A stretch of 64,000 nucleotides of DNA from Dicyema japonicum. Lineage: Eukaryota > Animalia > Dicyemida. Location: NCBI GenBank assembly GCA_011109175.1, contig RDEW01000022.1:353834-417833 (forward strand), written 5' to 3'. Below the pieces are notes generated by a model. The model was not told the DNA's origin. It did not search any database and saw only the letters and a program-made list of their open reading frames with translations. Below, piece after piece: positions 1 to 64,000 of the stretch. Each line of letters begins with the position of its first letter. Positions within the stretch are counted from its first letter, which is position 1. The translations under genes and the position numbers were made by a program.

Positions 1-1100
1 AGAGCCATAATCTTCCGGTGAGCAGTTTCCTCGGTATCGAGTCAAAAGCTTTCTGTATGTCAATGGAACACATCATGGTCTTTTGATGCCGAGGTTTGCA
101 TTGTAGGCTTTCCTTGATGAATTTCGTCAAGCAAGTAAGGTGGGTAGTTGTGGAGCGAGCTTACTTAAATCCACATTGGAAGGATACGTCTGGGAGGTAA
201 GGTTTAATTTGATCAAGAATGAGTTCTAGGATTTTGGAGGTAGCACATAGGAGGGATATTGGTCTGTACGAAGCTGGTGAGTCCTTCGGCCGTCCAGGTT
301 TTAAGATAGGTCGAATATGTGATAATTTTCATAAAGTAGGAATGTAATTTTTACATTATGGAGAAGTTGTAAATTCTGGTCAAGGCCAAGATGGTTTAGG
401 GGCCTATCTTCTTAATTACTATAGAAAGGATTCCATCTGGAACACTTGCGTAAGGTGATTTCTGGTTTTGAATAGCCTTCCGCACGACGTCCATTGAAAG
501 ATTGTTCATGGTTGCGTCGCGTATTGGTTTTATTGAAGATGTGGGAGGTGGCTCAATTTTCTGGTGAGAGATGAAGCTCACGGAGGAATAAACTTTCATG
601 ATCTTGTTTAAAAAGTTCTTGTTCTCTAGGTCTTCGCAAGAAGGCGGTCTCATAAAGTTGGTAAAGTCCCGAAGAGTATTCCACATCCTTGTAAGGAAGG
701 ATTGTTTGTTTAGGGTGTACATGAGTTATTCTTTCCTGTTTCATCTTTCTGATCTCTCTCCAAAGCTCGGATCCTCGCCCTGGTTTCCCAAGATTGATTC
801 TGTAGGCTTTTTAGGCAATTTCTTACCGCCTTTAATTTGCTAGGCTGGTTGTGTTTGAGAGATCTATGATCAAAGAAATGATATCCATTATACGTTTTTC
901 CTTTTTTTCTACGATGCTCTTCTTTTAGTAACTTAAAGAAATGTGGATTTATTTTGATATTCAAAAGGATTTACGTCTTTTACCGCTGAGCGAAAGAAAT
1001 GATCTGATTCGATGCCGCAAAGAGTGTCGAACTCAAAGCCGCTATTTTGGGTTGCAGACTGGGAGTTTATTCCCTCTCCTGATAAAACGGTTAATGGATT
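1..1100 (-). mobile_element. Decayed APE-RT non-LTR retrotransposon (Ingi/Vingi-like), 5'-truncated in the APE domain and running off the window start
   Basis: Minus-strand frames give the APE C-terminal 'DTLCGIESDHF' (~980-1030), linker 'MWNTLRDFTNF', RT domain-0 'AIQNQKSPYASVPDGILSIVIKKIGP' (ORF 396-722) and broken RT motifs downstream. Confidence 0.8.
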
Positions 1101-1565
1101 AAATCGACGGCTTTGATGTCAACAAATCATGACCTTCAAACCAAAAACATAGTCTTTAATACTAACTTTGAAGGCTTTACTAGATTATCAACAATCGTGT
1201 GATTTCTGGTCTTAACTGAGCAACAACCTCAATATCTTTATGAAAAGAAGTATTCCCTTATCTATATTTAAGTTAAAAACCCCTGGTTCTTTCCAGATAA
1301 CTCTACCTTTCTTTAGAGAGGTAATATGCAAAGGAGAGTTTATGTATCTGATTATATTTCATTTGGTGTCAAAAGCAGTCACTATAACTATCAAACTGAA
1401 GTTTCACCTGGATTTGTCGTAAGAGGCTTATCAACTCACATGGTTATTCGTGTGCTTATATGCTGTTTCTCAATAGTTTCGATTTTCCTTATAATTTAAT
1501 AATGAATTATAGATTGGTTAACCTAATAAAGATAATAATAAATAGTATAATTATATAACAAAATA

Positions 1566-2000
1566 ATGTTGGGTGATAACTCAGGTTGGTTGTGTTATAA
1601 TAAAGATGTCAAAATAATCAGAGGACGTGTAAAGTGGTTTAGTGTTAACAGAGGATTTGGATTTATAGAAAGGTACCATTGAATGTATATAATAGGGCTG
1701 ACAACAATGAGGATGTGTTTGTTCACGTGGTTATCCTAATAATGAGATGATAGAATAGTATAGGAGAGATTGCACAAAATAATACTCGGAGTCTGGAAGA
1801 TGGGGAACTTGTGCAGTTTGAGTTGAGAAAGAGGAATAAAGGAATCGAGGCATTCAATGTGACTGGACAAAACAAAAAAAAGCTTATTGGTAGTTGTTAT
1901 GCTACTCCCAGGAATGATTCGGTTTTTTTTGTTTTATTATTAGAATTTTGACGGATTAAAGTTTTATCCTCGAAGAAGACGAGACCAAAAGCCTAATTAG
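1566..2000 (+). CDS. YBX: Y-box / cold-shock-domain protein (5 exons)
   Basis: Removing GT-AG introns 1585-1605 (21 nt), 1673-1695 (23), 1727-1753 (27) and 1922-1943 (22) gives MLGDNSDVKIIRGRVKWFSVNRGFGFIERADNNEDVFVHNSIGEIAQNNTRSLEDGELVQFELRKRNKGIEAFNVTG...FYPRRRRDQKPN*. It has RNP1/RNP2 motifs and the metazoan Y-box 'NVTG' end. Confidence 0.92.
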
Positions 2001-3279
2001 GATGCCTTCTATTGATTATCCCTATTTTTTTGAATTTTGATTAAGTTAATTTATTGTTACGTAACCACTATATTTAATAAATTCAATTCATCCATATCAT
2101 CGAGGAGTAGTAATGTTTTCGCTACTTAAACTTCAACATATCATAACTCACATTTTTTAAGAAATAAGAACAGTTATGATAAATAATCCAAGATACAGAG
2201 AGTCTTCTTTTTTTATTGCGTGTGTCCCCGGGGCAATTCTGTTCCTCAGTGATGCATCATTGGCATCACTCGTCAATTCAAGGAAACACTAACAAATTAT
2301 GTAGTCTTATTGTTTAGTGCTGTGTAATGTTATGTAATATAATCAATAATATTATTGTGCACTCTGATCTCTTAAATTTTTAAATAAGTATTTTCTAAAC
2401 TTATTAATAATAATAAAATATCACGCTATCTGCGACTATTGTTAACTATTGGAAATACTAGGAATAGAGCTATCCCCAAATTATGTGATCCCAATATCAG
2501 TGTTTAGCTCTATTTCTCTCATGATCATCAAACTTGTGATTTGTCGTTATCATTTAGGATATACGTGCTACTGAGTAGACTCATTCTTGAAAATGCAAGA
2601 GTAGTAAAATGACGTGAAAGATATCTTGTTCATTGGTGAGATGATATTCTCCATTAACAGAGTCATAGTTTATATTACAAAGTCTGAGAATACTGTTGAT
2701 TTGAATAATATTTCCTTAATTCTTTATAGCCCTTAAACTGCCTATAAAGAAATTTCTTGGTTAACGAGGGAATACTATGACTAAGGTGGAGATTCCTGAC
2801 TCTGAACTTAAAATTTTGGATTGGGACATCTTAAATGTGAGATGTGGGATCAAAGAGAAGGGATCCTGTGGTCTATGCATTAGTTAATGGGCTCGTTAGA
2901 GTCAATTCAAAACTAAAAGAGTCAATCTTGCTATATAAGATTGAGTCATAGGGCATTGATGGGAAATAATACGATGATGCCATCGCCACGATTTCTAACT
3001 GGAAAATTCTGGAAGTTGATAAAGTGTTTAATTTATCAAAAATTTTCATGCCTTCTCTAATCCATGTATTATTCCTCAATGGCAATGGGATCACGTAACC
3101 GATTCCTAAAGTAGACAATCATAAATAACTCAGTGAGTACAGACAGATTACTTATACGTCAATGGCATACTAATTAATGTGCAAATTGGTGGCGAATAAA
3201 ATTAGAAAATATAAATGAAATCTTGTCTGCAAATCAGTTTCGAGGGTAGAAGTCACCTCTTTAATACGCATGGATTATC

Positions 3280-3420
3280 ATGTTAAATGGGTGGAAATCA
3301 GTCGTGAAACCGCCACTGAGATTTTACAACTTTCAGTATTTCGGACACATCGCAAAGTTTCAATGGAAAAAAGGATGCTTTCGTTGTGGAGAACCGAACA
3401 GTCAGAGTTCCAGGAATCAA
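3280..3420 (+). mobile_element. Degenerate gag/ORF1-like double CCHC zinc-knuckle remnant
   Basis: 'VVKPPLRFYNFQYFGHIAKFQWKKGCFRCGEP' resembles the PLRCYxCQxFGHIAxxC...CxRCGE knuckle pair of LINE ORF1 proteins, with several Cys mutated. Confidence 0.5.
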
Positions 3421-3559
3421 ACAGCAGAAGGTCTCGTATCAACTGCGAGTTCACCACCAACGGAGTGGACTATGACGGCTGTCCGTTATCCAGCGAAGCT
3501 GTGATATCTATAAGAAGACCAGATAATTATCGTATGACATGCAGAGGGGAAGAATTATT

Positions 3560-3990
3560 CTCACACAACCCAAGTCAAAAACTAATGAAAAAAACATGAC
3601 ATGACCAAGTCAAATGAATAATTAGAATATTGTAATGCCTAAATGGAATAAGTCATTATTAAATAATGAGTATCTGAAAGAAAAGCTGATAGGCTGGGAG
3701 AGTATCCTGGGGGCTTCCAAAAAATCAAGAGAATTAACATATATGATTATTCTTTTAAAAAATCGTCCTAGTGATGAGTGGCCCATGGAATCATACTATA
3801 TTAACAAAACAACGTATCGAGGTCGACAAATAACAATGTTTCCGTCGATGCTCGACAAAAAATCACTTGCATAAGAAGAAAGCTGAAAACAAGAGAGAAT
3901 CTGGATGATCTGAAGGCGGTTTCGAGAAACAGGGAGGATGGAAACGACTTACAGCGCGTATCCTGAGATGCATCTCAAATTAACTTTTTG
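3560..3990 (+). mobile_element. RTE-clade LINE 3' fragment
   Basis: Broken frames give 'PMESYY...YRGRQITMFPSMLDK' and 'LKTRENLDDLKAVSRNRED', matching the C-terminus of the other RTE copies here (9280-9540, 51100-51270). Confidence 0.6.
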
Positions 3991-4045
3991 GTGCTGAAAC
4001 ATTGCAATAAATTGCAATTAAATATAATTCAATAATTAATTAACA

Positions 4046-4462
4046 CAGCCATCCATCAAAGTGGACCCCACCTCTCACGATTGTAACAGAGATCAACTGG
4101 AGAGGTCACCGGGTCTCACGTGCGTCGTGGCTTTTAGTGTAGCTAGGCGTCCAAGTTTCTTTAGGAAACGAAGCGATTTTCCACTTATTCCTCCAGTTGT
4201 CTCGACCACAATGGATAGAACGCGAATCGGTCCCGTAGCGCTTCGTATTTCTTCTCCTTTGCCCTCATCGTTTTTTCCGCGGCATGCAGTGTGTCTACCT
4301 CCCAACAATGTTGGACGGGCAAAGTGGGTCGACACAAGTAGCGTCCCAGAACAAAGGTTTTCTCTCTTCGAATGGGAAAATTGTGATCCCGTCGGGACGT
4401 TTACGTCTCCTCTGTCCAGGTCAACAGTTCAGGGTATCCCGCAGACTCCAGGGCTTGCTTGA
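4046..4462 (-). mobile_element. CRE-like RLE retrotransposon 3' fragment (restriction-like endonuclease)
   Basis: Frameshifted translation 'KRPDGITIFPF...WDATCVDP...KEKKYEALRDRFAFYPIVVETTGGISGKSLRFLKKLGRLA...LISVTIVRGG' fits the RPDG / WD.T / K..KY / F.P..ET.G / QRGN RLE pattern. Confidence 0.75.
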
Positions 4463-4739
4463 CAATTCCGAAAAGTTAGATAAAAAAGTAGAGAATAATA
4501 ATTAATTTTAGTTATATTTTTTATCATTTTAAAATTGCAGCTTTTCAATTTTAGTCAAAGGTTAAAACTTTTTGCATTTATTTTTTAAATCAAAATGTTT
4601 TTTAAATAATTTAAAATAATTAATTAAGAATAAAAAGTTAAAAACACGTAATATAATTGTTTCTCGTATTGTCTAACTTCTACATTCTTCGCCTACCACT
4701 TCAAAAATTTGTGTTTAAGTGATGAAATAATGAAAAAAA

Positions 4740-5400
4740 TTTCAATTGAATGCGAAAAGTTCTTATTCGTCACATGCCGCAGGATATATGACAAGTGGTA
4801 GTAATAAAATCTAATTTTAGCTGGGACCTCAATGAAATTTTTATATCCAAATCTTTTCCACGTCATTACACTAAGAATAAAATCCTACTTCACATATGTT
4901 GATAACCTGATTTCTTCTTTAACAAAAGACGCTGTGAAATGTTCTCACAAGATGGGGAAGCTAGCTAAAAGCAGCAAAATATTACTCCCAGAAATATTAA
5001 ATTGTTCTCTGAATTTGAAGATGGTGTTTTAATCAAAAATGATTCGATTTTTAATTATTTTAGGCAAAAGAATCTGTTAACATTCCCACTTTGTTTTCAA
5101 GTTTAACCGAAATCAGATCAAACTATTTGGCTTTAATTGAAATAATTTAAAATACATAACTACTCGATTATTCAATTGAAAAATCTTAAGCAGATCTGAA
5201 CAGCATAGAATTTTAAGCTTCAGAAATCTGGGATACTAAGTATTCATGATTCCTCAAATAAAAATATTTCGCCAGAAATTTACTCATACCTTCAAAATTG
5301 TTGCGGAAGCTCAGCCTCAGTTGAAAGAGCGATATCTCTTTTGACGAAAATTCTTACTAAAATCGAAACTTTAATTATCTATTACAATAAATGATTTCGT
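4740..5400 (+). mobile_element. hAT-like transposase relic (CGGBP1-related type)
   Basis: Fragments 'LFVTCAAGYMT', 'LYPNLFHV', 'IKSYFTYVDNLISS' and 'YLQNCCGSSASVERAISLLTKIL'. Heavily frameshifted; no TIR found. Confidence 0.6.
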
Positions 5401-5786
5401 TTATTTTTACAATTAAAACATATTTTTAAAATAAAAATTGCAATTTTCTAGTTGCCCTAGTGATTAGTTTTACAAGCAAGAGGCAACAATAATCAGCCTC
5501 GCTGACTTTTGGATCCGAAATAAAATCACATGATAGACAATTCTTTGCATGCTATGCCTGCAGGCCATAATGGAGAATTTGTTCTTAAAGCTTAAAACTT
5601 TTTTTTACTAAAGAGAATTTATATAAACTTTAAACTAAATTAATTAATTTTGATCACAAACACTATGTCATTTATAAGTAGAGATGTTACAGAATTAAAT
5701 TATACAAAAGATATAGTCCCTAACACTCCTAGAAAGTTCCTTCCTCAGAAAACTAATTAAATAATTAAAGAAACAAAGTCAGAAAA

Positions 5787-7228
5787 TTACTTCCGTTCAT
5801 CTACAAATAAAGCATATGGACTAACCATAACTAACAGGGTCGATTTTCTCAGGCATTTCACAGATATTAACCTCAAATCTCTTTTGGACTTCATTCAATA
5901 CTCCCATATCCGTACTATTAGACACAAAGGTCACAGCAATCCCTTTAGTCCCAAATCTCCCAGCACGTGCAACTCTATGAAGGAAGCTATCAGCATCATC
6001 AGGCATATCATAGTTGAAGACAACATTGACTCTCTCAATGTCCATTCCTCTCCCAAACAAATCAGTGGCCACCAATATCCTCTTCTCAAAACCTTTAAAC
6101 AATTGATATCTCTTCAATCTGCCATATAAACCATCACAACCTCTCCTGCTGCTGCATTCCCCTGTGAATACAAATAACTTCAAAGTTAGCCTGAGCAAGA
6201 ACTTCAGTGAGAGCGATACAACGACTCACTGTCCTCACAAATATAATAGTCTACTGTGAGTCCCCAAAATACCTGGTTCACACTAAGAGACTCCAGAAGG
6301 TTACATAAAACCCTAGTCTTAGTATTCTCGTCTATTTTTGCATAGTATTGTTGGAGACCATGAAGAGTAAGCTTGGACTCGTCATCAATGTAAATTTCCA
6401 GTGGCTGAGCATTACAAAAAACAGTACATTCTTCATAAACTTGAGACACACAGGCCTTATAGATTTAGGGAGAGTGGCAGAAAACATTATTATCTGCTTG
6501 TTGTGGGGGGTCTTTCTGAATATGTCCTGGACGTCTGATCTCATATCTGGAAAATGTCCATAAATAAGCAAACCGATCTTATCCAACACTTTGTCGCACT
6601 CATCAATTACAAAATGACGACAGTTACTCAAATCTAAATGATTCTCAGAAATAAGCTGTAGAATCCGTCCAGGGGTCCCTACAACCACCTGTGGGTGCTT
6701 CCTTAGTTTGGCAATGTCCAGATGAACTGAAACTCCCCCAAAGCAGACAGCCACCTAAGAAGGGTTATATCAATTAGTACTTTGACGTCGGAGAAATACT
6801 TGGAAAATCTCTCATATTCCTTGCTGATTTGGAAGGCCAACTCCCGCGTGTGGCAAATCACAACGGTATCCACGGTAGAACAACCAGAGTCCATTTGGTG
6901 GAGAGTAGACAAGACGTAAACAGCGGTCTTCCCCATCCCAGACTTAGCTTGACACAGAATATCCATAGAAAGCATAGCTTGGGGAATGCATTGGTACTGA
7001 ACTGCGAGATGAAATCAGAGATCCACCTTCGGAAGGATGTTCAAAGCCACACTCTTGGATTGTCCGTAGAAGTTCTGGTTTGAGTAGAAAATCGCGGAAT
7101 CCAGAACTATGAGGGGCCACGGTAGAGGACTTGACTTTACGGCTTTCCACAGTCGTTCTTGGTGGAATGACAATTTCATTCACTTCTTCTTCGTAGTCCA
7201 GCAAGTCAACTTCATTATCCAGAGACAT
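5787..7228 (-). CDS. DDX39B: DEAD(DECD)-box spliceosome/export helicase UAP56/DDX39B
   Basis: [15 protein letters not shown]...[77 protein letters not shown] last 25-nt intron gives ...DPVSYDERK*. Confidence 0.97.
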
Positions 7229-7467
7229 CTTAGGAATATTTAGGCACAATCATTTTGATAATAATAATATCCATAATAAAATAACTGTTTTTCGAGAAAA
7301 GAACACAACACACCTTGACACAGGAAGTAAAGTAATCAATAATTTTATGCTATTTAAATATTGGTTATTGGTTAGCCATTCTAATGAATTAATGTAAAAT
7401 TTTAATTAATAATTAATTTTTAAATGTAATAATATTTTATTCTAAATAATAATTATTAATAAGATAT

Positions 7468-7600
7468 TCAGGAAAGCCGTGGGTACTCTGGAGGAACACA
7501 GGAAAAACCTCTCGATCCTGTTGAGGCTTACCGGGATCACTTAATTAGTTGGTTTACTCTTCTTTCTTGGTGTTCCCTTTTCGGGGTTATTAAATAATAA
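7468..7600 (+). mobile_element. SINE-like element family S1 (5'-truncated copy) with Ingi/Vingi-type 3' end
   Basis: Near-identical to 18000-18130 (-) and 61095-61230 (+). Ends GGGATCACTTAATTAG...CGGGGTTATTAAATAATAA. Confidence 0.85.
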
Positions 7601-7675
7601 ATAAATAAATTAATAAGATAAGTTAATAGGACTCTGACTTTTTCCATGCGGAGCTGTTTAACTTTATCACATAGG

Positions 7676-8110
7676 CCTTCTGGCTGAATGTAACTACTGA
7701 TGATATCGGATCTGAAGGTCGTGGGTTCGATTTCGGAAGATGGAGTTTTCGGCTAAGGTCAATTCTTGTCAAACAGATCCCATCCGTGAGGCGACGATTC
7801 CTTCTGGTACGACACAGTAGTTAAAAAGGATCTTCCTACCTTTCTTCCTGGCCAAATCCTCTGATGAAGATTGCATTATGAAAACTATTACGCTAAAGAA
7901 TGAAGTGATGTCCGCGACGGTAGGACGTGGGACAAAAATGAAAGTGGGCGGACCTATTTCCCCACCTCTCTTCGGAAGCGGAAGCCTGTAATAAAGTATT
8001 GGAAGATAAATTTGGTCGCACAAGCAGATGTTCTCCTTTTGGTTCCTTCCTTAATTAGTTAGTTATGACTGTTTGTGCTGGGCTTACAATGGTAAGCCTG
8101 GGGTTAATAA
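7676..8110 (+). mobile_element. tRNA-headed SINE-like element (tRNA-Arg-like head)
   Basis: A-box TGGCTGAATGT, 'CGGATCTGAAGGTCGTGGGTTCGATT' (anticodon/T-arm-like with B box), non-coding body, and tail TAATTAGTTAGTT...GGGGTTAATAATA like the LINE tails. No intact acceptor stem. Confidence 0.6.
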
Positions 8111-8194
8111 TATCACATAAAACATAAGACGGAATGAATTTGTCTCCAATCTAAATCACAGAACCCCAGACTGGGAAAAACAATTTGTTGGAAT

Positions 8195-8512
8195 ATTACT
8201 TAATAACCCCGAATATACTGAAAGAGGGCAGAGTTAATTAACGTGAATTAAGATCAGGTTCCTATTGTCCGAGTGAGACACATCTTTTCCAAGGATCACG
8301 TCCATCCATTTCCGCCGTTGTGGGAACCCTTTTAGTGAAATAAAGAATAGGCTGAAAGCCAGGCATATAGTCTTCTGAGACAAGCGTATAACATACGACT
8401 TTTATAATTAGAAGAATACACAGGACAGAACGGAATAACAAATAAATAAAGGTGTAAGAATCGAACTCACGGCTAACCACAACTGTACCAACAACACTAA
8501 CCACTATGCCAA
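8195..8512 (-). mobile_element. tRNA-headed SINE-like element with Ingi/Vingi-type tail
   Basis: Minus strand has A box TGGCATAGTGG, T-arm GTGAG-TTCGATT-CTTAC and tail TTCGGGGTTATTAAGTAATA matching family S1. Anticodon and acceptor stems do not pair. Confidence 0.6.
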
Positions 8513-9279
8513 TAGAATATAATTGAATTATTGCGAATTCGTGATCCTACTCAATTCTTATACAAAACTAAACTCAGATTAAACCACTTGTTGTTCGATG
8601 GTATTTTCATTGTTCATCCCCTACTTTAAGGATAACTATGGAGAACTCAGATCTTAAAACAAGTATGAAAGTGATCCCTTTGATATCAATGACGATCACC
8701 TCGGAAAAACTATCCATTTTTGTAAACGACACATTTTGTGTTGTCCGTATTACGTTTCAGATCATAATTAGAAGGTTATTGTCTTCCCTAAAAAACGGGA
8801 ACTCCGAAGTCTATGAAACCGAATCGCCCTTAAATTAATCTCCGTTGCTATAGTGAAGGCAACAGTGCATCAATTATATCAACGGGGGGTCAATAATTAA
8901 AATAATTTGCTGAAAATAGATTTTATATTTTTATTATCTGCCTTTCCGCCCAACAGTAGTATTGTTTCCTTAGACCTCCATTAGGCAGGACTTTATTTAA
9001 AATTAAATTATTACCAGTTTCGCTGATATGTGGGGAACTGGCAACTGTCGAAAACGCGGACGCTCCCAGAGATCCATTACTTTGATGTCGAGCCCTAAAG
9101 ATCCATGGAAAGCATCCCGAACCTCTATCACACCCACATCGTAAATGAGAAAGTTCCACTCTGACGGCTCTCGGAAGAAACAGTTCTGAAGCTCTAATCT
9201 CAGGAAGTATGCGCTCCAGTTCTATTCGAGGGTATTTAAAAGGGAAAGACCTAGTTAGTTTAAGTACATCCGCGTTACC

Positions 9280-10560
9280 AGTTAACACTGATTATGGATT
9301 CGCTTGTGCCATGTTTTTCGACTATCCTTTCCGATAGTCTTCTCCATACTTTTCGTTGTCGTGCTCGTCTCCTGATTTCGTCCAGATCGTCTGCATCCAT
9401 CAGTCGGCCCCCGATCACTGCGTAATCCTCCGAAAGTGTCCTTGGAAGACAACTTCTTGGACGTCCTCTGAATGCAATAGATACAGTATGCCCAAAAAAA
9501 TCTTCCATGGCGGCATTGCATGGTGTTTGTTCATTCATCTGTAGAATATGTCCAAAAAAGCGCCAGCGGGGTCAAGTAAGTTCAGACTTATTGGTCCACA
9601 ATCAGTCAGTTTGTATAATTTATTGTTTGAGATTTTCTTGAGCCAAGAGTATCCAAGGAGTGTCCCTAGTTGGCCTCTGTGAAACGAATCAAGTTGTTCC
9701 ATATCTTTCTTTGATGTTCTCCAAGTACCTGCGTTGTACATGAGGACTGGTCGGACAAATCCATCATATGCCCGTAATCGCATCTTAGTAGGAATTTGAT
9801 TCTTTCTCATCAGAATGGATTGTAATTTTTAAGTGCTATTGTGGCCAATATCTTTCGTCGTGTAGACCTTCTGAATCGCAAAGTAACGATCCGAATTTCA
9901 GGTGTTCTCCATCTCGAATTTTCACTTTTCTTCAACGCGGGTTGGCGTTCTTTTACTCAAAATTGTTTTCGCTTTCTCCATAATAACGTATATAAATTCC
10001 CGATCTTCCGCGACAAAATCGGCATCATCCGCATAAATGAATTCCATAAAGTGGTTGTCCTGACATCCAATTTATTCTCTAGACGATAAATAATACAGGA
10101 GATGGAGTGTCCCCCTATGGGTTTCCAAAATTGGTAGAAAATGGTCTATACTCCTTATAGCCAACTCTGACGAGTAGTTCAGTTTCAGATAATAGCTACA
10201 TGCGCAGACTGTCTTCATCGACAACGTTAACGGTTGTAGTTTACTCCTGTTGATGCTGTCAAAAGCCTTGCTCATGTCGATTCCAAGGATATGAAAGGAT
10301 CGTTTGTACTTCTGACATATTGCAGTGATCCAGCGATGGCTCCAGACAATGAGAGATATCGATCGACATTGATATCTCATACAATAGTCGATAGAGTATT
10401 CCTTCGAGTAGTGACTAGCACAATAGGTCTTAAGCTCCCGAAGGGTCTCCGTCTTTTGCTCTGTTTATGAAGAGGTATTAATATTCCGGTCCCGATCGGA
10501 AGCGGGCAGTGTAATGCAAATACCTTGTTCAGTATTTGTGCGAAGGGAAAGACCTGTTAA
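9280..10560 (-). mobile_element. RTE-clade LINE, RT and C-terminal part, decayed
   Basis: 'ILGIDMSKAFDSINRSKL', 'RLRAYDGFVRPVLMYNAGTW...LDSFHR' and 'RGRPRSCLPRTLSED...RQRKVWRRLSERI'. Confidence 0.9.
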
Positions 10561-11049
10561 ATTGATAAAAGATTATATTTCTTCAATTTTTTTAACTAAA
10601 AATCACCAACAGTTAATTAAAGGAATTAATTTCAAATTAAATTAATTTATAATAAAATTGTATAATTCAGTATGGTCAACCATTATATATTAATAGTTTA
10701 AAATCGCGGTTAGACCGCATTTTATTGACCCTTTGGTAATTTATTTTTCGTGCAATTTTCATTTCACTATTGAAAGTAACAGGTCTATCAAAATTTTATA
10801 AAATAAATTTTTGATTCATCACTCATATTACTGTTTCACGTTGTTTTTAATAGTGAAGGCAACATTATTGCCGAAAAATACATAAACTTATTCTACATTC
10901 GCACATTCAATATGTCTTATATTATTCTTGTTTTGTAACAATTTTACTATTTTATCCACTCTAGTATTATCCACTTCTTGGATTCTACTAATGAAATGAA
11001 AAAATTTCCAAAAAACAGAGTAAAACTAAACTAACTCATCACGCAATCC

Positions 11050-12180
11050 CAACTCTCATTTGTTGTCTTCTTAGTCCGTTGTTCATCCTTTAAGGAAGAA
11101 GAACTGAATTAACATCGTGTTGGTACCAGCTCCCCCGTCTAGGAATCAGGAATTCAAGAAGATTTGTTTTGTGACAATTCTTGCCAAAAGTAACCAATCC
11201 ATCAATCTGCACCCTCTTTTTGAATACTTGAAAAGTTCTCAGCATTTGTCCAGTAGACTGATGATTCCCACAATGTCGTAAAATACATGACTCGAATACT
11301 GCTTGGATGGGTGGCTTCCTATCTTCCATAGCCCTGAGAGGCATTTCAGTACATTGATTTTCTTTTCATAACTACCAGAACACTTTCAACGTGTGAGGAA
11401 AAGCACACGTGGACGTCAAATGTTATCCTCATGATTTTCGAGATTTGTTGTATATGATTTCGGAATTTCGATCACCAATTCAACTATTTTAAAGAAAATC
11501 ATTTATTTTAGCCAATTATGCTGATCACGTGGGACTAATTGTAATCAATTTGTGCAGCAATAAAATTTTTTCATTTTTCTCTTGGCAATTCAACTTAACA
11601 TTGCATATAGTTTAATTTTTATATAAATTTGTAGGTTTTGCCAGATTATTAAGGGTTACTACGGTAACCATCGCCTACTCACTAATTTTCAACATATGTT
11701 GGGTAATTTAACACAATTGGAGTTATTTCGGCTTCTTGCATATCACATACTGCGTCATTCTGGAATATTCAATATCTAGTCGTTATTAATCCGCCGATCC
11801 TTTTATGTTGCTTATCGTTGTACATGTGAATATTTCATCTCATTTTCTTGTCTATTTCTGTTTTTCGCTTTTGTTCGTGAAATTTTTAATTTTTCGAATT
11901 GTGTTTGAAATATTTGAGAGCATTAATGCTCATTTATATTTGTGGTAATCTCTGTTATCCCACTTGTATGGACGTTATATTGTTTCTTCCTTGTTTATTA
12001 TATATGGAATTCAATATATTTTTTGGAGAATATTATTTTATTTTTTGATGTAAATTAAATTTTATTAATTCCACCATCGCTGCAAAACTAGAGACAAACA
12101 AGAAACATACCTCCAAGTCAGGTCGCGGAGATCTTCCACCTCCTAGTAGTGTCGGTACAAACAAATATTTAAGTTCAGTT
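11050..12180 (-). mobile_element. Very old RTE-like LINE remnants
   Basis: Interrupted motifs 'LKYL', 'ENEMKYSHVQR*AT*KDRRINND', 'HMLKISE' and 'VFYDIVGIISLLDK' resemble the RTE C-terminus. Confidence 0.35.
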
Positions 12181-13860
12181 TTTCGTGGAAATTAGTATTT
12201 TTAATCTGAAATATTTATGACAAAACTTAACGTAAATTAAGTTTTGGTTGATAGAAGACCGGCTATTCTGAAGTCTTTATTCCAATAAATCGAATTTGTA
12301 TTATCCGTTTTTTATTTCTTCTACATAAGTCACTACGGTTGCATCAAAGATACTTGATCAGATTTTGAACACTTTTCTTATTTTAATGTGTGATTTGAGA
12401 ACTTGTGAGTTTGTGATTTGAAAAATGTCCTTGTGTTAATAAATGAGTCTTTATTTTTGTTTTTGTTAATATGTAGAATGATTAAGTATACATGAATCCA
12501 CGTCTATATAGGACATACACCCAACAAAAAGAAAACAAAAAAAGTGAAGAGCATTCTTTGATTCCCCCTCATCGATTAGTTATGATAACCGTTTTTTGCT
12601 CAAAATAAAGTGCGTGTTCTGCCTGAGGGGAACGATAGCTGATATAACTTCTCGGAAAGTGTATTTTTTATATAACCCAAGAAGCATCGAGAAATTTGGT
12701 AACCAAACTAATTAGGTGACCCTGGGTCCAATTATTTTTGATTTTCCATTTTAGTCTGGAAAAGGACCTTTATCTGAAATCTTTTCTCTAATGATGTAAA
12801 AACTAACTTTATATAATTGTTTGCAAAAAGGTAGCAAAAAATTGTTAAATAATGAAAAGTTATATTTAATACTCCAAGTGGAGATAACTATTATTAGCAC
12901 AAATAATCCAAATATAATCCTGTACCTGCTGTTTCGAAAAATCAAATTTCCATTAAAGCACTTGAATTTGAATCCAAAGTTCAATTGTAAGTCGCGCACG
13001 TGATACAATAATGAGTTATTCTATATTAATTTGTAGTCTAATTAAATATATTAAATAATATTAAAATTAATTTAAATTAGTAAAAAGCATGCTTCTATGT
13101 TGTGTGATGAATGTTATCCTGCTTATATGATTTGTGATTATTGCAGGGGCCATCTGACAATAATAAACTTTATGCTTTTATCATAACTAGAAATATAGAG
13201 GAAGACATAGAATAACTTTTCGCCTACCATCCATGTCTGCAGTGTTCGCTAACCAGACAGATTGAGCTTATTATCTACGTAAGACTTATGTTGGCATGTG
13301 AAGAGAATTAATGACTGTCATATTGGTCAAATTAAAACTCTGGATTATCGAAGCAACTCGGACTATGAGTACATCAAAAGGAATCTTACAAAGATTGTGA
13401 CAAAGACAGAAAGAAGTCAACTGCGGTGTTGAAGTCACTTCTACGTTTTCATCCATTTCCTGAGGTTTTTCTGTATGCATATTTAGAGAGTATTGCGCCA
13501 CTCTTAATTTATTGTTTTCAATGATCAAGGCATCGAGAGGAATCTATAAGATATGCTATCAAGAGATACGATGTCTCATATAAATTGACCCATTATCTTT
13601 AGTTAAAATTGATAATAAATTTCATGGTTTTTTGGTTCTTTGAGTTTGATGAGTAATGAAGAATTCTCTGTTTTCTCAGCCACGTTTGTCTTTATGTTTG
13701 ATGAATTATTCAAAAGATCAAGAGTAAAATTTATCTTGTCTGAACATCGTGTCCATAATATCCACCATTGTAAGAACCCCTCCAATTAAGTAGGGAAGTG
13801 ACAGATCAGTGTCAAACACGCGGTCTTCGACATTCATAGGTTCGGCCTGCATGCGGACCT

Positions 13861-15922
13861 TATTTATTTAACACCCAAGACCACGGTAAAACCAAAACTA
13901 ACTATCACGTGATCCCAATGCGTTCCGCCAAAATCCTCATTCTTTCCCGATGCTCTTCCCTCGTACCCACACAAACTCTTACTGGGCGGCTGACTGTATT
14001 TGCAGGGCCACCTTCCCGCATGCCGGAGTTTTGTTTAATGAGGGCCTCCAGAGTAGTCGGTCCGGTTCTGTGTCTCCCACAAGACCACCGCTCCGTCATT
14101 CTGAAAGCTTTCTTTTGCACCGTCTGGGAGAAGACGCGAGACTGATTTCAGTCCTCCGAGGCATACACGTCCCCTCCGTCCACTTAAGAAATTTGTTATC
14201 CAAAGTTTAAGCTTCCCCGGGATCTCGGACAGGAAAATTTTCTTTGATAATATTTTTATCGAAATATAATCAAAGGCCTTGTTAATATCAATGAAGATAA
14301 GACTGTTTTCAAATGCCTTGGTTTGTTTGAAAATCCATCTCTAATGAAGTTGGTTAATTTCAGTAGGTACGTTGATGTAGAACAATCGCTCTTGAATAAG
14401 TGTTGAAAATCCTTTTCTGGTAAGAAAGCCTAGATTCTACCCAGCACAAGCCTCTCCAGGATTTTCGATATGGAACATAGCAATGACACAGGTCTAAGTG
14501 ATGCCGGATCTTCCTTAGGTTTTCCAGGTTTCAGTATAGGTCGGATGTTGGCTTGCTTCCATAACAACGGTATTACATTACAATTAATGAGTAGTTGAAA
14601 ATCGACGTTAGAAAACTACTCTCATATCTCCAAGGTTCTTCAATAACCCTACTGGAATGTTGTCGGCACCGGCAGAGTACGCTGTTTTTGTAAACGCAGC
14701 GCATTCTTCACGTATTCATCCGAGAAGTAAACTGGGTTAGAATACTTTTTCAGATTTATGAGTAAAAAAAGAAGCACATCCGACTTCCTGAGTTCTTTGT
14801 ACGAAATTTTAGTGTAGAATTTTATCAACTTGTTACGTCTCGTTGAGTATAGTCATCCTTGGGGGAAGTTTTTACGCCCTATGCAACATTTCTAATGGCT
14901 TTACACACTTCTCCGGTAGTACGGTTGCGATTTACCTATGTAAAAATCCAATTCCATTTATATTTCTGGACCTAGAATTCTCTGACCTTATTTCGTTGTT
15001 TAAAGCTCTGATCCAGATATTCGTTTCTTATGTGATCGATTTAGAATTTTCGAGGTGAATTCTTTCTTTGATCAATGACGACTTCCCTAGACCATTAGAG
15101 AATTTAGGCGATTTTTGGGAAAAGCCAATGATCTTGCTTTTAGGACAATGCAAGTAAAATATTTGATTGCTTCTTCTAGCGATTTGAAGCTGACCAAGTA
15201 ACAATTCATCAGTCTATCATCAGAGATTGCGCGATGCAATTCCCAATTAGCAGCTTTGTAGTTATAACTAGCAGGTGTTCTCCTCACTCTGACTTCTCTC
15301 ATGACCTTCATCACAATTGGATTATGGTCGCTTCTTGTATCGTATAGGACTGACCATCTGTTCAGGATTCTCGACCCCGCCGGACTCGTCCTCACCTTTA
15401 TCGGTCTGGGATCACTTAGTTAGATGAGAACTTTTATTTCTTTCTCTTTGACCCAGTGATCCTGGGGTAATAATAATAATAATGAAAGCGACGATGAACA
15501 GAGTGCTACATCCGGTGAGGTTTGAATAGAGTAATTAGTCCACCCCTTCTTCTCTTTTTACGGTCCATCCTGATAGCCTCGTATCCAGGGAATGAAGGAG
15601 TGGAATCATTCATGCGGAGTTTATTTTCTTGAATCATGGCCACGTCGATCTTCTGAATTGCCATGGTTGAGCGGAGATCCCTGACCTTGTTTTTAATTCC
15701 GTCGATGTTCAATTGGTAAGCAGTAAATTTCCTTTCTCCACAGTGGGCGTAGGGTCTTCACCGGCAATGTTAGGACTTTTTTGAAGCACATCGCAGGGGG
15801 TCGATAATGACCCCGGGAGGAAGAGGTCTAATGGTTTTTTTCCGAAGGGCATTAGATGCCCTCTGGGCGTTACCAAATCCCTTTGAATTTTTTGAATTAG
15901 TGGACCACATAACGCCACGCTA
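13861..15922 (-). mobile_element. Ingi/Vingi-like single-ORF LINE with both ends and internal deletions
   Basis: 5' leader at 15832-15916; APE start 'MNIDGIKNK...DVAMIQE'; 'SDHNPI...YNYKAANW'; RT 'LWKQANIRPILKPGKPKEDPASLRPVSLLCSISKILERLV'; C-terminus '...RMRILAERIGIT*'; tail TTAAATAAATA. Confidence 0.9.
15358..15483 (+). mobile_element. Short 3'-end copy of the 63 kb LINE family, inserted antisense into the APE region of another LINE
   Basis: About 125 nt matching 63019-63144 (reverse complement) with 2 substitutions and 1 indel; ends in (TAA)5. Confidence 0.9.
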
Positions 15923-16039
15923 GCATAAGTGAGAATCCGATTTACTGGCTATAAAACACAAAAAATTATTTTGTTATTTTTTAAATTTAATTAATTTTTT
16001 TAATAGTATTTGTAAATCTTATTTGTCAATATCACGAGC

Positions 16040-16490
16040 CATTTCTAGAACTATAAAACGATGTTTGAACAATAAACGGAGAGATTTTCAAGATAAATGG
16101 AAACTTGTCTATTTTTTAACAACAGTTGATGGAAAATATATTGTTTGATGTGTAACAAGTTTATCTCTATACCGAAAGAATACAACTTAACTTACCAATC
16201 TAATCATGAAATTATTTCTAAGGTATTAAGTTGCTTATTAACCAAGAAGGTCCAATGCGTATTTCAAAGCTAAATTATTTGCGAAATAAATTTAACTGCT
16301 TTACAGGCTCATTTCACAAAAATCACAATTGAAGTAATGCATCATTTATGCAGGCTGTGAAATCAGCAGAATGCTTGCAATGAATGGAGATTCATATTGC
16401 GATGATGATTTCATCAAGACAACGCCCACTTGTTTAAAGATATTTCATTAACCAGAAACACTGTTGCCGGACACATTAATGAAATGTCTT
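16040..16490 (+). mobile_element. hAT transposase 5' fragment (GTF2IRD2/SPIN-like)
   Basis: 'RDFQDKWKLVYF..TVDGKYICLMCNKFISIPKEYNL' and 'RNTVAGHINEMS' across frameshifts. Confidence 0.65.
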
Positions 16491-16651
16491 TAAATTTGAA
16501 ACACCAATTAAAGCCTATATTTTCGGTGCCTCGGAAGATTTTCGGGAAATTTATCATGCAAAGCATTTTTTAAAGTTTGATATTCAACGCTATCTTTCAC
16601 AAAACCCTTGTAAGAAGCCATTGCAACAAAATAATCTTCCATGCTATAAAT

Positions 16652-19113
16652 CAGGGGTTCTAAACCTTTTTTTACTTGTCGACCCCTTAAAACTTTTTTA
16701 TTTAGAACAAACAATTCTAAGTAAAATTAGTTAACTATGTAAAATGAATTCATTGTTAATAATAAAATCAAACAAAAAAAGTATATACTCGATGTTAAGT
16801 TGGTATCTTAGCATAAATCTATAATAAAAAAAGAATTAAATACCAATGGGATCCCTGTGACTGATGTTTTTAGACCAAAGATTCGATATCTGGCTCTATT
16901 TGTGTTATTTTTAAACGAATATCTCCTCTAATGGACAATTCCAATCTGCTTCGTTCTTTATTTACAATTCGATGTAAAATGCTAAATCCGCATTCAAGAC
17001 AGTATGATGTCGGAAAATAGATTAGCACTTGTGCTATTTCTGTTCACAATTTTGAATAACTCTCACTTTCATATTTTGCCAAAAAATAACAGGTGATTGT
17101 GAATCATTATAACAATTTTAATTCTGGATTGAATTTTAACATAATTAGTTCCTCTTTAATATTTTCTTTTTGTTCTTCTGGCTTTGACAAAAACGGATTA
17201 ATCATCCAAGATGGAATTTCTAATTCAAGAATATCTTGGAATCGAAGAATCAAATCTTTTTCTATACTTAATAAGTGTTGCAAAAAGTTGTTAATATCTT
17301 CATTAAATGTTTGACCAATTGAGTGGAATGTTATAATAATTTCTTTTTTCCAAGTTATTCATTAAATGTTTTACCAATTTAGTAGAATGTTATAATAATT
17401 TCTTTTTTCCATGTAACTTAATTTTTTCGATAAATATTTGAATAATTCTTTTACGATCTATTTACGTCACATACCTTCCCTGAAGTTCTAATGAAATTTC
17501 ATTAAATTTTCCAAAAATCCAAGTCAAATAAACAATTTCTTTTTTTTCGAAACAATTAAATCTGCTAAATTTTTATCACCCTCAGAAGTAAGAAAATTAC
17601 GATTGTGTCATATAATATTGAAAATTGTTCTAATGCATTTCCCTTTGATAACCATCGTACCTATAAAATAAAATTGGAATCTATAACCTCAGTGTGAAGC
17701 ACAAGACGGGCATATGTTTCTTTAGCCTCATAGCAAAATTTTCTAAAAAGACAATCATACTTGCTTTAATTTTGTTAATGGTTTTAATAACTATATTTAT
17801 CGTTTCATGTAGAATTGTCGAAAGTTTTTGAAACCAAATGTTGTCTATGTAGAACGCAATGTATATGAATCACATTTGGACATATTTTTTTCAGATATGC
17901 CGCAAATCCTTTATTTTTTCCAACCATAGACATTGCACCATCTGTGCACAAGAAACCAAATTTTCATATGGAATCTTCTTGTCATCCAAAAATAATTTAT
18001 TTAATAACCCCGAAAAGGGAACACCAAGAAAGAAGGAGTAAACCAACTAATTAAGTGATCCCGGTACGCCTCAACAGGATCGAGAGGGTTTTCTTATGTT
18101 CCTCCAGAATACCACGGCTTTCTTGAATAGACGACGATCATCCTTCATTAGAGTTTGAAGAGGGGTGGGTTTTTTAAAAAAAGTAATTTGACAGCGGAAA
18201 AAATAAAAAATCCAGTCGTATCAGTTTCCAAATATTTGACGAATAATAAATCTTCAGTAAGAAGAGCATGATCGTCAAAATATCTTAAAGGGTAAGCTTC
18301 TAATAAGATTAACCTGACAAATCCCATTAGAATTGATTGGTTGTCACATATATGACTTTCATCAATTTGAAGCAAAAAAATAGTATTTTTAAGCCTTTCA
18401 CATAAAATATGTTCAACATTATCTGACATTTCGTCAATCCTACGTCGAATTGAATCATTGCTAATTGGTACGGATTTTAAAATTTCGTCGGGATTTAAAC
18501 CTATCAGATCTGATAGAATCACTGATATAGATGGTTTGATGAAATTTTCACCAGAAACGTGGGAACTCTCATTTTGGCAATAATCATTGCAATTTTATAG
18601 GATGCAATTAGTCCTCCTAAATATAATTTAAAATAACAACAACTATTGTTTCTTTCATTACTTTTTGTAAAAACAGTGTCAATAGTTTTTTGTTTACGAA
18701 AAGAATCATTTAATTCTTCAAAATACTTTAATGGTTTATCTTTTTATCCGAATGTTTCCTCCTTAGATGATCCAACAATTTGGACGGTTTCATTGCATCA
18801 TTTGATAATGACTTGTTACACAGTAAGCAATATGGTCTATCATCAAAAGAATTTTTTATAAATCCGAATGCCAAATATTCATTTTTATATTGACGAATTT
18901 TTAATTTAGAAGGATGACTCATACACGAACAAAAACAAGCATGGTAATTTTAAAAATTTTAAAGAACAAAGGTTTACCACTTTAAAAATAAACTAACTTA
19001 ATTCAAAATGAAAAAAATTAAATATATTAAATTTATTTTCGACCCCCTTACGATCGATCTGGATTGATTTTAGACCCCTGGGGGTCGAATCGACCCCAGG
19101 TTGAGAACCGCTG
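16652..19113 (-). mobile_element. Complete-ended hAT (Buster/ZBED5-like) transposon with decayed transposase
   Basis: TIRs CAGGGGTTCTAAACC / CAGCGGTTCTCAACC; perfect 8-bp TSD CTATAAAT (16644-16651, 19114-19121); 'RQYKNEYLAFGF...PYCLLCNKSLSNDAMKPSKLLDHL' and 'PISNDSIRRRIDEMS...LQIDES'. Confidence 0.95.
18000..18180 (-). mobile_element. SINE family S1 copy inserted in the hAT transposase
   Basis: Matches 7468-7600 and 61045-61230. Transposase reading (IFSAVKL|FLDDKKIP) resumes across it, with an imperfect AAATTA(C/T)TTTT duplication. Confidence 0.85.
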
Positions 19114-19603
19114 CTATAAATCACGCTAGAAATCTAGGTTTACCGCTATAAAAAAATAAAATCTTTATAATCATAACATTTATGAATAAAAAACTAATTT
19201 AACAGGATTAAATTACGATATAAATCGGATATACAAAATTAAATGTCGGATAATCAAAAGACCTTTTCAAGGTGGAAAAAATGTAACAGGCTGCCCATGC
19301 GTTACGCGCCGCCCATGTGACATATTAACGTATCGACTCCATATCTCCTACCAGCATTATCAGTAGGGCAGTTTAAAGTCACTATCCATTACAGAAAAGT
19401 CAGAATAGATTAAAGTTAGAAATATTAAAGGCTTCCCTACTGGTTTACGTTCCGTGTTCAGAAACAAAAAAATCTTTGTTTTTCTTTAAAAACCTTATAC
19501 GTCTGGGCTCATTAAGAAACCATGATATTCATGAAACGAGTAGTCCCTAAGGATAAACAATTAAATTAAATGAGAACAATTAATACGTCAATGTTAGAAT
19601 AAA

Positions 19604-21113
19604 TTATGGAGATTTATCGTTAGTTTCCTTTTTCTGCATAGCCCATGGTTGGATATCCCCCTTTGCAAATAAAGTGAAGATAATAAATCCGACGAGTTCA
19701 ACTCCGATCATGATGGCAAAGACGATTTGCCATTCGTGCGGGTTATTCTTAAATGGAACAAATTTTTTACATTTTCTGAAACTATGGCATAGGTTATTTG
19801 AATGGCGATTAGACCGGCTATAGAACCCATGGTATTAGCTACCCCTGAAATGATTCCGTAAAATTGAGGGGCAATATCTCCGATGTTTGGCATTGTGATT
19901 GAAATTTGAACTCCTGAGAAATAACAAGCAATGAGAATCAAAATAACACCTCCGTATAAATTTGATTTTGTAATTAACGTGGATAACATCATAAAAATTC
20001 CAACAGGGAGCAAAGCTTAAGTCAATAAAATATCTCACAAAAAATATTGAAAACTTTTCGCATTCTTATTTTTGAAATTATATTTTTTCTCTGAATAAAG
20101 TCCGCCAATATGCTAAAACTCAGTCCACCAGCCCACGTGAGAATAGGGGTCAAGAAAGTAATATATACTTGCTAAAATATAAGATAATCCTCAACATCTT
20201 TAATTTCCACAGAATAAAGGTCCTTCATTAATGAAGGAATTATTGTGACTATCAAAAAGAGACTCCACGTTGATGAGAAATGACATATAACGACAGCCCA
20301 AAATGGTAACGATTTTAGCATTTTCTTTATAGGAAATTTCTAAAGTTTAATTGTTGGACACCTTAAAGTTGGAGACTTGTTCTCTATCCACGCTTTGAGA
20401 GAGATACTCTTTCTCTTCTTTCGTGATCCATCGATTGTCCTTTGGATCATCAGTGGTGAAAATAATCCAAAAAATCATCCATAAAACCCCAAATAATCCT
20501 AAAACTTTGGTTATTAATTACCAAAAATATAAAATGTGTATCTCCAAAGTGTTTTGTCATATGCCATTGCTGAAGTAATAATAAGAGATAAAAGTGTTCC
20601 AAAAAAAGTTCCAGGAAAAATAAGGCCCATTGCACTTGTCCTAAAATTTGGTGGAAACCAGTTAGCAATCATTACGGAAAAACAGGGAACAAAGATACCC
20701 TGACTTGATTACACAAGAAAACCTGAACAATTCCCATAATAATCCGAGTAGCAACAAAAGCGTATGGGGACTTTTCCAAGGCAATCGGAGTTAAAAAACA
20801 GCAAATTGTTGAGATTATTACAGAAAACAGAAAACTCTTTTTTGGACTATATTTCTCAGCCAAGTATCCCCCAGGAACTTGTGTCAATAAGTAACCCACA
20901 TAAAACGACGTGAGAGCAAATGCTTTTTCATATTTGGTCCATTTTATAGGCTAAAATAATTTTTAATAATACATAATCACGATCCTTGTTGATTGAGACG
21001 ATTTGCACGATAATGACGACCGGGGTTTGTCTATGACTGTATAATACTGCCAGGCATACGAATATACCAATTCCAGTTATAGTTCTACCTGTTTTCGCAA
21101 TTTTCTTTTCCAT
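19604..21113 (-). CDS. SLC17-family (sialin/VGLUT-like) MFS anion transporter
   Basis: 'TSFYVGYLLTQVPGGYLAEKYSPK', 'VMIANWFPPNFRTSAMG', 'ITMPNIGDIAPQFYGIISGVANTMGSIAG' and 'EWQIVF...FAKGDIQPWA...SP*', with 22-23 nt introns. Confidence 0.92.
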
Positions 21114-21342
21114 TTGAATTTATTTTAAACTGACTTTTTATTATAAAATAAATATTACTGTTAAACAAATAATTGTTTTTTAGTTTTCACAAATGCCCAA
21201 AGAATTATTTACGATTTCACATTTAAATAGGAACATCAATCTTTAACTTTATTAATAAGTCCTTCTATTTTAATTGTATATTTGTTATAAAATAGAACTT
21301 CATAGTTATGCAAATAAGAACTCATTTGATTGGAATCAATTT

Positions 21343-22480
21343 AGAGCAGGTAATCGCGGAACCAATTGGCCTAATTTATTTTTTGCGGAACCCTTCCATT
21401 TCAATTATTACAATTTCACTTAAAACATAATAGTAATAACCAAAAACAATTTTAATGTGAACATTGAGGTAATTTTTTGTAGTAACATAGTTGTGCAACG
21501 TTAGGAGTTATTGCTGACAACTGTTTTCTCATATCAGCGAAAGCATTAAGTTTATTTCTATATTTTGTTTTGGTAGATGTATATATTGAAAACCCCGACA
21601 GGCATAAGTTAGTCGTTGGAAAAGGTAATAGTTTACGTATAGCCTTTTCTGAGATATATATTTTGAAATGTATGCTCTCCAAAAATTAAGAAGGGATTCA
21701 ATTTTAAATATCTCATTTGACGTTGATTCTGATGTCAATAAAATGTTCATATTCAATTGATGTTAAATTTGCTGGTATTACTTTAACTTTGAATGGATTT
21801 GAAACCAATCGTCATCAAATTTACACAGAAAATACTTCGCAATGTTATCGTCCAAAATCACCAAATGATTTGTGATGTGCTGAAGACCTGTATCGTTTAA
21901 TGCTGATTTTGATTCATCGAGATATTCTTGCAAAACGGCAAAGTATGCAATATTATTTTTATCTGCGGATGATCGCCAAAATTCAATTTTCCGTTTTAGG
22001 CCATTACTTTATCATTCAAAATAAAAACTTATATTTTCCTTGTAGTGATAATGTAAAGTTATTCAGTTTTTCATAAATTGAAACCAAATATGCAAGTCTC
22101 TGTAACCAAAGATTGTTTTCCCAATTTTTGTAAATTGGATAATTTCGTTTCTTGAGAAACCCAGCAAGCTCGTTTCGTAATTCAAACAAACGTTGCAGTA
22201 CCCTTCCACTTGACAACAATCTTACTTCTGTATGGAAAAGTAATGATGTATATTGGATCCCATTTCAACATACAATATTTTAAATAGACGAGATTGGAGA
22301 GGTCTTTTTAACATAATTAATGCTGTAAACCTGTGTAAAGCCATAAATGAATATGCATTGTCTCTACTATATTGGATTGGTTAATATTAAACCAAATGAG
22401 TTTGTAAATATAGCTTATTCGATTGTCCATAAGAATGAGTGTATGCTGTATAGTTTCTGACTGATATGGAATGAAAATTG
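21343..22480 (-). mobile_element. hAT (ZBED5/SCAND3-like) transposon 3' half
   Basis: 'SSGRVLQRLFELRNEL...WLQRLAYLVSIYEKLNNFTLSLQG' and 'AIRKLLPFPTTNLC..GFS...TKTKYRNKLN'. Same family as 39334-39900. Confidence 0.85.
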
Positions 22481-22489
22481 GATATTACG

Positions 22490-23381
22490 CTAAGAAGGAT
22501 GGAATCTTGCGGGTCTTGAAAACAAAGATAACTCATATGAAACGCAACAAAATAAGCCAGACATTTTCGTGCATGACAAAATGAAGAATGAGATTGTGAT
22601 TATAGAAGTTGGAATCAAATCACAAGAAATACTCAAGCATACAGAAATAGAAAAGCTACACAAGTATGACTTGCTCGATGGAGAAATGAGCATGCTATAC
22701 GACGCTCCTGTGAGAATTATTCCTGTGGTTTTGACATGGGATCATCTTTACGTGCTGCAGAAATCATTTGAAAGCTCTGTCGATTGATGTACCAATAAGA
22801 GTTTATATTCAATCGATGGTGTTAAAGAAGACATTAGAAAGTATTATTATCGAGCACAAACATGAAGTCAAGACACCAATTGACGAAATCCTTTACGCGT
22901 CGAGGCGACTGGAAGAGGGGACATAACATTATCAAAGCGGCAGACCCATAGTCCGAGGAGGAAGTGGAAGTCAGGCTGGTGAAGATTCTCGTAAAAGAAG
23001 AAGGATTTATTAGTTTAGTATAATCATAGTTGTTTCACAATATATAAACTTAATGAGGAACTATTATTTAGAACCAATAAATGTTTAGATAAACCTCCAT
23101 TATAACTTTAGAACTCTTAGCCACTTCTATTGAATCTTTAATCTGCAAGAATTGAGGGGCGTCCTCATGCAACTATGAGCATCCAATTCTATGCCCTACA
23201 TGCGGTTGTGTGGTAAGTTGACCACCCTCAAAAATTTAAACCTCCATTATAACTTTAGAACTCTTAGCCACTTCTATTGAATTTTTAATCTGCAAGAATT
23301 GAGGGGCGTCCTCATGCAACTATGAGCATCCAATTCTATGCCCTACATGCGGTTGTGTGGTAAGTTGACCACCCAAAAAAA
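22490..23381 (+). mobile_element. R4/Dong-like RLE retrotransposon 3' end
   Basis: 'NKPDIFVHDKMKNEIVIIEVGI...EIEKLHKYDLL...IIPVVLTWD' (PD-(D/E)xK RLE), then a 3' UTR ending GTTGACCACCC-A7. Confidence 0.85.
23091..23374. repeat. Tandem duplication, 147-bp unit x ~2
   Basis: AAACCTCCATTATAAC...GTTGACCACCC starts at 23091 and 23238; one internal substitution. Confidence 0.95.
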
Positions 23382-23689
23382 TTTTCTTTGTCATTTAATT
23401 AACTCTTCAAACTTATTGAATCGACTTGCAGGATTTTGGTCTATTTATTTAACGAAAAATGGGAAATGACCAGTGTCCTAGTTGCATTCAAATAGGTCAA
23501 CTGACCGTACAAATTGTAAATAGATAGTGGATACAAATTGTTTTTAAAAGTTTTTGTGATAATTTATGTTCTTCATCACTGTTGACACCCTATTTTCCAC
23601 ATATTTGGCGAAAGTTCGTGATCAAGTCACAGGATGTTTAGTATATTATCAGCAGTTATCGCCTAATGGTTATAACAAAACATATGTAT

Positions 23690-24110
23690 TAATTAGCCTC
23701 TTCCATCCTCCATGGTTACACGAAATCGATCTCAGCTCGTCCACATCGTCTCTCGTCTTTAGGTACTTCCTCACTCTTTGGAGGTCTTTGTGCGGTTTGA
23801 TAGGGAATGTATCCTATGTCGGTCACGGAAGCATTTCCCCTCGAACATGAAATGATCCTCTATTGCCACAATCGCTGAGGCAACGAATCCGATGTAGCCA
23901 AACAGATTCCACCGGGCGTCAGTGATGTGTCATGCTTAGAGGCCTACTCTTATATTTGTATAAATTCCAGCATTTGAGATCCTGACAGGCCAATTCATGC
24001 CAAAGATTTGTTTCACATGCGCATCCGTAGGTTAACATCAAGTCCCTTTAGGATCTTTGTTGTGACTGGAATAATCTTAAGAAGGATTCTGCTGTAGTCA
24101 ATGTTGTAAT
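23690..24110 (-). mobile_element. RTE-clade LINE C-terminal fragment
   Basis: Degenerate C-terminal RTE motifs (LD.F.R / WP..SN..LY / RW.LFG) across frameshifts. Confidence 0.55.
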
Positions 24111-24182
24111 CGATTTGAAAAATCTAGTTAGTTAAGTAACCCCATTTGGAAAATCTAAAACGGGGAATAATAAACATAATAA

Positions 24183-26045
24183 TTAAACATCAAACACAGT
24201 GTCATAATATGAGTCTTCAATACATGATAATTCACGATTATGTTCACTAAGAGCTTTATCTCTTATATTATCCAGACTCGAATAAAACCCTTCAATATTG
24301 AATAGATTAGACAGTCCTGGTGCTTCAAGTATTTGCCTGTGTGAGTGGTCCACTGAAGTCAATAGTTTTTCAAAATCCTCTATTTTCCGTGATTGCTCCT
24401 TTCTTCTGTTTATGTATTTCATCAACAAATCCATACAAGTCTCCCCCGTTCCTGGATTTTTGTAAATCTCCAAATTATAATCATTTCATACTTTTCTATA
24501 AGAAAGAGTCTCCAGGATTTTCTGGTGAGTCTCCGGGACCACTTTTTCAGTCCGAATCCATCGTTTGTATCGCTCAGACTGCGCACGTGGGCTGTTTATC
24601 CATTTCCTCAGCTACAATCTTTAAAATAACAACCGATCTTTGAATAACACAGGCAGCTTTTGTTCTCTTTTGAAAATCCGCTTCGAATTCCGAGTTTTTC
24701 TGTGAAACACACCTCCGCCACCACTGTTGAATCACCACTGCAGCCTCGACACGTGTTCTCAATTGATAGTCTCTTATGTTCACTGTAATACTTAACATGA
24801 TCAAATACTTGCTGGAACTTGTTGCATTCGAAAGTAATCTCTTTCCTTGAACTGACGAGAAATAGAAATCCCACTAAGGGATCTGTTCATTTCGTCGTAG
24901 AGCTCCAATTCCTCAGTTCTTTTTAGTTTGTGTCTCTGCTCAATATTGGCCCTGGAAGTAAGAAAACACCAACTTGAAGTTTTTTTTGATTAAAGTGACA
25001 ATTTTCGTAAGACTTTCAATGTCTTTTCGGATTTTGTGACCTCGCCAAGCCGACTGAATACAAATAGCAGCTTCCTCTTCTTTGGCCAACTTTGAAAATC
25101 GTCTCATTCGTCGATTTATCTCAACCTTTGCTTCATATGTGGAGATTATCCGTTCCAACTCATCGTCAAGACCTTTTCCCTCCCATTTCTCAAGGGCATT
25201 TATTAGCACTTGTTCATTTACCACCTTTTCAACCTCTCTCGAAGACTTTAGCATCCCAATAACTCTGAATAAGCAATAAAATGCCAATCTTAATATTACT
25301 ACGTAACCAACTTGCAGTTTTACTAACACTCGTGATAATAGTTATGTCCAAAAAATACCCACATAGACTACTTTGCACTTCAAAATTCAAATCTGTTTTG
25401 TCTAAATATGTAATTTTGATAAATTCAAGGCAAATATCAAAAAGACCCTCATTTGTCACACGTGAGAGCACCATTGCCGTATTTTGTATAAAGATAACTA
25501 TTTTAAAAAGCCAATAAAACCAGAAAAATCAATTTTTGGATAGTTTTCCTTTATTTTCCCCATATTAGCAAAAAGAACTTTGCACGTATCAACCAGATTG
25601 TTCTGTCGTAGTGACTAAATTATATTTGTCCAGTTTTACGTATTCCGGGAAATAATTGATATCAAGAGTTATCTTATCGATTAAAGTCACAATATCTTCC
25701 AACAAAGCTTGTAATTCCTTAGCAAATTGACTAGACTCCAGGTCCTTGGCACAAAAAACAGCGAAACTCAGAACATTTTTAATCATTTTCCACTTTCCGT
25801 AAATCGCAGAGAATTCGTTGCTAAAGAGGATGGCAAATATTTCATGGAAATCATGGGAGATGATTATATTCTTTATTATGATAGACTAAGCCTTTGACAT
25901 TGCAGTTTCTACCCTTTCTGTCAGTAATTTATTGTAAAGTACCTTTTAATGTTAAAATATATTTTTGCATTTCCTCGATGGGGGAATTTAACATTTTTTT
26001 GCAAATTTCATTTACAAAATCTTCATGAATGCAAGTTATAGACAT
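24183..26045 (-). CDS. IQCB1: IQ calmodulin-binding motif protein 1 (nephrocystin-5)-like ciliary protein
   Basis: Three IQ-type motifs in NPHP5 order (EAAICIQSAWRGHKIRKDIESLTKIVTLIKKNFK; EAAVVIQQWWR; KAACVIQRS) and C-terminal 'RQILEAPGLSNL...DKALSEHNRELSCIEDSYY'. Start position tentative. Confidence 0.75.
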
Positions 26046-26249
26046 TTCTGTTGCATGGATATTTATTTTAAATTATTATTTATGTGAGGTGGTTTTCCCT
26101 CCTTTCGATTTTTCATAGATTATATAGGTCCTCTTCATATAATTTATTTTTTAATTCCTTATTCTTGTGTACGACAGGTAGCATATATCTCTGTTGTTTT
26201 CAATATCCTCGAATCACTCGAAATATGCTTATATAACGTATCAATAAAT

Positions 26250-27800
26250 TCATTCTTAAATATGTCCAAACAGACATCACTCCAAGATTTACACAACGCT
26301 TGGCGTAATATCGACCTGATCAGTAACTTACACAAGATGCGACCACAATGCCATTCTTCTAAAGATCAAAAGAGAAAGTTTAACTACGAGGAGGTCCCCA
26401 GAACAATTCAACAACAAATGTGCAGACTGGAAACTTTACCGTACACTTACTGACAAACTACTGCAGTACCTGGATGACAGTACTTCCATGACAAAGTAAA
26501 CCACACTATCTTGCATGCGAGATCCTTGTACCTAACACCACCTTAACTACATTAGGAACAAGGTAGGTCGTCATTAATCAAGGACAGAAACCAACGCAAA
26601 AGATCTGTCCCATTAACTATTGAGGATAAGCTTAGACTGAGGGTTTTAAGTAATGAATTAAAAAACAGGAGATCAAAGCGCAAAAAACGAGATGGAAGCA
26701 TGTGCTCTCTTCTTTGAATGAAAATAGATCCATTGCTGAAGCGTGGGAGACTATTCGAGACGCCTCAAGTGAGAATTAAAGATCATCTGAGGTGGATCAA
26801 AAGGATTTGAATAATCTCATAAAATATTAAGTGAAAATATCCAATAAGGACCATAAGAAGTCGGAACATATGAAGACTGTATTTTGCTCTATTGACGTCC
26901 ACAAAGTTATTGACTCTGTGTCAAGGAGGATTCTTACTTGGAAAATTTACCAAAAAAGATCCCTGAAAAGCTTAAGGTCTGGTTAGCTAACTTCCTTAGT
27001 GGTCGGAGGGGACGCGTCTGCAATGGCCAGTCAAGATATATCTCCCGGCTTCTTCCTAATGGAATTCCCCAAGGATCCCATTTATCTCCATTATATTCTA
27101 TTTATGGCGGATCTCCCCACGCATGAGATCGGTATGATATTCTCTGACTTATGCCGATGTAATTGTCATTCGGTCACGATATCAGGAAATCCAGATTGCT
27201 ACTTCGAGATTGCAACAAAATCTGGACCGTCTTAACGAATGGTTATTGAAGAATCGCCTGTCTACCAGCATCGAGAAGTTCGTCACAACTCCCTTTACAT
27301 CAGACATGACACTGGGAAGACAGGCGGTCGATTTGAAAGCTAACAATGATGTTATCCAGTTTAGAAAATCCCGAAAGATCCTTGGGGTGACTTTTGACAT
27401 GCACATTTTATTCTCCCCCATGTTGAAAATGTGAAAAAACCAATGCTTCGAAATGTCTATATGGATTATGGAAGCTAGGAAATAGCCCTATCCTGAATAC
27501 TATTTACAACAATTCATTAAACCTGCATTTCTTATCCATGTGGCATCTGGGATCCATTCATATCTTGGACAAATGTCTTGAAGATCGAGTCTAGCTGAAA
27601 AATAGCCTCCAAAATTACGAAACGATGGACTTCTGGTGAGTCCCAGCCTCCAATGTCTCTAAAATCCATCATACGCACGGAACGTGACGTCGTGACTATG
27701 AAGATCCAGTCATTCGGCCGATACGTGCTTGTGTGGGGTCGAGAGAGAGCATCGGGTCAAGTTGAGCTGCTGGGATCACTTGATTAGTTATTTTGTGTAA
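26250..27800 (+). mobile_element. Ingi/Vingi-like LINE, internally deleted; same family as 57617-60552
   Basis: Colinear nucleotide similarity to the reverse complement of 57650-59700; 'WLANFLSGRRGRV...PNGIPQGSHLSP', 'KILGVTFD'; ends CTGGGATCACTTTGATTAG. Confidence 0.9.
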
Positions 27801-27935
27801 CCTTTGTATCTGATTTATTATTTTACTAAACTCGCTAACTCAACAAAAATTTCGCTTAATATTGATAACATTCGAATTTGAACCTCATATAAACGTATGA
27901 AGGATTTAATTCCTCAGTTAAAAATATAACCAAAC

Positions 27936-29506
27936 TCAAATTACTAAAATAATAATTAAAGCCACAAAATGTAACGAGAAACCAAGAGACCTAAAACAAA
28001 AAACATTATTTACCAATAAATTTCAAATGTAATGGTCAATGTTCGGACAACGTAGGGGATGGAGATATATCCAATCGATACAAGAGTCCAGACTGAATGG
28101 ACTGGTTTTGACAATATCGGTGGGATATTCATCCTTTTACTGAACTTGTACATCTACACGTGACCCTCCTTATACTTTAATAGTTGCATGTAAAAACATG
28201 TAAAAGTTCAAATAGAAAATATAATACCCTGCGTAGACTCCATGCCAAATAGCCATGAAAAAGAACAGTTTGATTCGTTTAAACGGAATATTTCTACTAT
28301 AAAGGATGTAACGGATCCATTTCACTGTTCCCATGTTCCAACTAGCCACAGCCTTCTGCATATGAGAAGCAAACTAAGATTGAATTATAATAATACTTCA
28401 AAACCAAAAATATCCACGTTCGTTGTTCCAGCCCACGTGTCGGTTTTTTTATTATATCCGAATCCAACCAAATTAAAAAGTCCGTCGGCTAATTAAAGAA
28501 CACTTAATACACAACACCCAGAAGAAGTAGTACTTCAATCTTGTGATGAGGATAAACACATATGCGTAAAAATAGAACTGAAAAAATGAAAAAACCGAAT
28601 CTATTTCCTTTGATTTGTCTGTGGAATAAAATAAATGAAAACCGTAAATCCACGTGGGCTCTCCATATTGTTCCAAATCAGCTAATAACCGAATAATTAA
28701 TAAAGAAGAAATGAATTTCCTTAAAACAGATTTTATGGGGAATTTTGGTTTCTTTAAGTAAATTAAGCAAGCAACCTCTATGGATTCAAAGTATCCAATG
28801 TAATCGTTGAAATGGAAGAAGGGACCGAAGAATACTCCATGGAAACTGAATATATATCCCAGGACTTGTAACAATGACGGGATTTTTCTAAAAATCAATA
28901 TATAAAGACTTGAGAACGTATTTCTTGTTTATTTCCTCCACGTGATCGTTGTAGTGACGAACGTAGTAATTTATAACTAAAGCAGATAATTTTAGAGTAT
29001 AAATCATTAATGGACTAATAATAAGTCCCCAAGTCTAACCTAGCAATGCCAGACGTGGACAAATTCCAGTATTGCATCCACGCGGCTTTGGAATGGAGTA
29101 TCCACAAATATAGGAAGGATACGATGAATGAACATGGGACTTTTATGTCATGGGGGATGTACAGTATTATCAAATATATTATCAGTGAGTGAGCTAGCAC
29201 GTGCAATGCTTCTCTAATAATAAATATAATAAATAACATTCCAAAACCTTCGTACAGTAAATAAAATCCTGCTAAAACCGAAAATATGTAGCGAATGGTT
29301 ATATTTCTGATGAGAGTGAAGCAAATGACTCTGCATATTAGTAAAGTTGTTGCATATTTGTATATGTAGAGGAGTCCATAGATCATTATATTTATAATAT
29401 TAATACTCCCTGAATAATTGTCAATACTTGAGAAATCATTCTCGGCTTTAATTGATTTCCCGTAAACATTTAATTTATAGTTTTTACTTTTAGCAAAATA
29501 AATCAT
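27936..29506 (-). CDS. MBOAT1/2-like lysophospholipid acyltransferase
   Basis: 'PSLLQVLGYIFSFHGVFFGPFFHFNDYI', 'RLKYYFFWVL', 'SWNMGTVKWIR' and catalytic 'AIWHGVYAGYY'. Ends approximate. Confidence 0.88.
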
Positions 29507-29719
29507 TAACTGTCACGACAATTGGAATTTACATTTTTAGAATTTGAATATGAAATATGGGAATACATTGTAACCGATAATTTTAACTGTTTGGGATTTC
29601 CTTAGTCCGGGAAATGGCCACTGTCTCTTAAATTAAATGACAGCTAAATTATTATTTAATTTTACTGATTGATAAAATTGACTGACTATTTAAACGGTTA
29701 ACAGGAACAAATTGATGAC

Positions 29720-30145
29720 AGTGCTGGAAGGGTTATTGACGAATCGAGTCTAAGAATGATCAAAATCCTTCTAACACAGAGCTCCTTGTGAGAGTTGGAA
29801 AAACCTACTCAAGACAATTTGAAACAAACACACGCACTCCATGAGGAGACTCCTTCTCTCCGCTACTATTCACAATATACTTGGAGGCCGCTATGAGGGA
29901 ACTGAGACCATTATACCAAGGAAAATTAGAAGTGATTTATACTGATGATGTCGACCTAATCTCCGAAGACAAAGAACTCCTGGAACATGTACTAGAAAAA
30001 GCACAAGATATACTTGGGAAATGGTTTCTAACCGTGAACAGGGAAAAAACAGAACGGACAGAAAAAAGACGAATGAATAACTAACTCGAAGAGAAATGGA
30101 GACACAAAAAAAACTTGGCTCCTTATTAGGAGATAGTGAAGATAT
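29720..30145 (+). mobile_element. RTE LINE RT fragment (same family as 50535-51353)
   Basis: 'LEAAMRELRPLYQGKLEVIYTDDVDLISED...LTVNREKTE...KKLGSLLGDSEDI'; near-identical to 50560-50800. Confidence 0.9.
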
Positions 30146-30899
30146 CATTTGCTCCTATTAGAGATGGAGAACATAATGTAAGGTCAGGAGATGTATTTGA
30201 ATGTCGAGGTCTGGAAGCTGTAAGAGTGTGTGATTTTCTGTCATTGTGAATAACTAATTGTTCTAGCTGAGAGAGGACCTGAAACCCCCTCTCATTACTT
30301 TTTTGGCCGATTAGCCAGAGCGGATCTTTTGCATTTAGGTCTCCGCAGATTATCACATTTTCAATCTTTTGCAATTCGGTAAGTTTTGGGGAGTAATGTT
30401 TCATACTGGGACTTGGTGGTGGGATGTAAATATTTACAAATGTATACCTTGTGTGGTTTATTTTCACCAAGACGGAAGTAAGTTCGATGTGATTGTCATA
30501 TTCAAACAGAGCTTGTGTCTGAGAGGAAGTATCGGAGAATGGAATAGATTTGTGTATGAGTATGAGAACACCGCCTCCTCTGTTTGAATTAGGTTGGAAG
30601 TGCAAAAAGTTCAGCTGATTTGTGTGTGAGGCCGTTTATGTTGAATTGCATGATATTGAGGAATTTCCAGTTATTGTGGGGCTCGGGGTTCTGTTCGATG
30701 TCCCCAGCAAGAATTAGGAGTAGCCAATCCGATCTTTGGGAGCGAAAGCTACGCGCCCGCTCAATAGTCGCCATTATCCAGTCCGACTTCCCAGAAATCG
30801 TTGTAAAGGTTGACAGTGGAATAATTGTGGTTCTCTTTGTTGCCAGATTGATACTGATATCCAATTTTCTCTACGTGAAGGTGAACCACATCGAAAATT
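30140..30899 (-). mobile_element. Ingi/Vingi-like LINE 5' portion: structured leader, 2A-like peptide and APE endonuclease
   Basis: 'WLLLILAGDIEQNPEP' followed by 'IMQFNINGL', 'RGGGVLILI', 'FVNIYIPP', 'IICGDLNA' and 'SPDLT'. Confidence 0.9.
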
Positions 30900-30960
30900 A
30901 CCCTAATGTTATAAACTATCATTTTTATAACGCAAATAAATCACTGCGCACAACAAAATA

Positions 30961-32594
30961 TTATATGTTAGTGTGCTGATGAGAAAAGCAGTAAAGGAGC
31001 CCCTTCGGTCTGGGATCACTTAGTTGAGAACTTTTATTTACCCTCATTCTATCTCTTTGACCCAGTGGGGCAACATGGCAATAAACACAATAATTAATAA
31101 ATTTTTTAATAATATTAAAGTATTCAGTATCAATATTATCTATTCTCTCAATAACAGGTAATTTATCACTACAAGCAGTAAACCTGACTGTAAATAGACA
31201 GGACAGACCAAATATTACCCTCTGAAAGTCACTCATAATCTGCAATCCATACCCTCCTTACCTTATTGAGGACAGTTCTTCCCTCCATGGTAGAAAATTG
31301 ACTCTACAATCATAAAACAAACAACCTCGGCCCAATCAGCAGAATAACCAATCAACGATCTCAATACCTACAAAATACACACACAACACACGTGGTCATT
31401 CATTTCACAGTCAACAGTCCCACTCCCGTCGTTTATTCTCACATCCAGGGACCATCCAGTTCCTCCATTACTTGACAACTTTCCCAATAATGTAATAATT
31501 TGGCACTACAATCATCACCAACCTAACCCTGAAAGTAACTTGTTCCTCAATCGTCTCCATTTTCTTCACCTCGGAAATATATGTGAACGGAAAATTGGTA
31601 AGGGGAAACTCCTCACAGCAAGCTTGCAAACTCAAGTCTTCCGTAAAATCAAAGTGGTACTCAGTGTCCTCAAAAATGTTATCCCTTCAATAAATACGAC
31701 ATAAACTCCTCAGAACAAGCCATTTCAAACGTCTCAAGTAGACTGTCGTAAATTTCCACACCACTTTCCGCAGATTTTGCAGGAATCTGCGGATCTCTAG
31801 AGTAAATTAGTAGAATACTTAAAGTTATTCACTTCAGCACCAATATTGTCGAAATCGTTAGCAAATCCCTCCTCTGTTCCGAAATCCCTAAGAATAAGGA
31901 GTAAGACGACAGTAAATGTTTCAGAAAGTCAGCATATTTGTAAGTAGTGATATGGTTGGACTCAAGTATTTGAATGTTTGGCTTTCTCAGCAGTAAAATG
32001 CCATTTCTGCAAAGAATTGATCCGGAAATGACCACCAGAGTAAACTAAGCCAAAACCTTTGTGCCAGGACTAAGAAGGGTAGTCAATTTAGGAATAAAGT
32101 CACATTCAGTAGCCTTGAGTTCTACGGTTCCGTCAGTCAAACGTAGTACAATTTGTTTTTTGTGCGTCTCTGTTAAAAACTACAAATACGTGTTTTGGAA
32201 AGTTTTCATATTCTTCTTCGGTTTCTTCTGTTTGGGAATACTGACTGTAGAAAGAACGACTCACATCTACCAGGGATTTTATCTGTATTTAGCCAAATTG
32301 TTAACCTGTAAAGCGAAAGTTCCTTTGATGAGGTCTTTTTCGTGGTTATAACTGGGAAGGGAAGGTTCTGTGGAGTTTTTAATATCGGAGACAAGCCACT
32401 GCTGGTATATCAACATTAAAATTGTGTTGCAATCAAATTCAGTAGTCTTTATAAGATTTAAGTAAAACTTGAAAAGAAGTAGTGAGCCACTCAGCACAAT
32501 TTGAAATCCAACTCGGAAACAATTTAGCTCCATAATTGATATTGAAAAATTCCAGTATTTTACCAACATCAAAAGAAACCACCATTCCCGCCAT
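30961..32594 (-). CDS. RMI1: RecQ-mediated genome instability protein 1
   Basis: Spliced: 'WISNCAEWL...IYQQWLVSDIK...GTFALQIKSLVDVSRSFYSQ', 'VLRLTDGTVELKATE..IPKL..LLSPGTK', 'CRNGILLLRKPNIQIL', 'FPFTYISEV' and 'GWSLDVRINDGSG...LIGYS', i.e. both OB folds of RMI1. Confidence 0.88.
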
Positions 32595-32639
32595 TATTTG
32601 AATATTTATTCAATTTTATATGAAAATAAATTACTATTC

Positions 32640-33760
32640 CATAAATAACATTCTAACAATTTCTCCCAACACCGAAAGTCCAAAATGATATTATCACTTA
32701 TGCTGAATTATCAAACAAGCAGAGACACTTAAAAACAGTGCTCTTCTCGATCGACATACATAAAGCGTTCGACTCAACTTCGAGGAAGATACTAACGAGA
32801 AAAATATTTCAATCAGAGATCCCAGGGAAGCTCAAGCTTCCTAAGTAGACAAATAGGACGTGTATGCTTCGTAGGACTAGAATCCATCTCACGTCTTTTC
32901 TCCAACGGAGTCCATCAAGGATCTCCTTTATCCCCATCTCTGTTTAACTTTTTACCTCTGACAAAAGATTGGGAATGAAGATAGTCACCATGAAGTTAAA
33001 CAAAGTTGACATTTCTTTAACAGATGTCAAAGGATCGTGACAATTGATGTGCATCTTTGTGTATCACCACACGTATAAAATATTTTTGTGAAATGTGAAA
33101 AAAACTGAACTTATTAAAAAGTTTATCAGAAATATGGAAGATTGGTACCCACCCTGTCATGATGAACGTATACAGACAGTGCATCGAGCTGTGTTTCTTA
33201 TATGCATGTACCTTATAGGGACAGTACATTTCTTGGACAGATATGAGAAAGATCGAGGAAATACAAAAGAGAGCTTTCAGAGTAACGGAGCGTTGGATTT
33301 GTGGATATCATCGAACCGGACCGACGCGTCTGGAGACCCTTATGAGATTAGACTGTAGAATGCAGGAATGCGGCTTCGTAAATTCAGTCATCCGTTCTAT
33401 ACGATCATACAAGCAAACTACCGCTTCGCTACGGCTTTCGGATTTCATGTCCAATTGGAGCCGCTTAGAACAGCCAACCGAAGACCAATGCAAACTACCG
33501 CTTCGCTACGGCTTTCGGATTTCATGTCCAATTGGAGCCGCTTGGAACAGCCAACCGAAGACCAGACGGAATTACTTTTTTCCCATAGGAAATTGGTAGA
33601 TACCTTGGCTGGAATGCCACTTGTGTGGGTAGCTTCTCTCCCTCGAACTTTGTTCTTACAGCAACTAACCCAGGATCTGCTTCGGAGAAGGCTGAGACCT
33701 TAAAGATGAAGAAATACATATGTCTCGGTGGACAGTTCATTTTTTAACCAGTCGCCGTGG
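32640..33760 (+). mobile_element. Ingi/Vingi-like LINE fragment (RT to C-terminus, deleted)
   Basis: 'SIDIHKAFDSTSRKIL', 'NGVHQGSPLSPSLFNF' and a C-terminal region homologous to the 13.9 kb copy ('KRAFRVTERWICGYHRTGPTRLE'). Confidence 0.8.
33413..33564. repeat. Tandem duplication, 77-bp unit x 2, inside the LINE
   Basis: GCAAACTACCGCTTCG...CCGAAGACCA at 33413 and 33490; one mismatch. Confidence 0.95.
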
Positions 33761-33789
33761 AAACGTCAGGAATCATAGGAAGCAGGTCA

Positions 33790-34290
33790 CTAATCCTGCT
33801 AAACATATTCGGTCTACCTATCCCTTTTATCGTTCAATCTATTCACAGCAGATCTGCCTATTCCAGAAAGCAAAAACTATAATTTATTAACCTAGCAGAC
33901 GACATTGTTCTGGCCTCGTGTGATCTGGATATTCAGATTGCCACATCAAGATTCTATTAACACCTGGGTCGTCTTAACGTTTGGTGAAAAAACAACTGCC
34001 TATTATTTAGCTCTGAAAAATAAGTCACTAAGTTATTCACTTTTCACAGAAAATTAAGCAGACAGACGGTAGAGCTAAAATTGGATAATAAAAAGACCCA
34101 TAAAATTCTGGGAATCACTTTTTTACAACGCGTATCAAGTGTGAAAAAGTCTAACTTTCTGAAAAGTCTCTCAGAATTATGGAAGGTCGGAAACCATTCA
34201 GTCCTGAATTTTGTATACAACCAGTACATTTAACCATGCAACTCTTATGAATGTGGTTTCTAGGCCCCATTAAATCCTTGAAGCTAAAAG
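33790..34290 (+). mobile_element. Second LINE RT fragment (Ingi/Vingi-like)
   Basis: 'NLFTADLP', 'ADDIVLAS' and 'KILGITF', degenerate. Confidence 0.6.
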
Positions 34291-34299
34291 TATTTTAAA

Positions 34300-35690
34300 G
34301 TTATGGAGCAATGGATTCGGTTTCCTCACTCTCTGCAGAATTTCATCGTTTTTTCGATAAATTGTAGAAGCAGCCCAAGCTCATAAATACCAAAAGAAGT
34401 CCACGCATCTTCTCTTGTGAATGAAAGAAATGGTTAACTAAAAAAACATTGAATATACAAACTTTAGGATAGTAAACAAGTCTACATTGATGAGGCACAA
34501 CAGAATATTTAGATTACTAATTCCTGAATAATAGAATGGTGAAATTGAAGAATTGACAGTGATTACAACTAGAATCAATAAATCTGAATTTTCCATACAT
34601 GACTTTAATAATATTTTTGTTATATCTTTGGACTGACAACAGATGACTTTGAAAAACGAGGCCATACTGTAGAAGAATTGAATACATTCATGATATCTGC
34701 TTGATGATGTGCAGACACTACATCAAGGCCACAGGGAAGCGAATTCCACAAGGAACAGATTATTTTCCATATTTGTTTTGGTGTGAACAAATAATATTGG
34801 GAACTGGTCTGTAAAGGGAATATTAAAGGACTTTGGATGGTTTTTGTAACTTATCGATAAATAGTGGATGATAAGCTTGTTAGCGAATTTATTGGTATGG
34901 AAGATACACCTTCCACGTCTTCTAACTGTGTTTTGATCCGTTTCAGAATCTTCCAGAAAGAGTTACAGCTTGTGGTCAAAGTATCTTATTATACGGGTTC
35001 ATCTTGGTTTATAGTATTTGCAGTGGAATAGAGATATGTCTTAGAGAATCAATAGTACCTGCATCATGCGTTCTTAACTTTTTAGCATATTCTTTGTATG
35101 ATAATAGTGTGCGAACATAACATGAGATTGTCCATATAGGGGGATGAATAGAGAATAGTAAAAGTAGAGAATCCACATGCTTAGTGATGCCGCCAGTTTG
35201 CTTTTGCAAAATTATCAAATTTCATCGTTTGACGCACCACTTTGATAATAATAGGGTTATGTTCACTTGAAAAAACATACCGGACGTTCCAACTCGATAG
35301 TACCATTGATATAACATGATGTAATATCAGGGTATGTTGTGCATCAGTAGTTCTCTGAAGAATCCTTGTATGGAAATATGGGTTACTGAGGATGCTCAGG
35401 TCACCGAGAGAGATGAGGATATATTTAGCCCGGCTGTATTAATGTTAGGTGCTTAGCCATAGTGGGTGCTTCCAGTTCAGATGACCATAGATGATAATGT
35501 TCCTTAATTTTTGTAGCCTCGATATTTTGGGATTATATGACGGGGGACACGACCCATAGGATGGAATGTAGACATTTATGAGAGTAGATCGTACAACATG
35601 TGAAAGCGAGTACTCGATCGAGATCTGTTCCAATGTTCCGTCGCCCTCGCTAAGCTAGGAGACACAATGGGAAACATCCGTGAATGAAAA
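34300..35690 (-). mobile_element. Decayed APE-RT LINE fragment
   Basis: 'LINVYIPS', 'IIIYGHLNWKHPLW', 'PDIT...SEHNPII...NFAKANW' and 'NSFWKILKRI'. Confidence 0.7.
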
Positions 35691-35879
35691 TCAAATTTTG
35701 ACAATTGTTAAATTACGTATACGTAGATTCATAAAGACGTGTTTTCTATGGGTTTAAATACTCAAGATTGTTCCTGAACAAATAGTGTAATTAGTAATCT
35801 AAAATTAATAGAATAAATCAATATTTAATAATTAAATTGGCAATAATAGTAATAATCAAAATAATAGTTATAATTGTTA

Positions 35880-37830
35880 ATGTCTTTGTTGGTTAATTTG
35901 CACAACAGTATAATAATATAATTTATTAAGAAATAATGGATGAAATGATAGACCATAATCGTCATCAACAGTCCATCCTCATACTTGATGAACGAACTAA
36001 AAAAATTATGTCTTCTTGTTTTAAACTTCACCAACTTGCTGACAAGGGAATATGCAGTTTGTATAATTACTAATACTCAGGTGTCGAACGACTAGAATCT
36101 AAAAGACAAATTCTAGCAATGCATGCCATTTACTTTATATCCCCCACAAGTGCCTCCTTTGGCTTCTTAATTGATGACTTTGATTCTAAAACTACATATG
36201 CCTCTGCTAGGGTCTTCACTGCTGGGGCTATTTCTGATGATTTAATTAACACTGTCTCTCAAAACAATGTACGGCAGATTCCTTCTACAAGTGACTGAAC
36301 TTGATGTCGACTTTATTCCCTTTTCTGCCAATGTACTCACTTTGGACAGTCCTCAGTCCTTCCATGATAACTTTGAGAACACTCAATCAGCATTCCCAGT
36401 GAGTCTGCAATGGAATATAGAGTCCCTTGTCTCTTTCTGTTCCTTTCTTAGAGATATCCCTAATATTGCTTACTATAAGTTGTGTTTGGGCTAATATCAG
36501 ACTGGGAAAGAATACTCACAAATTCGCCACCTTACTGAATGAGCGAGTCTCTTCGTTGGCCACAGAGGACAATAAAACTGTATAATTATTAACTTAATCA
36601 GGAGTTTTCGTCAAAGAAATCTCTATTATTGGTGCTGGAACGCAGTTTTGATGTGATTACTCCAATAATTCACTCTCTTCGATTGGAATCCCTAGTTTAC
36701 GACATTTTGAGAATGGAAGGGAATGTTTATATGTAAATGTGCTATCATAAGGCAGTCCTCAGGGAGCAGATTCTAAGGAAGGGGGAGTAGTCCTCGATGA
36801 CTATAATGAGTGTTGGACTCGTTACAGACACATGCACATTGCCATGGCTATAAAGTTGTAATTATGTGAACTCCCAGAGACATCACTCAGTCAATAAAGA
36901 CTCTCAACAAGGAAGTGACAGAGAAAAGGACAGAATCAAAGTCAGTCTCCTCATTTGCGGATAGTCTAAAGCAGATGCCTCTTTATAGAAAACAATTATC
37001 TCATTTGACAACTCTATTAAAGATTGGTGAAGAATGCACAGCCTATTGTCAATCTGGGGGACAGGATGCTTGCATGGTAGAACAGGAGTTGGTGAGTGGA
37101 GTGGATAGAAATGGAGAGAGCATAAAAGACCTGATGGTTACAATTCTCCCAATATTATGTAATAAAAAAGTAAGTATTGCTGCCAAATTGAGAGTGTTCT
37201 TTTTATATGTCATTCAGAAGAAAGGTCATTATATTTATGTATTCAAGGAATATCAAGGGATAATTTGGATAGAATTCTAGGACATGCTGCTATTCCTGTC
37301 TCTGACACTAATGTTGTTGGCAATTTACAAAATTTAGGAGTTAAAATATTCGAACAAAATGTTACTATTATTATTAACCAAAGAATCCTTATGTGGACCA
37401 CTATTATAGAAAATGTCCCGTAGATGTTAGTCAGGACGAAACACTAGTTGGTACTAGGTGGAACCCCTGTGTTGCCAATCTCACTAAAGTTTATAATTTA
37501 CTCAATTTAGGATATTCTATCTAATAAATTGAATAAAAACATGTTCTCCTTGTTGGACGGTGGAGTCCCCACTCTCAATACATCAAAAGTCGTAAGGTTA
37601 ATAATATTATCACCATTAGTGCTCGATATAGTGCCTGGGCTTCTAAGGACTCTAAAAAGACAGAGAATAGAGTTAATTTGATAATATATGTGATTGGGGG
37701 AATCACTCTCAGTGAGATTGCTGCAGTAAGTGATTTAAATGAGGAATTTGGGAGTAAATGTAATATTATATTGGCTTCTGATTTCATAACAACATGGCCT
37801 GTGTTTTTGGATAAATTAAAGACATTATAA
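35880..37830 (+). CDS. STXBP1: Sec1/Munc18 family syntaxin-binding protein
   Basis: 'KIMDEMI...ILILDERTKKIMSSCFK', 'HAIYFISPT', 'LTELDVDFIPFSANVLTLDS', 'LERSFDVITPIIHSL', 'LKQMPLYRKQLS' and 'LIIYVIGGITLSEI...FLDKLKTL*'. Confidence 0.92.
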
Positions 37831-37889
37831 TTAATGTTGTCTTAAACATTTTCTCACATGTGGCTAACAACTAGTATTTTTAAGTTTTC

Positions 37890-38860
37890 GATTAATTACT
37901 GGTAGTTGTTGTGGGCTAGATTCCTAAACCCACTCCCTTCTCTGTGACTCATCTACATCATAAGAGGCTATCCACTTATCTCAGGAGACGCCCAGTACCT
38001 GGCCTCATCCAAAGAGTAAAAATTCCCACAATGGTGAATATGGTTTGACTCGATGTTGGGGAGGTCACTCCGTCCGTGTGAACTGAATATACTTGATTTA
38101 TTTTAAAATCTCTTATGTCTATAAAGAATTTAGGACAATCAAATGAACTAACCATCCTTACCTTAAATGTCAGAGGCCTGAGTAACTAGGAGGCATCTTC
38201 TATGTTCTGATGTTGAGAAATACCGGGGTTATGTATGCTGCTTTCAGGAGACTAAAATAAAAAATGGACTCGATGAAGTACATGGAAATTACCGCTTAAT
38301 ATTGCTTCCCTTACGACTAAGTACAAGATCCAGAAATTCGAGGAAACTAATCTCAATTATCAACGTCACCACACAGTTGACATATCCTAAAAATCCGGAA
38401 GAACTCCACCTGTTCTACGAGGAAGTGGGGACAATATTTACAGACCTCAGTTCATCATACTCATTGTTCATTGTCGGGGACTGGAATACGTAAGTGGGAA
38501 CTCGTAGAGGAAATGAAAGATTCATTGGACAGCACAGAAGAGGAATCAGAAACTTTCCGGGAACTATCTTGGCAGAATTTTACCAGGTATTTGATCTGTT
38601 CCTAAGTAATAGTGTTTCCAACACCCCGCTCGTCATAAAACGACATGGACTGTGCAACAAACTCTTACCTACCTAAGGCTCTATTAACATTTTCAACCAA
38701 ATTGACTACATCATCTGCTTAGTCAAAGAAAAATCACTCATACGTGCCTCGAGGTCTTACGGAGGTGCAGCTATCGACAGTGATCAGAAGATAGTCTCTG
38801 CAAGTTCACTACGATACAAAATGGAACAACTGTGTTCCAATTGATTACAACAAGTCCGTC
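37890..38860 (+). mobile_element. RTE LINE 5' part (APE endonuclease), decayed
   Basis: 'NELTILTLNVRGL', 'AAFQET', 'SLFIVGDWN' and 'SDQKIV'. Confidence 0.75.
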
Positions 38861-38869
38861 GTTGTAATC

Positions 38870-39330
38870 AGTGAATTCTTCCATATATTTGTTATTGTAT
38901 GGGAATTGATAGAATAGTTGTATAACCTCGATAACACGATATGTGCCTAAAGTGAATAGCACAAACACTGTCTGGGCCACATGCATGGGTGGGCATAGCA
39001 ATTTAATAGTATTGTCCACATCATGGAGAGTGAAGTAGGTAGTATATGGTTTCTGTTGTGGACCACATGCAGAGAGCGAGAGAAATTCTTGTGGCTGATC
39101 AACACATAATATTTCATAAGATTATGTGCAAATTTGAATGCAGGTTCCGAACGGTTTCCACTCCGCCGCCATCTTCGTTTATAAGACTGTTGATACTTCT
39201 CATTGTTTTCCAGAAGGTGCCACACGACTTTTTGTAGCATAGTCGATTAGCAAGCCAATTCCATTTGTGTCTGTGGTTAGCACGGATTAGTTGGTATATT
39301 TTAAAATTAAGTGAGATTATGGACGATATA
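38870..39330 (-). mobile_element. LINE linker/RT0 fragment
   Basis: 'IRANHRHKWNWLANRL...TFWKTMRSI' and a 'CGPDSV' RT0-like motif. Confidence 0.6.
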
Positions 39331-39333
39331 GAG

Positions 39334-39900
39334 CAGTGGTTCCCAACCTTAAGGTGCTCGCGCAATCCCTTGTAGGTTAATTTATTTTTTGCGAAACCCT
39401 TCCAATTCAATTATTACAATTTTCACTAAAAACATAATCGTAATAACCAAAAACAATTTTAATGTGAACATTGAGGTAACTTTTTGTAGTAACATAGTTG
39501 TGCAACGTTAGGAGTTATTGCTGACAACTGCATCCTCATATCAGGGAAGTTTTGGTAGATTATATATTGAAAACCCGACTCGCATAAGTACTGTACTTTT
39601 TCTGAAATATCAGATATTTTGAAATGTATGCTCTCCAAAAATTAAGAAGGGATTCAATTTTAAATATCTGATTTGACGTTGATTCTGATGTCAATAAAAT
39701 GTTCATATTCAATTGATGTTAAATTTGCTTGTGTTATTTTAACTTTGAATGGATTTTGAACCCAATCGTTATCAAATTTACACGGAAAATACTTCGCAAT
39801 GTTATCGTCCAAAATCACCAAATGATCTTTGATGTGTTGAAGACCTGTATCGTCCAATGCTGATTTTGATTCATCGAGATATTTTTGCAGAACGGTTGAC
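39334..39900 (-). mobile_element. hAT 3' end (same family as 21343-22480)
   Basis: TIR CAGTGGTTCCCAACC at 39334; colinear with 21370-21930. Confidence 0.85.
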
Positions 39901-40289
39901 TTCAAAATATTATTTACGGTTGACCGTCAAAATTTGTTCGCCATAAATAAACTCGATGATCTATGTTGAACATGGCTATATAAGATTTTCGACAATTATG
40001 CTACAAAAAAACTCACTTGTTTAATTAAAATAATTCTATTCTTCTCCACAGCGTGGTACAAGATAACTCATTTATTAAAATAATTACTCTGGTCGGTTTT
40101 AAGTTCTCATCTTTCGCAAAATTGGACATTTCCAACTTGCACCTTGTAGATGCATTCAATATTTTTTTGATCTCATGCAATTAGTGAAATCAATCCAGTC
40201 TGCCTTTGAATAGTTCTTGAACTTTGTAGAACATCTTGAAAAATATTCCTTATTATTACCCCCAGGATCACTAATTATCGTCGGAAACT

Positions 40290-40670
40290 GTCCTTTCATA
40301 TGTAGCCTCGTTTTGACCTCCAAAAATATTGGATTGTGGTCAATGGATGAGGGTTATTGTTACGTCGAGTAGGTGTTCATGTGTGGAAATCCTGTTCGTG
40401 ATTATGCAGAGACTGTGAAGGTCCTCAATTATCATCTTCCCCTTTTGTCATGGGCTTGTATTGTCAACCATAATGGGTGCTTCGCATTAAAGTCACCACA
40501 GATAATCACATCCCTCAGTCAAGTGAGAAGAGTGCTTTTGGGAGCACAGGAAGAGAAGGAACTCAAGGCGGTATATATGCGTTGACCAATATTATTGAAA
40601 TTCTTGAGAATAGTACTTTCGTAGCCACGGGCAATATCGATTTACGGATCGTACTCAACCTGAAATCGTA
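40290..40670 (-). mobile_element. APE endonuclease fragment of a LINE
   Basis: 'ILVNAYIPP', 'VIICGDFNAKHPLW' and 'IDHNPI'. Confidence 0.75.
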
Positions 40671-40674
40671 GTCA

Positions 40675-41689
40675 ATTATTATTATTAATAAGCTTAAAAT
40701 CACCAGGTTAACTGATTAAAAAGAAAACGCTATCAGGTGATCTTGGCTTCTCTCAGCAATATTCTCATCTCTTACCGGTGTTGCTCTCGGGACCCGACAC
40801 ATTTTCGATAACACCGTTCATCTGGCGGTTTTCCATTTTGGGTGAATATGCCGCAGGAATTCATCACAAGGAGTTCAAATATGGTTGCCCTTATTGGTAG
40901 TCTTGTGAGTCGGGAGATTGTTTAGGTCAAATTGGATTCGGCGGAGTTGATCATATCCATGTTTGTTTTGGCTGATAATGAATTGGGTGTATAACGCTGA
41001 TAATGACTGGATTGAGGATCCTTTAAATTTTGAGACGAGCATTCGTGCCGAGGAACTGATTACGTTTGACACAAGTGTGCTGAAGGTCATGAGTCAAATG
41101 TTACTCCCATAATCTTGGCTTGTTTCTTATTTGGATTAGTTCACCATTCGAAAATAGTTCAACCGAATAGCTTGATAGCCTTCTATTAAAAAAGAGAAGT
41201 AAAAGACTTTTCTGTAGACGTTGACATTGAATTTCTTTTCAACCATTCATGGAGTCTTTCCAGAATAGTTTGCAATTTCTTTGTAACTGTCGTAGCACAT
41301 GTATCCTTGCAAGTATATATTATGTCATTCGGTCGAACTGGCAGTCTTCCAGATAACAGTGTATCTGGGAAGTGTTTGGATTGGTTGAAGAGTGTGTTAG
41401 CATGGTCTCCAATAAGAGACACACGTCGACGTCGTATTTCTTTAAGAAGTTCCTGAGCTCAATTTTCTTCCATATATGTTGAGTTGAAGGATGGAAAGAG
41501 ATTTCGCTGGTCCAGGATTAGATTTGATGTCTCCAGAGATGAGAGCGTTCTTAACAGGTCACATGAGTAGTACTGAGAGAGCCGTCCAAGAGAGACATTC
41601 TTCTTGGATTGGGGTGAGCAAATGATTCTTTTAACTGTGTGACTAATCCCACAGTTGGCGCCACCAGGAACGGCAAACCACATGACGCC
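40675..41689 (-). mobile_element. ~1-kb internally deleted Ingi/Vingi-like element retaining both ends
   Basis: 5' leader, 'ISGDIKSNPGP', APE start 'ILQLNI', a jump to RT 'LERLHEWLKRNSM', C-terminus 'EMRILLREAKIT*' and tail TTATTAATAATAAT. Confidence 0.85.
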
Positions 41690-41798
41690 TTAATTATACG
41701 GTAATTGCCTGTTGACCTCTACCCAGGGTTATTAAACAAATTATAGATTGATTATAAATAATAACTAATTAAAATTTATTTAAATTTAAAAATATTTA

Positions 41799-42465
41799 AT
41801 GTCTCTCTCAATCCCTATTGTGTACATTGATTGTCTAAAATCAGCCCTCGATGAGTCACAATATAATCACAAACACTATGAGGATATTATTGACTTTTGT
41901 ATACATTCACTATATAATAACAATGTGACTTGGTATAAAGGTTTACTACATATATATTATTACAGAATGTACTCACTCTAAACCAGTCTTCCAAAAGTTT
42001 CACGAATCTATAATATCAATTATACTAGAATGTGCTAAACACAACATTGATGATGAGGAATTAATGTAGTTTCTGCTCAACAGTTTTAGGAATCACTTAG
42101 TGGAACACAATCTTAATCAAGACTTTGCTTCTCTAATATCCACAAAATACAAGTCAGAAAAGCAATTCCTGAGGGATTATCTAGCAAACAGATCATTTAG
42201 ATTTGGACAGATTGTGGATATTGAGTGGACTTGTGATTCTCTTATAATGGTTATTAAGTGGTCATTATTGTAGAGTAATTCGCGTGAAAGACCAATCGAT
42301 TCGGCATCAGTGAGTATAACACTCTTCATTAAGGTTATTATTATTAGTAAATATAAGGAAGAAAGGGGGATAAGAAAAGTCAAGTTTAATTGTAATAAAG
42401 CACAATTACAGAGTTTGGTGACAGAATTGAGGAGTGCTTGTAATAGCATTAAGTCTTTTAATTAA
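41799..42465 (+). CDS. COMMD3: COMM domain-containing protein 3-like
   Basis: Spliced: 'KFHESIISIILECAKHNID...KYKSEKQFLRDYL...GQIVDIEWT...KVKFNCNKAQLQSLVTELRSACNSIK'. This parallels COMMD3 (ILEAGKH; ITDVSW; FSCSMEQLQDLVGKLKDA). Confidence 0.78.
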
Positions 42466-42522
42466 TATTATTGATTTAATATTTTATAACATATTATTAT
42501 AATTTGAATTAATTTTAACATA

Positions 42523-45500
42523 ATGTCTGATTTGTTGTCATCTTTAATAAGTGACCTAAATAGCCTGAAAAGCCAGATTAGTAGAAGGACTGATCACCTC
42601 AAGACTGTATACTCTAATAATAATCCTAGTCATGCTCTACTACCATTGAATTGATTACTAATTCTGGAGATAATGACAATCTTATATCACGTTTTATCCC
42701 ATCAGTATTTTAGTTATCAAGACTGACTCAGTTCCGTATCTGTCTCCCTTTTTTGAGGCACTCAACTCGAAGAATCCCCCTTTTGTTGTAATTGGACTAC
42801 AAGGAATAATGCGATGTATTGCTGTCAAGGCTGTTGACTCTGTACATATCTGTCCTAATATAGGCTGGGGTTGATCATCTCATCTCCCTCCTTTTTCATC
42901 TAAGTTCATGTGGTTTAGAGGAATTGAAAATCCTTCAAACAAGTTCATTGCTCATATCTATGTACGAGAACATATCCACAGATGCATTAAGACAAGTTTA
43001 TTATTTTACATAATCCAGGTACTCTCTCTCACATTCTCACTAACAAGATCCAATGTTCAATCGGTAGCCATGACTGCTCTAGCAGTTGTCAACCAACTCT
43101 CATTACTTATAATAGAAAGGGCTTCCATCCCTCCAATTTGTGTCAGGAAATCCAGTTTTGTTGACAAATCAGTCCCAAGTGGAGTTAATCCATATGAAAG
43201 AGACGCATTTTTGTTTATCCGTGATATATGTCTGGTATTTGGTGGTGATGAACCCATTTTCATATATGGAATGTGTGATCCCAAACTATGTGTCGATATT
43301 CTACACTCTCTTTTATCCCATACTATATTTAGAACAGTAATTTGATTTTCAATATTTAGAATGAAGTATTTAAGCAATTGGTATGTAATATTGTGTGTCC
43401 TACCATAATACAACTCCTTCCCAGAGGCAGATCCATTGAAAGTAACTATAAAAACCCAAGTGCTATATTCTCAATCCGCCAGAGAGTTCTCAGAATTGTT
43501 GTAATGCTTGTGCAGACTTTTGAATATTTAGTACTATAATATAATATATTAGTCCCCCAACTTCACTTAATGGCTTGTTTACTTTCAAAAATGACGGTTA
43601 TTAGTGATTTACGTTTTTGTTGTCTCTCTGTTGAAACACTACAGTGCTTTCTGGAAACTATATTTATTGAGAGGTACTTTTAAATATATTTTAGAACTTT
43701 GAATGAGGAGGATTTAGAAAATAGGATCTGTTTGACTAATGCTATAAAGGAGACTCTTGTGGCTTATTCTGGGTTGTGTTGGAATGAGTCTATTATGTGG
43801 AATAAGGAGAGTATTTCAGATGTGAATGATGAGAGTGGATTTATATTGGGGAGTGTTCATCACCCACTCATTAGATTGTCCACCTGTGATGGTTTCCCTA
43901 AGGGGTTTATAGTGAATTGGTAGTAGTAATGGTTATATAGTCTAAACTATGAGGGATCTGACTTACCCATCGTAAATGTCTCGTTTCTAATAAGTCTAAT
44001 CCATATAAAAATACAAAATATTATGGACGTATTAACAAATATGCTTGATAATGATGGTTTATTTATTATTTTACATAGATTATAATAAATCACGAGTTAT
44101 TGAGTTGTATAATTTTGTATTCTCTCCATTAATTGAATGTCTTACTCTGTTTGTGATCACATGGTGGATGTTATATTAATATTAGTGATTCTGTTGCTCA
44201 GTTGTCTTACTTGATGGGGTTTATTAGACGACATTTGTTTATAATATCTAATAATGAAATGAAGGAACAAACGAGATGTTGGTTGCTCTTTTGGTGGGTA
44301 TTATGGTGCCTCGTCGTTTTGCTGGGATTTTATTATACGAGTCGGTTAATCGATATTTGGAGGACTGTTAGTATTTGAATATATTTGTAGATTTTGGATA
44401 TTCTCATTTGTATGACCAAGTATATGGTAGTAATGCTGTACTGGTTATTTTATATTTTATTATAGGCACTACAAAAGCGTGAAATGTCAATATTATTTGT
44501 CCTCAATCTTATTGAACAACAGAGTTATTCCATTACTTACGGATGGAGACCAATATTCCTATCTATTAATGTAATATGTAATATCACTCAGATTGTTTAT
44601 ATTTTAAAGGGAATCAGACCTGTCTTTAATTTCTCAAAGACTACTGATACTATACTCAATTGTAAATCATTAGATTGGGTGCTCTCGGATGGACTCTTTA
44701 ACCTAATTTGGACTATACCTTCTGAAATTGAGGACTTTAGACTGATCCCCCATATTTCTCAATCTGTGTCGTATTAATTGTTGTAATTGTAAGTAAAATG
44801 GATGACTCCTTTGTAATACAAATGTTGGACAGTCTTATTAATACTATTATAGAACGTACTCGGTCGTTACATGTCAATGTTACTTTACTATATTATTATA
44901 GGAGGAAATGATGGCTCTTTTTATGACATGGTTGGCTGTCTTTTCTCAATATAATCTGTTCAGACTTAATGTTTGGTGGGAGTCATTTACTCTCTGCTTA
45001 AATCTGGTAGTCACTTAACTTTATTAAGTTTCTTACATATAAAACTGTATCAATAAGGCACATGTCTCTTGGATTTGGTTGTTCTTTATTTCTGTACTCT
45101 CTGGCTGTTTCAAATATTCCCAATTCTATTAGTCTTATAAAGTCATTTCCTAATAATGAAGAATCTCGTATGTTTCAGTTGGACTGTGTTGGTCTATTAC
45201 TATCAATCCCACAGTTGGATGACTATTGGTGTGATATTATATCCATTTTGGGTGTCAACCAACAATTTGCAATGTTTATTTTATTATTTAATAATTAGTG
45301 ATAGTTTGGTTAAGAAATCATTTCAGCACATTCAAACCATTTCTTCTCGTTTTCTAGAATTCCTTCCCAGTAATGTTATCATCCTACTGATTGACCGTAT
45401 CATGGAGTTTACTCAATCATGGGTTGACCTTAACACGAGTCTATCAGCCGTGTCATTATTGGTTGTGATTTGGGCTTATTTTAGTGGGGAATATGTGACA

Positions 45501-47595
45501 ATATTTCACTAAAATCTTGTGATGTTTCTGATCTTTTTGTCATATATTTTTCAGTTTATGTGTGTGTTGTGTGGAGGAACGCTTTGCTTTACGTCGTTCT
45601 GCTGTAATGTCACTCTATTCCTCTATTACAGCCAATGGGAGATTGGTGGATGATGTTCATTGGTCATCCCTTATTAAAGTATGTGTTTACCTAATCTAGA
45701 AATTATTTACTACTTTTGAAGAAATTGAGAAGATTATGAAACTCAATGAAAACTCTCAACAGTGGATTGAGACTTTTGTGTCCTATTTTGATGGATTTGG
45801 TAGAACTCTGACTGACAGATTGGGATTACTAATAACTGAGAGTATTTGTTGTTTATATTATTAGATGAGTTTGATAAACTTTGGGATGGGTTTGTTGATG
45901 CTGTTATTAGGGGATCTCTTGATAGTTCGGAATCAATATCACTATCTGTTCTCACTACATTCTGTGATGTTGTATATTCATTTTCTGATGTTTCCTCACA
46001 ATCTATTGAACGGGCTATTTTGTTGGGGTGGGATCATTGGATTGATTTGGCTCACAACTTTGTCCACTTTAGAACAAATGTGAGTAATTCCAAACAGCCG
46101 TACAGTCAGTCACATTTGACTGCATTTATTAATGGATTCGGAATACTGTTGGATAATTTGAGTTTTGATAAGTATTGTGTTATTATTATGTAGAATATGT
46201 GAGGATGATATTGTAAAATATATGCATATTCACATTGATATCCTCAGTGTACCATTTATGGGTGACACTGCCTCAATTGCATATTCAAAGTCATATAATA
46301 ATCTCACTCAACTACAAAATGGAGTAATTGATAATTTAATCAAACTTGGAAAAGTTATATTTTTATTTAATTAGTGTTTTGGTGGTAATACTAGATCAGA
46401 ATTACATCCAGTCTTCATATCTATTATTATTACGTTTATTGAACTTGGGCTGACTAAACCAATCTTTGAGGGGTACCAACTCAAAATATTCTCTGATGGG
46501 GATTATAACATTGTATATACTTTTTGTAACTTAGACTGATTTCGTTCATTTTGGGTATGTACATTTCTCTAGTAAACTTGTAAAGCTAATTTGTACTCAT
46601 TGTGTGTCAGTAGTCAGTGATACTCTCACTCTTACTTCATTTAAACTTATTTTTGATGTAATTTGGTAGTCATTGGTAGAGACTGGCATATATTGGCTCA
46701 CGAAAGTACAAATGTTCTGAAATTCTTTGGAGATCTGCATGTCTGGGTTTGATTGAGTTATTACAGAACTTTGGTTATGTTTGTTATTACTTTTAGGCAA
46801 ATTTATTAACAAAGTTGATGTTATTCCCGCCTTTAGTCAAATATTATTTAATTCAACGTATTTGTATATTTATAGCAAAGAACTCCTGATAAACATTACA
46901 GCACTGAGAATTTAAAGATTGACCAGGATATTGACTGTAGAGTTAGGATATTGCATAATTTATAGATTGTCGAATTCCTTCGTTCTTTGTTAATAGAAAA
47001 GTCGGTTGAAAAGGAATTGGTTACCTCTGTTCTTGGTTGGCTTAAGAAGGGATCACTTCACCAATCAGAGGCTGAGTGTCAATGTTGACTTTTGTTAACA
47101 ATAAAGTGGTCCATGGAATCCAAGAACTAAATGAGTGGTTTAGACTGAGTCGAGGACAATTTGCTATTTGTTGTATAGACTCATTGATGGAGGTGGCATT
47201 TAAAGGGAAGGGTGGAGAGCTGAGTGGACTAACCATTGAAGCTGTCTTTTCATTGGTTGATCTCTGTTCAGATATTTTCATTCGCTTTACAACAGAAGCA
47301 GTACTTGGATCAAGTGAGACCTTACCTGGGTTATTTGAGTAATTAACCATAGACGGAGAAGGGTGCTAATGTTGAGGGCAACAAGGATCCTAGGACGTAT
47401 TGTTGACTTTTTGTGTGGATCGAAAGGTTTAGTGTGTTGAGTATTGAAGGTAGTGAGAGTGGGGAATTGATAAAGAGAGTTGTTAATAAGTGCTATGCTC
47501 CATTAGTGGATTGTACTATTAGTGCTGAGGTTCAAATAAGGGTGGAGATTAGGGATACTCTCCTTAAGTTTGCTTATATTTTTAACAAACTCTGA
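42523..47595 (+). CDS. MON2: MON2 (Sec7-related endosome/Golgi trafficking regulator), many micro-introns
   Basis: 'MSDLLSSLISDLNSL', 'RDAFLFIRDICLVFGGDEPIFIYG...CVDILHSLL' and C-terminal 'CYAPLVDCTISAEVQIRVEIRDTLLKF'. Confidence 0.85.
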
Positions 47596-47617
47596 TTTTT
47601 ATTATTAATAACTAAAT

Positions 47618-49204
47618 TCAATTGATTGTAGTATCAGCTTCGTTTACGATATTCTTTTCCAGTAAAATAAAATCTTCTGATGGATGGTAAACCCAATCAA
47701 TTTGTTTCTAAGTAAACGACAAGCATTACCATTCTCCACAAAAATGGAATGGCGAATGAGTGTAGTAAATATAATAGAATTCCAATTGATGATGCAAGTC
47801 CAACAGACACAAACAAATTACTAATTATTATTTTACAAATTATACGGAAGATTAACACAAATATTGCATTTCATCTTTTTTATTTCTTTAGGAAATCCAC
47901 TACAGTTAAAAAAATTGACCGCTTCATTCCTCATGCTATGATATGCTGGTGTGACTTTTTGTACAGATTTATTCACAATGACCTACATAATCGTAAGAAT
48001 CACCTCAAGTTGTAATACGATCCTTCTACATGTGTTGAATTCACTGTCAGTTGAAGTATTATTCAAAACTGAACAAGTGTTTGTGAATTTTGGGAAAATA
48101 GAAGTGAGATTAGCACCAAACTCATTTAACTGGGATTATATCACATGGTGGACCTTATTTTGTGTTTTGTCCTCGGAACAGTTGAAAAAGTAGGCAATTT
48201 CTTAGTTACAATATAATTTACTTTGGTGAGGTTGCAGATTGTCATATGTCTTACAGTAAACAATCGTCATCTGAATATTAAACACAGGTTACCAGAGGTA
48301 CTGCCATTAATAGGGATGCCTCCACCAGTCCAATCAGTAAAACAAGCCAAATCAGTGAGAATAAACTAAATGACAAATTCCTACTACAATTTTGATAATA
48401 CAACATATTTATAGAAAATACTGATTGCCATGACTATTATAAGGAAGGCCCCAACTCCAAAAAGGACAGGATGAACCAATGATCTACCATTTGTAGACAT
48501 ATTACATGTAATGGTTATCTCCAAAGTCAAACTGTGATGTGTCGTAGTTGGTAAACTCTTTTTTCATAATTTTAAATGGATTGTGCACATTTCTGAGTTG
48601 GTTTTTCGATTTATTGATAAAATCGGACAATTTTTTAATTTTTTGATAATCCGTGGTCGACTCGATATCTCTCATTTCTACCAATGTCGAGTTTATTTGG
48701 AGTGCCAGTTCATTCTCTACCCTCTCCTATCAATTCAAACAACTACTATACCAGAGTACTGTACATATCAACATACATCTCCCTAGAACTCACATATGAT
48801 TGGTGTATGTTAGTGAGGACTTGACTCATCGATATTGTCTCGAAAGCAGAAACTCCCAAAATTAATCTATTTTACTAATAAACGTACGATATTATTAAGA
48901 GGAGACCCATACTGAATAATATAAACTTTTTCTTTTGAAGTTTCCTCTTCATATTACAGAATAGGCACATCCACATACCAAGGAATATCATAACAAATAT
49001 GCCAATGATTAGAGGAAGGAGTCCCCAAAAGACAACACTCTTTGAATTGATTATTAATAAAACTATGATTTTGCTCATTTCTTCTTCATTCTCGGGGATT
49101 TCTATTGAATTGTTGAATATTCGTCCCAATTTGTTAGTTCCAGAAAGAATTGGAAGGTAATTAGCAGTCTTTACTAATTCTGACAATTCCGAACATTCCA
49201 TCAT
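47618..49204 (-). CDS. TTYH: Tweety-family (TTYH) membrane protein
   Basis: Spliced product has several TM segments, 'EIAYFFNCSE' and 'FFNCSGFPKEIKKMKCNIC' followed by the last TM, matching tweety YYLLC and LLHCRSLHKDY..GLC. Confidence 0.7.
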
Positions 49205-49621
49205 TTAGAAATGAAAATTACGAGATTTTTGTTTATCTAACCACGTAGATTTGATAACTTTATCCGATGGATCGCCCATATTTTGTAATTTGTGTTTAAT
49301 AACCTCAGATATACCTAAGCAAGTTATTTCTTACGGTTGGACTGGACCGCATCTCTTCCAAACATCCATATTCCCACTGTGGGGACCGCTTTAGATGAGA
49401 AGGAGTCCTTTTTGATGCTAGTCCGGCGCTGGGTGTCTCCTAAGACAGGAGGATTACATGCCGCATCTTAGGAATTTTAGAAGGCATGGAATCCTTCGAC
49501 CAAGTAAGTTAAGATGTGGAATTGAACCCACGGATAATTGTAGCTCGAGCACTAACTACCTTTCTACTTGGTGTCCTATCTGCTTAAATGATATATCAAC
49601 AGATCCCCAATTATTGATGGA

Positions 49622-50463
49622 TCACAAAGTCAACCAAAAATAAAATGTATAAACTTTAATTATCAAATTATTAGCAATTTCATTAATTATTTTAAATCGT
49701 GCTGGTCCCAAGTGAATCCCCCCATACCACCTGCTCACTAACAATCATGTTATATACACGCATGTTCTACTTTATTACATAATCCTACTTCCAATTGTCT
49801 TAAAAGTCGATGACCTGCCTTGTTCTCACCGTCGTCACAATATCCTCCATATATTTGTCCATCCTCTCTCTCAAATCTATATGCCTGGATGTTGTGAGTA
49901 GCATTAGATATTCTAATGTCTTCGAGTAACTCAGTCATCACACTCTTCACTTCAGATAGTGACTTTATTATAGCAAAGTGAGCTTGGAATTTGCTCTTCT
50001 TCACGGATATGATCTCACTGTGATGAATTCTTAATGATTTTTCAATTTTAGGGGTATCCTCTACTGCCATAGTCCTTTCGCTTCCTTTGAGGTCACTTTG
50101 TCATCATTTGAGAAACCGAGAGCCAACTGATAAGCTTCTTCCACGCAGAAGTGCAGAAATCCCCCAAATTGATTGCACCTTGAATATTTCCCTTTAATAC
50201 TTATAAATAGCTAAGAATTTAGTTCTGAGTCTATCCTCAAGCTGACAGTTTTGAGGACTAAAATTAAAGTGGCTATACTTGAAAGTAAACTCGGGAGGAG
50301 AGTGAGGATAGTCAAGTGGTAGTAATATCTATTATTAGAGCAAATTATACTGTAAATGAAAAGGTACAGTTTTGTCGAGATATGGTGACTTTACACGTAT
50401 TTTGATTTATAATTTTAACAGCACATCACCATATATTGACTGTAGAGCAATAATTTCATCCAT
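49622..50463 (-). CDS. IMPACT: IMPACT (RWD + UPF0029 domains), with an apparent 1-nt frameshift near the 3' end
   Basis: 'MDEIIALQSIYG', 'LPLDYPHSPP', 'KKSKFQAH', 'ATHNIQAYR', 'CDDGENKAGHRLL' and 'VSRWYGGIHLGPARFK'. Confidence 0.9.
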
Positions 50464-50534
50464 TAAATTTAAATTTATTATTTAAATTTATTATTTAAAT
50501 TAGTTATTTTTATTATAATTTGTGTTAATTATGT

Positions 50535-51353
50535 ACAAACCCAGACCACAGGCACTCCACAAGGAGACTCCCTCTCTCCGTTACTATTCACAATATACTT
50601 GGAGGCCGCTATGAGGGAACTGAGACCATTGTACCAAGGAAAAATAGAAGAAGTGATTTATGCTAATGATGTCGACTTAATCTCCGAAGACAAAGAATTC
50701 CTGGAACATGTACTAGAAAAAGCACAAGATATACTTGGGAAATGGTTTCTAATCGTGAACAGGGAAAAAACAGAACGAACAGAAATAAGACGAATGAATA
50801 ACCTATGGCTAAAACGGAAAGGGAATAAAATAAAACAAAGGATAATGTTATACGACATTTTTATTAAACCAATCCTCCTATACAACTCTGGGACCCAGGC
50901 ACCTCAAAAGAGGAATTGGAGAGGCTAGACTCGTTTCACAGGAATCATCTAAGAAACATAACTGGAATGTCCTGGCCATCCAAGATCTCGCGGAAAGGAC
51001 TGTACAATATGTGTGACTGTACACTAATAGGTCTCGAGATCATTAGCTCCCGTTGGATACTTTTTGGAAACGTCCTGAGGTTGGACCAACATCCCCCCGA
51101 ATATCGCCATGGAAGATTACTACTCCTCGCATGTAAAACGCTTTCTTGGAAGACCAAGAACAACCCTCCCGGTCGTTTTACGAGGCAATCTGTAAATCGT
51201 AAAGAAAACATTGCCATCTGGTGACGATCTGGACAAAGAAGGATCTGTCTAAGAACAGAAAAGCCTGGAACAAGCTAACTCTTTCTCTTATATTTTTTGC
51301 TGCACATGCTACGCTATAAATATTAAGGCTCTCGTGAAAGTGCTAATAATAAT
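50535..51353 (+). mobile_element. RTE LINE 3' fragment with (TAA)n tail
   Basis: 'PQGDSLSPLLFTIYLEAAMREL', 'IKPILLYNSG' and 'LDSFHRNHLRNITGMSWPSKIS'; tail GCTAATAATAATAAA. Confidence 0.9.
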
Positions 51354-51941
51354 AAACCCAGACCACCCAGTAAATGGAGAGAACACATCTGTGCAAAGAT
51401 CGCTTGTAGAACAGAGCTGAAGGGTCACATAAATACTGTGGTGAGATGGGTTAAAAGAAAAGAACCGCCTATAGTATGAGTGTTAAACTCCGTGTTCCCA
51501 AATGGGACCTCAAAGAGTTGAGGAAGGCAAAGGTGGAGTTAGATGAAGCAATAATTGTGTATAAAAGGAAACTCTCATGAAAGTCAGTGTAAGAGAACGA
51601 GGGAAAACAACCTCTGAGTTAAATCACAGATTGTGTTACCGTCGCCAACACGAAAATGGCATGTTTCCAACAGGATGTGGAATTGCTTTCCACATGGGGT
51701 AGTATGTGGGAGGCTAAACCACGCAGTGGAAATGCGTGGAATGTCCCGTACAGCGCCGCTCCTTTCTTGGCTGAATATGTGGAATTTTCGATTTCTGCAA
51801 GAAATTTGAGGCGGTAGTGAGACGTCTCCCTGATTGAAAACGACCGTTGTAGATAAAGTTTATAATTTCTTTATCAAAAGATGCACTTCATTACACGAGT
51901 CTATGTGTTTGTATTACAGAAAAGCATCACTAATTCGGAAA

Positions 51942-52272
51942 TGCATAGTGGTTAGGTTGCATAGTGGTTATGTGTCGGGCTTAAGTTACTTAGGTTACGG
52001 GTTCGATTCTCGCTGCTGTTCACCTGGTGGAAGGTTCCACGCATCTACGATGCCAAAAGGGTTTGACGAGTGACGCCGTCATCAGTGGATACTCACTGCG
52101 GAACTGGATTGTCTAGAAAGGACACTCACACAAGAAAAAAAGAAGTGAAGATCATTCTTTGGTTCTACGATTAGTTACAATTAACTGTTCTTTACTTAAA
52201 TAAAGTGTGTGTCCTGCCTATGCGGAGCTATAAATATTATGGCTCTCGTGAAAAGGCTGTTATTATTATTAA
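51942..52272 (+). mobile_element. tRNA-headed SINE with RTE-derived tail (family S2)
   Basis: Head GCATAGTGGTTA...GGGTTCGATTC; body identical in large part to 60748-60987; tail shares GCTATAAATA.TA.GGCTCTCGTGAAA with the RTE end at 51313-51338. Confidence 0.85.
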
Positions 52273-52773
52273 TTCGAAAACGATTCCTGATTCTGCACTG
52301 GAACAACTTATTTAATCCCAAAGTTGGACAACTCTCATTCTGCTGCAGATTATCTACCGATAACGTGCATGCCAACCTTATACAAGCTGATGGCCAAATT
52401 GGTGATTAATGAAGTCAGGAGTTTTGTAGAAGCAAATGAAATTCTCTCCGAGAATCAGTTAGGTACTGTGCTAAATTGTCAGTGACTTCGATCAACAAGT
52501 GCCTTTCTGTGTCTCATGGAAATTTACTTTTGTGAATGTGGGTGGATATGATGAAGGCTTACGATTCAGTTGATCATTCTTACCTTGTCGAGTGCCTACA
52601 CAGGCTGTGTATGGATGTGTAGTTCAGTAGCTCAATGAATCTGAACTATAATAGTCACCGGATAGCTGAGGTAATACTCAAGAAGGGGATCTTTTGGGGA
52701 ATAACATGTCTCCATTTCTCTTTTTTTCTCTGTTCGGAGCCATTGAGTCGCCGCCTCAATGATCAGTTTAGTA

Positions 52774-54173
52774 CTGAGGTTCCCAACCTGGGTTCCACGG
52801 AACCCTTAGGTTCCGCGAAGTTCTAAAAAAATTTAATTCTTTTTTCAAAACGAATTAATTTAATTTTCGCGTGTCTAAATGGAGTCAATGAATATCTTAA
52901 AGTTCGTATCGAGAAAGTTATATTGCCTTTGGTTTCACATGGACTGGGGACATGGATTGCCCTCTACCACTTTTTGTTGTTTGCGGTGAAAAACTTGCGA
53001 ATAATGCTATGGCTCCTAAGAAACTTAGATGTTGTTTCTCAACCAAGCACCTGGAACTTTCAAAGAAAAAATAGAATATTTTATGCGGAAATTGGACCAG
53101 AATAAAGTTCAAGCATCCCGTTTTACAAAAAAATCAAAATAAACAAAAAAGCAATGCATGTTAGTTATGCTGTTACTGAGATTGCAGCTAAAATTATGAA
53201 ATCGCATATTCACGTCGAAACTGTTATTTGCCTGCATGCAAAGATAATGTTCGGAGAAATTACTGCCGCTGAGCTCGACTTAATTTCTATTTCTAATGAT
53301 TCTGTGAGTAGACGTATCAAGGATATGTCTGATGATATTGCTAATAAAAAATCTGTGTTTTTTGCCCTTCAAGTGGATGAAAGTTAGATATTACAGGAAG
53401 AATGCAACTCCTTGTTTTCGTTCGATATATGAACGATGAATCCATTGTTGAAGATTTTTTTGCTGCAAAGAGTTGCTCGGAACAACAAAGGGAAATGACA
53501 TTTTCAATTTTATAAATTCATATTTTGAGGATATAAAGTTGGGTTGGAATGCGTGTGTGGGTATCTAAACTGGTGATGTTCTAGCAATGACTGGCAATTT
53601 AACAACTTTGTTTCTATTGCGAAAAATAAGAATCCGAATTATTCACACGCATTGTTTTCTTCATGTACAAATAATTATTTCCACCCATCAGTTGAACTCT
53701 ATGATTGGGTGAGGAATCCTTTTGCTGAGTACAAAATAACTGGAAACGACTATCATTAAAAGAGTAAAAAGAACTTGCGTTTGTTTCAAGTGACAAAACG
53801 TTAAAATGGAATATTTTCATTTTGATTTGATTCTTTTTGGCTGATTGTAAAAAATGAATATCCTATTCTGGCAAACAAAGCTTTACGAGTATTGGTCCAG
53901 TTTTCAACGACTTATCTCTGTGAAAGTGGATTTTCTGCATTAACAAATATAAAGCATAAAAACGCACGAACCTACTGTATGTGGAAGACCTACGTTATCC
54001 CTGACAAGGCCTAATATTACAGAGCTATGCAAGGGACATTAACCATCTCACTAACTAGCATTTTATTTTTTATATTAGTAAAATACTGATAATTGTTAAA
54101 AACTTATAAGGGTTCTGTATAAAATGAAAAATGTCGATAGGGTTCCGTCTCTCAAAAAGGTTGGGAACCACTG
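52774..54173 (+). mobile_element. Internally deleted hAT (ZBED5-like) with both TIRs
   Basis: TIRs CTGAGGTTCCCAAC / CAGTGGTTCCCAAC; 6/8 TSD GTTTAGTA / ATTTAGCA; 'ISISNDSVSRRIKDMS...FALQVDES' and '[12 protein letters not shown]'. Confidence 0.9.
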
Positions 54174-54897
54174 ATTTAGCAAATACCAGTTCATTGTGAG
54201 GGTGCTTGTTTCAGTGCAAATCACTTCTTTTTATCGATGACCTCAAGATGTCTGCTAGAACAGCCGAGGAGCTCTACTCTATGGGGGTCTGTGCCAGGGA
54301 ATTTTTTGGGATTATAGGACTAGATTTGAATTATTGCAACTAACACGCAAATTAGTAAGAGTCCTAGAGGAACACGAAGGATATAAGTATCTGGATATTA
54401 CCGAATCTTCTAAAGTCCCTTATAATGCCTGAGACAAATCGACAAATTACTAAAGGCATTCGTAAAAGAGCATCGTTATTTTGTAAGACGTCTCTAAATG
54501 GAAGGAATTTGTTCCTAGTGAGTATGCTGTCTTGCTGCTAAACTACTACATAGGTGTGGTAGAATTGAGCTTAAAAAGTATGATGAGATGGATGTTAGAT
54601 ACGTGGAGTACTCTGAGAAAACCATGTACATCTGCTAGCAGCCAATAAGGAGACACTATAATTATCCCTTGATAAATTCGGCCGTGGACTATGTGGAATA
54701 GTCCAACTAAGTGCACTACACCCTGATAGCTTGGTCAATTGTGTCTACTAGAAGCATAATAACGACCGAGAAAACACAGGCAACTCACCTAGGCACAAAC
54801 AAATCTTTTTTGTCTGTTAAGTGGGCTAGTAAATGTGAAAGCGTTGATCGAATTACAATATAATAATTTTATAAAAAGATAAACTAGCAAAAACCCT

Positions 54898-56440
54898 TCA
54901 TAAGGTCCTTTTCAGAGCATTTGACAACCCACATGTTGACCTTAATTCGTCGACAATATGGCTAAAAGACGGTAACAACTCACCTCGATAGGTGTTGTTG
55001 TACACGTATATGCAAGACCGAAATATTTTTTGGGGTCGATCAACAAATACTTGTCCCCATTGTAAATCAAGGAGATCATTTAGCCTCTTGCCTTCTTCAA
55101 ATGTTTTATTGGATTCACCACATGGATTTACATTCACATCTGTACAGGATTGGGGGCAATCATCATCTCCACTTTGCCCATCATACTTTTTTAACCACCA
55201 GGAGACGATTAACCTCTTCTCTTGTCCGAGTTCACTTCCAAGTGCTGTAGAGAACCAATTATACCTGTCTTTTGGCTGTGAAGTTCTTGTTAGCTACCAA
55301 TTCAAATTATTTACTCGACGGGACATAAATAAATTGAATTCACCTAACTCATGATACGCCCACTGCTTGACTCCAACCAAAAATGATCTCTCTTTTCTAA
55401 TGGAAGGGTTTCCATAATGCCGAATATGGATGGAGGTGATACTATGAAACGATGAATCCCAGTCCGACCGTGGAAACTGGATAAAACCTGTTTCAGGTTG
55501 TTAAAATAAATAAAAAAAAGCATTAATGAATTTTCCCCAGTAGTCACTTGATTGTTATTATATATATTATGTGGCCTAATATAATATTAAGTTTATAATA
55601 AACTAACAATTTTAACAATCCATGTCCTAAGGGAAGTAATTGCAAACGTAATGATAGGATATTCCACCCATTTATGTATTGTTGTGTCAATCAATTCAAT
55701 CAACCATGTCAGTTGTAATACTTCACTGCTCGACAATGAAGGACCACTTTGTATTCTATCATTAATATTACTCTTCATTCGCTCTATCAGATGACCGTAA
55801 TTCTCATAATTGTTATCATTTATTTCCCACTCAGTAATAACACATGTGCCCACTCCAACCATATCCATTGGAATTACATTACTTAGTTCATTTATTACCA
55901 CAGTGAACAAATCACTGCACATCAAATTCTCAATAGTCCGTCTTATAAAACAAGACAAGGCCAGTCCTACTGCAGGACAATAAGAAATCACTCCTAATGA
56001 AGGAATTCCTCTATTAATGAATAATTCAACATTTTCACAATCAATTGATAGTTGGTTTAGGAGACTTACTATTGCATGGTAAGGTCCTCTCCAATAGCCA
56101 CTTTTTTTGATATTTGATGAAGACGAATTATATTATATTGACTGTGATATCTCATTCTGTCGTATTCTAGTGGAATATCTACGTGCTCAATTTGATGACT
56201 TGATTCACTTATAATTTTCATAATTTTAAATTTATCAGACCAATGAGAACCTTCATTTAATACTCTGAGAGTTATAAAGTAGGGCACCTTAATCGAAGAG
56301 AAGAAATGAACTCATTTAGTGATACGGAAGAGGATTTTAACTTGATAATATGTATTGCAAGCATTACTTTCCAAACCATCGCATAATTGTAAGCATATTT
56401 TTGAACCCATATTCGATTCATAAATTGGTTAATATTTCCC
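54898..56440 (-). CDS. Unidentified multi-exon protein-coding gene
   Basis: Successive minus-strand ORFs (56069-56287, 55593-55991 extendable upstream, 55344-55547, 54898-55137) separated by short GT-AG-like gaps. No family recognised; boundaries uncertain. Confidence 0.5.
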
Positions 56441-56562
56441 GCTACATATTCATTAATATTGGTTTTCCATATTATAAGTTATATGATTGAATATTTTTTT
56501 ATGAATTTATAAAAATTTGTGATTTGCGTGTTGAGATTAATAATTTATTATTATTATTATTA

Positions 56563-57610
56563 TTGAACCTTATGAATTTTGTGATATTGATCGTCAAATA
56601 CGGCAACTGACCCTCAGGTTACACCTCAAACTTACAAATAAACAGAGGTTATATTTAAACAGGAAGACTTTTAGGAGAGGACTTACTTAAGTCACTTTCA
56701 AAAGTGAACCGATGTTCTCCCAGTCCATAAAAATCTGGAAAAGTAGTAGGCTATATGTTTGGGGAGGTCAGGGATTCTGCGAGTACTTAAATAAAGGAAA
56801 TGGCATTTGGTTACAATTGCAGGATTTCCTGTCTTTAAATATGGAATTGTTGACAACATGGATATTCAGTCCCTCAAGACCACCCAGACTCAATATTTGC
56901 TTGATAAAATTAATTGTAAAAAAATTACATTCTGTGATCTTCAGATGCATGAGGAACCCAATATTGATGTAGAAACTTCCAGTGGATGGTTTCAAAAGGA
57001 AACATCGGTCCAAGAAGTGAAGCAATGTATTGCTTTTGCAAAACAGAATTTGTTCTTCTCTACGTTGGGGGCATTATGTAACTATTGTTAAAAAACAAGG
57101 ACTGTTGACCACCTGATCACTAATTGTGGTAGAATGTTAAATAGTGATTACGTCCGAAGGTACAATGAAGTTGTAAAATGCTTACATCTCCATCTATGCA
57201 GAGTATGTGGAATCAAAAAGGCTATAAAGTTGAAGGGGCATTCAGTTCAGTCAATTTTACCACACAGAATGTTGAGATAAGTCGATTCTGACTAAAACGA
57301 AAGTACAGTCCAACAAACCAGATATCTTAGTATATAACAATATCAAGAATGAGACAATTATTATCAAAGTTAGAATTACATCTCAGGATCGCCTAAAAAC
57401 ATGGAAGTAGAAAAACGTCACAAATACGACCTTCTCTCAAGTGAACTTTCTCTACGACTGTCAAGAAAAGATTATCCCACTGGTTATGTCCTGGGATGGA
57501 GTTGTTTCAAAATGCTTTAAAAACTATATGGATAAGCTATTTGTTGAAGGAGCAACGAGAACTTACATCCAGTGTTGAAAAGGACTCTCGAAGGCATGCA
57601 ATTAAACAAA
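56563..57610 (+). mobile_element. R4-like retrotransposon C-terminal half (CCHC + RLE)
   Basis: 'QRLYLNRKTFRRGL', 'GALCNYC..KTVDHLITNC...DYVRRYNEVVKCLHL', 'NKPDILVYN' and 'EKRHKYDLL'. Confidence 0.85.
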
Positions 57611-57616
57611 AGCTGA

Positions 57617-60552
57617 TAATAATAATAACACCAGAGACCACGGTTACACAAACTAATTAATCACGTGATCCCAGCACACATTAGCAGAAACCTCATCTTG
57701 GCTCGATGCTTCTCCCTCGACCCCACACAAGCACGTATCGGTCGAGTGACTGGACCTTCGCAATCACGACGGCGCGTTCCATGGTTCACTCGTATCAAGG
57801 CTTCAAGTGGCATTGGTGGCTGTAACGCTCCAGAAATCCAGCTTCCGTGAGTTTGGAGACTCTTTTCCGGCTAGCCTCGATCTTCAGAACATTCGTCCAA
57901 GAGATGAGTGGGCCCATATACCACATGCATAAGAGATGCATGGTTCAATGAATTGTTTATATACAGTGCTCAAAACATAATTCTTTTCGATCACCATAAG
58001 CCTGTGAGGCATTTCAGAACAGTAGTTTTCTTTTCGCATTTTGTAATTACGTTCTCAATATGGAGAGAGATGACATGTGCATGTCAAAAGTCACCCCAAG
58101 GATCTTTTGAGATTTTCTGAAAGGAATAGCTTCATTGTTTGCCTTCAGTTCGACCGTCCGTCTTCCCAGTCTCTTGTCTGAAATAAATAGGGGTGTGACG
58201 GACTTTTCACTGCTGGCAGTTAGGCGATTCTTCGATAGCCATTCATCAAGACGGTACAGGTTTTCTTGCAATCTCAAAGTGGCAATCTGGATGTCCTGAT
58301 CGCGTGACGCAATGACGATGTCGTCGGCATAAGTTAGAATATCATTTTCGGAGTCTGGTTTGGGAGGTCCGCCATGAATAGGTTGAATAAAACTGGAGAT
58401 AAAGGGGATCCTTGGGGAATTCCATTAGGGATAAGCCGTAAAATAAACCTTGACTGGCAAATGCAGACGCGTCCCCACCAACCACTAAGGAAATTAGCTA
58501 GCCAAAGTTTGAGCTTTCAAGGGATCTTTGTTTGGTAAATTTTCCAAGTAAAAATCTTCCTTGAAGCAGAGTCAAAAGCTTTGTGGACGTCTATGGAGCA
58601 AAGTACAGTCTTTATGTGTCCCGGACTGTGCGAGAAACTATATCGTATAAAGTTAGTCAATGCAGTTAAGTGGGTCGAAGTAGACCTTTACTTTTTAAAA
58701 CCATGTTGAAAATGACAAGTCCGGTAGGAATTTTTGATTTTCGCAAGAACCAGTCTTTCCAGAATTTTCGACACCAAACACAATAACGCGACCGGTCTGT
58801 ATGAAGCTGGGTCCTTCTTCACTTTACCGGGTTTCAAAATTGGACGTAGGTGGGCAAGCTTCCATAAGACTGGAATAGAATTTTTGTTAATAGTGGTTGA
58901 ATATTTTCGTTAATGCAGCGATTCCATAGTCTCCAGATTCTTTAGGAGGATCATTGGGATCTTATCCGGTCCGTTAGAATAGGTTGTTTTAATGGCTTTC
59001 AATACATTTCTCACGTCGTTTTCAGTGAAGTGAATCGTATCCGGTTCCTTTTTCAGTTTACTGAGATATTTCGGGGATACATCCGACTTCTTATGATCTT
59101 TATGGGTATTTTCACATAGTATTTTATTAGGTTAAGTCCTTTTGGCTGTGGTCCACCTCGGACGATCTTTCATCCACTCTTGAGGCGTCTTAGGTGGTCT
59201 TCCAAATTTCAGTAGTGGGTCTATTTCAACGAGGAGAACACATGCTTCCATCTTGATATTTGTGTCTTTACCTCCCTGTTTTTTAATTAATTGTTCAAAG
59301 CCTTCAGTCTAAACTTATCCTCAGTAGTTAATCGGCCAGATTTTTTGAGTTCGTTTCTTTCCTTGTTAATGCTGACCTGCCATATCCCCTGGTGTAGTTA
59401 AGGTGGTGTTTAGGTACATATAGTGATCTCGCATCCAAGATAGTGCGGTTTACATAAGCGAGTACTTTGTCCATGGAAGTAATGCCATCTAGGTACTGCA
59501 GTAGGTTGTCAGTAAGTGTACTGTAAAGTCTCCAGTCTGCGCGTTTGTAGTTGAATTGTTCTGGGGACCACCTCCTAGTTGACGTTTCTCTCTTGATCTA
59601 AAAAAGGATCGCATTATGGTCACTTCTTGAGTTGTAAATGACTGACCAAGTCGATATGGCGGCCAGGCCGGAAGAACAAAACGTGATGTCTGGAGAAGTT
59701 AGTTAATCTGACTCCCTGAAGGGGGTTCTCGTATGTTTTGACGGGTCATTCATGACCGTGAAAGGTCCTGTCTGTGAAAGTAGTACTTTTCCTCTGAGTC
59801 GGACGGTTGACTTGCCAGCCATAGATTGTGTTTTGTGTTGATACCCCCCCCCCTCCAATGATCATGTGGTTCAAGAAAACCAAAGTAGATAAATTAGGCA
59901 TATTGTAGCTTCGGGCAAGAACCAGGTGGAGGCACATAGACGTTCACAAAGGTAATTTTTCCATTTGTTGTTCCAAGTGAGACTGCATTGACTTCAGTAA
60001 CATCGTCGTCTCCCAAGATATTCTTCACCACTGAAATGATGTCTACACATTTAAGGTCTTTCCGATATAAAATGAGTAGGACACCTCCCCGCTTCCTCTT
60101 CCGGTCAGTCCGTATTGACTTGTATCCAGGAAACACCTGTGTAGGACTGTTTATAGGCAGTTTCGTCTTTTGTATATCAAAGCTACTCCAAGTTGCAACG
60201 GAGAGTGGAAGAAACTCGTTCATGAGATCTCCAATGGTCGGACACGACTTAATTGGATAACATAACATATTCGTCTCTTGTATCAAAGCCACGTCGATCT
60301 TCAGCTCCGCCAGGAGAAAGCGTAGTTCCAATATTTTGTCCCTTACTCCATTGATATTTAGTTAAAGAACCGTGGTCCGTTTCTTGCGGTGAGCTAGTGG
60401 TTCTTTCCGGGTAGATGAGGATGATAGTGCGTGCTGCCGGCTAGACAGTTTCCTCGGAGGTAAATGTTTAATGGTTCTCTTTGGAGGGACATTAGGTGCC
60501 CTCTAGGCGCTACCAATAATTACAGAATCGGTGAACCACATAACGCCACGCT
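57617..60552 (-). mobile_element. Near full-length (~2.9 kb) single-ORF Ingi/Vingi-like LINE, decayed
   Basis: 5' leader; APE ('LNINGV','DVALIQET','FVNVYVPP'); RT ('PILKPGKVKKDPASYRPVALLCLVSKILERLVL','ILTYADDIVIASRD'); C-terminus ending ...GIT*; (TAA)n tail. No ORF1 or RNase H seen. Confidence 0.92.
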
Positions 60553-60747
60553 AAAATTTGAATTGTACATCTTTGCTACCTCTCAACTTATGGAAGTGGC
60601 ATGCCATGAGGACATCCCTCTGGACTCTAACAAAGATATTTCGGTTAACTCTGATGTGGAGATGGGGAATAAGAGGGAGTTGATGGCACAATCTTTTTCT
60701 AAGACAGTGTTTCTCAAACTGGGTTCCGCGGTCCAAAAAGGAACGCC

Positions 60748-60987
60748 TGGTGGAAGGTTCCACGCATCTACGATGCAGAAAGGGTTTGACGAGTGACGCC
60801 GTCATCAGTGGATACTCACTGCGGAACTGGATTGTCTAGAAAGGACACTCACACAAGAAAAAGAAAAAAAGAAGTGAAGATCATTCCTTGGTTCTACGAT
60901 TAGCTAAAATTAACTGTTCTTTACTTAAATAAAGTGTGTGTCCTGCCTATGCGGAGCTATAAATACTATGGCTCTCGTGAAAAGGCA
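60748..60987 (+). mobile_element. SINE family S2, 5'-truncated copy
   Basis: Near-identical to 52023-52257. Confidence 0.9.
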
Positions 60988-61044
60988 CATTTCAGGAATG
61001 TCCTGTTCAAATAATTAGAAGCCTCAAATACACGTAAATTGGGG

Positions 61045-61230
61045 AAAAAAACCCACCCCTTTTTAAATCTTAATGAATGGTGATCGTTTTCGATACAGGA
61101 AAGCCGTGGGTACTCTGAAGGAACACAAGAAAAATTTCTCGATCCTTTTGTGTTGTACCAGGATCACTTAATTAGCTGGTTTACTTTTTCTTTCTTGGTG
61201 TTCCTTTTTCGGGGTTATTAAATAAATAAA
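61045..61230 (+). mobile_element. SINE family S1 copy
   Basis: Matches 18000-18180 (reverse complement) along its whole length. Confidence 0.85.
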
Positions 61231-62051
61231 ATAATTAAATGAATAAAAATATATATATCAAATATGGATTCACTCTGATAACTTCTGAAGGTAAATTAAA
61301 ACCACAGCGTGTCCCGTGTTCTGAGGTTTAGGCGTCTACTTCACTTAAGCCGAGCAATTTAAAGAGGCACATGGAATCCAAATATCCTAGTTCAACACAA
61401 AAGGATGTTGATTTCTTAAAATTCAAAGCCCAAATATTGATCAATCTGGAATTTTATCCCAAAATATTTCATCCGGTTCAAAAGCTTCTAATTAGTATGA
61501 AAATTGCTTTTGCAGAAAAAATCGCACTCCATCGGAGAACAATTGATAATACCTTGTTGCGGAGATATCATTTCCAACATGTTAGAAAGTTCTGAACTTC
61601 ATATTCTGAAGCATATCTCACTTTCCAATGAAACTGTTAGTAGAAGAATAAATGATCTCGCCAAGAATAATTTGTCCATTGTAGTCGCCAAGATTAAAAA
61701 TTCAATGTTCTAATTTTTTGCTATCCAAATTTATGAAAGCATGGATATCGCCAAATTATCTCAATTATGCGTATATGTTCGTTATATGACAAGCACTTTG
61801 AAGATGAATTCTTGTTTTGTGAAATTCCCCAAATGCTATTGGTATACATTGCATGATCCACCGTCATGTATTGATGATGAAAACCATGCCTGACGATTTG
61901 AAAAATGTCATGAATGTCATAATTAACACGATAATCTATATTAAAGCCAAAGCACTCAATTCTCGTCTCTTTGCTGAGTTATGCAAAAAAATGACTCTGA
62001 ATTTGAGACTCTTTTGTTGCATTCACATGTGAGATGGCTTTCAAAAGGAAA

Positions 62052-62692
62052 TGAAATGAAAATGCATTAAACAACAGGTTATAAAATAGGTATCTATCAG
62101 TCCGCCAGTTGGCCTGGACAGTTCATCCGGGTACCTTTTTTCCTTGCTAACCATCCATTTGCTGCTCTAGTAAGTCACACACCCTAATTTCATCTCCAGA
62201 ACGTTGTAGGTGCAAAGCCAGTAAGCCCATCTCAAGTTAGTTCTCTCTTTGTAGGTCCTTTCCCAGTATGTTCTTCCACAGTGGTTCCAAGCCGTCCTGT
62301 AGGGACCGATGATGTGGTTAACAAAGTCCCGTGTAGATCCCAATTCGAATATAGGGATCAATTGTTGTGGGTACTAAGTCCAACTTGGAAAATATCCGGA
62401 GATTTTGGCCCTTTGGCTACTGCGTCCCCCAAAAGGTTCCTTCGTTCTTGTAGAATATGTCCAATCGGCCCGTAGTATGTTTCTAAACCTTGTAATATGT
62501 TCCTTCGTCTTGTAGAATAAGTTCATTCGACTTGTAATACATTTCTTCGCTTTGAGGAGATTCCCTTGCAGTGCAATAGGTTCCTTCGTCTTGTAATATG
62601 GCCCTTGTAATTTGGATCTTCGCCTTTAAACTCCTCCGACTTGAGAACATGAAAGTAGCACCAGTGGCACCACCTCCTTATGTTTTTAATAC
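62052..62692 (-). mobile_element. 641-bp retroposed insert, probably an RLE-retrotransposon 3' fragment
   Basis: 12-bp TSD TTCAAAAGGAAA (62040-62051, 62693-62704); minus-strand tail TTTTCATTTCA; 'LIPIFELGST...LCTYNVLEMKLG' resembles an R4/NeSL C-terminus. Confidence 0.6.
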
Positions 62693-63018
62693 TTCAAAAG
62701 GAAAAGTCAGAGAGCATTTATACTACGAAAAGAAATACATGAATTTCTTAAAGACGTCAAACCAAAACTGCATGAAAAATTTTCTGATACTCGATTTTTG
62801 ACTTAATTTTTGGTGGTATATCTGTGAATTTTGTTAATTTACAACTGCAAGGAAGAGATACCACAGTCTGCCATTGTCATGAAAAAATGACTGGTTTCAA
62901 AATGAAACTAGAACTGAGGAATTCTGAATTAAATAGTTACAACTTTGCGCCATTTCCACATCTAAATACATTTATTGATGAAAATGATCTTTGCATTGAT
63001 GTGATGAAACAACATTAT

Positions 63019-64000
63019 TTATTATTATTATTACCCCCAGGATCACTGGGTCAAAGAGAAAGAAATAAAAGTTCTCATCTAACTAAGTGATCCCAGATCG
63101 ACAAAGGTGAGGACGAGTCCGGCGGGGTCGAGAATCCTGAACAGCTCTTCTCATAGGACATGGCATCGGCTCACAATTTCTGTATGATTGTAGATAATTC
63201 GATAGTATTTGGAATAGAGGGCAGCTCGGTAGAACAGCCTCCTTTAATAGTTTTCGTTGTATTTCAATTAAAAAATTTTCAATAGGTTGGATGTTGTGAT
63301 CTGGTCCAATTAACCTCATTGCAGTCTCCTCGATTGCAGATAACTTCAATGTGGAAGATCGTGACATTTGCATTGCCCATGAAGGACTTGCATACGTCTT
63401 CGTTGGTCGGATGAATTGTTTGTATATCGTGGCAAGGATCCCAGTTTGATCTCTAAATATTTTGAGAGCACTTTTAAAATTCTTAATTTTTTCAGAGCAG
63501 AAGTTACTCTGTTTTCAACATGCCGGATAAAGGTGAGTCCCTGATCAAAGGTTACTCCCAGAATCTTCGGTGTTTTGTTAATAGAGATAGCTTCGTTCTT
63601 CATTTTGGTTCGATACAGAGCTGTCTCTTGTAGGTGGTAAACAGTGTGACAAAGGACTTTGCTGCTGATTTGTCAAGTCTCCGCTTCGAGAGCCATAGTT
63701 CCAAGTTATCGAGCATTTGTTGAGCCAACTGAGTCGCTGATTGAATGTTCTGTCCTTGGAGGCAAGAATGATATCGTCGGCATATGAGAGGATTAGACAG
63801 TTTTCATTACAGGTTTGTGGCATGTCGTTTATGTAGAGATTGAAGAGTTGGGGTGATAGTGGTGAGCCTTGAGGGACTCCATTTGGGAAATAGCGAGATC
63901 TTGATTTGATGTTGTTGCAGAGCACTTGTGCTCGTCTTCCATTTAGGAAGTTTCCAAGCCAAAGTTTCAGGTTCGGATGGATGTTGGTTTCATATATTTT
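63019..64000 (-). mobile_element. Ingi/Vingi-like LINE, RT to 3' end
   Basis: 'PNGVPQGSPLSPQLFNLYINDMP...ILSYADDIILASKD', 'KTPKILGVTFD', '...LCRSGIT*' and a (TAA)n tail. Confidence 0.92.

Follow-up and report, generated by a model that had tools for sequence, protein, structure and literature searches.

The window, a 64,000-nt stretch of Dicyema japonicum DNA, contained on its minus strand a decayed single-ORF LINE of ~2.94 kb (positions 57616-60553) headed by a 76-nt segment, s1 (60472-60547). When re-read from the window, the minus-strand sequence of this segment was as described in the first-pass annotation: 5' to 3', GGCGUUA-UG-UGGUUC-ACC[15 nt]GG-UAGCGCC-UA followed by [GAGGGCA CCUAA UGUCCCUC]-CAAAGA-GAACCA, the bracket in the second half being the P4 hairpin. 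Along the minus strand the segment was comprised of P1 (60547-60541), J1/2 (60540-60539), P2 (60538-60533), P3 (60532-60530), L3 (60529-60515), P3' (GG, 60514-60513), P1' (60512-60506), J1/4 (60505-60504), the P4 hairpin (60503-60484), J4/2 (CAAAGA, 60483-60478), and P2' (60477-60472). Pair counts were complete for P1 (7/7), P2 (6/6), and P3 (3/3), and the nested MFE fold yielded P1 and P4. An AUG lay at 60541-60539, and a hexamer, UAGCGU (60548-60553, minus strand), abutted P1 on its upstream side.

Behind this head the LINE contained, in order, the AUG, a leader, the endonuclease (APE) region, RT, and a 3' module reading GGGATCACGTGAT...GGTGTTA(TTA)n. Interrupted by two stops, the AUG frame led into the APE start (LNINGVRDK...), and the stretch from the last RT fragment to the 3' tail contained no ORF of at least 60 aa.

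Three more heads, all on the minus strand, were found at 15832-15916 (s2), 30826-30899 (s3), and 41623-41689 (s4). As previously annotated, each repeated the s1 helix order P1-P2-P3-P1'-P4-P2', and AUGUGGU was invariant in all four copies. The s2 head belonged to a decayed, internally deleted LINE (13860-15922, minus strand) with a 3' module like that of the s1 element and an (AATA)n tail; its AUG shared the reading frame of the APE start (YQLNIDGIKNK). The s3 ORF start (30129-30891, minus strand) encoded the AUG, a leader, a 2A-like sequence (GDIEQNPEP), and an APE domain; it carried one in-frame stop and matched Exo_endo_phos_2 at 2e-11 (Pfam). The s4 head introduced a bipartite non-autonomous derivative (40675-41689, minus strand) in which a 5' end of ~360 nt, carrying a 2A (ISGDIKSNPGP) in frame +2, was fused to the C-terminal part of RT; the 3' end had a (TAA)n tail. 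Downstream of the RT fragments in these elements lay ~150-350 nt with no ORF of at least 60 aa. Pfam matches within the elements were to Exo_endo_phos_2 and RVT_1 and, with the helix order present in four of four copies, they support the view that an HDV topology heads ORF1-less LINEs encoding APE and RT.

The invariant AUG was in frame with the APE ORF in s1, s2, and s3. In all four copies the distance from the AUG to AAG-AGA-ACC was divisible by three, and length changes in the segment from the AUG to the block that encodes KR(T/I) were always multiples of three. Judged from these reading frames, translation of the element probably begins at the invariant AUG; the start codon would sit at the junction of J1/2 and P2, and the ORF would traverse the whole knot. 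With the ORF beginning inside the head, no space is left for an ORF1, and the elements are candidate members of the Vingi-like LINE clade, which is compact, with a single ORF for APE and RT and neither ORF1 nor RNase H. The idea of the fold as a purely untranslated leader is not supported: a probable start codon lies inside it and the region is coding. Nor do 2A, the knot, and GGGATCAC make up a general cis-signal set, as had been proposed, since 2A was found only in s3 and s4 and not in s1 and s2.

A nested double pseudoknot in the order P1-P2-P3-P3'-P1'-P4-P4'-P2' could be drawn in all four copies, and MFE folding of the four recovered its nested parts: P1 and P4, or P2. P1 formed 7/7 pairs in every copy from three different sequences, with one G.U pair each in s1 and s4. 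Where s1 and s2 had U6-A, s4 (GGCGUCA/UGGCGCC) had the compensatory C6-G. The s3 P1 was substituted entirely (AAUUUUC/GAAAAUU) between conserved flanks and still paired; a 7-bp Watson-Crick helix in the s3 P1 geometry had a frequency of 1.0% among shuffles and 1.8% among random genomic placements. P2 formed 6/6 pairs in s1, s3 (UGUGGUUC/GAACCACA), and s4 (two of them G.U), and 4/6 in s2. The P4 stem was good in s1, s2, and s4 (-8 to -11 kcal/mol), including the s4 stem of wholly different sequence, and weak in s3 (-1.4 kcal/mol). Substitution of P1 and P4 with preserved pairing, another point of the first-pass annotation, thus holds for the s3 P1, position 6 of the s4 P1, and the s4 P4. The sample was one decayed copy per family, four in all; in the MAFFT alignment both P1 strands of s3 were shifted relative to the other copies, and a covariance model would need more than four sequences. 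The z value was -3.9 for s2 and -2.5 for s4, which at 67 nt was the minimal version of the fold.

P3 (RCY/GGU) formed 3/3 pairs in s1, s2, and s4 (GCC/GGU in s4) and 1/3 in s3. Three copies had been described as replacing P3 and L3 with an extended hairpin. The core of s1, s2, and s4 is indeed atypical, but in all three P3 can also be taken as a normal 3-bp RCY/GGU helix, with the extra bases in L3 instead of an extended hairpin. L3 measured 15 nt in s1, 24 nt in s2, and 6 nt in s4 (GUUCCU), and the C-G motif was absent from all three; an L3 of ~7 nt with a U...C-G core was seen only in s3 (UUCACGU), the copy in which P3 pairs 1/3. J4/2, read in each case from a single decayed copy, was CAAAGA in both s1 and s3, UUAAAA in s4, and GGAAAAA in s2, the last two lacking the C. 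For P1.1 (L3 with J1/4), UC could pair with GG in s3 and UU with AA in s4, pairings too short for statistics, and s1 and s2 offered just one trivial pair.

The P2 and J4/2 blocks of s1, s2, and s4 were common to s3. Two 12-mers, ATGTGGTTCACC and CAAAGAGAACCA, were exact in both s1 and s3, whose APE domains were only ~33% identical, the level seen between APE regions of the copies generally. Within the s1/s2 alignment, conservation was highest in the head, and across the four copies it peaked in P2 and its flanks, not in L3, P3, or P1.1. Searching the window with the 12-mers (two mismatches allowed) revealed no extra copies. A fuller, helix-order descriptor by itself was not significant in this AT-rich DNA (~35-40 matches per strand); like a loose P1/P2 descriptor, it was dropped for giving too many chance matches.

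Five LINE relatives that encode 2A, retrieved from public assemblies with the s1 RT piece, had compact HDV-like folds in the leader ahead of 2A, at the beginning of the ORF or close to it: L004 (2991-3076), L005 (1534-1612), L006/L007 (169-250 in L006), L010 (42-108), and L011 (2038-2125). These folds had an L3 of the form U-N-N-N-C-G-N and a J4/2 of C(C)RAA. Their helix order was identical to that of s1-s4; the final P3' base doubled as a P1' base in L004 and L010, as it did in s1, s2, and s4, and the L004 ATG was also inside P2. The P2 block, in contrast, had no sequence similarity to that of s1-s4, and L3 was 7 nt in all of the relatives' folds compared with 15, 24, and 6 nt in s1, s2, and s4. 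A compact descriptor gave 211 matches in 327 kb; with the L3 motif xxxUxxxCG added it gave eight, seven of which were in LINE leaders, including s3.

The s3 core (L3 UUCACGU, J4/2 CAAAGA) is that of the relatives' compact folds, so the heads do not form the divergent new ribozyme class suggested at first. Because they share the P2 and J4/2 blocks with s3, s1, s2, and s4 are taken as derivatives.

Elsewhere the head was not recovered. In L002, the full-length relative closest by APE, the short stretch upstream contained no fold. Word-indexed protein searches queried with APE pieces of s1 and s3 returned no further copies; an exact two-block pattern had no match in metagenome and viral contigs; and ~60 kb from elsewhere (Octopus sinensis loci L003 and L008, and contig L009) held no copy of the head. 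A scan of the entire window against Rfam gave no match at the gathering threshold, and at E<=10 the s1, s3, and s4 heads drew only matches expected by chance, none of HDV type; the test is weak, since the canonical-looking folds of L004 and L006 escape the same models.

HDV-like ribozymes head R2, RTE, L1Tc/ingi, and a few more LINE clades. Typical LINE ribozymes have a covarying P1 of 6-7 bp, a variable P4, a J1/4 of 0-2 nt, and a catalytic C (PMC3774820). Like the R2 and RTE ribozymes, the heads described here are nested double pseudoknots at the 5' end of a LINE RNA, with a covarying P1 of 6-7 bp, a P2 of 5 bp or more, a P4 that varies or is missing, and a J1/4 of 0-2 nt (PMC3774820, PMC5786205). 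The catalytic C that opens J4/2 in R2 and RTE ribozymes has a counterpart in the s1 and s3 copies. The conserved part of R2 ribozymes is the P3/L3/P1.1 block (PMC3774820), whereas here it is P2, J1/2, and J4/2, and L3 is variable. R2 is also site-specific and co-transcribed with rRNA, while the present elements are dispersed.

The closest known system is L1Tc of Trypanosoma cruzi, in which a 77-nt head acting as HDV-like ribozyme and promoter occurs together with a 2A at the N terminus and a derivative formed by deletion, NARTc (PMC3383444). The ~77-nt, HDV-like 5' head of the ingi/L1Tc clade (Pr77/L1TcRz; PMC3185411, PMC3383444, PMC4035085) matches the heads found here in size and kind. As in L1Tc, a 2A precedes APE in s3 and s4 (it is absent from s1 and s2), and the s4 derivative shares the head, just as the internally deleted NARTc and RIME retain head and 3' end. 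In L1TcRz, P1.1 can be a single pair and the first base need not be in a G.U pair. Unlike in L1TcRz, the probable start codon lies within the knot, the knot is coding, and L3 is remodelled in s1, s2, and s4; unlike L1Tc, the elements are compact (~2.9 kb). The s1 fold is best placed among the HDV-like ribozymes of LINE heads, as a derivative particular to this lineage whose nearest counterpart is L1Tc Pr77/L1TcRz plus 2A; the device is of a known kind, while its host and element group are new. Six non-LTR clades with HDV-like ribozymes have been named, and cephalopod or Vingi-like LINEs are not among them (PMC5786205). A literature search for HDV-like ribozymes in Vingi-like or cephalopod LINEs found no paper. 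Vingi 5' ends are reused within SINE bodies. Gene-writing constructs retain native Vingi 5' UTRs, for which no reason is given (PMC13708176).

The bases upstream of P1 set these heads further apart from L1TcRz, which cuts at +1 and has no conserved sequence upstream. The s1/s2 homology began exactly 6 nt upstream of P1, at TAGCGT, which bears out the annotated start of similarity at or just upstream of P1; s3 had UAGGGU at the matching position (30900-30905). UAGSGU thus directly preceded P1 in s1, s2, and s3 and was absent from s4, the only copy compatible with a 5' end at P1. Conservation of this hexamer upstream of the expected cut fits poorly with simple cutting followed by copying, since cutting at P1 would remove it from the template. 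The hexamer was excluded as a target-site duplication because it was not repeated after the 3' tail; no target-site duplications were recognizable, the (TTA)n-like tails blending into AT-rich flanks. Extension of P1 into the hexamer was also rejected: s1 had no complementarity after P1', and s3 gained at most one extra U.G pair. In L006/L007, homology between the two insertions began ~80 nt upstream of the fold.

The reading favored here, held with moderate confidence and with its mechanism included, is that s1 is the 5' head of a decayed LINE whose HDV-like fold descended from the canonical ribozymes of 2A-LINE leaders. In s3-type ancestors, where catalysis is plausible, the knot would cut the transcript at the base of P1 and so release the LINE RNA from upstream read-through. 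The product would have its 5'-OH end buried in the stable knot with the AUG ~10 nt from that end, and such an end would resist exonucleases and be translated without a cap. In the lineage of s1, s2, and s4, remodelling has affected the P3/L3 core, with P1, P2, J4/2, and the reading frame retained. Catalysis by s1-type heads is doubtful; the knot would probably be mainly a structural 5' element, cutting weakly or not at all, that protects the end, presents the start codon, and possibly serves at the DNA level as an internal promoter. Weak or absent cutting would account for the six conserved bases upstream of P1. More tentatively, s1, s2, and s4 may represent an HDV-like ribozyme turned into a non-cleaving start-codon knot, acting as a cap substitute or translation-start element, or as a dual promoter, of an ORF1-less LINE; if so, selection keeps a ribozyme fold for a job other than cutting. 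One genome holds a graded series from canonical to remodelled core within a start-codon-bearing knot, a natural test set for two questions: what the fold does beyond cutting (i.e., 5' end protection, cap-independent initiation, or promoter activity), and whether a ribozyme fold can persist after the loss of catalysis.

The knot may instead be purely non-catalytic in all four families, its HDV-like topology reflecting ancestry only, or convergence; this is considered possible rather than probable. It would then be either a start-codon pseudoknot for cap-independent or regulated initiation or for 5' end protection, or, as DNA, a Pr77-type internal Pol II promoter whose transcripts begin at the conserved hexamer. 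The hexamer in three of four copies and the 80 nt kept upstream of the fold in L006/L007 agree with such an element, as do the P2 strands, conserved in sequence beyond what structure alone demands, the L3 remodelled in three copies, the J4/2 C missing from two, and the double role of Pr77 as promoter and ribozyme (PMC3383444). The complete L3 U...CG and J4/2 CAAA of s3 are, however, hard to explain without catalytic constraint at least until recently, and the first base of J4/2 is C in both s1 and s3, with the s4 U one transition away from it.

A region with no functional RNA structure, in which the blocks reflect coding (MWF(T/A) ... KR(T/I)) or descent and the complementarity is chance in AT-rich DNA, is very improbable: coding with in-frame indels, the many chance matches of loose descriptors, and a sample of four decayed copies would suit it, but P1 pairs 7/7 in all four copies from three unrelated sequences (p ~0.01-0.02 for s3 alone), P4 was replaced and is still a stem, conservation holds for the helices but not for the amino acids that separate MWF from KR(T/I), the 12-mers agree at synonymous sites too, and the same architecture recurs in the relatives with an independent L3 motif.

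The fold at 60472-60547 (s1), read on the minus strand from 60547 down to 60472, comprised P1 GGCGUUA, J1/2 UG, P2 UGGUUC, P3 ACC, an L3 of 15 nt, P3' GG with a U common to P1', P1' UAGCGCC, J1/4 UA, P4 GAGGGCA-CCUAA-UGUCCCUC, J4/2 CAAAGA, and P2' GAACCA. Identical helix order was found in s2 (15832-15916), s3 (30826-30899), and s4 (41623-41689); all four sites lay on the minus strand. P1 was paired at 7/7 positions in each copy. P2 was paired at 6/6 positions in s1, s3, and s4 (two G.U in s4) and at 4/6 in s2, and P3 (RCY/GGU) at 3/3 in s1, s2, and s4 and 1/3 in s3. P4 formed a good stem in s1, s2, and s4 and a weak one in s3. Nested folding found P1 and P4 in s1, s2, and s4, and P2 in s3 (z-scores: s1 -1.4, s2 -3.9, s3 -1.1, s4 -2.5). 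The re-read sequence and pair counts bore out the first-pass annotation of this fold and its recurrence.

Helix-order descriptors by themselves had no significance in the 36% GC DNA of the window; chance matches to three descriptors numbered >1000, ~35-40 per strand, and 141 in 327 kb. The evidence therefore rests on copy-to-copy comparison. Two exact 12-mers, ATGTGGTTCACC and CAAAGAGAACCA, were common to s1 and s3 and absent elsewhere in the window; the endonuclease (APE) domains of these two elements shared only ~33% identity. Before and between the 12-mer blocks the two copies were unrelated, and despite this s3 had a perfect 7-bp P1 (AAUUUUC/GAAAAUU) at the expected place, a pairing reached in 1.0% of shuffled sequences and at 1.8% of randomly chosen genomic positions. 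One compensatory pair was present in the s4 P1, and the s4 P4 still formed a stem from wholly different sequence. These three cases agree with the earlier claim that P1 and P4 were compensated or replaced with pairing kept. The head was also the best-conserved stretch of the s1/s2 alignment.

Relatives were sought by a full HMMER search with the reverse transcriptase (RT) piece of s1. Few LINE proteins were found, six of them with N-terminal 2A peptides. Contigs were examined for five of the six (L004, L005, L006/L007, L010, and L011); in all five, the leader contained a compact HDV-like fold, located at the ORF start or immediately 5' of it. Among full-length relatives, L002 was closest by APE; it did not encode 2A and no fold was seen. 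The L004 fold comprised P1 GGAGCGA/UCGCUUU, P2 GAUGCA/UGCAUC, P3 GCC/GGU, L3 UGCACGU, and J4/2 CAAAU, with an ATG within P2 and a GC in J1/4 able to pair with the L3 GC. The corresponding elements were UUCCCG/UGGGAG, GCUGCA/UGCAGC, GCG/CGU, UAUACGU, and CAAAC in L010; CUUCCA/UGGAAG, GGUGCCG/CGGCACC, GCC/GGC, UCUACGC, and CCAAAU in L011; CCACUU/AAGUGG, GUGUCC/GGACAC, GCG/CGU, UCUACGC, and CCGAAAA in L005; and UGGGCCU/GGGCCUA, GGAAGA/UCUUCC, GCG/CGU, UGUUCGA, and CAAAG in L006. Directly 5' of the L004 fold were ~4 head-to-tail repeats of ~120 nt each (L004:2640-2990), the last stopping at the first base of P1. Separately, in Octopus sinensis gene model P0001 (L003:6001-15484) a fragment of a LINE RT was joined to an importin-alpha-like protein with IBB and Arm repeats; this fusion is probably either an exonised LINE or an artefact of annotation.

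A compact descriptor (P1 of 6 bp or more, P2 of 5 bp or more, a P2-to-P1' spacing of 11-15 nt, and CRAA before P2') gave 211 matches in 327 kb, both strands. With the L3 pattern xxxUxxxCG, taken from the same folds before the scan and thus not a fully independent test, eight matches remained: seven in LINE leaders, including s3, and one stray. Rfam also missed the L004 and L006 folds, so its silence on the window was uninformative.

HDV-like ribozymes cleave at the first P1 nucleotide and have a core of L3 and J4/2 (PMC4908430). In R2 ribozymes, a covarying P1 of 6-7 bp is accompanied by a highly variable P4 and a J1/4 of 0-2 nt; the catalytic C is fixed, as are four other positions, and P3/L3/P1.1 makes up the conserved block (PMC3774820). 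In contrast, three of the window's copies reversed this conservation pattern. The closest system was L1Tc, which has a 77-nt head acting as ribozyme and promoter (first nucleotide C1, single-pair P1.1 possible), an N-terminal 2A, and a deletion derivative, NARTc (PMC3383444, PMC4035085). SINEs reuse the 5' ends of Vingi elements (nt 2-74). For cephalopods and for Vingi elements, a literature search yielded no papers describing HDV-like ribozymes.

Since its L3 (UUCACGU) and J4/2 (CAAAGA) fit the compact descriptor with the L3 pattern, s3 has a normal HDV-like core in which P3 has decayed. The other copies shared with s3 the J1/2-P2 block, the J4/2-P2' block, and the UUC opening L3; their L3 loops (15, 24, and 6 nt in s1, s2, and s4) were without C-G. 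The simplest reading of these sequences is a series from canonical to remodelled core. The L3 of s1 did not pass as HDV-like and its element's 5' end did not coincide with P1, so s1 was not classed as a proven HDV-like ribozyme; most likely it acts as such a ribozyme or is descended from one. The fold derives from a known device, with putative cleavage, rather than forming a class of its own.

Translation from the invariant AUG of s1 gave MWFTDSVIIGSA*, one more stop, and the APE start LNINGVRDK... in a single frame. In s2, two stops preceded YQLNIDGIKNK in frame, and in s3 one stop was followed by ...LLILAGDIEQNPEP (2A-like) and MQFNINGL, in frame. The s4 frame had 74 open codons, with the 2A ISGDIKSNPGP in frame +2, presumably through decay. 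The AUG, as the probable start codon, lies inside the knot and is in frame with APE in s1, s2, and s3; the knot is therefore coding and leaves no room for ORF1. The J4/2-P2' block encoded K-R-T (s1, s3), K-K-T (s2), or K-R-I (s4), in the AUG frame in all four. It lay 60, 72, 54, and 51 nt from the AUG in s1 to s4, respectively; length changes in L3 and P4 were therefore all in frame. The peptide from MWF to KR(T/I) was not conserved among the copies, which places the constraint on the RNA.

Similarity between s1 and s2 started exactly 6 nt 5' of P1, at UAGCGU, in line with the earlier observation that it begins at or just upstream of P1. The same position held UAGGGU in s3 and AAUUAA in s4. 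A cut at the P1 base would strip this hexamer from the RNA; its retention across families implies that the template was copied uncut or that transcription starts at the hexamer. In two insertions of one identical 2A-LINE with different flanks (L006:90-330 and L007:75-315), homology started ~80 nt 5' of the HDV-like fold; bases preceding the putative cleavage site were therefore inherited. Partial cleavage would fit, with cut RNA translated and uncut RNA copied, as would a knot that has stopped cutting. A target-site duplication was rejected because the hexamer was not found again after the 3' tails of the s1 and s2 elements. Nor can the hexamer extend P1.

Each of the four copies headed a decayed LINE with APE and RT. 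The s1 element (~2.94 kb) ended in GGGATCACGTGAT...GGTGTTA(TTA)n, and the s2 element shared this 3' module. The s4 element (40675-41689, minus strand) was a bipartite non-autonomous LINE of ~1 kb, in which 360 nt of 5' end (head and 2A leader) abutted the C-terminal part of RT, followed by a (TAA)n tail, an arrangement like that of NARTc or RIME. More decayed RT fragments (26330-27750 and 32700-34260, plus strand; 63370-63970 and 5-352, minus strand) had 45-75% protein identity to s1 and no 5' head within the window. There were 14 copies of GGGATCAC in the window vs. 1.5 expected, e.g., 57665-57672(-), 13909-13916(-), and 31012-31019(+). This motif opens the 3' module common to s1 and s2, GGGATCACGTGAT...ACCGTGGTCT...GGTGTTA, which leads into a tail of (TTA)n or (AATA)n. 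ATCACGTGAT was a perfect palindrome. Near the LINE cluster, open frames with an IQ-motif-like VIQQWWRR (24577-24990, minus strand) suggest a host exon beside the LINEs.
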